From Eledone cirrhosa (taxonomy: Eukaryota): a stretch of DNA of 64,000 bases. Position numbers and translations under genes: made by a program. Shown piece after piece: positions 1 through 64,000 of this stretch. How positions within the stretch are numbered: the stretch's first letter is position 1; the number at the start of each line of letters is the position of its first letter. The notes under the pieces were generated by a model. That model searched no databases. It was not told the origin of the DNA and was given only the letters and a program-made list of their open reading frames with translations. The stretch is taken from contig OZ024740.1 in assembly GCA_964016885.1 (NCBI GenBank), positions 175,026,001-175,090,000 on the forward strand, given 5' to 3'.

Positions 1-719
1 GGATACTTTACATAATATGCACCCCTAAATGATAGTGAGGTCACAGCTGGGGTGCTTTTCACATGAGGTCTGCTGGGTCATGGTTGACCTGTAACTAAAC
101 AACAGCAACGATAACATAGTAACAATAGCAACAGTAATAACAATAACAACACTGACAGCTGCAATAACAATACCAGCAAGTCACTTGACTTGCTAGCAAT
201 AGTAGTTGAATGTCCTTTGAATCACCCCCACCCCCCTTCCAACCTCTTAAACGAGGAAAGATGCACAGCATAATGTCAATACTAGAAACTGTTAAAAAGA
301 TAGGATTGTCATGGCTGTAATGCTGTTCAATATAGATCTGTTCAAACAGGACTGACCTGGGGCTAAACAACTATGACAACAAGCAAATCAATCAATAGTT
401 GTGGTATCAATTGCAGCAATGACAAAAATGCCACCGCCACCACCATTATTATTATTATCATTGTTTTTACTTGTTTTTCCATGCTCATAAAGGTTAGACG
501 AATCCTCTCCTCCATTACTCTGTTTTGTCTTCATTTTTGGGGGAGACTCCATTTCTTGAGATTAACTTTCATATCTCTGCCAGGTCCTCTTCTTCCCATA
601 GTTTCCTTCCACTTGGAACTCTTGGCACTTCTTCACTCAACAATTATCATCTATACATAACACATGACTCTACCCATGCTACCTTTTCTCCTGTATGGAT
701 ATCTGACTCATATATCTAG

Positions 720-875
720 TTTTCCTCTCAGCTGAGCCCTTTTGATTTTAGGTTTTGCTTCCATAACTGGAATTTCTACTCTAGATTTTCCACAGACTTG
801 ACGATAAAAAGTAGGTCGTTAGCATACAGAAGTAATTATGGATTTACAGGTTTCAATCTTTTCTGTAATAGCATG
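720..875 (-). mobile_element. Degenerate RTE LINE RT fragment
   Basis: Minus strand resembles the LLYADDL...KFQxWK..SKGL segment of the local RTE family, heavily decayed. Confidence 0.55.
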
Positions 876-1544
876 GAGCACTAAATAAACAGATGGGGTT
901 AGGGGTGGGCTGAAGATTAAGCCGATACACACTAAATTCTTCGCTACTAACCATAAATTTACTGATGCCAACTCTGTATATGGCTTGCACTGCTCTCACA
1001 GTTATCTTAAACTTCACTATACTAAGGAATTAGGTATTCTACAGTGTTCAACAACCAGTAAATCGGGAGCCTCTATATGGTGACTTGACATGCTAGAAAT
1101 ACTAGTCACATAATCCTCACATCACTTCCTACTAGGATGGTGTTGGCTGCAATGCTTTTGAATGTGGGTTAGCTCAATCAGGACTGACCCTGGGTTAAAC
1201 AAAAACAACAAGCAACAAAGTAACACAACATCATAAACAACAGTTGCAATTGCAACAAGAAAACTAAAATAATAATAAAAACACTAACAATAACTACAAA
1301 AAAAAATCAGTTATCAAAGAAGGAGGCATCTAAGTGGCCACTCATCTGACTAGAAATAACAGTCAAATCACACCCTATCTTATAATATCGACATGACATG
1401 TTAAATAATATAGTCCTATATTATGATAAGATGGGATGATCATGCCTGGAATAATCTTTAATCATAAGTTTAACCATAGGTATGAACTGATTAAGCAAAC
1501 AACACCAAGCTTGTCTGTATCGTTAAGAAGTTTGCTTTAGATCT

Positions 1545-1830
1545 ATCATCATCATCAACATTGTTTAATGTCCATTTTCCATGCTAGCATGAGGTAGACG
1601 GGTCGTCCCATTTGAGGTAAGTTGGTGACTATATCTTACTCATACAGCACTGTTTCTGGCTTGGTTTCTATGGCTGGATGCCTTTCCTAACGCCAACCAC
1701 ATTTACAGTGTGTGCTGGGTGCTTTTATTCAGGACATCTACACGACCACTTTATAGTGTGGGCTGGGTGCTTCCTGTCGTGACACCTACATGACCACTTT
1801 ACAGCGTGGGCTGGATATGTTCTGTTCACA
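1545..1830 (-). mobile_element. Solo RTE 3' end (3'UTR repeats + (ATG)n tail)
   Basis: (CAT)n, then tttaatgtccattttccatgctagcat, ctggatgcctttcctaacgccaaccac and ~40-bp units, matching the 3' ends of the RTE copies. Confidence 0.75.
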
Positions 1831-2019
1831 GTGAACCATGTTGTTTTGAATTCTGTGTCAGAGCAAAGCACTATGGGCTACAAGCATCTACTATAACCAT
1901 GAATTGATCAATTCTTTGTGAATGAAATATGATAGACAGAAACTGTGTGGAAGCCTATCATGTATATGTATTTATGTATGTAGGGGCATAAAAACAGCAA
2001 TGAAATAAACTTTTCCTAT

Positions 2020-2575
2020 CCCAACGAGGCACCGTATTAGTAGTTGATAGTTTCTGTTACTTAGGTGACCTAATTAGCAATGGAGGGGCTGTTCTGAATG
2101 CATAGTAGCTAAAATATGAAAAAGCTGGAAAAAGTTTAGAAAGCTACTATCTCTGTTGACAAAAAACAGATTTTCTCACTAAGTGAATGATAAATTGTAT
2201 GATGCTGATGTGAGAAGTGTGATGCTGCATGGAAATGAGAGATGTGAAGAAATGCAGAGGATATACAGAGGCTAGAGAGAAATAAAACCATCACGCCTGG
2301 TTGGATGTGTAATGTTAGTATGCATAAATAACAGAACATGAATGATCTGAGAGAAAAGCTTGGTATAAGAGGACTGGTATGGACATGTGATGTATATGAA
2401 TGATGAATGTTGGGTGAAGATGCCCCAAGAAAGCTGTAATAGAGAAAAACCTGAGCAGAGGTGGTTAGAGCTAATTTCAATATTCTGAACCTCATAAAGG
2501 AGATGATGAAGGGAAGCTATGAGTGGAGAGAGTCTGTGCTGGAAAGGTCCATCCAACCCATACAAGCATGCAAAA
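2020..2575 (+). mobile_element. Old RTE LINE C-terminal remnant
   Basis: VVDSFCYLGDLIS..G, WKKFR.LL and WMCNV motifs with frameshifts. Confidence 0.7.
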
Positions 2576-3369
2576 CTGATTTGCATATATTTGTATGTGT
2601 CTATGTTTATGTCTATATTGCATATTTGTATATGTCCTGTAACCTAAAGATCAATTAAATAAGTAGCAGACTTGATGAAGGAAAAAATATTGGGATCAAT
2701 ATAATTGATTAAACCTTTGAATATAGTGCCCCAGCATGTCTGCAGAAAAAGAGTAAAAGAATAACAGCTGCAACAACAACAAAACAATAGAGTAACAATG
2801 AAAACAGCAAGTCTACAAATCTATAAATATATAAATATATAAATTTGAATTTTAGATTTTATTTTGGCAACTCTTCCATATAATACGGTTGGAATGTTCT
2901 GGCAGATTTTACCTATCATGTTTCTTGAAGAACATTCTTAATCTCATTGATTAAATAAAAATGCAGCAATGTTACAGGTTGCATTCTTCACTCAATACAT
3001 ATAACAGACATCTTTCAAAATTTTCCACTCTTCTTTCCATTATTATTATTATTCAGAATAGTTAGTGTCAGAGAAAATGCTTTGCAGCATTTAGTTAAAG
3101 CCTTTTCCTTTCAGAGTTCAAATCCTACCAATGTCAACTTTGCCTTTGTACCTTCTAGGGTTGATAAAATAAAGGAGGAGGACCAGCAGAATCATTTGAG
3201 CATTGGACAAAATATCTTGCATTATGAGTTTCAATCCCACCCAAACTCTACTTTGCTTTTCATCTGTTGTGGTGGGTTGATAAAATAAAGTACCAGTCAG
3301 GCACTACGGTTGATTTAATCAACTATCATCTCCTCCTACATTTCTGATCTTGTGTCATTTTAGAACAAT

Positions 3370-5040
3370 TCATCATCATCATCATCATCAACGTTTAACA
3401 TCCGTGTTCCACGCTTGCATGGGTTTGGACGGGGGTAGTCCCACTTGAGGCAAGAGTGATTGTCTTGCTCGCATAGGACTGTCTGGCAGGTTTTCTACAG
3501 TTGGATGCCCTTCCTAACACCAACCACATTTACAGTGTGGGTCTGGGAGGTTTTTACCGTGTTGCCTACACGGCCACATTACAGCGTGGACTGTGTGTTT
3601 TTTTATCGTGACACCTACACGATCTCATTTGTTTCGGCCTGGATGGTGTGGCACCAACATAACTTTACATAGAAGAGGGTGGTGTGGATGGGGTGGGGGT
3701 GGTGGGACGGGGGTGTATTTTGTTAGAGATGCCTACTGACTGTAGTAGGTTTTACATTGTATTTAGGTAAGGCGGGTCTTCTCTGTTACTGAGTACCGCC
3801 AAAGGTCTCGGTCCAGTGACATTGTCTTGGAGAGGTGTAAGTGTGTGAGGTCGGAGTTTATCAGCTCGTCCCAGGTTTTTCTAGGTCTGCCTATTCTGTG
3901 GCTACCGTCTATCTTTATTGCCCTGCACTTTGTTATACAGCTATCGACTTTCATGCGCATCACGTGACCATACCAACATAGCCTTCTCTCGAGTAAACAA
4001 CATCTGATCCCTCTTATTTCTAATTTTTTCCTTAGTTCGTTTATGCTTTGCCGTTCACGTATATTACTATTACACATCCAGTCTGCGTATATCCTCTGCA
4101 CACAATGCCCAGGTCTCACTGCCATGCAACATTGCTGTTCGTATGCAGGCATCATACAACCTGCCTTTCATTTTTAGGGAGAACCCTTTAGCGGCTAATA
4201 GTGGTATAAGCTCTCTGAACTTTTTCCATCCAGTTCTGACTCTAGCTACTGTACTTTCAGAGCACCCTCCCCCACTGCTGATTTTGTCACCCAGGTAACG
4301 GAAGCTGTCCACTATTTCTATAGAGCCCTCTGCGCAGTTGTAAGAGCTAGTATTTTGTGGGCACTTGCTGCTACTTATTGCACCAGAGCACCGGCCACAT
4401 GTAAAATCTATGTTTTTAGTTAGCTTACCTGTGATCCCACTACATCTTTTATGCACCCATACTTTGCATTTGGGACATAAAATGGAGTTTCTACCTACGC
4501 CTTTCCTACACACTGAGCATGGCCATTTCCCGGAAGGGACCGCCGCCTTATTTTCTTTCCTACAAACTAGAACTTTAGTCTTAGCCAGGTTAATTTTAAG
4601 GCCTTTTGATTCTAGGCCGTGCTTCCATGTTTGGAATTTCTTCTCTAGCTCGGCCATTGATTCAGCTATCAGTGTTAGGTCGTCTGCGTATAGGAGTTCC
4701 CATGGGCAGCCAGTCTTGAACTCCTCTGTTATAGCCTGAAGGGCAATAATAAATAGTAGGGGGCTGAGAACAGAGCCCTGATGGACGCCAACTTTTACGC
4801 TAAACTCTTCACTATATTCGTTGTTAATTCTAACCTTGCTGACTGTTTCTTTATACATGGCTTGTATAGCTCTCACAAGCCATTTGTCGACACCTAGTTT
4901 TCTAAGGGCCCACCAGATAATGAAACAGGGGACTCTGTCGAAAGCTTTCTCCAAGTCGACAAAAGCTAAGTAGAGGGGTTTACCTTTAGCTAGGTACTTC
5001 TCCTGTAGTTGTCGTACAATGAAAAGAGTGTCTGTGGTAC
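3370..5040 (-). mobile_element. 5'-truncated RTE LINE, subfamily A (RT + PHD finger + 3'UTR + (ATG)n tail)
   Basis: ORF 4070-5143 has FVDLEKAFD, GVHQGSVLSP, YADD and SFRYLG. ORF 3763-4155 has WYGHVMR..GRPRKTW. (CAT)n tail at 3370. Confidence 0.95.
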
Positions 5041-5089
5041 TTACTCTTATTAATATTTTTGTGTTGGATATTAACATATTTTTACTAGA

Positions 5090-5162
5090 TAAGAAAAAAG
5101 TATATTCTTGTTTCATTGGCCTTGAAAAGGCATATGACCACATTCCACAAGACCTGCTGTGG
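5090..5162 (+). mobile_element. Short RT fragment of a second RTE family
   Basis: Translates KKVYSCFIGLEKAYDHIPQDLLW (DLEKAYD motif). Confidence 0.6.
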
Positions 5163-5230
5163 ACACCAGGTACACTTTTCCATGTGCTCTATCTTCAGAA
5201 GTAGAGCATATGGAAAAGTGTACCTGGTGT
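5163..5230. repeat. Near-perfect 29-bp hairpin
   Basis: acaccaggtacacttttccatgtgctcta ... tagagcatatggaaaagtgtacctggtgt. Confidence 0.9.
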
Positions 5231-6019
5231 TTGAGATTGAGAAAGAAGTCAGGCTACAGGCAGAATTGATGCAACATACCTTGCCATTTATACTAGACAA
5301 CAATTTCAAAGAGTGAGCAACCCATTACAGTATCATACTTACATGACATTTTCCCACAGTCACAATTCTAATGAACAAAGGGGTCAGTTTGTTTCCAGAG
5401 TTTAGAATAATCCAGCAACTCTAATCAGCAATATGAAGTACAGGTAGGGAAGAGTATAACTGTTTCTGAAACACTTCTCGGCTTCTGTAAATCTGAAATA
5501 GAAACAGATTATATGTAGATATTATATATGTAGATATTATATATGTATATATATGTGTGTGTGTTCACAATTACACACATATGCATGCATGCATGTATCT
5601 ATATATGTGTGTGTATGTGCATGTTTTATATAGTACTAGGTTAATATGTTTGCATATAACAGCAATGCCCATCTCTTCCCATTTAATTCCCTTAAAAAAA
5701 ATACAGAAACAAAGAAGACATCTGTGGTAACTTTATAGTTTTTTTTAAATGTCTTTAAAATATTGTATTTTACTCTGTGAACATTTCAAAGCCTTAGGGG
5801 CAGAAATCATGTACAAAACTTTCAAACATGATCAAAAGCAAAAAATAAAAAATAATAAATTAAGAAAAAAAATTTATTGAAATCGCTTTTTTTTATTTTT
5901 ATTATTATTGATAATCTTTGATCGATAGCAGATTGTATAAAATGTAGGAAAACCTGTTCTTCCTGCTTGACAAGTTTTCTTTTTAATTTATGTTAGATTA
6001 AACACTATGTTTATTTAAT

Positions 6020-6358
6020 ATTATCATCATCATCATCGTTTAATGTCTATTTTTCCATGCTTGCACAGGTTAGAGAGATTGTCACGTTATGATACAAGTC
6101 AGGTCAAGAGATCACGCCTTGCTCGTATGGATCTGTATTTGGTTTGGTTGTTAAAGCTGGATGCCCTTCCTAATGCCAACTATATTACAGTGTGGACTGG
6201 GTGCTTTTTGTCATGTCACCATCACGATCACCTTACAGAGTACCATGGATGTTTTCTATTTGTGTCACAAGCATAACAACCTTACAGGTTGGTCTGGGTG
6301 CATTTTTTTCTCATGTCACCAGCACAATCACCTTACAGGGTCAACTGGGTGCTTTATT

Positions 6359-6360
<2 letters not shown>
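6020..6360 (-). mobile_element. Solo RTE 3'UTR fragment
   Basis: (CAT)n tail, ctggatgcccttcctaatgccaac and ~40-bp repeat units. Confidence 0.75.
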
Positions 6361-6364
<4 letters not shown>

Positions 6365-6434
<70 letters not shown>

Positions 6435-6468
6435 CGCGTGTGTGCGCGTGCGTGCGTGTGTGTGTATG
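6365..6468. repeat. (TG)n/(GC) microsatellite
   Basis: Direct read. Confidence 0.95.
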
Positions 6469-6469
6469 T

Positions 6470-6862
6470 GAAAGCACATGGCTTAGTGGTTAGAGCATTG
6501 GGTTTGCAATCGAAAGGTTGAGAGTTCAATGCCCAGACCGGATGATGTGTTGTTCCCTTGAGCAAGACACTTTATTTCACATTGCTCCAGTTTACTCACC
6601 TGTAGAAATGAGATGATAGCACTGAAGTCCCTATCATTCCATTGCAAAGTGGTCATGGAGGTGCCACGTCAAAAAGAAAAGCACCCACCACTCACTGTAA
6701 ATGAGGTTGGTGTTAGGAAGGGCATCCAGCTGTAGAAATCAAGCCAGAATCAGTTCCCATATGAGCAAGACAAGGTCAGCTGACCGGACACTGCCCACAA
6801 CAGGACAACCAGTTTAACCCATGCTAGCGTGTAAGAACGGACGTAAAATGGTGATGATGATA
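6470..6862 (+). mobile_element. tRNA-headed SINE family 1 with RTE-B 3' tail
   Basis: A-box tggcttagtgg, B-box gagttcaatgcc, central ccttgagcaagacact domain; 3' part matches RTE-B at ~18870-19140. Confidence 0.9.
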
Positions 6863-6889
6863 TATATATATATATATATACCCCTCTAT

Positions 6890-8135
6890 TTGGCATGTGT
6901 TGACCTGGTAGATGCTTTTGACAGAATCCTCCTGTCCTATTATTTGGTGGGCTCTTAGAAAACTAGGTGTTAGCCCTCTCCTGTTTATTATAACAGCCTA
7001 TAACAGAAGAGTTTACAACTGGCTACCCATGAAGAATTTTGTATGCAGATGATCTAACCCTTATAGCTGAATCTATAGCAGAAGTAGAGAAAACAATTCC
7101 AATCCTGGAAACAAGGCCTAGAATAAAAAGGTCTTAAAATCAACTTAAAGTTCTGGTATGTAGAAAATGAAACATGGTCCAGATTCCTCCAGGGAAATGA
7201 CCTTGGTGAGTGTGCAGGAAATGAGTTGGTAGAAATTCCATACTATGTCCCAAATGTCATTTATGTGTACACAAGAGGTTCAGTGGGATTTCAGGTAGGC
7301 TAGCAAAGAATATAGGTTTTATATGTGGTTGATGTACAGATACAGTAAGTAATAAGAGCGCACAGGATACTTGCTGCTTTAAATGCTTAGAGGGCTCTGT
7401 AGAAGTAGTTGATAGTTTCTGTTACCAGGATGACTACATTAACAGTAGAGGTGGGTATTCTGAAAGTCCATTAACCAGAGTGAGAACAGGATGGAGAAAG
7501 TTCAAGGAGCTACTACCAATGTTATCTACAAAAGGTTTTTCCTTCAAAATGAAGGGCAGATTGTATGCTTGTAAACAAACAACAACCAGGGCATAAGACC
7601 TATGAAGATTGGAAAGAAATGAAGTATGCATGCTTCAATGTATGTGTAATAGTAATATACACAATGAACTGAGAAAGAAACTGGGAAAAAGAGGGATCAA
7701 ACACAATGTACAGAAAAGGGAGATTGCAATGGTATGGACATGTTATGAGTATGAAGGATGACAGCTGTATAAAAAAATTGCATGGTGTTTAACGTTGATA
7801 GAAGCTATGGAAGAGGTAAAATTAGGAAAGCCTCACATCATAATCCCTCCACCCCACACCACATCAGCTAAGTATCCCACCCCTCCTTACATACACCCCT
7901 AACCAAGTATAACATGACAATAATTGCCCAACCCACCCAGTAAGGTGGTCGTGTTGGTAACATGACAAAAGCTCCCAGCCAAACCTGTAAAGTGGTTATG
8001 TTGAAGACAAACAAAAGTGCCCAATCCACACAGTAAAGTGGTCATGTTGGTATCATGAAAAAAGTGCCCAGTTCACACAGTAAAGTGGTTGTTTTAATGC
8101 CAAAATAAAAGGCATTCAGTCCACACTGTAAATTA
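6890..8135 (+). mobile_element. Degenerate RTE LINE (RT, PHD, 3'UTR units)
   Basis: IWWALRKLG, YADDL, VVDSFCY, RVRTGWRKF motifs with stops and frameshifts. Confidence 0.85.
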
Positions 8136-8139
8136 GGTT

Positions 8140-8290
8140 ATAATAGAATTTCACTGTATTTACTATTGTATTTTCATGGAAAAGGCTTTATTTCACAATT
8201 CTCTCATATAAGTATAAGCAGCTGGTTATGAACAGATAGAGGTGAGAGAATTCTGGCCAGATATGGCCGGTTTAAATGCTAAAGGGTTAA
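8140..8290. mobile_element. piggyBac-type MITE A, partial
   Basis: Ends taaatgctaaaggg-TTAA; body matches 19642-19854. Confidence 0.75.
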
Positions 8291-8392
8291 GTTACTACAG
8301 GTTCACTTGATGCCTCAGGGTGTCCGGTTGCCTGTGTGGTATTGTACTTTTGGTATTACACTGTAGTTGGTATCCTTGAAAAGCAGATTGTT

Positions 8393-8588
8393 AATAATTG
8401 TTTCTACTTTAGGCACAAGGCCAGCAATTATTCCAGTGTATTACTGGTACTTTATTTTATCAACCCCGTAAGGATAAAAAGCAAAGTTAACCTCGGCAGA
8501 ATTTGAAGTCAGACCATAAAGGGCCGTAACTCTATGCTGCAAAGCATGGCGTCCGACCCTCTACCGATACTGCCAATACATCGCCCTT
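8393..8588 (-). mobile_element. SINE family 2 (Meta-domain-like core)
   Basis: Reverse copy of the ggattggcagtatcggtag...gttcaaatcccgccgagg...gcctttcatccttacggggtcgataaaataaagtacc family. Confidence 0.9.
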
Positions 8589-8604
8589 GAGGTATCGATA
8601 CAGC

Positions 8605-8715
8605 ATCATTATGTTTATTCATGTTTAACATGAATTTTGTGATCAATCTGCTCGAGGAATGATCAGTATCAATCATATCAGACTCTAGAACGGACACTCA
8701 TCAAACTTGTTGATT

Positions 8716-8720
<5 letters not shown>
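8605..8720 (-). ncRNA. Degenerate hammerhead-like repeat, homologous to 10810-10915
   Basis: Minus strand aagt-TTGATGA-gtg...cac-AAAA; abuts (TA)n; core decayed. Confidence 0.35.
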
Positions 8721-8756
<36 letters not shown>

Positions 8757-8759
<3 letters not shown>

Positions 8760-9850
8760 TCATCATCATCATCATCATCTTCGTTTAACGTCCACTTTCT
8801 ACGCTAGCATCAGTTAGACAGGAGTTGTCCCACTTGAAGCAAGGTTTGGTCGGGTGACCGTGTCTCGCTCATATAGGACTATCTGGCAGGTTTTCTACAG
8901 TTGGATGCCCTTCCTAACACCAACCACATTTACAGTGTGGAACTGGGAACTTTTTACCGTGTTACCTACAGGGCCACATTACAGCGTGGACTGTGTGTTT
9001 TTTTTGTCGTGACACCTACACGATCTCGATCTCATTTATTTGGACTGAATGTCGTGGTACCAACTTTATATAGAGAGGGTGGTGTTGGTGGGAGTGGGAG
9101 GATAGGGTAGGGGTAGTGGATTGGGGTGTATATTTGGTTAAGAGGTGCCTACTGACTGTAGGTTTCGCTTTGTACATAGGCAAGGCGGGTCTTCTGTATT
9201 ACTGCGTAGCGCCAAAGATCTCGGTCCAGTGACATTGTCTTAGAGAGGTGCAAGTGTGTAAGGTCAGAATTTATCAGATCGTCCCAGGTTTTTCTGTGTC
9301 TACCTACTCCGTAACTACCATCAATTTTGATCGCCCTGCACTTTTTTATACAGCTGTCGTCTTTCATGCGCATCACGTGGCCATACCAACGTAGTCTTCT
9401 CTCGAGTAAACAGCATCTGATCTCTCTTATTCCTAATTTCTCACTTAGTTCACTTATGCTTTGCCGTTCACGTATATTACTATTACACATCCAATGGAGC
9501 ATGCATGCTTCGTTCCTTTCCAGTCTACACAGGTCCTCTGCACGCAATGCCCATGTCTCACTGCCATGTAGCATTGCTGTTCGTATATAAGCATCATACA
9601 ATCTGCCTTTCATTTTTAGAGAGAAACCTTTTGTGGCCAACAGCGGTATAAGCTCTCTGAACTTTTTCCATCCCGTTCTGACTCTGGCTACTGTACTTTC
9701 AGAACACCCTCCACCACTGCTGATTTCGTCACCCAGGTAACGGAAAGTGTCTACTATTTCTATAGAACCATCTGGGCAATAGAAGGGGCTAGTATCATGT
9801 GGACACTTGCACCTGAGCATCAGCCACATATAATATAAAGTCTACGTTCT
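8757..9850 (-). mobile_element. 5'-truncated RTE LINE, subfamily A
   Basis: ORF 9149-9829 (TFRYLG...WYGHVMR..RKTW), 3'UTR and (CAT)n. Confidence 0.95.
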
Positions 9851-9873
9851 TAGATAGGAGAGTTATAATTCAC

Positions 9874-10093
9874 TTAAATCTTTAGCATTTACATTACTCT
9901 ATATATACTATTATATTTTCACAGTAAAGGCTTTATTTCACATAATATTGAATCGATGAGATTTTCATGTTTTTTTTTTATTTTGAGAACAATACCTTAA
10001 CATCAGTATGAGCAGATGGTTACAGTCGGTTGGAACAGAAAGAGGTGAGAGAATTCTGGCTGGATACAGCCGGTTTCAATGCTAAAGGGTAAA
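9874..10093. mobile_element. piggyBac-type MITE A
   Basis: Termini TTAA-atctttagcattta / aatgctaaaggg. Confidence 0.8.
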
Positions 10094-10444
10094 AATATTT
10101 TAAAATTCAGTTGAGTCGATTTTATGCTTCTCTTAAAATTTTAATACTTTTTATAGTTATATTTTCTCACTTTACATTTTAATTGTGGATCACCATGTGG
10201 TACTTTTTTTTAGACCTGGGGCCCTCCCTGGCACCAACCCTTTTAGTTGCTTCTTATGACACACAGATATGGTGGACCTAATCTAACTAGCATACACATA
10301 GAAGATGATGAACGAGGAAATAAAAGCTGTGCATGCAGAGGATAGAGCAAAACAGCAAAGCTTATGATGGGGCACGAAAATAGCTTTGTATGATTGTTGT
10401 GTTGTTGTTGTTGAGGATATGCTAAATACACACACACATACATA

Positions 10445-10610
10445 CATACTGTAAACGTGGTTGGTGTTAGGAAGGGCATCCAGCCGTAAAAAAACCCGCC
10501 AGACAGTCCTATACGAGCAAGACAACCAATCTTGCCTCAAGTAGGAAAATTCCCGTCCAAACCCATGCTAGCGTGGAAGATGGACGTTAAACGATGATGA
10601 TGATGATCAT
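10445..10610 (+). mobile_element. Solo RTE-A 3' end
   Basis: ggttggtgttaggaagggcatccag...ggacgttaaacgatgatg. Confidence 0.8.
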
Positions 10611-10809
10611 CATCATCATCATCATCACCATCGCTTTTACGCCTGCTTTTCTATGCTAGTATGAGGTGGACATAACTTCTTACAACAGTGCTTTTGGCTA
10701 AATTTCCTTCCTGATGCCAACCCGAGCCAGCATAATGAAAAAATGACACACACACACACAGACATATATATGTATTAATAATGAGCAGGAACTAAGTATC
10801 TATATAAAA

Positions 10810-10915
10810 TCATTAAGTTTATTCATGTTTTGTGATCAATCAGCTCAAGGTACAAGCAGTAGGTATTGGGCCCAACTCTGGAATTAACAGCTCATCAAAC
10901 TTGTAGATTCTCAAT
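10810..10915 (-). ncRNA. Degenerate hammerhead-like repeat
   Basis: Minus strand aagt-TTGATGA-g...cac-AAAAcatgaata-aactt; abuts (TA)n. Confidence 0.35.
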
Positions 10916-10938
10916 ACATTATATATATATATATATAA

Positions 10939-11278
10939 TGGAGGCACATGGCTTAGTGGTTAGAGCATTGGCCTTGCAATCAAAAGGTTGTGAGTTCAAT
11001 TCTCAGACCGGGTTATGTGTTGTTTCCTTGAGCAAGACACTTTATTTCACATTGCTCCAGTTTACTCAGCTGTAGAAATGAGATGATAGGGACTGATGTC
11101 CCTATCATTCCACTGCAAAGTGGTCGTGGAGGTGCCACAGCTAAAAAGCACCCAGCACTCACTGTAAATGAGGTTGGTGTTAGGAAGGGCATCCAGCTGT
11201 AGAAATCAAGCCAGAATCTGTTCCCGTCCCACCCTTGCAAGCAGGGAAAAGCGGACGTAAAATGAAATGATGAAATGC
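10939..11278 (+). mobile_element. SINE family 1
   Basis: ggaggcacatggcttagtggttagagc head with A/B boxes; RTE-like tail. Confidence 0.92.
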
Positions 11279-11359
11279 TGATGAAGTCCCGGTTTCAATT
11301 GGGGGTAACCACAGTAAGGTACTTAATACATTAGTAGAGTGTAAACAACAAATTTAACA

Positions 11360-11404
<45 letters not shown>

Positions 11405-11714
11405 TCATCATCATCATCATTTTAACGTCCACTTTCCCTACTAGTAAGGGTTGATATATTATGTTTTTGGGTAAATGCATTCGATGTTCAGAGAGTTGTA
11501 TTGGCCCCATGCAAAGCTTACACAGGCACCACTTGATATGCTACCTTTTTTGTGATGCATGGCATGGCTGGCCATAGGTGAGTGCCTAGCAGAACTAAGA
11601 AACTACGTCCGTTATGCTCATGCTTAAGCATCATGCATTAGCATTACTCACAATCGAGTTGCAGCCATTGCACGTGTGTGTTTATATATGTTTATTTATA
11701 TGTGTGTCTGTGTA

Positions 11715-11950
11715 TATAGTTCTTGGCAATACTCCCACAGAGTAAATATTTGGTTTGCTATGCTGTGTCCGGGGTGAAAACCACACTATTCATCAGTTAG
11801 CTTGGACTCGACAATCTCCCTGCATCTCTTTGCTAGACACTTAGCATAAACTTTATCGGGGAGGCTTAACAAGCATATCACTCTGTAATTGTAACAATCT
11901 ATCTTGTCTCCCTTTTAGAAAATTGGGATTATCACTCCCGATTGCCAGAG
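11715..11950 (-). mobile_element. Rex3/Expander-like RTE RT fragment
   Basis: Minus translation WQSGVIIPIF*KGDK..NYRVICLLSLPDKVYAKCL..EIVESKLTDE*CGFHPG. Confidence 0.8.
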
Positions 11951-12167
11951 ATTCAGGTTCATGAGGTTGTTTAAGTTTTTCTTTATAACGTTACGATAGT
12001 TTGTTTAGTTAGTTATAAGAGAAAGATTTGAAAAGCATTTAGCAGTTTTTTTCTGTTAGCGTTATAAGCATGTATAGAAGATATCGTATATAGAGATAAA
12101 TATTCTCACATATATAGACAGTAGCTGTATACAATTAACAACTATTTTTTGTAATCAGGTTCTAAAA

Positions 12168-12385
12168 TTAACCCTTTAGCATTTAAACCGGCCATAATTC
12201 TCTCACCTCTTTCTGTTCAAATCGGCCATAACTGGCCACTCATGTTTATGTTAAGGTATTGTTCTTAAAATAAATAATATCGAAATCTCGCAGATTCAAT
12301 ATTATGTGAGATAATTATGTGAGGTAAAGGCTTTACTGTGAAAATACAATAGTAAATATAGAGTAATGTAGATACTAAAGGTTAA
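12168..12385. mobile_element. piggyBac-type MITE A (reverse orientation)
   Basis: TTAA-ccctttagcattta ... tactaaagg-TTAA. Confidence 0.85.
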
Positions 12386-12859
12386 ACTTGAAGTTTATAT
12401 TGGTGAGACATTCCGATCAAAATATGAATTTATTTTATGCTTATCATATTTTTCTGCGGTGAATAAATATTACCTCCATTAATAACAAGTTATTTTAATG
12501 GCTAATACCTCGATCGTCCAGTTTTACTAGAGGAACCGAGGATGATAAAATGCATTGAGCATATCTCATTTTAGCGAAAAAAATAGTGAAGTACTACAAT
12601 ATAACCTCATACATATATATAGAGAGAGAGAAAGAGAAAGAGAAAGGGGGAGAGAGAGAGAGAGAGAGGAAACCAACTCGTTCATGAGTAGGGCCACTTC
12701 TTAGAATATAAATTTAAAAAATTAAAAAACACATCAGCAAAAATGTGTTATTGATGTTGCTGTCGCTGATGTCACCTTAAATGGCTCATCAAAGCAAGAG
12801 GTGATTTATATGTCAAACCACCCAGTGTGCGGGTAAGTTACCCACCTGTTTCAGTTTGA

Positions 12860-14910
12860 TTGGCGTGGCATGCTTTGTGGTGCCGTGTTAGCCCACTTGC
12901 AGAGTGACACACTTTGGTACAGCTGCCACATACAAAATCAAGCTATTAGTTCCACGAATTTGACGTCTACTATGGCTTAGTAACCCAGCCTTTTACCTGA
13001 TACACGTCTGTGTCCCTCACAGGTAACAGTCTCTATCGAACCCCATTCTTGGAGCCGAATAATATACACCATATATTTAGCTGCTCGCTTCACTTCGGCA
13101 TAGGACCTCATCTTCTTTTTAAATTCCTTAACACCAGTAGCAATCAGATTTTGCAAGATTTTCACATGTTTTGGTGTTGATGTTGACTTTCAGGTAGTTT
13201 TAAAGCGCTCATGCTGCTAGCAGTACAGGCGTTTGCCTTGCAACAGTTCTCCATACAATACTTGTTTGCGGATTCTGTTGTCCTCTAGGCGTACCATGTG
13301 ACCTGACCATTGGAGACGCTGTTTCATGATCATGATCTCGATGCTTGGCAGACAGGCCCACTGCAGCACATTGGTATCTGGGGCATGAAACCTCCATGAG
13401 ATCTTGAGAACAGAGCGCAAGCATTGTTAGAGGAAACGTTTGTAGCACTGGACATTCCCACAGTATGCTGTCCATGTCTCACATCAATACAGCAAGACTG
13501 TAAGCACACATGCTCGATGTACGCACACTGATAAATGACTGTGACCACAGGCGCTTCTCCAGCTTACCAAAAGCATCGGCTTTAGACACCCGGTAGTTTA
13601 CCTCTTCATCAAGGGTGCTGGTTCTAGAGAGAGTACTACCCAGCTAAACTGACTTAATCACAACCTTCAACCTTTGACATATATAGATGATGGAATATAT
13701 GTCTTTCTGGGTGCATGCTGGTACATCATTACTGTCTATTTTAGGCTGATTGTCAGCCTAAATTGATCAAATGCTTCCTAGAAGCAATCAACCAGAAATT
13801 GAAGGTTTTCTTCCGTGTGGCTAAAAAACCACAATCATCTGCGTAAAGAAGTTCACGTATCAGTGCAATATGTGTTTTTGATGCAGCAAGAAATCGCAGG
13901 ATGTTAATGAGCCTTCCTGTTGTTCGATAACTTATATATATATGTTGCCAACATCGGTGTTGGTGAGTGTTTTTAACAAATCAACTGCAAAGAGGCAAAC
14001 AAAGTCAGAGCTAACAAGTCACCCTCTTCCATGCCTGTTTTCACTGAAAAAGGTTCTATGAGCTCACCATTGAGGCAAACCCACGCTCTCGTGTTATTAT
14101 GCAATGAGTGTATAAGCCCCATAAACTTCTTAGGGCAAACCAGCTTCAAGATTATGCTCCAGAAGGATTGGGCGATCAATAAAACAATTGAACAGATGAA
14201 GCTGTTGTTTCTTACACTTCTCCTGCATTGGCGGGTAGTAAAGATATATGGCCCTGATATGGACGGAAACCACACTGAGATTACAGTACAATGTGCATCA
14301 GCAGACGATTAAGGAGAATCCCCGCAAAGTTTTTACCAACAACTGATAGTGAAGAGATCCCACAGTAGTTTTCACAAACATCTTTCACAGTCCTGTGGGA
14401 CTGCATTCTTCAACCATGCCTGGTGGTATATGTTATGCAAAAGATTGCTTATTTTTGAACCACCTTGTTGCACTATTTCAGTCACTATACTATCTTTCCT
14501 AGGTATTTTGCCAGTGTCCATTTGTCTCATTGCAGTCTGAACCCCTTCCAATATGGAAGGATCATCTAGCTTGTTATTGACGGGAGTCTTCTCTGTGGCC
14601 TCAATCACATCGGGATAAACGAAAGATGCGTATCTTAGGAGGTCATTAAACTGTTTGCGCAACCTGGCCTTATTTCACCAGGCTTACACAACGCTTTGTT
14701 TCCATTCTTTGACCACAGTGGGGCAAAAACTGTGCTGAGTGGATCATATACTGTGCACAGTTCTGATATAATTTAGCATCTCGTCTTTCTGCCGAGGTTT
14801 GTATGTGATGCGCTTCATCGCACCATCTTTTGCTGTTCGGAGTTTGCGCTGCACCCACGCCTTACACTCGTCAAAAGCCTTCTCCAGCTTATACAAAATA
14901 CTCTAAAAAG
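12860..14910 (-). mobile_element. Degenerate RTE-BovB-like LINE
   Basis: RLQWSGHMVRLEDNRIRKQVLYGEL; RELLYADD-like segment; C-terminal FVCGSCTKVCHSASGLTRHHKAC zinc finger. Confidence 0.85.
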
Positions 14911-15345
14911 AGATTGATATGGCCAGCATTTCTAGTGACATTTTAGACAGGTCACTTTGTCCATATGTACAAATATTTACCTTGTTGTTATATCTACACA
15001 CGTATGCAATATTATTATTATTATTTTATTGCACCATGTTGATTCGATGAGAGATGAACACAATTGCTCCCAATAGGTATTTATATTTTTCTTATACCTT
15101 ACATAATTAACAGTTTTGTTAACGATGGCCATATCAATGTATTGGAATGGTCAGACTTATTCTTTAGTTTAGAAACTGCAGTCGGGGAAAAGATGCTTGT
15201 GAAGTGTTCGTTTTAGAGTACTTGACTGGGATCTACCCATCAGGGATTTTTTATAACATGTTCTATATACATTTACTTCTCTGAATGAAATCTTTTTACC
15301 GATCTCTTTTTATTGAGATGTTATGTATATTCGTGACGAATTAAG

Positions 15346-15649
15346 GTAAAGCCACTACTTCTCCGAATTGAGAGATCACAGCTCCGATATTATGAGCATG
15401 GGGTTAGAATGTCTCAGGAAAGAATTGCTGGACAGATATTACGGGCGAAACCAACAGGTAGGAGACCCAGGTGTAGACCCCGAGCAACATGTTTGGATAA
15501 CATCCATGAGCTTGGCTGGTCTTGCTTGGGGATCCAGACGGATCAGTTGGAGACAGTTGCTTCTGACAGGACCCGCAGGAAGGAGTGTTTAAGGACTCAG
15601 CCCCCACGACCCTCTCGGGAATAAGTGGGTAAAAAAAAAGAAAAAGATA

Positions 15650-15660
<11 letters not shown>
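15346..15660 (+). mobile_element. Rex3/Expander-like RTE 3' end
   Basis: LLRIERSQLRYY...RMSQERI...GRRPRCRPRA..LDNI...PPRP*. Confidence 0.85.
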
Positions 15661-15769
<109 letters not shown>

Positions 15770-16029
15770 ATACAAATCTTCCAGGTATCCCTCTATTTCC
15801 CAATTGCAAATGTTCCGCTCACACAATTATTGCTGTATTTATCATTTCACTAGTTTCCACAACACATTTATTTTTACCCTCATTTTCTTCTCCCATGCTG
15901 TCTCTCTACGAAGTCACCTACTCTCTTCCTCTCTCTTACACTATTATTAGTGTTGTATTTATCATTTCTCTGTCCCTACGAAGTCATCTACTCCTATCGG
16001 TTTATTTTGCCATGAGATGCTATAGGCCA

Positions 16030-19000
16030 TGATGGCTACCTACCTCACAATTTCCCTCACACCACCATAGCCTATTCGACCAATCAAACCTCAGCATGTC
16101 CCCCCCCACCCATTACCAACCCCAACAAACCCTGCCATTTCTACTACTACCTACCTCTCTCCTCTCACTCGTCCAAGCCCCAACACACCCTGCCATTATT
16201 ACCACCACCACTGTTCTTCTAGCCCTGAATTTTCCTACCATTATGTATGGATGAGCTGAGAATAAATGGAGCAACTCCGAATTAATAAATGAAAATGAAT
16301 ATGAATCCGCGAGCGACCAAGCACCCATGTGAAGCTTCAATTCAGAGACAGGAAGCACACGCACACCCCTCAAAAATTGACCCTTCCCCACGAACTTTGA
16401 CAAATGCCCAAAACTCTGAGTTGGTACCATCAATGTAAGCACAATAAAAAGAAGAGCACGAGAAATTGTAGAGATGCTAGAGCGAAAGGAAATAGATGTA
16501 TGCTGTGTGCAAGAGACTAGATGGAGAGGAGAGTCTGCTAGAGTCCTTGTAGGAAAAAGTCAGTGCTACAAATTTTTCTGAGTGGGAAATGACAATGGGA
16601 TGGGTAGTGTAGGTATCCTACTAGCTGACAAGTGAGTAGATAAAGTAATCTCAGTGAACAGGGTGAATGCAAGAATCATTAAACTCAGACAAGTCCTGAA
16701 TAAAACAATTACCACAATAATATCAGCTTACGCACCCCAATCGGGGTTGCCAGACGAAGTTAAGGATAGGTTTTACGAGTCTCTAATGCACACTACTGCT
16801 CTAACAAACAACAATGACTTCCTAATCATTGCAGGAGATTTTAACGGACACATAGGTAAACACTGTGACGGCTTCTATAGAGTCCATGGAAGCCATGGGG
16901 TTGGCACAAAAAATGAATTCTGCGACGCCAATAACATGTCGATATGTAACACAAACTTCAAAAAACCCGAGAACCACCTGATCACCTATAGATCAGGGGA
17001 GCATTCTAGTCAGATAGATTTTATCCTCATCAGAGGACGTGACAGATGGATGGTCGTAAACACAAAAGCCTTCCCTAGTGATGAATGTACCTCCCAACAT
17101 AGCTTAGTTGTCAGCAACCTCACGGTCAGAACTAGATGAACCTGGAAACAGAAGCCAACCTGGAGAAGAAAGATCTGGAAGCTGAAAGACCCCTCAGCCA
17201 GTAACAGATTTAAAGATATTTTACTCAACGCCTACGACAGTAAAGAAGAACAGATAGAGACATTCAATATAGAAGAGCACTGGGAGTTCCTAAAAAATAA
17301 CTTACTAGAGGCGACGGATGAGATCTGTGGCTGAAGTAAGACCACAGGCAGAAGGAGAGTGACTTGGTGGTGGAACAATAAGGTAGATGAATCAGTTAAG
17401 GCCAAGAGACAGGCATGGAAAGAATGGAAGAACGGGGGAAGCAGGGTACATTATATAGAGACCAGGATGGAAGCTAGGCGACAATTATACTTAGCTAGGA
17501 GGGAAGCATAGGATAGAAAATTCAAGTATGCACCACTGATGCCCTCTTCCTTCTGAGGCAATTACAGGAAAAGTACCTAGCTAAAAGTAAGCCACTCTAC
17601 CTGGCATTCATCGATCTCGAGAAAGCCTTTGACAGAGTTCCCAGTGCTATAATCTGGTGGGCTCTTAGAAAACTAGGAGTAGATGAATGGCTTGTGAAAG
17701 CTGTACAAGCCATGTATAGGGGAACAGTCAGCAAAGTTTGGATTAGCAATGAGTATAGCGAGGAATTTAGCGTACAGGTCGGTGCCCACCAGGGCTTTGT
17801 TCTTAGCCCTCTCCTGTTGTTCATAGTCCTGCAGGCAATAACAGAGGAGTTTAAGACCGGATGCCCATGGGAACTCCTGTATGCAGATAACATCGCACTT
17901 ATAGCTGAATCTATGGTAGAACTAGAGAAGAAATTCCAAACTTGGAAGCAGGGACTAGAAAGAAAGGGTCTCAAAGTCAACCTGACAAAGACTAAGGTCC
18001 CTGTAAGTACTCGAGAAAACAGAACCCAGATCCGCTCAGGGAAATGGCCTTGCTCAGTATGTAGGAAAGGTGTAGGTATGAACTCCATTCTCTGCCCCAA
18101 ATGCAAACAATGGGTACACAAGAGATGCAGCGGGATCTCAGGAAGCTTAACTAAGAATGTAGGCTTCACGTGTAGCAGCTGTGCTGGGACAGCAAGCAGC
18201 AAACAGCCACAGGAAACAAGTACCAACAATCTCTGGGAGGGCTCTGTAGAAACAGTAGACAGCTTCTCCTACCTAGGTGACCGAATTCGCAGCAGAGGTG
18301 GGTGTTCAGAAAGTACAATAACTAGGGTAAGAACGGGATGGAAGAAGTTTAGGGAGCTACTTCCACTGCTAGCTGCAAAAGGCTTTTCCCTCAGAATGAA
18401 AGGCAGACTGTATTATACGTGTATATGAACAGCAATGTTACATGGTAGTGAGACCTGGGCACTGAATGTGGAAGACTTGCGTAGATTAGAAAGAAACAAA
18501 GCCTGCATGCTCCGATGGATGTGTAATAGTAATATACGCGAACGGCAAAGCATAAATGAATTGAGAGAGAGACTGAGCATAAGAGGAATCAAATGCTGTG
18601 TGCAGGAGAGGAGGTTGCATTGGTATGGACGTGTGATGCGTATGAAGGATGATAGCTGCATAAAAAGCACTAGAAGTCGATGGAAGCCGCAGAGTGGGGA
18701 GACCCAAGAAGACCTGGGATGAGGTGATAAAGGCCGACCTAACCCAATTACACCACTCAAAGGCGATGATACACAACTGTGACCTCTGGCATCACGCAGA
18801 AATACAGAATACCCGACCCCCACACGGGTACAAGCCGAAGCATATAGACAGTATGCCCCTCCTCCACTGCAAAGTGGTCGTGGAGGTGCCACAGCACAAA
18901 AAAGCACCCAGCCCACACTGTAAAGTGGACGTGTAGGCGCCACGGAAAAAAAGCACCCAGCACTCACTGTAAATGAGGTTGGTGTTAGGAAGGGCATCCA

Positions 19001-19140
19001 GCTGTAGAAATCAAGCCAAAATCAGTTCTCGTATGAGCAAGACAAGGTCAGCTGACCGGACACTGCCCACAACAGGACAACCCATCTAACCCATGCTAGC
19101 GTGGAAGAACGGACGTAAAACGGTGATGATGATGATGATA
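16030..19140 (+). mobile_element. Near full-length RTE LINE, subfamily B (APE + RT + PHD), internally deleted
   Basis: VGTINV..DVCCVQETRW, SAYAPQ, GDFNGH, IDFIL, QH endonuclease motifs; RT ORF 17694-18428; ~590-bp deletion at 17530 relative to the 54-57 kb copy; (ATG)n tail. Confidence 0.95.
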
Positions 19141-19332
19141 TATATATACATACACATACATACATATACACACACACACATACATACTTATATACATATG
19201 AGTGTGTGTGTGTGTGTGTGTTATACGCTCCATTATCCTATGCATGTTTTTTATAACACGGTATAAAACAGTTTATGGATTATTTCATAAAATCAGAATT
19301 GACCTTAATTTTATATTTCATTGTGGTCAAAA

Positions 19333-19526
19333 TAATAATTGTTTCTACTTTAGGCACAAGGCCAGCAATTACCCAGTGCATTACTGGTACTTTATTTTAT
19401 CGACCCCGTAAGGATGAAAGGCAAAGTCAACCTCGGCGGGATTTGAACTCAGATCGTAAAGGGACATAACTATGCCGGAAAGCATGGTGTCTGACCCTCC
19501 ACTGATACTGCCAATCCACCGCCCTT
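19333..19526 (-). mobile_element. SINE family 2
   Basis: Near-consensus reverse copy. Confidence 0.92.
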
Positions 19527-19641
19527 AATAATGAATAGTAATAATATATTAAGAGATGGCACATGGGCTAGTTATTAGGCTGTTACCTCTGAATTGTAAG
19601 GCTGTGGTTTTGATCCCTGAGCTAGGCAGTACATTATGTCC

Positions 19642-19854
19642 TTAACCCTTTAGCATTTACATTATTCTATATTTACTATTATATTTCCATTGTAAATAGT
19701 TTGTCTCACATAATATCGAATTTATGAGATTTTGATATTTATTTTGAGAACAATACCTTAACATTAGTATAAGTAGCCAGTTACAGCCGATTTGAACAGA
19801 AAGAGGTGAGAGAATTCTGGTCGGATATGGCCAGTTTAGATGCTAAAGTATTAA
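19642..19854. mobile_element. piggyBac-type MITE A (uninterrupted reference copy)
   Basis: TTAA-ccctttagcattta ... gatgctaaagta-TTAA. Confidence 0.85.
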
Positions 19855-20902
19855 GCAAAGCATTTCATTTTAAGTTACTCTAGTCCACTCAGCAGCTTGA
19901 AGTTAACATTGCAATTGACTAGTGTCCAGTCTAAAGTGGCCACTTGTACTTTTAACCAGTTAATATTATAAGAATAAAGTTTAGTCTGCTGAGTCTGTAC
20001 ATTTAAGAAAGTCTTTAATGACTTCAAGAAACTGAACCTCACAAAAAAACTAACAAAAAAAAAACAATAAAAAAAACCTGTCCATCAGTACAAGTATTGC
20101 ACTGCTAAAAGTAAATGTGGTGAAAGATCAGGCACTTTAGCTTACAGTGGACGAGACAACCTCCGTTGTCATAATGGAACACACCAGTCAATGCTCCACT
20201 TCCTCTGTTAAGACATGACACAGAGTAGAGAGGATCCTCTGTACCTGTTGAGTACCTGATAACTTCTCTAGTTTTGGTGCAAAAATAAAATGCACCCAGT
20301 GCACTATGTAAAGTGGTTGGTAATTGAATGGAGACAATATAGGATAGAGAGGACACTTCAGTCTGGCTGAACATATGACAACTTCTCTATTGTTGGTGCC
20401 ATAATAAAATGCACCTAAAACAATTCTGTGAATTGGTAGAGATGATGCCATGATAAAAAAAACAACAGTACACTATGTAAATAATAGGATGTATCGTGTT
20501 CAAATCCCACATGATCCACCTTGACTTTCATCCTTCAGGGTTCATAAAATCAAGACAAGTACAATTATTTTCTACCCACCACCCAAATATTTTGTTCTTG
20601 TGTCTATGTTAGAAACAATATAGTAGAGTACATTCAATGGTCATAAAATCAGTCATTAGTGAAACCCAGGGAAAATCAACATTTTTTTAAAAAAATTATA
20701 TTTCTATTTTAATGCATTGTTTTATTTGCTTGATATATGATGTTAGGTTACAACTTTCTATGTCCTGAGTTCAAATCCCACTGAGGTCAACCTTAGTCAA
20801 GTTCCGGGTGGAAATGGAGGGATATTGATTTAATTGCCTCATCCATGTCTTAACTTTGTTGCCTTAGTGTCTACATTACAAATCATGTATATTATTCTGT
20901 TT

Positions 20903-21273
20903 GAAGACCTGCAAACCCCTAAAAACCCAAACGGGGAGTACCATGAAAAAAAGTGTCGCAAAATGGGGAGAAATGAGGCAAAACGAGGAGATTTACATAA
21001 TTGTTTCTACTTTAGGCACAAGGCCAGCAATTAACCAGTGCATTACTGGTACTTTATTTTATCGACCCCGTAAGGATGAAAGGCAAAGTCAACCTCGACG
21101 GGATTTGAACTCAGATCGTAAAGGGACGTAACTATGCTGGAAAGCATGGCGTCCGACCCTCTACCGATACTGCCAAATGAAAGCTATACTAATTTTCACA
21201 AAAGAAGACATCTCTCACCCACCTCAAAGTAGGTGGGAGACCTCCTCTTCGGATGGGGAGAGTTGACATGTCT
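20903..21273. mobile_element. Possible hAT-like MITE carrying a SINE2 insertion
   Basis: Imperfect termini agacctgcaaac / gttgacatgtct. Confidence 0.4.
20997..21177 (-). mobile_element. SINE family 2
   Basis: Near-consensus reverse copy. Confidence 0.92.
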
Positions 21274-21948
21274 GTGCTTGTCCCACCACATGTTCAGGGG
21301 TCATACTTAAGTATGGATGCATAGAAATTGAAAAAATGTTATGATGATCCAAAAATTTATATATCAAAATAAGAACATTTATAAAGAGTGGAATTTCTAT
21401 GGGCCCTGGCTAATAATTATTTGTTTGTTGGTACCATGATAAATGTACCTAATACATAGTAAGGTGGTTAGTGATCCGAAGGGTATCCAGCTATGGAAAA
21501 CATCTCAAAATGGGTCGAGACAACTATTCAATGTATCAAAGGCACAGCAACATTTCTGGTGTTGGTGCCACAATAAACACACACAGTACATGCCGTAAAG
21601 TTATTAGTAATAGGAAGGGTACCCAGGCATAGAAAACTTGCCAAAGAGTAAAAATGACTCTTCGGTTGTGGCAAAGACATAACTTCCCTAGTGCTGGTGC
21701 CATGATTGCACAGCATTTTTCACTCTATAGAATGCAGAAACATATGTAGAGAGATGGGTCTCAACTCATCTGAGAGATCAGTAGCTCTGATTAAGTACTA
21801 ACTTGGTCTATTAAAACCCATCCAATCCTTGCTAGCAGAGTAACTGGACATTAAATGATGATGACATAATATAAAACAAACCTTACAAAAAATATCATAG
21901 CCAGCTCTGAAAAGGGACTTACACACTTTTATTACAATATTTGAAGCG

Positions 21949-22042
<94 letters not shown>

Positions 22043-22044
22043 TA

Positions 22045-22219
22045 TTAAAACATTTTGCTACCGTATTTCTAACAAAAGACTCTGCTCACGATTTTCAAAT
22101 AATTTTGAAAATTATCTAGAATTTGGATAGGATTTAATATCACTAATTTTTTAATCATTAAGTTGGTGTTTGAAGCATAACTTAAAGGTTTCAAGCAGTT
22201 TGGTATCAAAATGGGTTAA
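22045..22219. mobile_element. TTAA-flanked MITE B
   Basis: TTAA..cattttgctacc / ggtatcaaaatggg-TTAA; body similar to 48739-48993. Confidence 0.6.
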
Positions 22220-22283
22220 CCTTCATAATTTAATCTAAAAACATAATTAATTCATTATACATTACTCTCATTATTTCCATAGT

Positions 22284-22472
22284 CGGTGGATTGGCAGTAT
22301 CGGTAGAGAGTCTGACGCCATGTTTTCCAGCATAGTTACGTCCCTTTACGGACTGAGTTCAAATCCCGCCGAGGTTAACTTTGCCTTTCATCCTTTTGGG
22401 GTCGATAAAATAGAGAACCATTAATGTACTGGGTAATTGCTGGCCTTGTGCCAAAAGTAGAAACAATTATTT
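22284..22472 (+). mobile_element. SINE family 2
   Basis: Forward copy. Confidence 0.92.
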
Positions 22473-23394
22473 CCATAACTACATTATCTAATGTGCACTT
22501 CCTTTTCTATAAAACAGTAGAGCATTATTTGAGATTTGTTTGCTATTTCTTGCAGGTTAAGTGAGCAAATAGAAGCTAATTCACTGGCTTAGTGTGTAGT
22601 AAAAACAGTAGTTTTGATTGTCTAGCAGACCACGTGACTATGTAGAAGCTAGTTAGTATTGCATATAGTTTAAGTTAGTGAAAAGGAAGAGGCCTTAAAA
22701 AAAGAAACAAAGTATTCGTATGGGGAAGGTATGTAAACGTTTGGCTGTTAGCCTAACTCTCCTCTATGACTATTGTAGTGAAATAATGTACTACTCGGAC
22801 AAGATTTGAAATATTCAATATTATTTGCACAATTCTTTGGGAGGGGGAAGAAGCTTAGAACCTTACATTTTTTTTCATTTTTTTTGGCATGGGTAGAACA
22901 GGCCATCGTTGTTTGGTGTTATTACCCTCCGAGATGGGTCATGAATCAATTTTTGGCAAAGTTTCTATGGCTGAATGCCCTTTGTAATGCTCACCACTTA
23001 CAGAGTGTGCTGAATGCATTTTATTGTGGCATGAACTCTCAAGGAGTTGTCATACCCACTACATGATTAAATTCTACAATTCTATATTGTTTCCATTCCT
23101 TCTGCAACAACTGAATTTATTTTATCAGAGGATTGTCATATTCTAGACAAGACTAAAGAGTCCTTCACCCTATGTTCTCTCTATTTATTCAGTAAATATT
23201 TTATGGAATGTACTGTGGATATTTCCTAAAATATTCACTTCTGAAAAATAAGTCTCTACATCATCTGACAACATAACATTCCCCTCTGTTTATATTTCTA
23301 GTCATAACCCTTGTGACAAACACTATAGATAGCTTTTCTATTCTAATGACTATTCTTTTTATACCAAAACCTGGGCTACTCCTGAAGCTTCTGC

Positions 23395-24215
23395 TACCTA
23401 GGTGACCGAATTAGCAGCAGAGGTGGGTGTTCGGAAAGTACAATAACTAGGGTAAGAACGGGATGGAAGAAGTTCAGGGAGCTACTGCCACTGCTAGCTG
23501 CAAAAGGCTTTTCCCTCAAAATGAAAGGCAGACTGTATGATGCATGTATGTGAACAGCAATGTTACATGGTAGTGAGACCTGAGCGCTGTCTGTGGAAGA
23601 CTTGCGTAGATTAAAAAGAAACGAAGCTTGCATGCTTCGATGGATGTGTAATAGTAATATATGCGAACGGCAAAGCATAAACGAATTGAGAGAGGGACTG
23701 AGCATAAGCGGAATCAAATGCTGTGTGCAGGAGAGGAGGTTGCGTTGGTATAGGCATGTGACGCCTATGAAGGATGACAGCTGCATAAAAAGGTGCAGAG
23801 CACTAAAAGTCGATGGAAGCCGCGGAGTGGGGAGAGCCAAGAAGACCTGGGATGAGGTGATAAAAGCCGACCTTGCCCAATTGCACCTTTCGAGGGCTGA
23901 TGACACACAACCGTGACCTCTGGCATCACACAGTAATACAGAAGACCCGACTTCCCACGAGTACAAGCCGAAGCTGAAGCATATAGACAATATTCCACCA
24001 CCCCCTCCCACTGCAAAGTGGTCGTGGAGGTGCCATGGCAAAAAAGCATCCAACCCAGCTGTAGAAATCAAGCCAGAATCAGTTCCCGTATGAGCAAGAC
24101 AAGGTCAGCCAACTGGACACTGCCCACAACAGGACAACCCGTCTAACCCATGTTAGCATGGAAAAACGGACATAAAACGGTGATAATGATGATGATGATG
24201 ATGATGATGATGATG
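23395..24215 (+). mobile_element. 5'-truncated RTE LINE, subfamily B
   Basis: Starts at YLGDRISS; ORF 23593-23916; (ATG)n tail. Confidence 0.93.
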
Positions 24216-25437
24216 GCTTCATTTCATCTCATCCTAGCAGATGAACCTCAAATATCCACCTACTCTTCATTTCAGGTGACACGCATGACAGGCCTTAATT
24301 ACTGGGATTGACTCAAAATAGAATATTGTGTCCAATGCCGGTGTGAGCAGATTTTTTCAATGTGGGAAATATACCATCAGTGCTACTCAAATGAATTTAT
24401 CATCAATGCATCAAATAACCACGGTCATAAGAGAATCAGCTTAAATGCCTATGTATTTGTTCCAGCTCTCTTTGCTTTAAGGTCAAATACTGCTGAAGTT
24501 AATTTTGCCTTTCAGCCTTTCAGAGGTTGATAAATTAAAAAAAAAAGGTCCAGGAGTATTGAATTGGTGCAATTGTTAATGTATCAAATGAGATACTTTG
24601 TGTCATCTGAATTTATATCTTGCAATCTCACATAGTGTCAATGAAAAGTCTGATGGAAACGTAATTTCTTTAGTCCAATCTGAAAATCAACTTTTTTTTC
24701 TTTAAATGAACCAAGGCTGGGGACACCAAACTATATGCCCCATACAAAGATTGAACTCACAGAATATAATGATGTTGTGACACTCTTTCTTCACCTCAAA
24801 CACCCCAGCTCTCTTCAACATTACCAAAATAAATAAAAAAAGAAAAATATCATAAGCTTCAAATGGTACCTAGATAAATTCCTTTAAGAAATACCATTAA
24901 TCTAAAAAAATAAATGACTTGGTCTTTCATGACCTGTCAACCCTTGTTAGCAGGAAAATGGATATAAAATGATGTCATACAAAATAATATAAAACAAAAT
25001 TTACAAAAAATATCATAGCCAGCTCTTAAGAGGAAACTGTATAGAGGGAATTTAACACTTAAATTACCATATTTGAAAATGTTATACATTAAAACATTTT
25101 GCTGCCATATTTATACAGACACAGTCACCCGACCCAACTTGCCTCTAATGGGACAAACCTGCCTAACCCATGCTAGCATGGAAAATAGACGTTAAACGAT
25201 GATGATTTCTAATTAAAAAAACTATAAATTACCAAAATAATCAATCATTATAAACAACAGTAGAGGAAATCAGGTAAAGTATCCTTCTGGACAGGCATGC
25301 CAGTGAGGAATCAAATCTTGCATCTCTCAAATGATGGATGAGAGCATTAACCACTCTGCTCAAGAGGTAATACTTGCCACCAATTCAGTCTTTTCAGAAG
25401 ATTTAAAGCCAGTAGCTAGAAGTGTAAACCAAACAGT

Positions 25438-25546
<109 letters not shown>

Positions 25547-26739
25547 CAGATGTATATATTTATATGCATACATGAATAGACTGTTCTTTTGTCAACACTA
25601 ACTTTAAGATTATATACACTGGCCACCACAAAGGAATTATGTACAACAAAATCTTAAGTGAATCTTTTATGCTCCATAGCAACACTAGAATCAGGAAGAA
25701 GAGTTGCTGGTATTAATAAACAGTAACAAGGGAGGTGGAGTAGTGATAAGAGGACAGTAATGAAATAAAAAAAAAAATAATGGTCAAAAAAGAAATATGA
25801 AAAAAAAAGATAAAAACAAAATTAAGAAGAAAAAAAGAAAGAATTACAGAACAAAAGCAAATGGCAAATAAAGATGATACTTAAATATTTAAATAAAAAA
25901 ACTTAATACATGAAGAAGTGGGATAGGGGATGATATCAAAACATAAACAATGAGAGAAAGTTGACAAAAATAAAATTAAAATTATACCAGATTACATAAC
26001 TAATTCTACAAAAATGTGTATTACAACTGTGAAGCTATTCCAGTGTCTCAAAAGCCAGGAGTTTCAATCGTGCTTAAAGGCAACATGCTGTGCAGTGAAA
26101 TCAAACTATGGACTTTATGATTGAAAAGCAAACTTGTAACCATCTGGCCATGCTGTGTGTGTGTGAGAGAGAGTACACGTGTGTGTGTGTGAGAGAGAGA
26201 GAGTACATGTGTGTGTGTGTGTGTGTGTGTACACACACACACATACATACAGGCAAATTAAAAGATGAAGATTGAATTAGAACAATAAATGCATGCAAAT
26301 CTCAGTGCATTTACTTTTAAGATGGTGTCTTTACAAAATGAAAAATGTCAGCTTATCTATTTGCAGCAGCCTTGTACTAATCTTTATGAATAAACAGAAA
26401 AGCTGCCGTCTGATTGCATCTATTAGTTGATTTCAGGTTGCTATGATGATGCAGAGACAATTTTATTGTTATGGTTTTGTTTTGGTTGATTTTATGTAGA
26501 CTGCATGAAAAGGGCAAATAAACTGAATGCTATTTCAAGTGTGTGTGTGGGGGGGGGGGGGGGGGGGGCATAAGTTGTCAAGTCACCAAAGGAGTGAAAA
26601 TATTGTTGTCCTTCCCAATCGAAGCATTCTCTATTGATTTCTGTAACAGCGATACTGCAAAACACTTGACAGGAATGGAGACATAACAGATCAATAATTT
26701 TTTTTATTAAAAGCATTAACAAATGAAATATATACACAT

Positions 26740-26772
<33 letters not shown>

Positions 26773-26834
26773 AACCCATGCAAGCGTGGAACATGGACGT
26801 TAAACGATGATGATATATATATATATCAGAGAGA

Positions 26835-26911
<77 letters not shown>

Positions 26912-26986
26912 ACACACACACACACATGTATAATCATCACCATCATTTAATATCCATTTTCCTTGCTAGCAAGGATATACATATAG

Positions 26987-27117
26987 TGTTTCTGAAGAAG
27001 ACGACTGATCAAATAGGAATTTCAAGACTAGAAATAGGTCGTAACCTAACCGCTACAGTGCTAGTCAATACATTGATCCTCCACAATCAAAGGACCCTCT
27101 GAAACAATCGTAAAACA
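26987..27117 (+). ncRNA. Type I minimal hammerhead ribozyme with long stem II insert (Penelope pLTR-type)
   Basis: tgttt-CTGAAGA-aga..~100 nt..tct-GAAAC-aatc-GTA-aaaca; stem I tgttt/aaaca. Confidence 0.75.
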
Positions 27118-27353
27118 ATGAACTAATTAACTATCTACCTCTGACTTCTGCCTTGTTTTCATTGCTCTAAACACAAACACATATATTCAAATGACTCTAT
27201 AACCTGGATGGATTCATCTTTGAGGAGACATTAAGCGGTGGTCACCTACTATAAAAACTACTAGTCACACTGCTTAATCTCACTGCATTAATCTTTCCAA
27301 GGACACATTGAGTTCTAACAATGTTATTAACCCCACCACAACCAGGTGGAATA

Positions 27354-27429
<76 letters not shown>

Positions 27430-27433
<4 letters not shown>

Positions 27434-27876
27434 GTGATGGTGACACAACTAAACGCACCCGAACTAAAGAGATATCAAACCCTCATCAATAACATGAGCC
27501 CTAACATCCAATTCACTATGGATTTCAGGAATGAAAAACTTTTTTTCTAATACTAATAACAAAACAAAACATAAAGCTAGAGTGACATATATTTCAAACC
27601 CACCAACTTCCTACAATATTTCCTTTTTATATTTTTTCATCCTGCACACACCCGTACAAATATAAACTTAGCTAAGCCAAGCTGCACAATAGTTTCAAAC
27701 CCAACAACAGAGCATGAACTAAAACAGATGAAAAACATACTCATTAAGAGAATATATACCCTCAGAACCTAATCTATAATAGCATTCAAGAGCAGGACAA
27801 ATTAATATCCAAGTACTCATAGAAACAAAAACAGAAAAAGAAGGTCATACCATGCATTTCAACTTTTAACCCAAAG
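27430..27876 (+). mobile_element. Penelope-like element RT remnant
   Basis: LINNMSPNIQFTM..NEKLFF, DIYFKPT..QY...HP.HT, CTIVS..EL motifs typical of the PLE RT thumb region; flanked by (TA)n. Confidence 0.8.
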
Positions 27877-27922
<46 letters not shown>

Positions 27923-28272
27923 TATGACATTAGGAAAGTTAACGAAGAGAAGGCAATGAATGAAAAATAAGGCAGAACAAAAAAAACTAAATTTTTTTAA
28001 ATTTTATTTTGAAAATAAAAGACAAACAAAAGACACAGAACCCCAAGGTTTTCAGTCATCGAGATGGACTTTGGTAGTTTTGAGCCCTACCAATGCTACT
28101 GCTGGTCTACCTGGGATCACAGCCTCTGACACAAGCCAAAGCACTGTCCATGGATTAAAAGACAAGATAATAGAATGACTTACAGCAATTAAGCCATAAC
28201 AGGTACACATAGAATTTTATGTGATAACTAGGAGAAGGTATTGTGCTTTTTATGGAAAGGATATATAAACAT

Positions 28273-28505
28273 ATGATGGTGGGTTGAAAAGTTCATAGGC
28301 TTACTATGAAAAAGTGTGCATGACTTAATTTCAACTCTTCTTATTAATGTATCATTTCTTTCCAGGTAAATTGACAACTGATTGTGCAAAGACTTCAAAA
28401 GTAACTAATAGAAACTTCTCTTGAAAATGGACAACATTTAGTATTGTGGTGTTATCAAGTACCTGCAGAAAAAGGGTTTTCTTTCCAGGGACATTCATAC
28501 TGGAC
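28273..28505 (+). mobile_element. Mariner transposon 5' remnant
   Basis: TIR-like tgatggtgggttgaaaagttc; MDNI*YCGVIKYLQKKG..RDIH resembles the mariner N-terminal HTH. Confidence 0.65.
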
Positions 28506-28939
28506 TGTTGAAGTATATAGACATGCTTTTAAGCATCTAAATTCAACAGCATGACAGCCATATGTGACTGACTGACTAAGTAAGTACCCAACCTCTACCA
28601 CTCCTACAAAATCCTACAAAGTATCATTTCTAACTAAATATTTTTATCCACAAATTAATTAAGTGCCTATTTTAATTACAAATTTCTGCACGAACCTTGT
28701 TCCTGAATATCCACAAAGAAATTAGAAACCCATGCACTCATGTGTGATAAATAGAGAAAGAGATGGCTACACGTCTTTCCCACAAAAAAATACAAAAGAA
28801 TCGGTCATAGAATGAAATCAACATTCTAATAAATACATGGAAAATCCTTCTTGTATGAACCACGTTGCCACCCAATCATCACAAATCTTTTAAAAACCCT
28901 CAAAGAAACATTCTGAGCAAACGGAGGCACACTGAAATG

Positions 28940-29285
28940 TGTTCTCCTTCTTCTCCTTCGCCCACTTATCCCTGAGAGGCTAAATACTCCTTCCAGTGGG
29001 TCTTGTCAGAAGCAACCATCTCTAACTAGATCCCCAAGCATGGATGTTATCCAATCACCTTGCTCTGGGTCTACTCCTAGGTCTCCTGTTGGTTGGTTTT
29101 ATCCATAAAATCTGCCCAGCGATTCTTTCCTGAGACATTCTAACCACATGTCCATAGTATTGCAGCTGTGATCTCTCAATTTGGAGAAGCAGCAACTCAA
29201 CTTGGAGTGACACTGATCTCCAAGCTACACACTCTATCGAGTAATGTTAATCCAAAGACCCTTCAGAACCTTTATCCAAACACAA
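28940..29285 (-). mobile_element. Rex3/Expander-like RTE 3' end
   Basis: GLTLLDRV..LLQIERSQLQYYGHVVRMSQERI; homologous to 15346-15625. Confidence 0.85.
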
Positions 29286-29314
29286 ATACTCTGACATTAG
29301 TATAGAGACATCAG

Positions 29315-29735
29315 GGTAGAAAGAAGGAGTGATTGGAAGGAACAGCAACCCCAATTTAAATACGAATGGAGAGGCCTTATTAGACTTCTGTTCTAGCAAT
29401 GGACTCTCTATTATGAACACTTTCCAGCACACAGACATCCATAAATATACATGGTATAAGGGGAATCAGGGACAGAGATCAATAATTAATTTTGTTATTG
29501 TCTTTAATCTCTTCGATTCTGTGCTGGATGTTCATGTTAAGAGAAGGGCTGAGCTGTCAACTGACCACCATCTGGTTATCTGCTAACTGAGACTACCTAA
29601 AGCTAAAGAAGCCCACAAAATTAGTAGTTCTAAGGTGACCAACAGGATAAAGTGGGAAGTGTTGGTGGATAAGGAATTCAGGACCAGGTATACAGATACT
29701 ATTGCATCCAAGTTCAGAGAACTCCCTGAGCAAAC
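29315..29735 (+). mobile_element. Rex3-like RTE endonuclease fragment
   Basis: VIGRN..LNTNGEALLDFC..NGLSIMNTFQH..YTW..LSTDHHLV. Confidence 0.85.
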
Positions 29736-29799
29736 ATTGAAGTGTCTTTCTAATTAATTCACAAGCATTTCAAAATATTTTTCACTCAAATATTGTTCA

Positions 29800-32700
29800 A
29801 CCTGAGCAGCAGAATTAACAGCAACAACAGCCACAACAACAACCAATTTAACAGCCTCTGGCACAGCCACTTCTAAATACTAGCACAATGGATGATCTCA
29901 TGAATGACCAGGTCAAGAACTATCCTTGACATTCCAGCTATTCAAATTTGCTATTTTCTCAAACTACATCAAGAAACAAAACACCATCACTGTCAACATC
30001 TACTGCTAATACTAGCTCTCCAATTAGTGATGAAGCAGTCCTATTCCCCACTCCACCTCAAACTATCTCAAGAAATCAACTGTCATCATTGTTATCATCC
30101 TGTACTGCTACAACTACCACTCCAACCAGTGATGAAGCAGTTTTCTCTCCCTCATGCCCTCCATCTCATCCCAAAAACATAACTCACAACCCCAAGAAAA
30201 ATTTGCAAAACACACAAATTGAAATCTATCACAGCACACGCCCACAATTCAAAAATATGCTGCCATTCAATGTGAAACAGATTCTGCACAAACACCGACT
30301 GCAAATTCACACATCTACCTGAGACAAGACACAATTCATACAAACAACAGCTAACACCAAAGCACATATTCTACAATAACATCACCACGACCACCACCAA
30401 CAATTACTAAATCTAAACCACACTTAAAAACACCCACAAGCATAACACAGAATCCTAAAATCTGCTGATATTCCCAAAACAGATTATGTTGGCAGCAAGA
30501 TTGTCCCTTTACTCATCTTACAGGGACTCAATGCACCAATAAAATTAAAAATGGGAATCCAAGCCAACACCAAACCTACAGTAAAAATATCCCCTGCTGT
30601 AGAAGTGCTGCTCCAGATTTTCTAAAAAAAAAAAAATATATAACAGCAAACATAATCGCAGTCTTATCAAACAATGTGACTACAACTTCAGGCACCAATC
30701 ATTCCCTAAACAAGAAACACTATTTTATGTATGACGAATCTGGCCAAACAAATATTATAAAACCTTCTAGCCATTATGCAACACCAACCTCTGCTATAAC
30801 TCCTGTACTTAAACTCCTATTGCTGTCATGAAACCCACAAGAGTATTAAGTCTTATCCAGCAGTGCCATTTAGATAACATACTAATGGTGGTTGACTTCA
30901 AGCTCCCTTGTGATGATTAGACTACAAAGAGCTTGAAACCAGGTATTTCCACCTCAACCCTAGACAAAGCAGCAATAGAGTCACTCTTTGACTTTATGGA
31001 TGAGTTTTTCCTGTCCCAACTTGTGATCACACCAACAATATGTCACAAAAACATTTTGGACCTAGCGTTTAGTAACCAAACAAACACTATTCACAATACT
31101 AGTGGAAAAAGCCATCCTCTCAGACCATGACATGGTTGCTTGTAATCTGAGATTTCACCAGCCAAAAGTTAAACAATGACCTCTGTCCAGCTCAGCAATT
31201 TGATAATATAGATCTGCATAATGTAAACTGGGAAGCAATCATTCATGATCTTTCTCACACTCATACAATTTCACCAACATCAAAACATCTTGGAAGATAT
31301 TTTCAGACACGGTTATAAATATATGTGCAAAACATACACCTACAAGATGTGTGAAAAAAACTAAATGCAGAATTCCCAGGAATAGAAGAACTCATTAAAA
31401 AAATTAAAAAGAACTAACAAGAAATCTACGAACTAAAATACTGCCTGCAACAACACACCCATTCGACTGCTATTGCATTGCTTGAATTTAAAAAAAGCAT
31501 AACCTCCAAAACAGTATGAAGACCATCAACAATAACCAAAGAACAGCTGAGGAGGATTGGGCCATTGAGAAAATCAAACTCAATCCTAAAGTATTCTTTT
31601 CATTTACCAAAAATCACGAGGTCACTCACTGTCTCCACTGTTGGCCAGCTGATTATTGAAAATAACACCCTCCATGATGATGCTAAAACCATAGATGAGA
31701 TACTGCATAAACAATATTGTTGTTTTCAGCAATCCTGATACAGTTAATCTGGACAGTATCAGTGATGTTAACCCCCAAAACACTATATCTGATAATGTTT
31801 GGCATCTCTGATATATTAGCAGCAATAAGCAAAATCAAGCACAACTCAACTGTAGGCCCCGCTAGATTCCTTGCTAGTGTCTTGAAGAATTGCCAACATC
31901 AACTTGCATCCCCTCTTAATAATCTTTGGTGAAATTCACTGGATGAAGGCTATATCTCTGTACATTTTCTATCCCAGTCTGTCATCCTAGTTTTCCTTGT
32001 AATGAATTACCATCCAAACTCACTCTCCTCTCATATCATCAAGGTATTCGAGAGAGTAGTGAGATCCAATACAGATGTTATTCACCTTGATTTCAGCAAG
32101 GTCTGGCGATCACAACATCTTATTGAAGAAACTATCTAACATTGGAGTCTGTGAAAAGCTACAGCAATGGATTCAATATATCCTAATAGATATCCCAACA
32201 TGCTGTGGTCAAAGGAATATAATCAAGCTCAGCCAAAGTCAGTGGAGAAGTTCAACAAGGCACTGTGTTGGGTCCACTTCTCTTCATTAATTATATCAAT
32301 GACATTATCGATGTCATCAAGCCCAGCAAAATAAGAATTTTCACAGATGACTCCATGTTCCAGGTCATCAATGAAATGGGAGACTGGACATGCTTCAGTT
32401 GGATAAGCTCACTATTATCCAATGGTGACAAAAAAAACAATATGCTACTAAACAAAGTTAAATTTGACTTAATCCACTTTGAAAAAGAGGATGCATTGAA
32501 GTTACCATATTCTCTTCCTTCAGGTGAAACCCACATGACATCAAACAACACCAGAGACCTTGAAGTAATAGTTGACAGCAACTTAAGCTGAAGTACTCAC
32601 ATAACCACTAGAGTTGACTTGATCTGCAGGGTGTGTTCCTAGATTCTCAGAACTTTCCAGTCTTGAGAAATCCACACAATCCTCCTACTCTACCTTTGTC

Positions 32701-33085
32701 TGGCCCCACTGTGGTCTCCTCACATGAAACAAAGTATTATGAAAATTGAAGCATCCCAGAAGTCAATTACAAAAAAGATAGGTGGTGTGTCAGACCTTAA
32801 CTATTCAGGTTGACTAGAAAAACTCAAGCTCTACTCTTTCTAACAATGCCAAGAGCACTACATCGTCTGTATTGCCCAAATAATGTTGGCAACACCTTTA
32901 AAATCCACTCAAGGCTGATCCTTGTGCTATCCATCCACTACAAAAATCGAACTCACAGTTCATAGCAATGATATAACATAACTGCTTCACCTCAACTGGC
33001 CCAGCTCTCTTTAATATCATACCAAAATTCATTAAGACAGAAACAAATCCCATAAAATTCAAAAGTTCCCTGGACAAATTCTAAG
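29800..33085 (+). mobile_element. Degenerate CR1-group LINE (EN + RT, low-complexity upstream region)
   Basis: NILDLAFS..SDH, NPKVFFSF, IIKVFERVV, QGTVLGPLLFINYIND, RIFTDD, DLEVIVDSNLS; many frameshifts. The 5' boundary is uncertain. Confidence 0.8.
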
Positions 33086-33739
33086 CCCTTTACAGATAAC
33101 GGATGGCAATATAGCCATGTCTGAAAATGCATGAAAAGCTTGTGGTAGCCTTTAATCACTAATGCAATTGTTTATAACCATTTTTAATAGTCTATTAAAA
33201 TGTTATTGAATGTCCCCAAATCTAACACATTATTTAGTTCTACACCTACTACAAATGTGCCAAAACTTAAGACTTTGGGATTTAGATAGGTCTGAAAACA
33301 CATGAAAAGCTTACATTCACGTAGTGAAATCAGCTGTTTGTTACATGCAACAAAATAGGCTTCACATAGATATTTAAAAAATTGCCCAAACAAAGTTTCA
33401 TTTTCAAAAACCTAAAAAGAAAATTTGAAAATGATTATCACCTCAGTTTCAAAGATATTACATCACAAATATGGCTAATTATTCATTTAGGCCTAATTAG
33501 GCAAGGTTTCGACCAATTCATTGACCATTCAAATTGTCATATTTCCTAAAATATTCATCCAAATTTCACAAGTGAGGTATCAAAATATTTCTTTTTGAAT
33601 CCTCTCCAAGAGAAAGTACAGAAGTTAGAATTGAATATTTTCAAAAGTTCAGTGATACCTAATATATATATAATGCTACTGAAATTACTCTCTGAGGTTT
33701 GCAGATTACCACAGAACTGAGAATTTTTGGTTGTCAAAA

Positions 33740-33790
33740 TTAGGGTGCGTCCTCGAGGACGAAGCGTCTTCGGTGCTGGGAAATACGGTA
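33740..33790. mobile_element. Tc2/pogo-like terminal remnant
   Basis: gggtgcgtcc...gggaaatacggTA terminus. Confidence 0.45.
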
Positions 33791-34193
33791 ATAAATATAT
33801 AATATTCTCTATTTTCGTATTGAGTACTTTTTCCTTCTGTTTGTAAATATATATATATATAAAATTAATAAAGTTTTCCAGAAAAGGAAAGGAAGGTAAT
33901 CAGTTAAATGAGGTATGCAATATAGAAATGACTTCTACATGACTAGCATTCATTTGAAATCATCAGCAATGTAAACATTTTTTATGTACTAATGTGTTGA
34001 GTATCTCATTTACCTGTGGTTCCTTTCCATTCCTCTTTAAAAAACCATTCTTAATTATTTAGCTTCTCAATTGAGCCCCTAACAACTATATACAATGGAA
34101 CATTCTTGATAATTTCAAATGATTGAAAGATCTTTTCCTCTAGAAGTCATTTCTATATACAATAAACAAACATATTATATATATGTATGTTTG

Positions 34194-34385
34194 TGTGGAT
34201 TGGCAGTATCGGGAGAGGGTCAAACGCCATGCTTTGCAGCATAGAGCTATGGCCTTTTATGGTCTGAGTTCAAATCCCCCTCCCGAGGTTAACTTTGCTT
34301 TTCATCCTTACGGGGTCGATAAAATAAAGTACCAGTAATGCACTGGGATAATTGCTGGCCTTGTGCCAAAAATAGAAACAATTAT
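34194..34385 (+). mobile_element. SINE family 2
   Basis: Forward copy. Confidence 0.9.
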
Positions 34386-34437
34386 ATGTGTGTGTGCGTA
34401 CATATGTATATATGTGTGTGCATACACACACACACAC

Positions 34438-34518
34438 ACAGGGTGTGTGTCCCCCCCCCCAGGTAATGTTTATTAGAATGCTGTTGAAGTGTGTATACAT
34501 TTTTGGGGACACCCTATA
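34438..34518. mobile_element. Tc1-like mini-MITE
   Basis: cagggtgt... / gtatacatttttggggacacccta-TA; related to 53662-53750. Confidence 0.55.
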
Positions 34519-34749
34519 TATATATATATATACATACACACACACACATTTTGTTTTACTTTTTACTAGTTTGAATATTTTGTTTATTTTTTTACTGCCT
34601 GTAAGTGTACAATATAGAATACTAAAATAATACCAAATTGAAATATGTACTAGCGGCTCTACGATCAAGTGAAAGCTCTTGAGAATGATGCTCTAGAATG
34701 GCCACAGTCCAATGAAAACAAAACAAACAAAAGAACAAAATATAAGTAT

Positions 34750-35102
34750 ATGGAGGCACATGGCTTAGTGGTTAGAGCATTGGCCTTGCAATCGAAAGGT
34801 TGTGAGTTCAATTCTCAGACCGGGTGGTGTGTTGTTTCCTTGAGCAAGACACTTTATTTCACATTGCTCCAGTTTACTCAGCTGTAGAAATGAGATGATA
34901 GGGACTGGGGTCCATATCATTCCACTGCAAAGTGGTCGTGGAGGTGCCACAGCAAAAAAGAACCCAGCACTCACTGTAAATGAGGTTGGTATTAGGAAGG
35001 GCATCCAGCTGTATAAATCGAGCCAGAATCAGTTCCTGTCCCACCCTTGCAAGCAGGGAAAAGCGGACGTAAAATGATGATGATGATGATGATGATGATG
35101 AT
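34750..35102 (+). mobile_element. SINE family 1
   Basis: Full head, core and (ATG)n tail. Confidence 0.93.
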
Positions 35103-35405
35103 ACACATATACACACAAGCACCTTTTCTTTTCGAGATAATTTTCAGATCTGATAATCTTTTTTTCCCTCTTCTACTTAATCAAGAACATCACCACTGTC
35201 ATCATCATAACCACCCTTACTACTATCATCATCACAAACATTATAGCTGTTGCTTGTATGTTTTCTTGTTAGCAGATATGAACCAACATTCCACAATATC
35301 TGATAATCTCACCATAAATTATTAACATATCTTCCTTATCTCTCTCTCACTCATGTTCTCTCTATTTCCTCTCCTACTTTATATTATTTCATTTTTCTCT
35401 TGCTA

Positions 35406-35409
<4 letters not shown>

Positions 35410-35474
<65 letters not shown>
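35410..35474. repeat. (CT)n microsatellite
   Basis: Direct read. Confidence 0.95.
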
Positions 35475-35478
<4 letters not shown>

Positions 35479-36740
35479 GTTAGAGAAATCTTATAAAAAA
35501 TGATGTAAATTGTGCATATTACAGACTGCAGGTACCCAAAGTAACCATTACTATTGCCTTCAACCTCATCACTGTTATCCTCCTCCTCAGCATCACCATA
35601 ATTTCTTTCCATGACAACTAACATCATTGTATAATCTTTACTCTGCATACACATTTTGCATTCTGTTTTCAAATCATTGCATGTAAAAGATGCCACTTTG
35701 AAACTATTTCCTTCTTCTATGAATGTCAATTTCACTTATTCACTAATTGATCAATGATTCCATAATTCCTAATGAAATCATAAGGGTGCTATCATATGTG
35801 ATGCTTTGGGTATTTTAAGCCTGGCAGCACCCACCCCTGTCTAAGTTTAATCACTTTGATTTCTTCTGAGAGAGAGAGAGAGAGAGTATTGATACCTCTC
35901 CACCTCTCTCCCGACTAGACTAGTAATTTATTGACCTAAAGGCAAAGAGTTATGGGAGAGGAAAGAGGCAAATAAGTAGTTTCTTGTAAAAACTGTCACG
36001 TTTTAATTATTCAATCAATGCTTAAATAGCATTTACAAATTATTAAAACTCTACAGCAGGAAGATGCTGAAGAATATCATCATCATCATCATTATTATTA
36101 TCGTTTAACGTCCTCTTTCCACGCTAGCATGGGTTAGACGGGTTGTCCCATTTGAGGTAAGTTGGGTCAGGTGACAGTGTTTTGCTCATATAGGACTGGC
36201 TATATTTCTACAGCTGGGTGCCCTTCCTAATGCCAACCACATTTACAGTGGGTGCTTTTTGTCGTGACTCCTACAAGACCACCTTACAGTGTTATCTATT
36301 GTATATTCTCGAAAAAAGGAATTGTTCAAAACAATTTAGAAAACTCTGATTTAGAAAATGTTTAGTAGATAAAACATGAAACCAAAAATAGATGATAGGA
36401 GAGGAGAGATAGATGACATAGTCTGCTACTCAAGAGGAACAGGAATTTTTGAAGTAGTGATAGAAGATTGAGAAAGGGGAGATAAAATATAAACAAGAGA
36501 AAAAAGAATGAAATGATGAAGAATGCTGAGCGTTCCTTGCCAATCATATAAACTTTCCAAAGCAAACTGAGAGAGAAGTACAGGTCTCTGGGAGATGTGG
36601 TGAGCTAAAGAAGTGGTGATGCTATTGAGAAGTACATGAATACCTGATACACTAGAGCAGCTCAAATATTTCTGGAATTGAGTACTAGACATTGGGTACA
36701 AGACATTGAGAACGATAGAGAGAACAAGAACATGTCAAGG

Positions 36741-36774
<34 letters not shown>

Positions 36775-36779
<5 letters not shown>

Positions 36780-37878
36780 AAAGATGTAGTGGGATCACAG
36801 GTAAACTATCTAAGAATATAGATTTTATATGTGGCCGGTGCTCTGGTGCAATAAGTAGCAGCAAGTGCCCACATAATACTAACTCGTTCCATTGCACAGG
36901 TGGTTCTATAGAAATAGTGGACAGCTTCCGTTACCTGGGTGATAAAATCAGCAGTGGGGGAGGGTGCTCTGAAAGTACAGTAGCTAGGGTCAGAACGGGA
37001 TGGAAAAAGTTCAGAGAGCTTATACCACTATTGGCCGCTAAAGGGTTCTCTCTAAAAATGAAGGGCAGGCTGTATGATGCCTGCATACGAACAGCAATGT
37101 TACATGGCAGTGAGACCTGGGCATTGTGTGCAGAGGATATACACAGACTGGAGAGAAACGAAGCGTGCATGCTCCGCTGGATGTGTAATAGTAACATACG
37201 TGAACGGCAAAGCATAAACGTACTAAGGGAGAAATTAGAAATAAGAGGGATCAGTTGTTGTTTACTCGAGAGAAGACTACGTTGGTATGGTCACGTGATG
37301 CGCATGAAAGACGACAGCTGTATAAAAAAGTGCAGGGCAATAAAAATAGACGGTAGCCACGGAGTAGGCAGACCCAGAAAAACCTGGGACGACTTGATAA
37401 ATTCCGACCTCACACACTTACACCTCTCCAAGGCAATGTCACTGGACCAAGATCTTTGGCGCTACACAGTAATACAGAAGACCCACCTTACCTAAGTACA
37501 AAGTGAAACCTACTACAGTCAGTAGGCACCTCTAACAAAATACACCCCATCCCACTACCCCCACCCTATCCACACCACCCATTCAATGTAAAGTTATGTT
37601 GGTGTCACAACATCCAGCCCGAAACAAATGAGGTCGTGTAGGTGTCACGACAAAAAACACACAGTCCACGCTGTAATGTGGCCGTGTAGGTAACACGGTA
37701 AAAACCTCCCAGTTCCACACTGTAAATGTGATTGGTGTTAGGAAGGGCATCCAGCCGTAGAAAACCCGCCACAGTCCTATGCAAGCAAGACAACCACTTT
37801 TGCCTCAAGTGGGAAAACCCCCGTCCAAACCCATGCAAGCGTGGAATACGGACGTTAAACGATGATGATGATGATGAT
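36775..37878 (+). mobile_element. 5'-truncated RTE LINE, subfamily A
   Basis: ORF 36917-37495; begins inside the PHD finger (HKRC) after (TA)n; (ATG)n tail. Confidence 0.95.
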
Positions 37879-37989
37879 ATATATATATATATATATATAT
37901 ATGTAGGAGGTGAGTTTTATAGTACAATAAAGCAATGCAGATATCGGATAAGAAGCACTCTACAGTTTGTAGGACTGGAGTATAGATAA

Positions 37990-38234
37990 TATATAAGATC
38001 AAAAGATGGTTAAAAGAGTTCCATGTATTTTATAATGTTTATCCAAAAGCATTTCAAAAACAAATATCATCATGCAATAACATTTGTGTTTTCATCAGAT
38101 AAAATAGGAAGACATATCATGTCTTCCTATTTTATCTGATGAAAACACAAATGTTATTGCATGATGATATCTGTTTTTGAAATGCGCATAATAAAATACA
38201 TGGAACTCTTTTAACCATCTTTTGATCTTATATA
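37990..38234. repeat. Fold-back element, ~120-bp arms, 3-nt loop
   Basis: Arms meet at gacat-atc-atgtc (38111-38123). Confidence 0.95.
38128..38198 (+). ncRNA. Type I minimal hammerhead ribozyme
   Basis: tattttat-CTGATGA-aaaca..tgttttt-GAAA-tgcgca-TA-ataaaata; 8-bp stem I; palindromic stem III. Confidence 0.8.
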
Positions 38235-38237
38235 TAT

Positions 38238-38587
38238 CATCATTTTCATTTCATCATTTCATTTTACGTCCGCTTTTCCCTGCTTGCAAGGGTGGGACGG
38301 GAACTGATTCTGGCTCGATTTCTACAGCTGGATGCCCTTCCTAACACCAACCTCATTTACAGTGAGTGCTGGGTGCTTTTTTGCCGTGGCACCTCCACGA
38401 CCACTTTGCAGTGGAATGATAGGGACCCCAGTCCCTATCATCTCATTTCTACAGCTGAGGAAACTGGAGCAATGTGAAATAAAGTGTCTTGCTCAAGGAA
38501 ACAACACATCACCCGGTCTGAGAATTGAACTCACAACCTTTCGATTGCAAGGCCAATGCTCTACCCATTAAGCCATGTGCCTCCATA
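38238..38587 (-). mobile_element. SINE family 1
   Basis: Reverse copy of 10939-11278. Confidence 0.93.
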
Positions 38588-38717
38588 TATATATATATAT
38601 ATATATGCGTGTGTGTGTGTGTGTGTCATTGTTTAACGTCCATCTTCCACACTAGCATGGGTTAGACGGTTTTGTTCCACTTGAGGCAAGATTGGTCTGG
38701 AATATATATATGTATAT

Positions 38718-38905
38718 ATTGTTTCTACTTTAGGCACAAGGCCAGCAATTACCCAGTGCATTACTGGTACTTTATTTTATCGACCCCGTAAGGATGAAAG
38801 GCAAAGTCAACCTCGGCGGGATTTGAACTCAGTTCGTTAAGGGACGTAACACGCTGGAAAGCATGGCGTCCGACCCTCTACCGATACTGCCAATCCACCG
38901 CCCTT
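38718..38905 (-). mobile_element. SINE family 2
   Basis: Near-consensus reverse copy. Confidence 0.92.
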
Positions 38906-39029
38906 ATATCCACCCTATATATGTATATATTGATTGTTTTATAGGTTTGTGCAATAAATGAATTTGATATACTGTTTATAGAATCAAAATAATATTTCTG
39001 ATAATACTGATGTTAGTCCTTGTCATTTC

Positions 39030-39340
39030 CAATGACCAGTTTCTAGTTAATTCAATCAATGGAACAGCTTGTTCATGAAATTTAGATGTAAGTGGCTGAG
39101 CATTCTACAGACACGTGTATCCTTAGTGCAGTTTTCAGAGAGATTCAGCATAACAATGTATGACTATGCTGGCTCCTTGTAATACACGTACTGCTAATTT
39201 TTGCCAATTGAGTGGACTGAAGCAATGTTAAATAAAGTATCTTGTTCAAAGACATAATGCACTACTGAGTTTGAGAATCAAATTTACAACCTTACAATCA
39301 AAAGATGAACACACTAACATCTAAGCCATGTGCCTTCATG
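39030..39340 (-). mobile_element. Older SINE1-related element
   Basis: ctaagccatgtgccttca head and aagcaatgttaaataaagtatcttgttcaa core, with a different tail. Confidence 0.7.
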
Positions 39341-39704
39341 CACACCAATACTACCAGCTTCTCAGAATGCTATATTAAGAAGCTGGTAGTATAAGTGAAA
39401 CCTCAAAATAAACAGTCATTATTATTAATAAACATTATTCTAAATTAACCAAATATTATCTTGAATTAACCAAATTTTGTTTGCACTCCTAGCTTTACAA
39501 AGCTTCTGAAAGATGATAATTGGCAGCTAGATGTGCTTCAGTGTAATGGAAAAATGTGGTCCTGCTGCATATGACAGATACATGGTTCAATTCCTGCAGG
39601 TGTTTTTGTCCACTTTTTCATTCTCCAGGGATACTTTACTTGACTTATACAACAATTATTTATAGTTATTTGCAATATGGCAGATTCTCAAAAAACAAAC
39701 ATAT

Positions 39705-39741
<37 letters not shown>

Positions 39742-39743
<2 letters not shown>

Positions 39744-40315
39744 AAAAAGTATGACCCGACGGCAGAGCTCAAGTCGTTTCGACGGCTATTTCTGGACTAA
39801 ATTAGAATTTTTAGCCTGGTAAATAAATATCCGAACTTGTCAAGGGGTACTTCCTTATATGGGAAGATTGTAGTTGTCAAGAGGATTGGTCAAAATTTGT
39901 TGTAAACACAAATAAGTCTATCATGGCATTTGGTGGGAGGTGTGGGTGGCTGAACTTGCCTGTAGAACATTGAAAGGGTCATAGTGCAATTAGCCTGTAG
40001 AACAATGTTCTACAGGCAAGTTCAGCCACCCCCACCTCCCACCAAATGCCATGACAGTCTTATTTGTGTTTACAACAAATTTTGACCAATCCTCTTGACA
40101 ACTACAATCTTCCCATATAAGGAAATACCCCTTGACAAGTTTGGCTATTTATTTACCAGGCTAAAAATTCTAATTTAGTCCAGAAATAGCCGTCGAAACG
40201 GCTTGAGCTCTGCCGTCGGGGTCATACTTTTTCCAATTCCCACTCTACTATCCTAAGTATTGAGTACTCTGGTGCGTTATCGTCCATCTGGTTCCTTACC
40301 ACATTTCCTTCGTTA
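39742..40315. mobile_element. Fold-back HHR element (~230-bp arms + unpaired 3' tail) in (TA)n
   Basis: Arms 39742-39972 and 40003-40234; tail 40235-40315 shared with 62375-62453. Confidence 0.93.
40127..40222 (+). ncRNA. Type I hammerhead ribozyme, U3:A8 core variant
   Basis: acccc-TTGACAA-g..ggctattt..aaatagcc.tc-GAAA-cggc..gccg-TC-ggggt; all three stems pair. Confidence 0.8.
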
Positions 40316-40343
40316 TATACATATATATATATATATATATATA

Positions 40344-41527
40344 CTAGCAGCAGAACCCTGCGTTGCACGGGGTAGGAAACGTGAAATAGCACCACGTATA
40401 GACAAAGATTGAGGAATATAGCTGTGTACATTTTGAATTCCCTTATTCTCAGGGAATGATTGTTCATCTACTGGAAACGTAGAACACCAGCAGCCCGAAT
40501 CCAGTAGTAGCAATGTCAGTGGGCTGATTGTGGAAATCCTGTATGTGAAAGGAGTAAGTAAGTGTTGTGGGGCGATGTATGTCGTAAGTCTGTTCACGAA
40601 TTACGTCATGGATGGGGAACACATGTCAGTCTGAAGGAGCGACGTGTGAAAACCAAGTAGGGATGTACGTTTAAGTAGGGATATTGAGATGACGAAATCA
40701 GCGTGGCAACGCAGCTGCAGCAGAAGGTAGGTAGGTCATAGTGCAATTAACATAAATGCTGGGCGGCACTGGTTGCACTGCATTTACACAGCAACAAAGG
40801 TGCGACAAAAGGGGTCACCTCAGAATTAGCACAACCGCTGTTCAGCGTACTTGCGCAGGTCGTTCATACTGCAGTGTAGGTGCAACAAAAGGAGTATTAG
40901 TAGAAGTAGCACAAACGTGAGTTTTACGGTGTCAATAACTCGGCAACGTACACAGGGCCCGGATTTGCGCGTGATGAAAGCACGAAGCGTCAACAGGGCA
41001 ATAACAAAAATTTTAAGGTCCTCCTCATTTCCTCAATCCCCCGAAAATGGTTCTGCTTAAAAGTAAGTAAGTGTTGTGTCCTCTGTTAAATAAACCAAAT
41101 TTTTAACAAAATATTATACGCTATTTATGATGTTTAACTAGCGTTTATATTGAAAATGAAAATGTCATGTAATGCCCAATGCTAATTCGTAAATTTCCTA
41201 GAAACCATTAATGGAATCGGAAATGTTTTTTGTCCACAGCAATGCAAGGGGACTAACTAATGTGTGCTGCATATTTCAAGGAAATCGGCTGGATTATCTT
41301 TAAGTTACGCCTCAAAAATGCCTTTAAAATGCGGGGGGTTTTTCGCCTAAAAAAGTTTTTTTAATTTTTTTAGAACTGTTTCATTTGTATGTTGATTTTT
41401 AAATAAATAAATAATGATACTGGCTTAATTAAAGCATGTGTGAGTGGGAAAATGATCGAAGATTTTTGGTTTTATCCAGTGACTTCATTTCAGTATTATC
41501 ATTATTAGTATAAAGAAAGTATTATGA
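40344..41527 (-). mobile_element. Non-autonomous Helitron
   Basis: Minus-strand 3' end has hairpin cccgtgcaacgcaggg then CTAG|T; TC start near 41516-41527. Confidence 0.75.
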
Positions 41528-41540
41528 TTATTATTATTAT

Positions 41541-41826
41541 TGGGGTCGATAAAATAAAGTACCAGTAATACACTGGGATAACTGCTGGCCTTGTGTCAAA
41601 AGTAGAAACAATTATTATTATTATATACAGAGGTGGATGGATTGGCAGTATCGGTAGAGGGTCGGACGCCATGCTTTGATGCATAGAGTTACGGCCCTTA
41701 TCATTCTGAGTTCAAATCCTGCTGAGGTTAACTTTGCCTTTCATCCTTACGGGGTCAATAAAATAAAGTACCAGTTATGTACTGGGTATTTGCTGGCCTT
41801 GTGCCAAAAGTAGAAACAATTATTAT
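41541..41826 (+). mobile_element. SINE2 partial + full copy
   Basis: Two forward copies. Confidence 0.88.
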
Positions 41827-41829
41827 ATA

Positions 41830-42170
41830 CAAAGGTAAAGACTAAAGAACCCCTTCAAGTCACAAATGACCATGCAATTTGCACCTAAAAAGTTCCCTGA
41901 GGCACAAGTCCAGACAAAGTTGTTTGTGGAAGATCAGTAGTCACCCAAGCATACCAGTCTCCCCTCTCCATGCCACCAACGTTGCCCATGGGAAAGGTCA
42001 ATACAGCTTGGCACCAGTGACATCACAACTCATTTCTACAGCTGAGTGAACTGGAGCAACGTGAAATAAAGTGTCTTGCTCAAGAACACAACACAAAGCC
42101 TAGTCCGAGGATCAAACTCACAACCTCACGATAGTAAGCCCGACACACTAATCACTAAGCCATGCACTTT
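41830..42170 (-). mobile_element. SINE1-related element with alternative tail
   Basis: cactaagccatgc head and ctggagcaacgtgaaataaagtgtcttgctcaag core. Confidence 0.8.
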
Positions 42171-42525
42171 CTCTATATATATACATATATATATCATCAT
42201 CACCATTTTATGTCCGTTCTTCCACGCTAGCATGGGTTAGACGGCACATGAAAAATGAACGCTTACAGCACCTAGGGTTAGTGACTGATGAATGTTGGTT
42301 TTGCATATGGTCTACAATACTTCTGTTATTTATTTTATAAAAAAACTGTGAGCAGTATTTTAGTGTAGTGATGTACAACACAGTAATGATACACCCCCAC
42401 CCAGTAGTCCAAATCAATGTTTTGGTGGTTCACCGCAAGGAAGTCATTAATTTTAACCTAAGACACTCTAAAATATAAATCAATCAAAAGAAAATCAACA
42501 TATATTTTATACAATGCACAATTAA

Positions 42526-42574
42526 TGTCTTAATTTAACGTATTTATGTCTTAATTTAACGTATTTATGTCTTA
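42526..42574. repeat. 21-bp tandem duplication
   Basis: atgtcttaatttaacgtattt x2 plus partial. Confidence 0.9.
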
Positions 42575-43795
42575 CAATGTTGCATAATTTTAAAAGTAAA
42601 TTTATATTTGGTGGTTCACAACATTTTTTCTTATAAACTTTGTTGGTCTCTAGTGTGGGGTGGTACACTTGAACTTGTGGAGGTTCAACATCTATTCAGA
42701 GCTGAAGATTCTTTACCCTTAAAGAGAAGGTCTAGATATCTCAGTCACTGTCAGGTCAATTATTTGTTAAGTTTGTGGAGAGTTTATTTATGAATGAAAA
42801 TTAAAAATCCCCAGAATATCAACCCCATTTTTAGGGTGTATATTCAGAAATCATCTTAATATTTACACTATGTTTTAATTGGTTTCAGATTAATGTCCTC
42901 TATTTCCAAACAAAATGTAACAATATGTTTATCCAAAAGCCAACAGAAAATGTAATTATTGCTGTATCAGCTAAATATACAAAAAGTCTTTAGTCATAGG
43001 TCTGTTATTCTGGCTCCTCCTGTTGTAAGATCACATCCTGCTATGTTTTTCATCATTCTGAGGTCACTAAATAAAAGGTATTAGTTAAGAGATGCACTGG
43101 CAGAGATATTAGAGCATCAGGTATGGTACCTTGCAGTATTTGTTTGAGGTCTTTGCATGCTGATTTCAAATCATGCAGTATGGTAAACTTAATCAGTTGT
43201 CTGATTTAACATCACTATCAGGCTCCTGGGTGTTTTTAGGGGAGCACATTCTTTTGCAAGCATTTAGGTCAATACTCCAGTTTGATGATATGCTACTCCT
43301 CCTCCTCCTGCCAGCAATACAGTGGCCCTAAAAAAGCACCATGGATACATAGGATAATGTGGTTCTAGATATACGTTATAAAAAACTGGAGGGTCATGAC
43401 TGAAATATCTTGAGCATGTTTATTTGATTAGGAGCTGACCTAGAACTCAACAACAATACTATCACTACAAGGAAGTATTTATTAGAAATAGCAATAAAAT
43501 CTATTTCAAATTACTCACTCCCCCCCCCCCCACCACCACCACCATCACTTTTGAGAACATATTAAGACGATGTTGCCCTCGACACCCCAAAGGAAGACAA
43601 ACCGGTTATGGATGGAAAGCTTTTGATCAAATGTCTGTTTGAGCATGGTTGACCCTAATACCCTTTCTGCTATCAATACTCTCTCTTACCAATATCAACA
43701 TCTTCGTCACCACAAGAAAAGCTATGAAGTTAGTAAACCTAGTAAAAAATGTCAACAAACTTCACTCAACCATTTGAGATAAGTACATTAAATAT

Positions 43796-44091
43796 ACAGT
43801 TGTCCCCCAGTATTTGCGGAGGTTACATCCCTAGAGTACTCGCTAAGAGTGAAAAAATGCGAACGTTGGACGTGGTCCATAAAAATGCCTATAAACGTCA
43901 AAATATACTGTAAAATATAGGCTGGCAAATACGGTATATTTTTATTAATAATTTGGAGTTAAAAAGCCTGAAAAATATATATTGCCATGAAAAAAGGATT
44001 CTGCAAATATGCAATGGTTGCCACAAATAATTATTAATTAGGTTCTAAGGAAAATTCCGCGAATAACCAGGACCATGAATGCCAAGTGTAC
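43796..44091. mobile_element. Tigger/pogo-like MITE remnant
   Basis: TA-cagttgtcccccagtatttgcggagg left end; ccgcgaataacc near the right end. Confidence 0.55.
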
Positions 44092-44964
44092 ATTGTACCA
44101 GATGTACATAAGGTTTTTGAAAAGATACATTTCATCCTTGCTTGCCATAAGAAGTGGCTAAAAGGATTGGTGTCAGGAAGAGCACTTAGTTGTAAAACAT
44201 TGGAAAGAATACTGAAAAATCAGTAGTTTGCAAAGAAGACCCTTCATGTATTTTTGTTATGCATCAGGTTAGACATTTCTTCTTCATTTTTGCTATCAGA
44301 AATGCAGTAAATCAGGGATTTTCCACCTAGAAACCTGTAACAAAAAGTCCTATTCAAACTATCCATGCCAGCATTGAGAAGCAGACATAAAAATGATAAC
44401 CAACCAAGCTTCAACTAGAAAATAAGAGTTTTGCTGGTTTCTTTCTTTAAAAAAAAAAAAAAAGGAAAAATGAAAAATATGTATTAAATTATTAGGTATT
44501 AGTGGTGTTTATTTTGGTGGTTGAGTTGGTGGTAGTAGCGGTAGTAGTAGTAGTGTGATGGTGGTGCTGGTGATGGCGGAAGCAGCAGTTTTTGTTTTTT
44601 AACCACTTGCAGACCCTAAGAGCAAATGCATTGAAACTGTGACCTTCCTGTCTTTTCCCTAAGTGCTGTGCACCAAGTGATACACATTAAAAAGAAAAAA
44701 AAAAACCATTGTATAAAGATGAGATTAGGCTGCTATTTCTAGCAGGTCGAATAACTGTATAGAGTCTTCCTCGGTTTGAAAATTAATGTTTAAAAAAGGT
44801 GAGGGAGTGGAGTAAAAATTTATTAGATATTTTTTCAATGAATAAAGCAAAAAAAAAAAATTATCTAAAATGAATAAAAAATAAAACTTAATAAATACTT
44901 AGAAGCAGATGAAAAAAAGAAAATTAAAAACATTTTATAAAAAAAAAAAAAAGAATCTCTAATA

Positions 44965-45353
44965 AATAATTGTTTCTACTTTTGGCACAAGGCCAGCTAT
45001 TACCCCAGTGTATTACTGGTACTTTATTTTATCAACCCCGTAAGGATGAAAGGCAAAGTTAACCTCGGCGGGATTTGAACTCAGAATGGCAAGCGCCGTA
45101 ACTCTATTTGTCAAAGCATGGCGCCCGACCCTCTACCGATACTGCCAATCCACCTTCTAATAAATAATTGTTTCTACTTTTGGCACAAGGCCAACAATTA
45201 CCCAGTGCATTACTGGTACTTTATTTTATCGACCCCATAAGGATGAAAGGCAAAGTCAACCTCGGCGGGATTTGAACTCAGATCATAAAGGACCGTAACT
45301 CTATGCTGCAAAGCATGGCGTCCGACCCTCTACCGATACTGCCAATCCACCTT
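44965..45353 (-). mobile_element. Tandem pair of SINE2 copies
   Basis: Two head-to-tail copies separated and flanked by ataaataat. Confidence 0.92.
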
Positions 45354-45683
45354 CTCATAAATAATGATATATATATATATATATATACGCAGTTAAAGTC
45401 ATAGTCACCTTTTGCTTTGAAAAATGATATATATATAATATATGCATGTGTGTGTGTGTTTGTCCATGTCTGTGTTTATATCTATTTATGTCCTGTACTA
45501 TAGTGGTTCAATAACTAGAGATCAATTCATTAAGTACCAGACACAAAAAAACATGGTCGATCATTTCCTCTAAATCCCTTGAAGGCAATGATTCCAACAT
45601 GGCTACCGATGGGTTGAAACACACATGAATAAAAGACTATGTATGTATGTTAAAAAATGAAATATATAAATAAAACATGAAGA

Positions 45684-46392
45684 TCATCATCATCACCATT
45701 TTACGTCCATTCTTCCATGCTAGCATGGGTTAGACGGGTTGTCCTGTTGTGGGCAGAGTCTGGTCGGCTGACCTTGTCTTGCTCATGCAGGAACTGATTT
45801 TGGTTTGATTTCTACTGCTGGATGCCCTTCCTAACACCAACCTCATTTACAGTGAGTGCTGGGTGCTTTTTTTCCGTGGCGCCTACACGTCCACTTTACA
45901 GTGTGGGCTGGGTGCTTTTTTGCCGTGGCACCTACACGACCACTTTGCAGTGGGAGGGTGTGGGGCATATTGTCTATATGCTTCAGTTTCGGCTTGTACT
46001 CGTGGGAGGTTGGGTACTCTGTATTACTGCGTGACACCAGAGGTCACGGTCATGTTTCATCACCTTTGAGAGGTTTAATTGGGTAAGGTCTGCTTTTATC
46101 ACCTCATCCCAGGTCTTCTTGGGTCTCCCCACTCCGCGGTTTCCCTTGACTTCTAGTGCTCTGCACCTTTTTATGCAGCTGTCATCCTTCATACGCATCA
46201 CATGTCCATACCAACACAACTGCCTCTCCTGCACACTGCATTTGATTCCTCTTATGCTCAGTCTCTCTCTCAATTCATTTATGCTTTGCCGTTCGCGTAT
46301 ATTACTATTACACATCCATCGGAGCATGCAAGCTTCGTTTCTTTCTAATCTACGTAAGTCTTCTAACTTCAGCGCCCAGGTCTCACTACCAT
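45684..46392 (-). mobile_element. 5'-truncated RTE LINE, subfamily B
   Basis: ORF 45983-46327 and 3'UTR. Confidence 0.93.
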
Positions 46393-46641
46393 ATTAACAA
46401 AAAAATACACACATGTAAATAAATATGAGAATGGTTTTCACAAAATTGGGATTCATCAGTTTTTAAATAGTTTTCGTAAAAGACAAGACTGAATTTTGAC
46501 ATTATTTTAGGATTTTCCCCCACTACATCCCAATTTCTCACTTGTTTTCTTTTTCTTCCCTGCAGAAATAATTTCTTTCCTGAAATATTTTACTTTAGAA
46601 ATAATTATCATTAACTTAAGACATTATTATTATTAGCTTTT

Positions 46642-47165
46642 GGGTGGTTGATTGGCAGTATCAGTAGAAGGTCGGACACCATGCTTTGCAGCAGAGTTAC
46701 GTCCCTTTACGGACTGAGTTCAAATCCCGCCGAGGTTAACTTTGCCTTTCGTCCTTATGGGGTCGATAAAATAAAGTACCACTAATGTACTGGGTAATTG
46801 CTGGCCTTGTGCCAAAAAGTAGAAACAATTATTATTATTAGCTTTGGCATTCATCGTTACGAGGTCAGTAAAATAAAGTACCAGTAAGTACTGGGGTTGG
46901 TTTAATCTATTTTCCCTTGCCCTTCAAATTGCTAGCCTAGTGCCTAAAGTAGAAACAATTATTACTATTATCATTATTAAGTTATTAAGGGCAGTGGATA
47001 GGTAGTATCCGTAGAGAGTCAAACATGCTTTATAAGTTCAAATCCCGTCAAGGTTAGCTTTGCCTTTCAACCTTAATGCACCGGGATTGATTTCATGGAC
47101 CTTCCCCTCCCCAAAAATTGCTGACCTTGTGTCTAAATCAGAAACCATTATTATTATTATTATTA
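46642..47165 (+). mobile_element. Cluster of three SINE2-related copies
   Basis: Repeated ..ccttgtg..aaagtagaaacaattatt tails. Confidence 0.8.
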
Positions 47166-47219
47166 TTAGTCTTACTTTTATTATATGCTGGCATGCATTA
47201 CCAAGTGCAATTCTGTGTT

Positions 47220-48005
47220 TTTGGTGGTGCTGTTTCTTTGTAATGTCTATAGTGCATAGTAGTCTTCTCTTTTGTATGGGGTTTTAGTAAGTATCATCTA
47301 TGTGTTTTTTATCATTCACAGAACATCTATTTATTATAGAAAATATTTCTGTTTTCATTATCCACATTCGGGTTATTTCTTTCTGCAGGCCTTTATATTT
47401 AGATAATTTCTCCATTTTCTATCCATTTTCTATCCATTTTCTATTTCTATCCACTCAGTCTCTTCTTTATGACTAACTTTCTTGCTCCATATACAACTCC
47501 AAAAATCTTTGCATCTGGTACTTCAATGTTGCATCGTTTAACTCATTCTAGTTTCTCAAACTATCTCTTCTCATTATTCGGAAACAGTGTTCTACTAAAA
47601 CTGTTCTATTCTACTATCATTTTATCCTAACTTTCTTAACTGTCATTCTTTGCTTCAATTCTCAAATAACATTCACTCCTCTCGTTTTCACATATTTTCT
47701 CTCTAGAGTTCTGGTGACTGTTCCTTAATACAGTCTCTTTTAGAGACTGTAGTTGGCTTACTTTATATCTCAAACTCTTCTAATTTTTTTTATTTGTATT
47801 TTCCAACAATGTATTTGTCTCTCCATTCTCAGTTTACTTACTTTGTATAGGTTATTTACCTCCAGTAGAGATGTTAGTGGTACATATCTTAAAACATAGT
47901 CCAACTCTTTTGTTTTAACTTCTTCCTATCAAATGTTCTTAGGTTGGTATTCTTCTTGTCATTATTTTGGTCTAGTATCTTGTCCAATATTATCCCTCCA
48001 GTCAT
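47220..48005 (-). mobile_element. Internally deleted R4/Dong LINE remnant
   Basis: Minus translation ELKQRM..RIEQF..FRNNEKR..FWSCIWSK joined to KLSKYKGLQKEITRMW.MKTEI (R4 RLE C-terminus). Confidence 0.7.
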
Positions 48006-48738
48006 CCTGTCTCTGATGGAGAGGTAGTGAGGTTGGCAGAATCATTAGAACATCAGACAAAATGTCCTTTCATGGGTGATAAAATGAAGTACCATTAAAT
48101 TATTAGAGGTCAATGTAATTAATTACCCCACTACTCCAAATTTCTAGCTTTGTGTCTATGTTGGAAATATAAAAGAAGTAGGTATAGTGGTTAGTGTGAA
48201 GTCTGGAGTTGGAGTCACAATATGGATGACAAGAATATTGTTGTTATTATTTTATTAGTGATAGTGGAGTAGCAGTGGCTTGGCAGAATTAGCAGAGCAT
48301 AGGACAAAATGTTTTGCACTATTGTTCAAATTCTTTATGTTCTAAGTTCAAATGCTGCTGAGGTCAACTTTGACTTTCATCATTCCAGGGTTGATAAAAT
48401 AAAATACTAATGAAAGTACTGGGGTTTGATATAATCAACTTTCTTATGCCTTAAAAGCTATTACTATGATAGAAGATGGTAGATATATTAGAGCATTGGA
48501 CAAAATGTCTTGTATTAATTGTTTTTAGATGAGTTCAAACCGTGCCATGGTTGACACAGCAATTTATTTTTTTTTGCAAATGAAAGTAGTAGGCTAGAGA
48601 AACTAAAAATAATCCAATTTCACTCTTTTCGTATTCACTATTGTTCATTGCTTTGTGTAATAAATAAACTGATGCTGTTATTTAACACTTTATCATTATA
48701 GAGATCCTTAGGTTTCAATTATCCTTTTTAAAAATGTA

Positions 48739-48993
48739 TTAACACTTTTGATATTAAATCACCCAAAACCACTTCTGATTCTACAATATAAAATCATTTA
48801 AAACTGTTTATATTCATCTAAAAACCTTCTATCATAATTTCATGTAAGAATCTTTGTTACGTTATATTTCAAACACCAGATTAATAACAAGAAAATTGTA
48901 TTACTAGATAACTTCAAATTTTGGAATATTTTCAAGATTATCTGAAATCATAGGCAGTGTATTTCATTAGAAATATGGCAGCAAAAGGGTTAA
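48739..48993. mobile_element. TTAA-flanked MITE B
   Basis: TTAA-cacttttgata ... gcaaaaggg-TTAA. Confidence 0.65.
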
Positions 48994-49244
48994 ATGGGGT
49001 CATTTAGGCTTTCTGTTGAAACATCTATGAGGAGTGTACACAACTTGCAAAATCAATTAGACATCTTTAAAACTTGTTTCATATATTATACTTCCCTACA
49101 ATCAAAATGAAGGGTGGATATAGGTCAATAAATATTCTAAGCATGGCTCAACAATGGTATCCTCTACTTTGAACATTTCATTATCGAACTGACAAGACCA
49201 TAAATATAATCTTCCAGGTTATCATACTAGGTGAAACCTTGCAC

Positions 49245-49490
49245 ATAAATACATGTAAAAGTCAGTATGTAATATATCTACTACAAAATCAAAATATATT
49301 ATACATGGTAAATATATGTAAAAATCAGCATGTGACTTATCTGGACCTACATAAACCTTACTTCAAAATATATGATAGATGGTAAATTTTGTATGTAAAG
49401 ACCAGCATGCAGTTTATCTGGTAGACCTACAAAACCTCACATATTGTACACTGTAAATGTCTGCAAAATGAAGGTGGCTATTATCTACCA
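49245..49490. repeat. Degenerate ~65-75-bp minisatellite, about 4 units
   Basis: Recurring taaat..atgtaaa..cagcatg..ttatct..ctacaaaa. Confidence 0.6.
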
Positions 49491-50124
49491 GTGCAACTTA
49501 TACATGAGTATAGTAAATAAATAGTTTTCTTTTATTTTGGAGATGTGTTTGTTTGGCAAGTAACTTGATCTGACACTATATCTTTAAAAAAAGCAAGTAT
49601 ATTGTGGAAGAGCCATTTTAGCCAACTACAAAGATACAAAAGACAGTTATATTGACAGGCTATTTTGTGAGGTGTCAAATGTCAAAATTTGTTGAACTAC
49701 TTCCACCTGATCATTGACACAATTCCACCACAGCTGTTTGAAAATTATAGACCCATATATCCATAAGTTCATCAAGTGTAAAAAAAAAAAAAGAGAAATT
49801 TTTATTGATGAAAAAAATCAACTAAGATCTATAAAACCCCTCAAAAATAAGTTTCAAGTAATTGCAGCAGAATTGTGTTAGTGACCAGACTGCAGTGATG
49901 CAACACAAAGATTTTGATGAATCTTGATTAAATGAAAATTGAATATAACACTTTCGTTACCATATATGTGATATACCACCTTTGTGTTTCAATTAATTTG
50001 GAAAATAATCCAAAATTTAGAGTATTCTAATAAAATAATTTTTTCATTAGTAAACTGGTGTTTGGAATATTACTTAACAAAAATTTCTTAACCCTTTAGC
50101 ATTTACATTATTTTTTATTTACTA

Positions 50125-51125
50125 CTAGCATTAAAGCCCGGCGTTGCTCGGGGTCATTAAGTTACCAAAGTTAGGTTGCACCACCCATTTTATGGCAGCA
50201 CTTTTTTGTCTGCCAGGCACTGGGTGAATGAATTGCAGACCTGGAAGCAGGAGCTGCGCCAGCAGTGACAATTGTAGTTTCGCCTATGGATATTATCTCT
50301 GTGCAAAAAAGTGTTGAAATTTATTGTTTCACAGTACTTGCGCAACACGCGCGTAGACGATGCCAGCCGAACAACAGAGCTGCGATGGAGTTGTTCTGCA
50401 TGGTTGTCTGAGTGTTTTCTAAATTTAAGACAGTAGGGAGGGTTGTGATATGAGGGAGAGTTAGTTGTTGTTTCTAGCAGGTTTAGTGACCTCATAAAGG
50501 ATATGTGTTTTCTAAATTTAAGACAGTAGGGAGTGGTGTGATATAGGGGAGAGTTAGCTGCTGTTTCTAGCAGGTTTAGTGACCTCATAGAAGATATGTT
50601 TTCTAAATTTAAGACAGTAGGGAGGGGTGTGATATGGGGGAGAGTTAGCTGCTGTTTCTAGCAGGTTTAGTAACCTCATAGAGGATATGTGTTTTCTAAA
50701 TTTAAGACAGTAGGGAGTGGTGTGGGAGGGGTGCGATATGGGAGAGAGTTAGCTGCAGTTTCTAGCAGGTTTAGTAACCTCATAGAGGATATGTGTTTTC
50801 TAAATTTAAGACAGTAGGGAGTGGTGTGAATGGACAGTATCACCATCAAGCTTGGAAAGAGAAAGTAGCAGAAAGTATGAAGGTGTATAGATTTTGAATG
50901 GTAGTAGAAAGAGTTCAGCAGTTTAAATGAGAGAGAAAAATCGTAAAATATTGAGTTTTATCTATTTTTTGCGTAATTGTGGGTGAAATTGAAAAAATTA
51001 TCTGCGTCAAGACGCAATCGAAACTATTTTGAATACTGAATTGTAAATTTCAATTGAAGAAATTCTATATCGTAGATTTCTATAACGAAGGAGCATGACC
51101 ACACACTGAGCTTTATAGATTATGA
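50125..51125 (-). mobile_element. Non-autonomous Helitron with internal tandem array
   Basis: Minus strand A|TC...cccgagcaacgccggg...CTAG|T; no TSD; empty site visible in other MITE A copies. Confidence 0.9.
50412..50828. repeat. ~93-bp tandem repeat, about 4.4 units
   Basis: gttttctaaatttaagacagtaggga... occurs five times. Confidence 0.95.
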
Positions 51126-51344
51126 TTATATTTTCATGATAAACATTTTATTTCACATAATTATCTCATATAATATCGAATCTATGAGATTTTGATATTA
51201 TTTATTTTGAGAACAATATCTTAACATCAGTATGAGCGGCCAGTTTCAGCCAGTTTGAACAGAAAGCGGTGAGATAATTCTGGTTGGATATGGCTGGTTT
51301 AAATGCTAAAGGGTTAAACAAAATTATGATGGTAGGTTCTAATA

Positions 51345-51538
51345 TAATTGTTTCTACTTTTGGCACAAGGCCAGCAATTATCCCAGTACATTACTGGTGT
51401 TTTATTTTATCAACTCAGTAAGGATGAAAGGCAAAGTTAACCTCAGCAGGATTTGAACTCAGACCGTAAAGGGCCGTAATTCTATGCTTGCAAAGCATGT
51501 CGTCCAACCCTCTACCAATACTGCCAGTCCACTGCTCT
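51345..51538 (-). mobile_element. SINE2 with 15-bp TSD
   Basis: tggtaggttctaata at 51330-51344 and 51539-51553. Confidence 0.92.
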
Positions 51539-52414
51539 TGGTAGGTTCTAATACATTATGGATAGACTTGTATCATATAACTAGACATTTAAAGGTTGGT
51601 ATCAAAAGGGCCAAATGACTAAAATGGCTCTTCTGCAATGTAATTGCTGAGTATTTTTCATGTTCAATTTTATTTATATAAGTGGTAAGAAATTCTCAGG
51701 AGACCTGGACAGCAGAAGGTCTCCAGAGAAGAAGAAGTATAAGCAGGGCAATGGGGAAAAAGTGAAAATTTTCAAACAAACAAAAAAAATCATATAATCT
51801 AGTATTTTCCCTACTGTAAATCTGGCACTGAAAAAAAAAAGGAGTGTGGTGCCTCTCTTCCCTTGGTACGCTAAGTACATGGTTATATGGTTTAATCATT
51901 AATCTGAGACTGATCATAACCTTCATCCAACATATCTAACCTCCAAATAATAAGGTGTTTCTGTTTTTGTCCAGTTTGTTTGCTTGATGACTGATTTACT
52001 TGAGTATCTACTCTGGGGCATTATCATCATTTTCCTTCCTTTTTTTCATGTTGACATGACTTGGAAGCAGTTGTTACAGACCACATTAATGCATAATCAA
52101 AACTGCTGTCTATCTAAATGTGCTGGCGGACCATATCTTGCTCAATAAATACCATTTTTTGCATGTTTGCTATGGCTGGATGCTCTTCTGAATGCCAACC
52201 ATTTTACAGAGTATACTAAAACATGTTGATGTTCATTACGCTCATCATCTTACGTCCATTTTCATGCTGGCATGGGTTTGACAGCTTGTCATAGTCTGCA
52301 AGACCACCTGCTGCTCATATTTTTGTCATGGTCTCTATCGATGGATGTTCTTTCTAACTTTAGCAACTTTACAGAATGTACTCTGTGCATTTTGGTCATA
52401 GCAACAGCACTAAA

Positions 52415-53000
52415 AATAGTTGTTTCTACTTTTGGCACAAGACCAGCAATTACTCAGTACATTATGGAAAATGATGGAGGCACATGGCTTAGTGGTTAAA
52501 GCATTGGCCTTGTGATCGAAAGGTTGTGAGTTCAATTCTCAGACCAGGTGATGTGTTGTTTCCTTGAGCAAGACACTTCATTTCACATTGCTCCAGTTTA
52601 CTCAGCTGTAGAAATGAGATGACAGAGACTGGGGTCCCTATCATTCCACTGCAAAGTGGTCGTGGAGGTGCCACAGTAAAAAAGCACCCAGCCCACACTG
52701 TAAAGTGGACGTGGAGGTGTGACGGCAAAAAAGCACCCAGCACTCACTATAAATGAGGTTGGTGTTAGGAAGGGCATCCATCTGTAGAAATCGAGCCAGA
52801 GTCAGTTCCCGTCCCATCCTTGCAAGCAGGGAAAAGTGGACGTAAAATGAAATGATGATGATTACTGGTTCTTTATTTTATCAACCCCGTAAGGATGAAA
52901 GGAAAAATTAACCTCAACGGGATTTGAACTCAGACCATAAAGGGACGTAACTATGCTGGAAAGCATGGTGTCCGACCTTCTACCGATACTGGCAATTCAC
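52415..53000 (-). mobile_element. SINE2 interrupted by SINE1
   Basis: SINE2 halves at 52415-52464 and 52861-53000. Confidence 0.85.
52473..52860 (+). mobile_element. SINE family 1 (extra 3' repeat unit)
   Basis: Full head, core and tail. Confidence 0.93.
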
Positions 53001-53661
53001 AGTGAGCTCTATTCTCAATAGGGTTAGGAGAAGCCATAATGGGATCAAGGGTGTTATGGAATCAAAATGCTGTTTACCAATGTATCCTAAGCAAGGTAAA
53101 AAAAAGTTCTTTGTTTCTTGTTTGTTTTATGCTTTCTATATTATAATCTTCACTTTAATAAACTATTTGAACATCTAATATCTGACCAACCCTTATTGTT
53201 GAGCTAATGGTTTTGTGAAATGCAAAATGCAATAAAGATGTTTAGACACAGAGAGGTACATAACCACACAGTGAAAAAAATCTTTCTACATTTAAGTATT
53301 TAACACTTAATGAGAAGAAAATGTTTAGTCCATATCAAACATATCGCTAGATGTTAGAGAGAAAGAGAGATTGAATGTATTTTACTTGATATTATCACTA
53401 ACTTTTTCATAAATAATTAAATAAGGCCATCTGGCTGTAGAAAGCTTGCCAAACAAGTGTTTGGTGACATACACAAACTACAGTACAAGCTGTAAAATAG
53501 TCGGTGATAGGAAAGGCATCCAGTCATAGAAAGTTTGCCAAACAAAGGGCTGGGAGAACCCCTCGGTCATGTCAAGAACATAATAGTTTCCCGTGTTTGT
53601 ATGTACATGCCTGTACATAATTATACATGCTTCTACATATTCATACATATATATGTACACA

Positions 53662-53750
53662 TACACGGCGGCATCCCAGAAATATTCCACACTCCAATAG
53701 CATCCTAATAAATATTGCCTGTGTATACATTTTTGGAGGGCACCCTGTAT
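53662..53750. mobile_element. Tc1-like mini-MITE
   Basis: Ends gtatacatttttggagggcaccctg-TA. Confidence 0.55.
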
Positions 53751-53781
53751 ATAAACAAATTAAGATGGCAGAAACAAATTC

Positions 53782-54068
53782 TTACAACTGTTATGATACA
53801 AAGCTTCTCTTCAGACATATAACTAGGCAAATCTAATAATAATAATATTTAGAACAATAGAAACAAGAGTATGGATGTAGTCGCTAAAATGATATGTAGT
53901 TTTTCTCTGTACTCGCTTCTCTTTGATGATGATTAAATTTTCTGAGGAAATACACACTATTTTAAACACATACTAGATTAAAGTGTATACAAAATTCTTG
54001 TTTCTATTATAATTATTACATTTGACTAGTTGTGTTTGAAGAAAAGCTTTTTATTGAAACAATTAGTA
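53782..54068. repeat. Old diverged fold-back with degenerate HHR in each arm
   Basis: 53782-53868 is the reverse complement of 53996-54068: (c/t)tgaaga-gaagcttt..-gaaac..gta. Confidence 0.6.
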
Positions 54069-54282
54069 TTAAACTATGTACAAACTTCTTTTTGTCACCT
54101 TAATTTGTTTTATATGCTCTGTGTCAAAATTGCAACCTTTCTTCTACCCTTTAAAAGTCTCCTCAGTATATTTCTATCTGCATAAACACACAGCTTAAAT
54201 CTTCTCAATTGTAATTTCTCTTCAAGCAATTCCAAAATATATATATCAAAAATATATATAAGAAATAATATATATACATGTG

Positions 54283-57200
54283 TCATCATCACCGTTTTAC
54301 GTCCGTTCTTCCACGCTAGCATGGGTTAGACGGGTTGTCCTATTGTGGGCAGTATCTGGTCGGCTGACCATGCCTTGCTCATACAGGAACTGATTTGGCT
54401 TGATTTCTACAGCTGGATGCCCTTCCTAACACCAACCTCATTTACAGTGAGTGCTGGCTGCTTTTTCGTGGCGCCTACACGTCCACTTTACAGTGTGGGC
54501 TGGGTGCTTTTTTTGTCGTGGAACCTCCACGACCACCTTCCGGTGGGGGGTGTGGGGGCATATTGTCTATATGCTTCAGCTTGTACCCATGGGAGGTCGG
54601 GTACTCTGTATTACTGCGTGACGCCAGAAGTCACGGTCGTGTGTCATTGTCTTTGAGAGGTGTAATTGGGTAAGGTCGGCTTTTATCACCTCATCCCAGG
54701 TCATCTTGGGTCTCCCCACTCCGCGGTTTCCATCAACTTCTAGTGCTCTGCACCTTTTTATGCAGCTGTCATCCTTCATACGCATCACATGTCCATACCA
54801 GCGCAACCGCCTCTCCTGCACACAGCATTTAATTCCTCTTATGCTCAGTCTCTCTCTCAATTCATTTATGCTTTGTCGTTCACGTATATTATTGTTACAC
54901 ATCCATCGGAGCATGCAGGCTTCGTTTCTCTCTAATCTACGTAAGTCTTCCACCTTCAGCGCCCAGGTCTCGCTACCATGCAACATCGCTGTTCGGATAC
55001 ACTCATCATACAGTCTGCCTTTCATTCTGAGGGAGAAGCCTTTTGCAGCTAGCAGTGGTAGTAGTTCCCTAAACTTCTTCCATCCCATTCTTACCCTAGT
55101 TATTGCACTTTCTGAACACCCACCTCCGTTGCTAATTCGGTCACCTAGGTAGCAGAAGCTGTCTACTGTTTCTACAGGGCCCTCCCAGAGATTGGTGGTA
55201 CTTGTTTCCTGTTTGCTGTCTCAGCACAGCTGCTGCATGTGAATCCTACATTCTTAATTAAGCTTCCTGAGATCCCGCTACATCTCTTGTGTACCCATTG
55301 TTTGCATTTGGGGCAGAGAATGGAGTTCCTACCTACACCTTTCCTACATACTGAGCAAGGCCATTTCCCTGAGGGGATCTGGGTTCTGTTTTCTCGTCTA
55401 CTTACAAGGACCTTAGTCTTTGTCATGTTGACTTTGAGACCCTTTCTTTCTAGTCCCTGCTTCCAGGTTTGGAATTTATTCTCTAGTTCTACCATAGATT
55501 CAGCTATGAGCGCGAGGTCATCAGCATACAGGAGTTCCCATGGGCATCCGGTCTTAAACTCCTCTGTTATTGCCTGCAGGACTATGATGAACAGGAGAGG
55601 GCTAAGAACAGAGCCCTGGTGGACCCCAACCTGTACGCTAAATTCCTCGCTATACTCATTGCTAATCCTAACTTTGCTGACTGCTCCCCTATACATGACT
55701 TGTACCGCTTTCACAAACCATTCATCTACTCCTAGTTTTCTAAGAGCCCACCAGATTACAGCATGTGGAACTCTGTCAAAGGCTTTCTCAAGGTCGACAA
55801 ATACCAAGTAGAGTGGCTTACTTTTAGCTAGGTACTTTTCCTGTAATTGCCTCACAAGGAAGAGGGCATCAGTGGTGCCTCTTCCTGGTACAAACCCAAA
55901 TTGCATCTCGTCTATTTTCACCCGGTCCCTAATCAGCTGTGCTATAACTCTTTCTGTTACTTTCATGACCTGGTCCATCAACTTTATACCTCTATAGTTT
56001 CCTCTATCTAGTGCATCGCCTTTACCTTTGTAGCAGTTGACAATGATGCTACTGCACCAATCTTTTGGTATGGCCCCTTCTAGTATTACCTGGTTAACGA
56101 TACGTGTGGTTATAGTGTGACCTACAGACCCAGATGCCTTCAGCATCTCGGCAGCTATACCCGATGGACCGGTTGCCTTCCCCATCTTCATATCTTTGAT
56201 TGCCTTACTTACTACGCTGCCGCTGACTTGTACTGCTGGTCCCTCTATAGGGTCTACTTGGGGTAGGGTCACTTCTTCCCATGCATTCTCCTCATTTAGT
56301 AATCTATCATAATGACTCTTCCATGCATCTTTCTTCTCAGCACTTGTGAGGGCAAGCTCACCTTTAACATTCCGGATACACTTCTCTCCAATGACATCAC
56401 AACTATCTCTGACACACTGCCTCACAATCTTGAATACCTCCTGTTTCTGGTCCTCACGTTGTAAAACATGCTTGAATTTTCTATCCTCTGCTTCCCTCCT
56501 AGCTAAGTATACTTGTCGCCTAGCTTCCCTCTTGGTCTCTATGTAATGTACCCTGCTCCCCCCGTTCTTTCATTCTTTCCATGCCTGTCTCTTGGCCTTG
56601 ACTACTTCATCTACCTTATTGTTCCACCACCAAGTCACTCTCCTCCTGCTTGAGGTCTTACTCCAGCCACAGACCTCATCCGTCGCCTCTAGTAAATTAA
56701 TTTTTAGGAACTCCCAGTTCTCTTCTACATTAAATGTCTATATCTGTTCTTCTTTACTGTCGTAGGCGTTGAGTAAAATATCTTTAAATCTGTTACTGGT
56801 TGAGGGGACTTTCAGCTTCCAGATCTTTCTTCTCCAGGTTGGCCTCTGTTTCCGGGTTCGGCTAGTTCTGACCGTGAGGTCGCTGACAACTAAGCTATGT
56901 TGGGATGTACATTCATCACTAGGGAAGGCTTTTGTGTTTACGACCATCCATCTGTCACGTCCTCTGATGAGGATAAAATCTAACTGACTAGAGTGCTCCC
57001 CTGATCTATAGGTGATCAGGTGGTTGTCGGGTTTTTTAAAGTTTGTGTTACATATCGACATGTCATTGGCGTCGCAGAATTCTAGAAGTCTGAATCCTTC
57101 CTCATTCCTTGTGCCAACCCCATGGCCTCCATGTACTCTATTGAAGCCGTCGCAGTGTTTACCTACGTGTCCGTTAAAATCTCCTGCGATGATTAGGAAG

Positions 57201-57335
57201 TCCTTGTCGTCTGTTAGAGCAGTAGTGTGTATTAGGGACTCGTAAAACCTATCCTTAAATTCGTCTGGCAGCCCCGATTGGGGTGCGTAAGCTGATATTA
57301 TTGTGGTAATTGTTTTATTCAGGACTAGTCTGAGT
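54283..57335 (-). mobile_element. Long RTE LINE, subfamily B (EN partial + RT + PHD + 3'UTR)
   Basis: ORFs 56738-57061, 55172-56425 (NYRGIKL, QFGFVPG, YADD) and 54576-55088; few disruptions. Confidence 0.96.
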
Positions 57336-57608
57336 GTGTGTATATATATGTGTATATATGCATATAAATGTATATATGTATATATTAGAGCTATTTAATT
57401 GTAAGAGACTACTCTGAGTTTCTAACTCACTATATATTTGTCGGCTCCATCATGTTGAGGTAATTTTAAAGTCTTGTTAACCAGGCTGCTATTTTTAGCG
57501 GCATGGGATTTCGAGACAAGCTGGGTTCCGAAGACACGTGCGATAATTCTTATCGCACACAATTCAGTCTTCTAATATATTTAGAAGTGAAAGGATCGCT
57601 AATTTCTC

Positions 57609-57690
57609 AACAACTACTGAGGAGTAGAGAAAAGTGTGGACTTCACTTAATAAGATGTTGCGAAACAGTTTCCAAAACTGTCTAGTTGTT
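57609..57690 (+). ncRNA. Canonical type I hammerhead ribozyme
   Basis: aacaacta-CTGAGGA-gtag..ttgc-GAAA-cagttt(cca)aaactg-TC-tagttgtt; 8-bp stem I, 7-bp stem III, GUC site at 57680-57682. Confidence 0.9.
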
Positions 57691-57959
57691 ACCAGCCTTT
57701 TGCCCAATATAGGTCTGTTATTTTTCTTAATTTACTACTTAAAATTAAGTCTGACAAAGCATATTGCTGTAGTTAGTATTTTTTCACCCTAGCAAACCTA
57801 GTCCTTACGATTCGAACACATGCATGTTTATATTAGTGTTCATCTCTCTTGTTTATTCAATTATATGTATATATATGTGTGTTGAATGTGTGCATAAATC
57901 TACAGATACCCATGGTACATATTTGATACAACTTTATAGTTACTTGATACTCGTGTTAT

Positions 57960-60847
57960 ATAGACTAGGAGAGAGGCTAGGTGACAAGTATACTTCACAA
58001 GAAGGGCAGCAGAAAATAAAAAAAATGTTTATGCTTTTTATGCAATGTGAGGTGTTCAAGATGGTTAGGCAGTGTGTCAGGGGAAATTGTGATGTTTGGG
58101 AAAAGTGTGTCTGAGATGACAATGGTGCACTTGCCCTCACCAACACAAAAAAGAAAACATCATACTGATGAATGAGGAGAATTCATGGGAGTAAGATAGC
58201 TTGCTCTAAGTAGACACAACAGAGGGACCAGCTGTAACAGCTGTCAGCATAGTAAGTAAGACTATTAAGGATATGAAGACAAGCAAAGCAGCTGAGACAT
58301 TGGAAATAGTTGCTGAGATGCTGAAAGCATCTGGGATGGTATGTCACATCATAACCACCCATAATGTAAACCATGTTATTCAAAATGAATCTATACCCAA
58401 TTACTGGCATAGCAGCATCATTGTCAACTGCTACAAGGACAAAAGTGATGCACTAGACAGAAGAAACTACTGAGGAATCAAATTGATGGACCAGGTCATG
58501 AAGTTTATGGAAAGAGTCATTGCACAACTGATAAGGGATTGAATTAACATAGTGAGATGCAGTTTAGATTGTGCCAGATAAATCTACCAAGAATGCCCTT
58601 TTTCTTGTGAGACAACTGCAGGAGAAGTACCTAGCTAAAGGTAAACCCCTCTGCTTGGCATTTGTTGACTTGGAGAAAACTAGGAGTAAACGAGTGGCTT
58701 TTGAGGGCAGTACAAGCCATATACAGAGGTGCAATCATCAAGATAAAAATAATGACTATAGTGAGAAGTTTAGCCTGCAAATTTGGGTCAACCACGGCTC
58801 TATCCTTAGCCCTCTCTTGTTTATTATCATCCTCTAGGCTATAACAGAAGAGTTTAAAACAGGATGCCCTTGAGAACTCTTGTATGTTGATGATCTAACT
58901 CCCATAGCTGAATCTATGGCAGAACTAGAGGAAAAAATTCCTGACCTAGAAGCACAACCTGGAATCAAAAGGCCTTAAAGTCAACTTGGCAAAGACTAAA
59001 GTCCTAGTGAGTAAAAATGAAAACAAGGCCCTGATCTCTTCAGGGAAATGATTCTGCTCAGTGTGTAGGAATTCTATCCTTTGTCCCAAATGTGAACTAA
59101 GTGTACACAAGATCTCAGGTAGGCTAGCAAAGAACATAGCTTTTACATGTGGTCATTGCACAGGAGCAGTAAGCAGCAAATACTCACTGAAAACAAGCTC
59201 TATCAAATTCTTAGAGGGTTCTGTAGAAGCAGTTGACAGCTTCTGTTACCTGGTTGACCAAATTAGCAGTGGTGGTAGATATTCCAAAAGTACAGTAGCC
59301 AGAGTGAGAACAGGATGGAAAAAGTTCAGTAAGCTACTACTGCTTCTAACTACAAATTTTTTTCCCTCAAAATGGAGGGTGGATTATGTGTATATTAACA
59401 GCAATGTTGCACGAGTAAGAGGGATCAGATGCAGTGTGCAAAAGAGGTTGCAGTGGTATGGACATTTGATGTGCATGAAGGATGATAACTGTATAAAAAG
59501 GTGCAGGGCATTCAAAGTTGACAGAAGCTATGGAAGAGGAAAATCTTCAAAAGTTTGGGATGATATTATAAAAGCCAATCTTCCACAATTGCATCTCTTA
59601 AAGCCGATGACACAGGATTAAGACCTCTGGTGTTATGCAGTACTCCAGAAGGCCCGCTTTCTCTTGTGCATGGGATGAAGCAACATCTAGTGACCTCTAG
59701 TATGCACTACTTGTCCTGCCTCCACACAGTACTACAGATGAACAGCCTTCTCATGTGCAGGATGAAGCAACATTTAGCAGTTTTTAGTATGTACTGCTTA
59801 TCCCCCTCCCACTTCCATACACCTCCCATGTCTTAACACTCCACCCTTCACCAGCTAAGTAGCCTAGCCTAGACCAAACTCCTCCCAATCGCCACCCTAC
59901 ACACACCCCACCTCCACTTTCCCCATCTTATGCACCTCTCTTGACCAACAAGCATCAGAAGATGAACACAATCTCCTACAATGCTGCTGAAATGGTGAAT
60001 GGCTAATAGTTCTCAGTTCACCCTATAAGGTGGTAGAGCTGGTGACACAACAAAAACCTCTAGTTCATGTAAAGTGCCATAACAAAAGAGCACCTAGCCA
60101 TCCCAGAAAAGTGGCCATGTTGGTGACATGAGAAATAAGCACCTAGTCCACCCTGTAAGGCGATTATGTTGGTTACACAACAGGAGTCACCTAGCCCATC
60201 CTGTAAAGTGTGTTGGTGGCATGACAGAAGGCATTTGGTCCATCCTGTAAAGTGTGTTGGTGGCATGACAGAAGGCATTTGGTCCATCCTGTAAAGTGGG
60301 CTTGTTGGTGGCATGACAGAAGGCACCCGGTCCATCCTGTGGAATGAGCAGGGTGGTAACATGACAAAGAGCACCCAGTCAGCCATGTACGGTGGTCATG
60401 TTGGTGATGCAACAAAAGTGCCCAATCCACCCTGTAGAGTGGTCTGACACATCAAAAAGTGCCCAGTTCACCCTGTAGAGTGGTTGTGTTAGTGATATGA
60501 CAACAAACCCCCAGTCCACCTTGTAAATTAGTTGTGATAGAGTCATGACAAAAACACCCAGTCCGACCTGTAAAGTGGTTGTGATGGTAACACGACAAAA
60601 AGTGTCCAGTCCACACTGAAAACTAGTCATTTTGGTGCCAAGCACCCAGTCCAGACAGTAAAGTCGTCATTTTGGTGACATGACAAATAGTGGTATGTCC
60701 ACACTGAAAATGTGGCTGGCGTTAGAAAGACAAAGCAGAAACAGTTCTGTATGAGCAAGACATGGTCATCTGATCTGACTTCTCTTACAATAGGACAACT
60801 TGTCTAACCCATGCTAGCGGCATGGAAAAATTGACGTTAAACTGTGA

Positions 60848-60850
<3 letters not shown>
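57960..60850 (+). mobile_element. Older RTE LINE copy with expanded 3'UTR array
   Basis: RT fragments in ORFs 58273, 58571 and 59061; tail gacgttaaactgtgatgat. Confidence 0.9.
60020..60720. repeat. ~40-44-bp minisatellite within the RTE 3'UTR
   Basis: Recurring cacccagtccac.ctgtaaagtggt..tg.tggtg.catgacaaaa; near-identical 44-bp units at 60196-60330. Confidence 0.9.
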
Positions 60851-60898
<48 letters not shown>

Positions 60899-60908
60899 TG
60901 TGTGTGTG

Positions 60909-61198
60909 TGATGTTTCAGCAAAGTAAGTTGATAGTTTGCTAAACTTTAGGTATGTATGAATATATATATATATCAGATAGGGTGTGGTAAAATACCCAC
61001 CAGAGTACCCGATACTTGGGGTAGTTGAATGGGTAATATGAACAGATTCAGGACCCCGACGGCTGAGCTCTGGTAGTTTTGACAGATCTAGCTGTCGAAA
61101 TGGCCAGAGCTCAGCCGTCGGGGTCCTGAATCTGTTCATATTACTCACTCAACTACCCCAAGTATCGGGTACTCTGGTGGGTATTTTACCACACCCTA

Positions 61199-61259
<61 letters not shown>

Positions 61260-61308
61260 TACATACCTAAAGTTTAGCAAACTATCAACTCACTTTGTTG
61301 AAACATCA
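60909..61308. repeat. Fold-back element centred in HHR stem II, including flanking (TA)n and unique DNA
   Basis: Centre gacag-atctag-ctgtc; arms share gaccccgacggctgagctc with the 39.7-kb and 62.3-kb elements. Confidence 0.95.
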
Positions 61309-61351
61309 TAGCCATTGAAATGAAAGAAATTGAATACCCCCCCCCCCCACT

Positions 61352-61430
<79 letters not shown>

Positions 61431-61446
61431 AAAGAATAGAGCTGTA

Positions 61447-61487
<41 letters not shown>

Positions 61488-61689
61488 TGCACGCAACATA
61501 TTTATATGGATATGTGTGTGTATGTGTGTTATTTTTAATAACTTCTTTAGACATTTTACACATTATTTATTCCTAGTTAAACATTCTATTTATTCCCTTA
61601 AAAGTAAATATATAAAAATAAAAAAGACCACCCACAGATTTCTATAATTATTTACTTTCAGATAACTATTCATAATTTTTTAAATATTT

Positions 61690-62060
61690 TTTCCCCCTTT
61701 ACAAATTTTATTATTCAGTCAATAATGGCCATATCTAAATATCTAACCCAATCGTCACCAACACCACTATCAGCACTAACATCAGTACCACAACCTTGAA
61801 CAATACCACTAGCGCCCTCATCCATTACCTCTAACAAAACCATCATCATCAGCAACACTGCCAGCATGACCTGCACCACTAACAACAACAGCAACAAACA
61901 TTATCATCAGCACTAGCACTAACAACAACTCCCCATTGAAAGCATCATCAATACTGCCACCATCACCAACACCACCAACAACACTACCAGCATCACCAAC
62001 AACAACACAAGTAACAAAACTAGCAACAATCCAACCACCACCTACCCAGCAGCACCACAG
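61690..62060. repeat. Degenerate (CAC/CAA/CAG)n low-complexity tract
   Basis: Direct read. Confidence 0.8.
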
Positions 62061-62269
62061 GGCCAGTTAAGCCTGAAATGCATAGACGGTTGTGCCCCTT
62101 GCTTCTGCTGAATATCACCAGAGGGCGTTAGCACTCCCCCCCCCTGTTTGCATAGCTACAGCTTCCTAAAACCGTATTTCTTTGGAGATACGAAATATTT
62201 ATACATATTGTATAAAGCTATGCTTGAAGCGAAATCCTATTTCTATTATATATATATATATATATATAT

Positions 62270-62453
62270 ATAGGAACCAGTAAGACCCCGACAGCTGAGC
62301 TCAAGCCGTTTCGACGGCTAATTTCGACGTCGAAACGGCTTGAGCTCAGCTGTCGGGGTCTTACTGGTTCCTATTACCCACTCTACTACCTCAAGTATTG
62401 AGTACTTTGGTGCGTTATGGTCCACCTGGTTCCTTACCACATTTCCTTCGTTA
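62270..62453. mobile_element. Short fold-back HHR-family element with 3' tail in (TA)n
   Basis: Arms 62270-62316 and 62328-62374; tail homologous to 40235-40315. Confidence 0.92.
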
Positions 62454-62916
62454 TATATATATATATTTTTTTTTTTGTTACATGTTTCATTTAAAATGCA
62501 TATGTGTAAAGATAAGATTTCTAAGATGTATTAAGAGCTACAAAATAGATAAATTATATTGCTCAATGGTCTTTTTAAAACTCCAGCCATTCCTCTGCAA
62601 AAGCAAACACCATACAATTGACACAATCTTCACTATTTTCTCACCCCTCTGCTACCTTACTCTCTTTCTCCACATACCAACCATGCCCACCCCCGTCTAT
62701 CATGTTTCTTCCCCCTTCTCTTTTTATACACTCTTAAAAAATCTAGTTGTTGAGATGATATTCAGTACTTTCTTCTAAGTTTCACTTGTGTCTTTATTAT
62801 TTTGTTTTGGTGGGGTATTTTTTAAAGTATGTTTTTCATGAATATTTAGTTGTTCTTTATTCACTGAGAGAGAAAATATCAATAAAACATATCTCACTCC
62901 CTCTCTCATATATATA

Positions 62917-62917
<1 letters not shown>

Positions 62918-62968
<51 letters not shown>

Positions 62969-64000
62969 GTTTAACGTCCATGTTCCACGCATGCATGGGT
63001 TTGGACGGGGGTTTTCCCACTTGAGGCAAGAGTGATCATCTTGCTCGCATAGGACTATCTGGCGGGTTTTCTACAGCTAGATGCCCTTTCTAACACCAAC
63101 CACATTTACAGTGTGGGGCTGGGAGGTTTTTACCGTGTTGCCTACACGGCCACATTACAGTGTGAACTGTGTTTTTTTGACGTGACACCTACACGATCTC
63201 ATTTGTTTCGGCCTGGATGTTGTGGCACCAACATAACTTTACATTGAAAGGGGCGGTGTGGATGGGGTGGGGGTGGTGGGACGGGGGTGGATTTTGTTAG
63301 AGATGCCTACTGACTGTAGTAGGTTTTACTTTGTATTTAGGTAAGGCGGGTCTTCTCTATTACTGAGTACCGCCAAAGGTCTCGGTCCAGTGACATTGTC
63401 TTGGTGAGGTGTAAGTGTGTGAGGTCGGAATTTATCAGCTCGTCCCAGGTTTTTCTGGGTCTGCCTATTCTGTGGCTACCGTCTATCTTTATTGCCCTGC
63501 ACTTTGTTATACAGCTATCGTCCTTCATGCGCATCACGTGACCATACCAACGTAGCCTTTTCTCGAGTAAACAACATCTGATCCCTCTTATTTCTAATTT
63601 TTTCCTTAGTTCGTTTATGCTTTGCCGTTCACGTATATTACTATTACACATCCAGTGGAGCATGCAAGCATCGTTTCTCTCTAGTCTGCGTATATCCTCT
63701 GCACACAATGCGCAGGTCTCACTGCCGTGCAACACTGCTGTTCGTATGCAGGCATCGTACAACCTGCCTTTCATTTTTAGGGAGAACCCTTTAGCGGCTA
63801 ATAGTGGTATAAGCTCTCTGAACTTTTTCCATCCAGTTCTGACTCTAGCTACTGTACTTTCAGAGCACCCTCCCCCACTGTTGATTTTGTCACCCAGGTA
63901 ACGGAAGCTTTCCACTATTTCTATAGAACCCTCTGCGCAGTTGAAAGAGCTAGTATTTTGTGGGCACTTGCTGCTACTTATTGCACAGAGCACCGGCCAC
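62918..64000 (-). mobile_element. RTE LINE subfamily A (runs off the window)
   Basis: ORF 63337-63993; very similar to 3370-4398; (CAT)n tail. Confidence 0.95.

Follow-up and report, generated by a model that had tools for sequence, protein, structure and literature searches.

A hammerhead-bearing head-to-head insertion in a (TA)n tract of Eledone cirrhosa, probably of Penelope-like origin, with a scar in one arm

A stretch of 64,000 nt from contig OZ024740.1 of Eledone cirrhosa (the window) contains a fold-back in which each arm carries a hammerhead ribozyme (HHR) motif, with a different stem III in each. This arrangement raises the question of whether the locus unites two ribozyme designs or whether one of its arms is damaged – and, in either case, how an inverted structure of this kind came to lie in a (TA)n tract. 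Positions are those of the window, and the features of the element are collected in Table 1.

Table 1. Features of the fold-back element and of the probable donor of its scar
Feature	Position	Strand	Basis or remark
(TA)n target tract, left side	37877-37902		(GAT)n-tailed end of another repeat precedes
One-sided 3' tail of minus arm, 86 nt	37903-37988	-	family sequence; read coverage to 37903
Minus arm (long 3' end), 5'-truncated at 38115	37989-38115	-	
Minus-arm type I hammerhead	38026-38106	-	descriptor match
Minus-arm hammerhead stem I	38106-38099 with 38033-38026	-	
Minus-arm hammerhead core	38098-38092	-	
Minus-arm hammerhead stem II	38091-38056	-	
Minus-arm hammerhead G12-A15.1	38055-38052	-	
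Minus-arm hammerhead predicted cut	between 38034 and 38033	-	
Scar, minus-arm stem III	38034-38050	+	family reads; match to 42925-42940
Head-to-head junction, 3-bp mini-stem and 3-nt loop	38113-38121		
Plus arm (short 3' end)	38113-38237	+	TA-rich internal stretch at end, merging with (TA)n
Plus-arm type I minimal hammerhead, family type	38128-38198	+	descriptor match
Plus-arm hammerhead core	38136-38142	+	
Plus-arm hammerhead stem II	38143-38178	+	mismatch at 38171, absent among listed family variants
Plus-arm stem III 8-nt palindrome	38182-38189	+	
Plus-arm predicted cut	after A38190	+	
Probable scar donor	42925-42940	+	4.9 kb away; unique in window; unrelated flanks

The fold-back and its hammerhead motifs

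The fold-back is borne out by its pairing. The inner arms (38049-38115 and 38119-38185) are 99% complementary over 67 nt around a 3-nt loop, the outer arms (37989-38037 and 38187-38235) are 98% complementary over 49 nt, and the predicted fold of 37980-38245 reaches -169 kcal/mol (z -33), a value that 0 of 200 shuffles equalled. The extent of 37990-38234 given in an earlier note on this DNA describes the fold-back but falls short of the full element, which spans 37903-38237 and includes 86 nt more on the left. The element consists of two head-to-head 5'-truncated 3' ends inside a (TA)n tract: the minus-arm tail meets (TA)n at 37903 and the plus arm closes in a short TA run at about 38237. A target-site duplication is unreadable inside (TA)n. 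Of 112 bases compared beyond stem III, one is unlike between the two arms; overall they are distinguished by a 10-nt net insert, two substitutions, and the 86-nt tail. Directly to the right of the element lies a young repeat (38236-38575) that is 95-97% alike to 10949-11277 and 34761-35102 and includes a sub-threshold tRNA-like match at 38518-38575.

A type I hammerhead descriptor recovered the motifs that had been noticed in both arms (38128-38198 on the plus strand and 38106-38026 on the minus strand). The whole 64 kb yields three motifs, these two included, whereas 40 block-wise dinucleotide shuffles of the window average 0.25 (maximum 1). Both arm motifs read outward from the fold-back centre. 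The full type I core, as listed in PMC3088659 (C3 U4 G5 A6 N7 G8 A9, G12 A13 A14 A15, U16 H17), is present in both arms; all core letters are kept in the minus arm too, in agreement with the claim that the arms share one core. The minus-arm stem I has 8 bp, and 15 of the 16 pairs of its stem II are formed. Pair 10.1-11.1 is A-U in both arms, and a minority family variant gives G.U at this place. The Rfam hammerhead models, which miss the window's two other hammerhead motifs as well, gave no match in the whole window at the gathering score and none at E up to 10 in 37800-40500 or in the plus arm alone. Other sub-threshold Rfam matches at E up to 10 (miRNA, snoRNA, tRNA, sRNA, and pseudoknot) were rejected as hairpin effects or chance.

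We observed that the two arms diverge in the predicted behavior of stem III. The plus arm had been read as a minimal hammerhead with a palindromic stem III, and structure prediction agrees: the monomer pairing probability of stem III is 0.0, and intermolecular pairing is predicted. Its stem III self-duplex has 8 bp and a predicted -10.5 kcal/mol, the dimer fold reaches -36.5 kcal/mol versus -22.2 for two monomers, and the minimum-energy dimer is predicted to be a textbook double hammerhead with 8 intermolecular stem III pairs. Judging from these folds, the plus arm should be a minimal Penelope-type hammerhead whose palindromic stem III works only as a dimer. Both stem III sequences and the minus-arm AUU site are as the earlier note wrote them, but the longer helix it ascribed to the minus arm is barely predicted (3 bp, mean pair probability 0.1) and folding this stem III alone gives no hairpin. 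The minus-arm stem III self-duplex reaches -1.8 kcal/mol, and its dimer contains 0 intermolecular stem III pairs versus 8 in the plus arm. Given this pair probability and the loss of dimer pairing, the minus-arm ribozyme is probably inactive, with its dimer palindrome lost. Nor can the two arms be each other's dimer partner, because a read-through RNA would fold as one long hairpin in which formation of ribozyme stem I is predicted to cost about 84 kcal/mol.

The repeated family and the scar in the minus arm

We compared 4 of 24 listed public runs with the minus arm and its tail alone (37903-38118, 216 nt); no RNA run stood among those listed as containing the sequence. The family is highly repeated, being represented by 2696 contigs in run X1, 258 in X4 and, from a second organism, 31 in X5, together with 4707 raw reads in X22; the summed read depths given below are not copy numbers. 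The family's stem III is the minimal palindrome seen in the plus arm, together with an AUA site. At 38034 the plus-arm letter makes up 253420 of 254893 depth in X1 and, in X22, 1841 of 1862 and 391 of 508 (113 starts). Family reads cover the tail to 37903, and nearly all of them have 3 nt behind 37919 that this copy lacks. A second 3' end of the family lies at about 37981 (minus-arm coordinates) and is followed by (TA)n in 265 X22 reads and 54 X1 contigs – giving the family two 3' ends about 80 nt apart, both at (TA)n.

The reads also bear on the fold-back centre. Family sequence runs on upstream of it (443 X22 reads behind 38115), and three other opposite-strand joints are found in X22 (93, 76, and 3 reads from 1, 2, and 2 starts, respectively). 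Since the family continues past the centre and the other joints differ, the centre is not fixed. Comparison of the window with the 443 X22 reads and with 21 X1 contigs behind 38115 identified the junction loop letters as plus-arm family sequence, which means that the arms overlap by 3 nt. None of the listed reads or contigs spans the locus's own junction or its whole stretch, as would be the case if the palindrome were a library or assembly fold-back artefact. The differences between the arms and the presence of head-to-head joints of other copies in independent raw reads make such an artefact extremely improbable.

Conservation of the core among copies is seen in the family variants. Among the 40 variants listed, of 45 in all, 0 of 11 invariant core places vary versus 16 of 53 other ribozyme places (p 0.03), and the only core places that vary are N7 and position 17 (H17). 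Twelve listed variants fall in stems I and II; with one at a mismatch set aside, 11 of 11 changes at paired places keep pairing, versus 26 of 46 possible transitions (p about 6e-4) – though both p values are optimistic, as the listed variants are partly linked in subfamilies and the changes are not independent events. Beyond the tested stems, a variant at 38109 disrupts one pair in the predicted outer extension of stem I. At 15 places where the family varies, both arms have the same letter (a chance of about 2% if the places are unlinked), an agreement that would fit one arm having been copied from the other and would equally fit two primings on one kind of RNA. We discarded one further signal, a lower depth upstream of the cut site than downstream, as confounded by the scarred reference and by diverged subfamilies.

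A separate observation concerns the kind of change. Of the 20 adenosines in stems I and II (38056-38106, loop included), 8 have A>G variants, whereas none of the 27 in the 3' part does. This pattern may mean that linked subfamilies tolerate wobble pairs or that the RNA template was edited (by ADAR). A search covering few subscription journals found no literature combining Penelope-like elements, hammerheads, and A-to-I editing.

What, then, is the minus-arm stem III? It starts with a changed base at 38034 (position 17), after which 16 nt (38035-38050) are identical to 42925-42940. Eleven of these nucleotides (38038-38048) stand in for one family base, so that family reads omit 10 nt there, and the ends of the 16-nt block have 3 and 2 letters in common with the family sequence. 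Depth in X1 drops to 1003 over 38039-38046, flanked by 355396 and 247178. Because family reads have the plus-arm letter, omit the 10 nt, and lose depth here, the minus-arm stem III is rare or private. An exact match of 16 nt or more was found in 1 of 300 shuffled windows, and of 14461 16-mers taken from single-copy, non-simple sequence of the window, 18 recur exactly at a second place.

As far as sequence comparison can tell, the minus-arm stem III is a rare or private scar with the form of a templated insertion, and no second ribozyme design. The second design implied by the earlier note therefore does not survive the comparison with family reads, which carry the plus-arm version. One might still suppose that a single element combines a dimer-dependent arm with a monomer-competent arm and cleaves strand-specifically, since no core letter is missing from the minus arm, an NUH site is present there, and a 3-bp stem III can be drawn. 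We regard this as very unlikely: the minus-arm stem III is nearly absent from family reads, it matches unrelated nearby DNA, and it combines the low pair probability with the loss of the dimer fold described above. Elsewhere in the window, one isolated exact 16-nt match (3198-3213 and 48491-48506) joins otherwise single-copy places, possibly by chance.

Origin of the inverted structure and neighbouring elements

We consider it very probable that the locus is a dead, doubly 5'-truncated insertion of a hammerhead-bearing 3' end (pseudo-LTR), derived from an endonuclease-positive (EN+) Penelope-like element (PLE) family or from a non-autonomous RNA that such a family moves. The architecture, the repeated family, the conserved ribozyme fold, and the templated scar are seen here; the mechanism that we infer is as follows. 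An RT-endonuclease would nick both strands of the (TA)n tract, and each 3' end would prime cDNA on the same kind of RNA, whose hammerhead would be of the minimal, dimer-dependent type. One cDNA would start at the far site (37903) and the other at the TA-rich site about 80 nt further in; two such start sites would explain the one-sided tail. Both cDNAs would stop about 20 nt upstream of the ribozyme core and would then be fused head to head by end joining, through the 3-nt overlap. The minus-arm stem III would have been overwritten by an insert templated 4.9 kb away, either during integration or in later break repair. As reported in PMC11167929, a purified PLE protein acts on both strands of AT-rich DNA, cutting and extending each, and PLE RT starts at two internal sites that bound the tail.

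Variants of this scheme fare differently. We rejected pure snap-back from the long arm, as the short arm served as template for the loop letters; a snap-back starting on the short arm is possible, with later trimming needed to account for the tail. Pairing of two RNAs through the stem III palindrome as the cause of the inversion was set aside, given that Naiads invert without canonical hammerheads according to PMC8557442. Pfam searches of 150 of the 181 window frames of at least 65 aa identified no GIY-YIG or PLE-type gene; the matches comprised LINE-type RVT_1, PHD/C1, and AP-endonuclease pieces and two weak sub-threshold matches. Because the copy is truncated, an RT/GIY-YIG gene is not expected inside it, and strict PLE membership of the element is unproved in that no such gene could be linked. 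Scans of metagenomes for further family copies with flanks returned 0.

The window contains another fold-back family with hammerheads, which shows no sequence similarity to the element and was rightly called unrelated. One copy (39739-40314) lies in (TA)n and carries a plus-arm hammerhead at 40127-40222 with a U3-A8 core, a core described for minimal PLE hammerheads (PMC4209133); a relaxed U3-A8 scan gives 0.4 matches per shuffle, and it is the shared family structure that identifies the motif. In its left arm, stem III contains a mismatch, and the G run that directly follows the cut site is one G short. At its centre we observed a 16-nt insert (39977-39992) identical to 40734-40749, and this templated origin rules out the spacer as upstream family sequence. 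The long arm starts with a mini-hairpin (39993-40004 and 40006-40017, 12 bp), as does that of the copy at 62270 (62322-62335). The two copies agree in having a long and a short 3' end, separated by about 75 nt, an arrangement that fits a mechanism with two start sites.

Further observations concern the shorter fold-backs of the neighbouring family (62270-62455 and 60973-61204), which are 89% and 77% alike to the 40-kb copy, have different centres, and retain no more of the hammerhead than its 3' half. All six arms share, without variation, a 6-nt palindrome in loop III (40205-40210). The 61-kb fold-back is symmetric, lacks a tail, and has (TA)n on both sides, beyond which lies a 54-nt inverted duplication (60909-60962 and 61255-61308, 96%) with no further occurrence in the window. 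Its origin is either a snap-back that copied the flank or an older, nested fold-back. A short fold-back at 5163-5230 (93% over 69 nt) gave no hammerhead motif in the scans. A third, unrelated type I hammerhead (57609-57690, plus strand) has a long stem III, occurs once in the window, forms no fold-back, and probably represents a third Penelope-like family. The window also holds broken LINE copies in which RVT_1 is followed by a PHD finger (55175-56569, 4073-5188, and 17517-18425) and AP-endonuclease pieces (56741-57394 and 16636-17136), all of which we take to be RTE-like.

Two other origins were weighed against a Penelope-type insertion. Near-perfect inverted arms flanked by TA would suit a palindromic, MITE-like DNA transposon with TA target sites and a captured hammerhead, but the tail is one-sided, family sequence continues past the centre, other joints differ, and the neighbouring family has three different centres; we find a transposon of this type highly improbable. 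Alternatively, the source might be a non-autonomous hammerhead RNA of the animal non-LTR retrozyme kind (tandem units, circular RNA) that borrows Penelope enzymes, with the locus a truncated insertion of it. The type I hammerhead, the high repeat number, and the lack of a visible coding gene point in this direction, and retrozymes have been proposed to derive from PLE pseudo-LTRs (bioRxiv 10.64898/2026.07.22.740005). The locus has no tandem hammerhead unit, however, and over the 216 nt compared family copies end at (TA)n and not in a next unit, though arrays elsewhere are possible. A retrozyme source thus appears unlikely.

Returning to the scar, its first altered base adjoins the predicted scissile bond. 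Because it starts exactly there, the scar may record a reverse transcriptase crossing self-cleaved RNA, and would then be a fossil of ribozyme cleavage in the cell – a reading that we offer as tentative and rather doubtful. Position 38034 would be the first base that the RT meets after running off the 3' cleavage product; the enzyme would add one untemplated base, 16 nt copied from nearby DNA would bridge the gap, and the RT would resume on the 5' product. The exact position, an extra base that is otherwise unexplained, the youth of an element with one other difference between its arms, and a similar insert at the junction of the neighbouring fold-back all favour this account. Against it, the event is single, the insert coincides as well with the centre of the 8-bp palindrome, and another joint at 38033 (3 reads) may be an alignment stop at the scarred reference. 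Ordinary break repair in the middle of that palindrome, combined with a nearby substitution, would be the competing account. An in vitro study reports that the HHR is dispensable and that no RNA ends lie at the cut site (PMC11167929), and the literature searched, which covers few subscription journals, gave no indication of such a scar.

If cleavage did leave this footprint, minimal PLE hammerheads would cut the very RNA used for insertion, and truncation points and scars across family copies should cluster at the scissile bond. Such clustering, if seen, would amount to evidence at the level of DNA for in vivo cleavage by minimal PLE hammerheads, and the idea would provide a genome-only test of an open question about PLE hammerhead cleavage.

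Independently of the footprint, the analysis brings a further Penelope-like family and disposes of a false lead, in that the odd stem III is damage and not a new ribozyme. The family is useful in being highly repeated, in keeping its ribozyme fold, and in preserving junction traces (a 3-nt overlap, mini-hairpins, and locally templated inserts). These traces bear on the formation of Penelope inverted structures, a matter named as unresolved in PMC8557442. Read-through of such stubs would give long hairpins: this locus, if transcribed, would form one of 120 bp and, on the predicted folds, would more likely serve as a source of double-stranded RNA than as a ribozyme. PLE inverted copies have been reported as a source of siRNA in Drosophila (PMC3681739) and palindromic repeats as ADAR targets (PMC5625713).

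Comparison with known systems

PLE insertions are reported as inverted 5'-truncated copies with a one-sided 30-40 bp tail and (TA)n targets (PMC8557442), and PLE head-to-head inversions have junction palindromes (PMC3846280). Like the EN+ PLE insertions in these accounts (Penelope/Poseidon, Neptune, Nematis, and Hydra), the element combines head-to-head inversion and a one-sided tail with a short junction overlap or palindrome, a (TA)n target, and a hammerhead near the 3' end. It departs from them in its tail of about 80 nt, about twice the 30-40 nt of PMC8557442, and in having no ORF in this copy and none linked to it, so that a clade cannot be named. Penelope-like families in Octopus vulgaris are listed in PMC13282606, whose main text does not use the word hammerhead.

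Minimal palindromic PLE hammerheads are described, together with pairs of them lying 100-700 bp apart on opposite strands (PMC4209133). The element shares with minimal metazoan PLE hammerheads a full core and a short, palindromic, dimer-requiring stem III (PMC4209133; PMC6765202), as well as a long stem II and an opposite-strand pair within 100-700 bp (PMC4209133). Unlike them, it has a stem II of about 15 bp versus 7-8 and a stem I of 8 bp versus 4-5 (PMC4209133; PMC6765202). It also has A-U at 10.1-11.1, where PMC4209133 calls the G10.1-C11.1 pair highly conserved, gives no Rfam match, and has one scarred arm. Animal non-LTR retrozymes, as presented in bioRxiv 10.64898/2026.07.22.740005, resemble it in their type I hammerhead, non-coding nature, and tie to PLEs, but the element is inverted and truncated and is not tandem at the locus.

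Inserts from theta-mediated end joining are described as short and copied from adjacent or more distant DNA (PMC11292364). The scar is like these in being a short insert with a few shared bases at both ends, and differs from those described there in that its donor lies 4.9 kb off and that it sits inside a retroelement arm, at a ribozyme cut site.

The earlier note had proposed that the union of fold-back and HHR is common to several unrelated families in this genome. A second unrelated family in the window agrees with this, but the combination had already been published: going by PMC4209133, PMC3846280, and PMC8557442, it is a hallmark of Penelope-like insertions and no new system, and the family or its hammerhead may already be present in the supplements of PMC4209133 and PMC8557442.

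Follow-up and report, generated by a model that had tools for sequence, protein, structure and literature searches.

A 578-bp insert between two (TA)n runs in the 64-kb stretch of Eledone cirrhosa DNA analysed here (the window) folds back on itself and carries a hammerhead-like motif on both strands. This raises the questions of what kind of element it derives from, how its arms came to be inverted, and whether the putative ribozyme ever cuts. The arms (39739-39972 and 40003-40237) agree in 226 of 235 alignment columns (96.2%; 8 mismatches and one gap), which bears out the inverted arms of about 230 bp described in the initial annotation. On the left the (TA)n target microsatellite occupies 39709..39741 and on the right 40317..40343. 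The left arm (39742..39972, minus strand), delimited by alignment and by the arm-end classes given below, is inverted and 5'-truncated; it has a "short" end and no tail, and its outer end lies 17 nt past the predicted cut. The right arm (40003..40237, plus strand) is the direct, 5'-truncated one and comprises the last part of the 3' UTR and the hammerhead of a subfamily-A Penelope-like element (PLE) of the Hydra clade. It alone continues into a "tail" of about 80 nt (40238..40316, plus strand), which reaches a "long" end at +97 to +99 and corresponds to the start of the next monomer in arrays. The one-sided tail, and the fact that both ends lie in (TA)n, extend the initial annotation.

The arms are separated by a junction spacer (39973..40002). 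Sequence comparison revealed that its 16 nt at 39977-39992 recur unchanged at 40734-40749, which lies 415 nt into the right flank, and that 39993-40002 duplicate 10 nt of the arm end. The 16-nt match is private to the window among the stored loci, and a private, flank-derived spacer fits end-joining repair. The source of the match lies inside a second repeat (40344-41200), which adjoins the right (TA)n and whose first 340 nt match two other stored loci.

In the hammerhead core, C3 and G8 normally form a Watson-Crick pair. Motif matching and folding place a type-I hammerhead motif with a U3:A8 core in the right arm (40127..40222, plus strand; numbering as in PMC3088659), with a predicted cut after 40217. 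Stem I begins at 40127-40131, followed by U3 (40132), A8 (40137), G10.1 (40139), C11.1 (40194), GAAA (40195-40198), GUC (40215-40217) and the 3' strand of stem I (40218-40222), all at the positions originally claimed. The stem II domain is 56 nt long, and the 5-bp stem III has a palindromic loop. In the left arm a damaged copy (39754..39848, minus strand) has its predicted cut between 39758 and 39757. As had been described, its core is kept with a few mismatches around it: stem I lacks one G, and stems II and III have one change each. An Rfam scan of the window gave 51 matches at E up to 1, none of them to a hammerhead or other ribozyme. Several tRNA-like matches just below the Rfam threshold (10949-11006, 34761-34818, 38518-38575, 52485-52542 and 39269-39339) are probably the heads of tRNA-derived SINEs. 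Two mini fold-backs lacking the 5' half of the core are also present in the window. One is an older, lineage B-like copy of the same superfamily (60995..61182) and the other a young subfamily C copy with a short arm and a tail arm (62270..62457).

A genome search with 40110-40315 returned 3,074 candidates, and the best of the 40 that were scored are 93-96% identical. Copies of the family coincide at their 3' ends and vary at their 5' ends, and the longer ones extend upstream, on the ribozyme's strand, into sequence coding for a reverse transcriptase (RT) and a GIY-YIG endonuclease. For example, the long copy L036, to which the window arm is 94.6% identical, carries RT and GIY-YIG pieces upstream of a window-type 3' end. 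The window copy belongs to the older subfamily A and is 87% identical to young subfamily C over the shared part. The suspected link to PLEs and their inverted pseudo-LTRs (pLTRs) was right. The proposal of a non-coding, retrozyme-like family has to be abandoned, as the RT and GIY-YIG frame includes intact versions of 717 residues in a sister subfamily.

A protein search of the genome gave 61,412 candidates; 150 were scored and many long open frames were seen. Twelve fetched stretches contained 15 frames that span 784-819 codons between stops, or 717 residues when counted from the ATG. In one array four full units of 3,531 nt differ by 0-1 base, and in tandem arrays the tail is simply where the following unit begins. 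The genome contains 31,068 exact matches to a portion of the tail, corresponding to at least 31,000 insertions. In the array L096-L097 (G000:C1:437.20-437.21 Mb) four full 3,531-nt units alternate ABAB at one base, a pattern less suggestive of random RT error than of a template two units long or of a subsequent duplication of two units. Between the two full units of L098 there are 8 differences.

The single ORF encodes RT followed by a C-terminal GIY-YIG domain, the latter called by motif match to a Hydra alignment. The intact protein was modelled with AlphaFold (pLDDT 85.6), and in a fold search its nearest neighbours were TERT and bacterial RTs; the search matched the RT only and not the GIY-YIG. 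Nothing significant was found when the intact protein or its alignment was compared with Pfam, NCBIfam and PDB sequences, and a search of this type with five homologues gave one GIY-YIG match, in a longer protein. In the available part of Craig et al. (2021, PMC8557442) the Hydra clade is defined by an RWK motif, DKT, a CxCX5C linker, CxxC and CxH motifs and the lack of CCHH. The protein contains RLRWR (RWK-like) and SDKT (DKT replacing DKG), and in alignment columns 690-830 the CxCX5C linker, with CxxC and CxH around conserved E and N and no CCHH. Compared by eye, it matches the Hydra alignment in the supplement of that paper. The Hydra clade of EN+ PLEs, which includes Hydra-1_Obim of Octopus bimaculoides, is among the closest systems known. 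When 8,000 candidates were scored, 2,049 proved to be relatives of the protein. Within the best 120, identities are mostly about 40%, and the first-ranked relative is named from a bivalve. Distant Hydra-like families, with 35-55% identity to the intact protein, lie near some copies (L037, with a 583-codon frame, L040, L213 and L230).

The mode of insertion is also that of EN+ PLEs, with partial or full tandems, an adjacent inverted and 5'-truncated copy, and a one-sided tail. The family shares the last two with the Hydra clade as described in the consulted part of PMC8557442, together with (TA)n targets and a sense-strand hammerhead near the 3' end. It differs in its unit length (3,531 nt against generally less than 3 kb) and in its tail (about 80 nt against 30-40). 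All 26 Hydra rows in File S2 of that paper have a C3 core, a short stem II and, by eye, G8, unlike the superfamily described here, in which U3:A8 or C3·A8 predominates and the stem II domain has 54-56 nt. The canonical CUGANGA hammerhead, an observed trait of the clade rather than part of its definition, is rare here. As the Hydra-1_Obim hammerhead is unrelated, the present family is a different one. The fold-back in the window is a dead, 5'-truncated, head-to-head insertion of an autonomous Hydra-clade PLE, and as such an ordinary dead copy. A contig from a second organism (run X5, organism B) spans the 5' half of the hammerhead region with 0 base differences and 1 gap, so from this alignment that organism too seems to have the young subfamily or one close to it.

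The outer ends of the arms fall at two fixed places. Among 219 distinct arms, 112 are short (near +17), 83 long (+97 to +99), 7 read-through and 17 other, and 195 of the 219 run into (TA)n at the two fixed sites, in both cases with three shared bases (TAT). Contigs of unstated kind, used for end positions only, likewise have loose (TA)n ends at both of these positions. Of 39 head-to-head pairs, 28 were simple and classifiable; 26 of these combine a short with a long arm, 2 are short + short and none is long + long. Inner ends are not constant among copies, and there is no fixed unit that repeats. In a set of 30 tail arms taken without selection, the cut site is crossed by 28, and 23 end between -20 and -53, within or next to stem II's 3' strand; the inverted partner often ends at a similar position. 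Since tail arms mostly stop in the stem II region, most copies lack half of the core. Most insertions are short, non-coding fold-backs.

These ends resemble the behaviour of PAc (Poseidon), a PLE of Anolis carolinensis studied in vitro (Frangieh et al. 2024, PMC11167929). In the available part of that study both strands of AT-rich targets are cut and extended, the RT starts at two internal sites bounding the tail, and uncut RNA is the main template. PAc initiates without homology to the target, whereas here both start sites share TAT with (TA)n. From the family, the coding frame, the target type, the two end sites, the core conservation and the cut-site insertions described below, which were observed directly, we infer the following course of events. 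Tandem copies would give rise to multimeric RNA, and the endonuclease would cut (TA)n. Both ends of the cut target would then prime on one element RNA (twin priming), one end at +17 and the other at about +98 from the predicted ribozyme cut site, yielding one arm without and one with a tail. The two cDNAs would return through the ribozyme, usually stall in stem II, and be end-joined head to head. Where the RNA had already cleaved itself and had not been rejoined, both cDNAs would instead run off at +1 and be joined with a few extra bases. Uncut or re-ligated RNA would allow whole units to be copied into tandem arrays; re-ligation to circles may be the source of the seamless ones, which uncut multimers would fit equally well. 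Cleavage by the hammerhead would be slow or regulated, with only a minority of templates cut. Taken as a whole, an autonomous Hydra-clade PLE with twin priming on one RNA at two sites, and with a predicted hammerhead that cuts a minority of templates, is the reading that we consider probable by a good margin of confidence.

The hammerhead core is under selection, as far as comparison of copies can tell. The pattern containing both halves of the U3:A8 core matched the genome 5,099 times and its reversed control 0 times. Patterns free of the core recovered one and the same core, in every young lineage (5,335 matches, 100 listed) and in lineage B (92 of 92 listed). When column majorities of A (67 copies) and B (28) were compared, all 14 core columns and all 10 stem I columns agreed (two stem I columns and G10.1 being search anchors), against 16 of 32 in distal stem II, 46 of 110 upstream and 6 of 15 downstream. 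The type-I core (U4 G5 A6, A9, G12 A13 A14, A15.1-U16.1, H17) is present with N7 free: N7 is C, A, G or U depending on the subfamily.

Pairing was counted in a chosen set of 24 copies: 81% of cells pair, whereas slid controls reach 29-51%. Covariation, one of the proposed checks, supports three stems around the core, with double changes in 8 of 22 pairs, mainly in stem II, and with kinship inflating the counts; stem III is near invariant, and the pair 10.2-11.2 is unpaired in 17 of 24 rows. RNAalifold run on the 24 copies did not recover the three-way junction and returned stem III with a rival extension of it. The rows were picked by pattern and their 3-8 counts are not representative. Of the monomers folded, only that of subfamily C has the three-way junction as its best fold (probability 0.47). 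The hammerhead lies 2.8 kcal/mol above the best monomer fold in the window's right arm, 3.5 to 14 kcal/mol above it in six others folded, and 8.2 kcal/mol above the best fold in the left arm. The whole insert folds as a single duplex of -429 (plus strand) or -423 kcal/mol (minus strand), so a read-through transcript would bury the ribozyme. Transcripts from either strand had been envisaged as long hairpins containing a ribozyme. The long duplex is indeed predicted (235 bp); the idea that it is the working RNA fails, the ribozyme being buried on either strand, and on the folding models the whole hairpin is a by-product of insertion.

The 3-8 pair varies across the genome. With both core halves present there are 5,099 U:A, 1,521 C·A, 58 U·G and 18 C:G copies, and 0 in reversed controls. 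The pair is Watson-Crick in the window (U:A) and in most copies, and broken in lineages A' and D. U3-A8 is a published natural hammerhead variant (PMC3088659) that has already been reported in a PLE (PMC4209133). Its description as a tolerated covariant applies to the window and most copies; it is not a strict rule, given the C3·A8 copies. The warning that CUGANGA-only scans overlook such cores was justified, with only 18 C:G against the 5,099 U:A copies.

In a 47-row tree computed with B as outgroup after masking of positions 3, 7 and 8, the lineages branch in the order F (U·G), A (U:A), A'/D (C·A) and then C2a/C/E (U:A), and a single clade of U3 copies is rejected (p-AU 1e-29). Five odd or chimeric copies (L009, L216, L007, L156 and L181) and the window copy, which is too short, were left out of this tree. 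The descent of the young, intact subfamily from C·A ancestors is stable in these phylogenies, and the order of the first 3-8 steps is unsure, as the root shifted between trees. A model in which U3:A8 arose twice from C·A was dropped when the root moved after the masking of the three positions and the addition of rows. The old relatives L110, L113, L116 and L123 keep the canonical C3:G8 core; a search for old canonical lineages gave 30 matches, many of them unrelated, with few copies. A canonical C3:G8 sister subfamily among the young lineages was also considered and rejected, since the copies in question nest in C·A lineages and look like single mutants.

A 3-8 pair broken as C·A in 1,521 copies, on the path to the youngest subfamily, counts against a working ribozyme. 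The single changes C3G and G8C abolished the activity of another PLE hammerhead, according to the available part of PMC11167929. In the literature searched nothing relevant was found on G8A or C3·A8. Exchanges at 3-8 were reportedly the subject of a study by Przybilski and Hammann in 2007.

Whether the hammerhead cuts can be asked of the insertions themselves. A search of sequencing runs for the sequence listed no RNA run, an outcome that is neutral as evidence. The logic of the test is that an RT that meets an already cut RNA would make a cDNA ending at +1. A search for tail arms without the normal preceding bases gave 443 matches. Of the 100 listed, 51 have one extra G after C17; several others among the 443 are inserts in which both arms stop at the cut. 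In read-through copies, about half of the matches listed, five instead of four G directly follow C17 (L266, L268, L270-L273), which could reflect slippage in the homopolymer or, alternatively, a scar left where RNA was re-ligated at the cut.

A symmetric search that allowed at most 22 free bases gave 438 matches in subfamilies C, D and E. The first 60 of these minimal insertions (56 distinct) comprise 38 joins with a spacer, 6 that are flush at the site, and 12 of other kinds, either flush or with microhomology; flush joins at the cut site were left uncounted because of a 2-bp microhomology ambiguity. The 76 spacer-class arm ends fall mostly at +1 (51), with 16 at +2 to +4 and the other 9 upstream, and only 2 of the 76 are at -1; some end calls in older copies are shifted by point mutations. 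Both ends are at +1 in 20 of the 38 spacer junctions from these first 60 matches. A flat model, a crude null, predicts 9.4% per end and 0.8% for both ends. The spacers at cut-site joins are short and mostly A or T, and a few copy the arm. CpG decay was tried as the cause of single A/T spacers and discarded, with 8 such joins against 1 undecayed among the 56.

The signature is also seen in subfamilies A and A'. In subfamily A, to which the window copy belongs, 14 of 38 ends are at +1 with 3 double matches (first 30 of 48), and in A' 11 of 26 with 3 double matches (18 of 18). In A' the end signature accompanies C3 in 9 of 11 long copies, which form a biased sample. A search for joins at -18 to -40 gave 1,466 matches, mostly double-counted sites, and the 100 listed were by eye scattered and microhomology-led. 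Among 28 further or re-read loci, 24 tail arms start at +1: 17 with an inverted arm, 5 without one and 2 joined to the ORF. These loci were read manually; the automatic classification overlooks arms shorter than +4 and gets one wrong. In 15 of the 17 with an inverted arm, that arm halts at or short of -1. In L277:1500 and L404 the +1 tail arm is joined in direct orientation to the ORF of its own element, as if the RT had run off at the cut end and jumped back onto the RNA.

The class with both ends exact is rare, at about 0.7% of 22,212 tail arms (C/D/E), 5 of 5,434 (A) and 3 of 1,626 (A'). That so rare an end should be common to both arms suggests that their template was a single RNA or a dimer cut jointly. 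It is therefore likely, judging from the genomic copies, that the exact-cut insertions are a fossil of in vivo cleavage by the candidate hammerhead, and likewise likely that both arms were copied from one RNA. The available part of the PAc study records no reads ending at the cut site (PMC11167929), in contrast to the minority of inserts that end exactly there here. The stronger combined claim, that the PLE hammerhead cuts in vivo, that both arms come from one RNA, and that the C3·A8 core cut well enough to sustain a lineage of more than 1,500 copies up to the family active today, is put forward tentatively, at slightly less than an even chance.

The exact ends could have another origin. In the same PLE, +1 might be a transcription start or a cut made by a protein. 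PLE pLTRs contain internal promoters, as stated in the parts of PMC8557442 and PMC11167929 consulted, and +1 lies 190 nt upstream of the ATG. Moreover, in 5 of 20 spacers the base adjoining the tail arm is G, which a cap could explain; the other 15 of 20 end in A or T, which speaks against a transcription start. So does the position of the end on the exact bond predicted by hammerhead geometry, in a core that is conserved in the fashion of a ribozyme with N7 free. We consider this origin unlikely, though it is the best of the alternatives.

A second possibility is that the hammerhead is a dead relic, kept for protein binding or RT positioning, and that the +1 ends are RT stalls at RNA structure. 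The amplification of the C·A lineage to at least 1,521 copies and the crossing of the cut site by 28 of 30 tail arms would agree with this, as would the normal in vitro insertion of ribozyme-dead RNA of another PLE (in the available part of PMC11167929). The predicted helices, however, would halt RT at -1, +3 or +6 rather than at +1, and few ends are at -1. The 5' half of the core, although absent from most copies, is still conserved between lineages, and U3 was regained on the branch to the young subfamilies. A relic of this kind is improbable, more so than a transcription start.

The reading of the initial annotation, a retrozyme- or MITE-like non-coding fold-back that replicates as a unit, would account for the prevalence of short non-coding fold-backs and for arms that are 96% alike. 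It would not account for the variable inner ends, the lack of a fixed unit or the longer copies that reach the coding frame, nor for a spacer private to the window and a hairpin predicted to bury the ribozyme, and its probability is very small. Metazoan non-LTR retrozymes (PMC7761336, as far as its available part goes) also have type-I hammerheads, tandem units and a possible circular RNA intermediate. They are small non-coding tandem units, whereas the unit here is coding and 3.5 kb long (3,531 nt), and its short copies are products of inverted truncation. Finally, although long palindromes are generally prone to misassembly, an inversion created by the assembly is scarcely credible at all, since the arms differ at 9 of 235 columns and at their outer ends, the spacer holds flank-derived sequence, and inverted pairs occur at many loci with the short + long arrangement in 26 of 28.

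Another of the closest known systems is the hammerhead of Cercyon, a PLE of Schistosoma mansoni (Cervera and de la Pena 2014, PMC4209133). In the available part of that paper Cercyon has a U3-A8 core (about 1,300 matches), opposite-strand hammerhead pairs 100-700 bp apart and a palindromic loop III, as here. Its hammerheads are minimal and lack stem III, unlike the 5-bp stem III and very long stem II of the present family, and neither a C3·A8 lineage nor a class of insertions at the cut site is described in that part. Hydra PLEs, inverted pLTRs, tails and U3-A8 are already known from the portions of the literature consulted. Within those portions, which include few subscription papers, neither cut-site insertions nor a natural C3·A8 lineage nor the hammerhead of the present family turned up in any report.

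Near-perfect inverted repeats, which number in the tens of thousands across the genome, would form dsRNA wherever they are transcribed, and we speculate that this dsRNA might feed into small-RNA pathways or be a substrate of A-to-I editing. Of the approximately 6,700 motifs in the genome, nearly all would escape CUGANGA scans. The family offers a natural series of cores (C:G, U·G, U:A and C·A) within one scaffold. It is very large and recently active, so rare insertion intermediates can be read from the genome, and both the cleavage question and the origin of the inverted repeats of PLEs become directly testable. If the combined claim above holds, the putative ribozyme would act as a switch, slow by design, that sets whether templates are linear, circular or multimeric.

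Follow-up and report, generated by a model that had tools for sequence, protein, structure and literature searches.

A palindromic, probably Penelope-like copy in Eledone cirrhosa with a mirrored 52-bp flank

The palindrome and its family

The DNA analysed here, called the window below, is a stretch of 64,000 nt from Eledone cirrhosa (assembly GCA_964016885.1, contig OZ024740.1, positions 175,026,001-175,090,000 of the forward strand). The surrounding genome is AT-rich and contains LINE remnants (at 55172-57394, 4070-5188, 17517-18428 and elsewhere), for which Pfam matches to an AP endonuclease, a reverse transcriptase (RT) and a PHD-finger-like insertion were obtained. Degenerate tandem repeats of 44-51 bp recur near such remnants (60000-60715, and also at 1696, 6196, 7910, 18865, 45846 and 52647), and a near-perfect hairpin of 68 bp, whose flanks are unrelated, lies at 5163-5230.

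The subject of this work is a palindrome at 60909-61308, which reads as a 52-bp flank, (AT)7, a 111-bp arm, a 6-nt loop, a second 111-bp arm, (AT)27, and the 52 bp again. Complementarity stops at 60909 and at 61308, and the whole may be regarded as two nested inverted repeats, with nothing between them but TA tracts that differ in length. An earlier note on this DNA had described the hairpin, and both its coordinates and its content are borne out by the sequence, by a repeat search and by alignment of the arms. The same holds for the TA tracts of 14 and 54 nt followed on both arms by an inverted flank (said to be of about 50 bp, and found to be 52 bp), and for membership in a family, as the window contains two more copies. 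The features are as follows.

60850-60910, no strand: left host flank, a compound microsatellite (AT)23-GC-(GT)6, the final 2 nt of which are also the first of the mirrored segment
60909-60960, minus: left 52-bp segment, an inverted copy of the right flank (50/52 complementary) and putatively the copied one
60961-60974, no strand: left TA tract, 14 nt
60975-61085, minus: left inverted element arm, 111 bp, extending as far as the long 3' end, which the inverted arm of neither sibling reaches
61083-61094, plus: centre, CAG, 6-nt loop (61086-61091) and CTG; candidate fold-back primer
61092-61202, plus: right element arm, 111 bp, presumably the primary cDNA; 5'-truncated pLTR-like end plus tail
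61097-61124, plus: 3' half of a type-I hammerhead, with GAAA, a helix III whose loop contains a palindrome, the cleavage triplet (cut after 61119) and the 3' strand of helix I
61203-61256, no strand: right TA tract, 54 nt; candidate primed target site
61257-61308, plus: right 52-bp host flank, probably the native copy; unique sequence from 61309 on
39709-40343, no strand: sibling 1, a head-to-head palindrome with arms of about 230 bp, a short left end, a long right end and a TA tract at either side, its flank not being mirrored
62247-62466, no strand: sibling 2, with a short left arm, a long right arm, a small extra central fold-back, TA tracts on both sides and no mirrored flank

Both differences between the outer arms (60909-60960 and 61257-61308) are transitions. 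Their match has a local score of 94, the maximum among 1982 random segments of the window being 27, and the 52-bp segment has no second copy within the 64-kb window, where its longest other exact match is 12 nt. The element arms (60975-61085 and 61092-61202) are complementary at 105 of 111 positions. The fold predicted for the palindrome region has an energy of -199.8 kcal/mol, which was equalled by none of 100 shuffled sequences.

All three family copies (3/3) are 5'-truncated and arranged head to head, with their centres at different positions. The siblings are identical to each other at 110 of 122 positions (90%), and the copy at 60909-61308 is the outlier, its right arm sharing 86 of 110 and 79 of 100 aligned bases (78-79%) with theirs. 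In both siblings (2/2) the inverted left arm ends at one shared site, 17-18 nt beyond the ribozyme cut, and the right arm extends 78 nt beyond the left-arm end, which makes two fixed 3' ends. The three right arms all share the position of the long end, which adjoins (TA)n; thus, the 52 bp lies outside the element end as set by the siblings. At 60909-61308 the long end is present on both arms. The left arm passes from this end into TA and then into flank, and to judge by its sequence the left side looks like one continuous copy of the right side. All six element ends of the family (the inner junctions) adjoin TA tracts, which make up 2.4% of the window, and neither outer junction of 60909-61308 is a TA tract. 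We found no direct target duplication of at least 4 nt around the outer boundaries of this copy. Directly after the TA tract of sibling 1, the segment 40344-40375 resembles what we take to be a Helitron-type terminus.

Sibling 1 holds an entire predicted type-I hammerhead at 40127-40222, with a mirror copy at about 39750-39850. When folded with the core positions forced unpaired, it has a helix I of 5 bp, a long, branched helix II of 8 bp with a 7-bp extension, and a helix III of 5 bp with a palindrome in its 9-nt loop; the core has U3 and A8. The copy at 60909-61308 begins inside the 3' strand of helix II, and it keeps only the hammerhead 3' half, in which the GAAA...TC-GGGGT half-motif that the earlier note had read at 61097-61124 is indeed present. 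That note had also placed the hairpin centre in stem II. By comparison with the sibling at 40127-40222 the centre does lie on the helix II 3' strand, but the 5' core strand is absent and neither arm is a complete ribozyme. The copy at 60909-61308 is 5'-truncated, devoid of an ORF and without a complete ribozyme.

A search of the whole window against Rfam gave no match at the gathering score. At E<=10 there were 26 matches in 37900-40500 and 54 in 60800-62600, with no hammerhead and none at the gathering score; the best of them were generic hairpin models below their gathering scores and were treated as chance. A scan with the canonical CUGANGA descriptor returned three candidates, none of them in the family of 60909-61308, which this descriptor misses because the core is a U3-A8 variant. 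A second, unrelated head-to-head palindrome at 37989-38235 carries a canonical CUGAUGA...GAAA type-I hammerhead-like motif on each arm, a palindromic helix III on its right arm and short TA runs at both ends; its flank is not mirrored.

Penelope-like traits present in the family are the type-I hammerhead (via sibling 1), 5' truncation with an inverted copy, and an AT-rich or microsatellite target. No RT or GIY-YIG ORF was found in the three family copies, all of which are truncated. Of the 31 long ORFs in the window, six were scanned: three match LINE-type RT, PHD or AP-endonuclease families, none matches GIY-YIG, and they belong to other repeats. The tail at 62355-62452, compared with 61120-61202, shows an in-frame 15-nt gap and several third-position changes, which hints at former coding sequence, with two candidate frames that look alike in this respect; a protein search at E<=10 with the 41-residue frame of the sibling 2 tail, a weak test (4 candidates, one frame), gave no match. 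In a bacterial and archaeal collection, where further copies might turn up as contamination, a strict pattern of the family had 0 matches, and a looser one had 67, which we ascribe to chance, as none was homologous beyond the motif (0/67 at E<=1e-3) and none had TA tracts. The family acts like a Penelope-like element (PLE) and very probably is one.

Other classes were considered and rejected. According to the accessible text of 10.64898/2026.07.22.740005, the units of a non-LTR retrozyme stand in tandem, head to tail, and every one of them has a complete type-I hammerhead; the copies described here are head to head, not tandem, and the window has no head-to-tail array. A MITE or DNA transposon with 52-bp terminal inverted repeats was discarded on account of the missing direct duplication of at least 4 nt and the missing second copy in 64 kb. 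The MITE and Tc1-type readings do not agree either with the lack of a target duplication of at least 4 nt or with the variable centres and asymmetric arms of the siblings.

Divergence of the arms and the fold-back point

The arms of 60909-61308 differ at 8 of 163 aligned bases, and 7 of the 8 differences are transitions (p=0.003 against one third), while indels between the arms occur only in the TA tracts. Polarised by the siblings, the six differences between the element arms comprise four derived changes on the left arm and two on the right, with two in a CpG context. The arms of sibling 1 have diverged similarly (7/228). The spectrum of substitutions and the lack of indels outside TA make a read chimera unlikely, the pattern being that of ageing within a genome. 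The earlier note had argued against a chimera from arm mismatches and from unequal TA lengths. The first argument is a good one. The second was dropped, as it proves little: tracts of this kind may slip in vivo, and reads may mis-call them. We thus regard the feature as confirmed to be real, though a small doubt remains.

At the centre, the CAG-loop-CTG sequence was aligned without gaps to the helix II 3' strand of sibling 1, with identity at 7 of 9 positions for the top strand and 5 of 9 for the bottom one. This gives a likelihood ratio of about 100 for the right arm as the templated one, on 6 loop bases and on the assumption of no gaps and 78% identity. The sibling carries CAG at exactly the required position (background 0.012), and the central 3-bp inverted repeat around the 6-nt loop appears to be a native mini-hairpin. 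A 2-nt gap would rescue the bottom strand, so that, with 6 loop bases, the evidence for polarity is only modest; to this extent it suggests that the right flank is native and that the left 52 bp is the copy. Continuation of a known repeat through the 52 bp on either side would have set the polarity as well, but no match longer than 12 nt was found. The context of the flanks was uninformative in this respect, as this DNA contains TA tracts with a spacing of about 50 bp (61203-61256 and 61354-61427).

The (GT)n run and the mirrored segment have at least 2 nt in common at the left junction. Of the other long GT runs of the window, 22 in number, 8 are followed by AT, so that the true overlap may reach 5 nt. 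Both a native inverted repeat at the fold-back point (3-bp stem, 6-nt loop) and a microhomology for rejoining (at least 2 nt) are therefore there to be seen, and both are short. Such short repeats are also compatible with twin priming.

The centres of the siblings have features of their own. In sibling 1 (39972-40022) both arms start at the same base, and between them lie a 12-bp mini-hairpin and a 16-nt insert. This insert is identical to 40734-40749, about 750 bp downstream, which suggests a templated insertion from the flank; when 10381 positions were sampled, isolated matches of this kind were met at 20, a number that includes these two, and a looser control gave 57 of 2553. The centre of sibling 2 (62305-62340) has an extra 7-nt fold-back and a short overlap to the other arm, like an aborted snap-back. 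To judge from these sequences, the centres of both siblings seem to show short fold-back scars, i.e. short versions of snap-back behaviour.

Possible origins of the mirrored flank

The earlier note had offered two origins for the mirrored flank: an inverted target duplication made at insertion, which is the better supported, and 3' transduction, which is the less likely. On balance we find it probable, by a modest measure, that 60909-61308 is a 5'-truncated Penelope-like insertion whose cDNA folded back, over-ran into host DNA and was joined to the left end via microhomology. The (TA)n tract would have been cut by the element endonuclease, and the right DNA end would have primed reverse transcription at the long start site, a step suggested by the TA junctions observed. 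Synthesis seems to have halted after about 120 nt, within hammerhead helix II, where the copy is seen to be truncated. The 3' end of the cDNA may then have paired with itself through the native 3-bp inverted repeat with its 6-nt loop, both of which are present in the sequence. DNA-templated synthesis, for which the element RT or a host Pol theta-like enzyme is a candidate polymerase, would have copied the whole cDNA and, subsequently, the TA tract together with 52 nt of flank that had been resected or displaced. Such run-on into the flank would be made possible by the covalent bond between cDNA and target strand. Finally, either the new strand would have been unwound or replication of the hairpin would have been followed by its breakage, and 2-5 nt of microhomology at the (GT)n run would then have served for joining to the left end. 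The outcome would be an inert head-to-head palindrome with a target duplication that is inverted, not direct.

Several observations agree with a fold-back over-run of this kind. Flank and element arms are equally diverged (2/52 vs 6/111, Fisher p=1), which fits a single event, and the long end stands on the left arm, unlike in the two siblings, as a copy of the right arm must have it. Further points in its favour are the position of the 52 bp outside the sibling-defined element end, the TA tracts at all six inner junctions but at neither outer one, the lack of a direct target duplication of at least 4 nt, the better match of the centre on the right-arm strand, the fold-back scars of the siblings, and the precedents in R2, in SD-MMEJ joining and at L1 insertions that are discussed below. 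On the debit side, the 3-nt microhomology at the centre would be explained just as well by two cDNAs that were primed independently and then annealed, and at about 180 nt or more the over-run is long compared with the non-processive synthesis that the available text of PMC5728401 describes. The case for the over-run is made by one copy.

It is also conceivable, though unlikely, that the mirrored part is a later extension: a sibling-like insertion with two separately primed arms would have come first, and a template switch at a later break or during replication would have re-copied the right arm, TA and 52 bp leftward. Palindromes beside AT-rich tracts are fragile, and the centre microhomology also suits twin priming. 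Differences between the arms are denser near the loop (4/50 in the inner part vs 4/113 in the outer, four of the 8 lying no more than 12 nt from the loop), as a two-step history would also give, but not significantly so (p=0.25). Moreover, a Penelope-like protein nicks and extends both strands in vitro, with two start sites (PMC11167929, accessible portion). However, two events are required, the equal divergence of flank and element arms speaks against them, and no such extension was seen in three other element-like palindromes whose flanks were compared.

Rather improbable, in our opinion, is 3' transduction, in which a read-through donor RNA containing the element, a TA tract and a 52-nt stretch of the donor flank would have been the template of both arms, with priming at the 3' end of this RNA. 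It would account for the two arms ending at the same base within 2 nt, which is natural if a fold-back copy halts at the primer junction; indeed, if a transduced cDNA were copied by snap-back exactly up to its primer junction, the result would be indistinguishable. Rotifer Penelope families are reported to capture host DNA (PMC3846280), and weak priming from the template 3' end has been seen in vitro (PMC11167929), as far as the accessible parts of these papers go. The insertion site, however, would then be at the outer junctions, neither of which is TA, against TA at 6/6 inner junctions; there is no target duplication of at least 4 nt and no A-tail, and the dominant initiation in vitro is internal, normally excluding read-through flank (PMC11167929, same portion). 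No donor is present in the window, 64 kb being a weak test.

We give little credence to the idea that the 52 bp and the inner TA tract are the consensus of this copy's own subfamily. The earlier note had named membership of the 52 bp in the element consensus as a possibility. Beyond TA, the flanks of the siblings match for 0 bases (10 and 14 of 52), and those of 60909-61308 for 34 bases (50/52); still, siblings only 78-79% identical to this copy and 90% identical mutually do not define its subfamily. Its element end, though, coincides with the long end of the siblings and is followed by TA as theirs is, and its outer ends lie outside TA.

Even less probable is a pre-existing 52-bp inverted repeat around a TA tract (an old fold-back or a MITE), into the centre of which the element was inserted. 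A TA-centred hairpin might attract a nuclease, but inverted flanks were found at none of the 27 TA tracts of at least 12 nt in the window (best score 19), there is neither a target duplication of at least 4 nt nor a second copy in 64 kb, and the long left arm and the equal divergence are left unexplained. A sequencing, amplification or assembly artefact, such as a fold-back read or chimera, is barely credible in view of the substitutions on both arms described above, even though TA-tract palindromes are hard to assemble and the accessible text of PMC8557442 reports assembly problems for such insertions.

How Penelope-like elements make their inverted ends is called unresolved in the accessible portions of PMC8557442, PMC3846280 and PMC11167929. 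Host DNA in the inverted arm is of interest in this regard, as it can come from an RNA template only via transduction; otherwise it was copied from cDNA that had by then been attached to the chromosome. Over-run copies thus offer a purely genomic test among antisense self-priming, twin priming and snap-back. They would also show Penelope-like elements to be a source of local inverted duplications and of long palindromes that may be fragile. We tentatively suggest, as a possibility below even chance, that PLE head-to-head ends in general arise by fold-back of target-tethered cDNA rather than by antisense-RNA self-priming or two primings, that the usual short arm marks the normal cut or release point, and that 60909-61308 is a fossilised over-run intermediate. 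If so, a measurable minority of copies genome-wide should carry inverted target duplications. A single copy is a lead, not a proof.

Comparison with known systems

The hammerhead of sibling 1 may be compared with those of metazoan Penelope-like elements, for which the accessible text of PMC4209133 describes U3-A8 covariation (a variant found in the Schistosoma Cercyon elements), a long helix II, a short helix I and opposite-strand motif pairs 100-700 bp apart. Sibling 1 is alike in its type-I topology, its helices I and II with the extension of the latter, U3-A8 and the palindrome in loop III. It differs in helix III, which with 5 bp and a 9-nt loop makes it not a minimal motif, and the copy at 60909-61308 has the 3' half alone.

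Endonuclease-containing PLEs typically have head-to-head inverted pLTRs, may bear a tail and insert into microsatellites, as presented in the available parts of PMC8557442 and PMC3846280. Our family resembles them in 5' truncation next to an inverted copy, in palindromes at the inverted junction, in targets that are microsatellites or AT-rich and in a target duplication that is often absent, and perhaps also in the 3' tail that one arm may bear. On the other hand, the tail in those elements measures 30-40 nt, against the tail-like difference of 78 nt in the siblings, our family copies contain no ORF, and the inverted arm of 60909-61308 includes host DNA past the element. The two fixed 3' ends of the siblings are reminiscent of the two reverse-transcription start sites which define the tail in vitro (PMC11167929, accessible portion). 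Self-priming has been proposed for PLEs, and it would need an antisense template (PMC3846280, in the part available); the mirrored target DNA points to folding of target-tethered cDNA in preference to antisense-template self-priming.

Joining of the SD-MMEJ or Pol theta type (PMC5728401, accessible text) proceeds by snap-back synthesis, unwinding and microhomology joining. It resembles the fold-back over-run in its short inverted primer repeat (stems of more than 4 bp are disfavoured), synthesis, unwinding and a new microhomology, but its synthesis is limited, against about 180 nt or more here.

Our literature search, whose coverage left out most subscription papers, including older papers on Penelope structure, found no report of an inverted target-DNA duplication made by Penelope-like elements. 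Within that coverage, both snap-back and local inverted duplication have been described, for R2 and L1, and a mirrored flank in a Penelope-like copy seems to be new. For R2, cDNA snap-back before 5' joining is documented (PMC11371274). The likeness lies in the cDNA 3' end priming on the cDNA before upstream joining and in antisense element sequence at the junction; the R2 system was an engineered one in human cells, and the accessible text of that paper describes no copying through the 3' junction into downstream target. For L1, inverted duplications of host DNA and foldbacks occur at insertions (10.1101/2024.12.14.628481, as available), and the accessible part of PMC12350158 adds nothing specific on inverted duplications at L1 sites. 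The L1 inverted duplications lie on the reciprocal end, and foldbacks of the RT end give large rearrangements, whereas at 60909-61308 it is the RT end that would have folded back, the insert stands in both arms, and the chromosome appears to have been healed after 52 bp.

Follow-up and report, generated by a model that had tools for sequence, protein, structure and literature searches.

Several structural traits of Penelope-like elements (PLEs) have been described at their insertion sites. Next to the 5' end of the element there is often a second copy, inverted and 5'-truncated, the targets show a TA bias and a tail of 30-40 bp is often present on one end only, while elements of the Hydra and Naiad clades insert into (TA)n (PMC8557442). 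Head-to-head inverted pseudo-LTRs (pLTRs) with palindromes at their junctions have also been reported (PMC3846280), and the traits described for PLEs include hammerhead ribozymes with U3-A8 cores and a palindromic loop III, as well as pairs of ribozymes that lie 100-700 bp from each other on opposite strands (PMC4209133). Work on reverse transcription (RT) in vitro revealed two start sites that bracket the tail, cutting and extension of both target strands and the use of uncleaved RNA as template (PMC11167929). These traits are taught for the curation of repeats (PMC8969392), and the formation of inverted pseudo-LTRs and tails is listed as an open question (PMC8557442). In an octopus, 30 recently active Penelope families were reported (PMC13282606).

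The locus analyzed here belongs to a short, high-copy repeat family of Eledone cirrhosa, of which three copies (A, B and C) occur in the window, a stretch of 64,000 nucleotides (contig OZ024740.1, positions 175,026,001 to 175,090,000) whose internal numbering is used below. The family very probably corresponds to the end of an endonuclease-bearing PLE (EN+ PLE), and copy A is likely a very short insertion in which two cDNAs of the 3' end of such an element, a pseudo-LTR with hammerhead and tail, are joined head-to-head. A sequence-only reading of the locus had proposed a reproducible integration mechanism at TA microsatellites that yields head-to-head 5'-truncated cDNAs from two defined priming positions. 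The head-to-head arrangement of 5'-truncated cDNAs, a preference for two 3' ends and the targeting of (TA)n are borne out by the three copies of the window and by sequencing reads, but the proposal had in essence already been published for PLEs (PMC11167929, PMC8557442, PMC3846280). The architecture of copy A is an already published PLE signature and not a new integration mechanism.

Copy A (62273-62453) opens with GGAA at 62273, directly after a left (TA)13 tract (62247-62272) which constitutes the target microsatellite, in agreement with the sequence-only reading. The left arm (62273-62325, minus strand) is inverted, 5'-truncated and bears the tail-less end of the element, while the right arm (62328-62371, plus strand) comprises the 3' half of a hammerhead of type I and a further 17 nt up to the internal end. 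Positions 62273-62316 and 62328-62371 form a perfect inverted repeat of 44 nt with an 11-nt spacer (47 nt if ATA/TAT are counted), and the folding z-score of the copy is -20 against 200 shuffles. The last 9 nt of the left arm (62317-62325) are family sequence from the 3' strand of stem II with no counterpart in the right arm, and the junction is marked by the palindrome TTTCGACGTCGAAA (62322-62335), the first 8 nt of which are a direct repeat of 62309-62316. Beyond the inverted repeat, and on the right arm only, an 82-nt 3' tail (62372-62453, plus strand) starts with TATTA and ends with TTA into the right (TA)7 tract (62452-62465). It has no significant fold (z -0.1, within a range of -0.1 to -1.2 for the tails).

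The hammerhead parts of copy A were assigned by reading the whole ribozyme in copy B. The right arm contains the end of stem II, GAAA (62332-62335), stem III with a palindromic GAGCTC loop, the GUC site (62352-62354) and the 3' strand of stem I (GGGGT). The fold sits in the 3' strand of stem II, and the copy lacks the TTGACAA core, as noted in the sequence-only reading, together with the 5' strands of stems I and II. Since it retains half a ribozyme and no ORF, copy A is dead. The tail-less end lies 17 nt beyond the GUC site in both arms of copy A and in the right arm of copy B, but at 16 nt in copy B's left arm, which has one G fewer; the near-constant spacing put forward earlier was thus confirmed, but at 16-17 instead of 17-18 nt. 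The right arms of copies A and B are 89.7% identical over 126 nt.

Copy B (39742-40318, plus strand) has the same architecture with arms of about 230 nt, and its tail measures 81 nt, so the claim of an unpaired tail of about 80 nt common to both copies holds. A descriptor scan located in it a whole predicted type I hammerhead (40127-40222), with 0 matches in 10 shuffled windows. The predicted fold comprises stem I (ACCCC/GGGGT), the core TTGACAA (40132-40138) with U3-A8 in place of C3-G8, a long G-C-closed stem II with a nested hairpin, GAAA, a 5-bp stem III with the palindromic GAGCTC loop, and the GUC site. Of the hammerhead, copies A and C each retain the 3' half. At the gathering score Rfam returned 0 matches in the 64-kb window; two matches on copy B at E 1.7-7.7 were rejected as chance. 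The ribozyme is thus recognized by Rfam at no threshold, a point against the PLE reading. Among the 40 of 186 sequence variants listed from the reads, N7, which is unconstrained, has a base other than that of copy B in 67-69% of read depth and hammerhead position 3 is C in 15-22% of read depth, which may reflect a shifted neighbouring C run.

Copy C (60975-61203), a diverged subfamily member absent from the earlier account, was found by BLAST of the window at 77% identity. It is arranged head-to-head, is folded in stem II and has (TA)n on both sides, and it bears a tail of 65 nt on both arms, which differ by 4 mismatches clustered within the 14 nt closest to the fold. Outside its TA tracts the non-repetitive flank is duplicated in inverted orientation over 52 nt, within 60910-61307 (60910-60961 and 61256-61307, 96% complementary), and this sequence occurs only at these two places of the window. 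The tail-less left end had been described as fixed; given that both arms of copy C are tailed, it is a preferred and not an invariant feature.

Evidence from sequencing runs was collected using the right arm of copy B (322 nt) as query at 82% likeness. The run of contigs X1, possibly from the source sample, provided 20,310 matched contigs, whose depth is no measure of copy number, and the raw RAD-seq reads of run X12, which carries the same species label and comes from another study, provided 23,769 matches among 12,467,656 reads; runs X7 and X5, from other organisms, gave 7 and 18 matched contigs. The family accounts for 0.19% of the reads in X12, a reduced-representation run. Among the 21 of 481 loose ends listed, sequences switch into (TA)n at 40234 in 171 contigs of X1 and 1666 reads of X12, a variant ending in TTCC and followed by (TA)n at 40228 occurs in 60 contigs of X1, 1875 reads of X12 and 1 contig of X5, and 906 reads have a variant of the tail end followed by TA, which, with depth holding to 40324, indicates that the tail end also enters TA. 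The tail-less end is general to the family, and this part of the earlier claim stands. Ends recur at (TA)n in both X1 and X12 and are not random termini lacking a TA preference; in the window, TA runs adjoin 6 of the 6 ends of the three copies while making up 1.4% of the sequence.

The fold-back point was proposed to be variable, and it does differ between copies A and B. Read depth, on the other hand, rises 19-fold in X1 and 21-fold in X12 between 40157-67 and 40190-200, and because this climb of about 20-fold across 40160-40195 is found in both runs, most arms end within stem II and the fold-backs are clustered, not freely variable. The depth change may be due in part to subfamily divergence or RAD-seq bias, and the stem II loop differs in X5. 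Opposite-strand joints at 40178/40181-40182, present in 7 contigs of X1 and 24 reads of X12 (among the 15 of 28 joints listed), agree with the fold of copy A. Since the reads repeat both the tail-less end with (TA)n and the joints in stem II, the hairpin of copy A cannot be put down to chance or to faulty assembly. Tail-less ends reach about 0.3 of the depth of the tail start in X12, a biased measure as short arms align poorly, and the core/tail depth ratio is 1.3-1.6 in X1; the lopsided form is common and probably not universal. Upstream of 40006, 896 reads run on, from which it follows that a longer parent element exists.

Both asymmetric copies (A and B) contain a direct repeat and a terminal hairpin at the junction. 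In copy A, TTTCGACG (62309-62316) recurs at 62322-62329, where it is completed to a 14-nt palindrome, and the 9 nt between the repeats are genuine upstream family sequence. In copy B a 12-nt direct repeat (39958-39969 and 39993-40004) is extended into a 25-nt hairpin (39993-40017). The same script detected no palindrome of at least 4 pairs at the junction of copy C. Each arm of an asymmetric copy holds sequence absent from the other, namely 9 nt (A) or 21 nt (B) in the left arm and the tail in the right arm. Within a copy the arms differ at 0, 2 and 4 positions (A, B and C, respectively) versus 5-12 between copies, over 43-45 nt; the arms of one copy share subfamily variants and therefore derive from one RNA or one source locus. 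Judged from the junctions of the asymmetric copies, a syntax of snap-back plus microhomology would favour two cDNAs joined end to end, although that of copy A would also be compatible with a perfect hairpin that later lost 7 nt. A junction pattern of this type is described for snap-back synthesis-dependent joining (SD-MMEJ; PMC5728401), which resembles the present case in the use of microhomology and in a junction insertion that creates a new repeat. A full-text literature search returned no paper that combines Penelope-like elements, snap-back, inverted copies and target-primed reverse transcription.

With EN+ PLEs (Penelope/Poseidon, Neptune, Nematis and Hydra; PMC8557442, PMC3846280) the family shares the head-to-head inverted 5'-truncated copy, the junction palindrome, the tail on one end, a hammerhead near the 3' end, a microsatellite target and no discernible target duplication. 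It differs from them in that both partners are cut to about 50-230 nt, leaving no ORF, in the strong clustering of truncations in stem II, and in a tail of 65-82 nt that exceeds the published 30-40 nt, a point against its assignment to PLEs. Poseidon of Anolis carolinensis (PAc) is similar in its two RT starts bracketing the tail, its AT-rich target, the cutting and extension of both target strands and the uncleaved RNA template (PMC11167929); the start sites of PAc lie in the ORF and are not homologous to the cut DNA, whereas in the present family the two ends are located at TA-like motifs beside (TA)n with no evident ORF, and how the two products are joined was not part of that study. Elements of the Hydra clade are nearly all located in (TA)n and have a hammerhead, and one family has a 5'-truncated inverted copy (PMC8557442). 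The protein of this clade is characterized by RWK/DKT motifs and a CxCX5C linker and has no CCHH. The Hydra ribozymes listed there have CUGA cores, a short stem II and a loop III of 0-3 nt, in contrast to the U3-A8 pair, long stem II and GAGCTC loop found here, and none of those listed, including Hydra-1_oBim, matches the family motif. The Naiad clade does not fit, given that it lacks a canonical hammerhead whereas copy B has a full predicted type I fold; the 3' ends of two octopus Naiads in the supplement of PMC8557442 also differ from the family end. The minimal hammerheads of the Schistosoma PLE Cercyon are comparable in U3-A8 covariation, short stem I, long stem II, palindromic loop III and the opposite-strand ribozyme pairs 100-700 bp apart (PMC4209133), and they differ from those of the family, where stem III has 4-5 pairs, stem II contains a nested hairpin and the sequence is unrelated. 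In LINE-1 twin priming, two target-primed cDNAs that copy different parts of one RNA are joined by microhomology, unlike the two putative cDNAs of the present family, which would copy the same stretch.

These observations can be arranged in a sequence of events. A GIY-YIG nuclease, as expected from PLE biology, would nick both strands of the self-complementary (TA)n target, and each nick would prime reverse transcription of uncleaved element RNA, one cDNA starting at the tail end (…CGT|TA) and the other internally, 17 nt 3' of GUC (…TTCC|TATTA), the positions at which the ends are observed. Both start motifs consist of U/A and could pair over 2-3 bases with a TA primer, and the templates are regarded as uncleaved because the copies run through the GUC site, as is the case in vitro (PMC11167929). 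The two cDNAs would usually halt in the 3' strand of stem II, where the observed truncations cluster. One cDNA end, read on the minus strand, may then snap back and copy 6-11 nt of itself, which would leave the signature present at the junctions; the resulting microhomology (GAAA/TTTC in copy A) would anneal to the end of the slightly longer cDNA, and fill-in would produce the lopsided hairpin. The enzyme, the priming and the repair pathway of this insertion are those that we infer.

Two features fit poorly with a pair of cDNAs: as judged from the sequence, the variants shared by the arms would require one RNA or one source locus for both, and copy C, with both tails and its inverted flank, is not explained by two independent primings. 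Both are accommodated if one cDNA only of the same PLE family is involved, its first strand, primed at the tail end, folding back and being copied as a hairpin, with the second strand resolved at TTCC|TATTA by the element nuclease or by TAT microhomology, or else continuing past the tail into the adjacent DNA, as in copy C. The arms within each copy share all subfamily variants as such a hairpin predicts, and copy C is best explained in this manner, considering the tails on both arms and the inverted 52-nt flank whose divergence is about that of the arms. The tail of PLEs has been attributed to nuclease resolution of an intermediate (PMC8557442) and junction palindromes have been read as self-priming (PMC3846280). 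Even so, a single cDNA, although the main alternative, is regarded as an unlikely origin: the left arms of copies A and B hold upstream sequence without counterpart in the right arm, the direct repeat of copy B is not obtainable from a simple hairpin plus a deletion, and true internal initiation of RT was observed in vitro (PMC11167929).

The remaining explanations depart further from a PLE insertion. A non-autonomous hammerhead repeat (non-LTR retrozyme or SINE-like) with no coding parent, mobilized in trans by a PLE or a LINE, would agree with about 95% of the arms being shorter than 150 nt by depth, with the 130 nt preceding the copy B ribozyme giving no sign of an ORF and with the argument that animal retrozymes are PLE derivatives (10.64898/2026.07.22.740005), yet it appears very improbable, as retrozymes form head-to-tail arrays with at least 2 whole ribozymes (10.64898/2026.07.22.740005) while 3 of the 3 window copies are head-to-head, copies A and C have half ribozymes, the joints listed (15 of 28) include none between the tail end and an upstream start, and the 896 reads continuing upstream of 40006 belong to a longer element. 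The 100% identity of the copy A arms and the presence of TA on both sides of this copy could suggest a MITE flanked by TA, or else a fold-back created artificially during sequencing or assembly. Such an origin can practically be discarded considering that the tail lies outside the inverted repeat in copies A and B, the centre is different in each copy, the arms of B and C are diverged, the same ends and joints appear in independent runs and other organisms, and the hammerhead is conserved; for a Tc1/mariner-type MITE in particular, the tail outside the repeat (A and B) and the non-constant interior argue against it. A head-to-head insertion of two cDNAs copied from the 3' end of an EN+ PLE is the preferred reading.

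In EN+ PLEs, an ORF for a telomerase-like RT and a GIY-YIG nuclease lies upstream of such an end, and pseudo-LTRs surround the ORF in a direct partial tandem. The window contains no full-length copy of the family. A coding parent was searched for within it by a Pfam scan of 109 of its 157 ORFs of at least 72 aa, the other 48, mostly extra frames over LINE repeats, being left out by hand. Among these 109 ORFs there was no GIY-YIG match and no RT + GIY-YIG ORF joined to the tail, which counts against the PLE assignment, and only pieces of AP-endonuclease/RT/PHD LINEs were identified. Outside the window, 20 metagenome loci that match the 19-mer of the sequence-only reading were rejected as chance (GC 0.49-0.74, no TA runs, matches of at most 36 nt), and prokaryote genomes, screened with two patterns, and viral contigs, screened with one, gave 0 matches. 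The family is new within the searches made, and the Octopus vulgaris repeat library of PMC13282606 may already contain it.

Other repeats occur in the same window. A second, unrelated hammerhead family (37989-38235) is arranged head-to-head between short TA runs with symmetric ends and has a whole type I hammerhead per arm (CTGATGA core; 38128-38198 on the plus strand, 38026-38106 on the minus strand), the arms showing a 10-nt difference in stem III. A third, also unrelated type I hammerhead (57609-57690, plus strand) has a CTGAGGA core and an 8-bp stem I and is single-armed, in a stretch of about 480 nt bounded by TA-rich runs (about 57341-57380 and about 57854-57876), beside a LINE fragment. 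With two unrelated hammerhead elements in the window, one of them head-to-head between TA runs, the TA-flanked head-to-head footprint appears to be common. A 21-bp perfect inverted repeat with a 26-nt spacer (5163-5230) exists as a single copy in the window, and no hammerhead was found in it.

Many decayed LINE copies with AP-endonuclease and RT, and with a PHD finger after the RT according to Pfam, are distributed along the window (4073-5188, 16636-18425, 55175-57394 and others); these are presumably RTE-like and seem to have their 3' ends within (GAT)n/(CAT)n runs. A homologue search with the LINE RT gave best matches of 50-64% identity. By identity, the closest named relative of the RT (P0097) is at 81% over 59% of the query on a 1.5-kb contig of a Herbaspirillum sp. 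MAG, which is probably host DNA in the bin.

Tentatively, the thousands of short copies of this family may record the last steps of PLE integration, with RT stalling in stem II and two cDNAs joined by snap-back, while along a minority route, as in copy C, a single snap-back strand would run on and duplicate the host flank in inverted orientation. The junction syntax, the hot spot in stem II, the long tail and the inverted flank of copy C may be of use to PLE specialists, and a short, high-copy family with clean ends allows models with two cDNAs to be separated from those with one by counting junctions. Elements of this kind are also a source of numerous perfect hairpins in the genome of the host, and, if true, snap-back joining would account for inverted pseudo-LTRs with no need for an antisense template.
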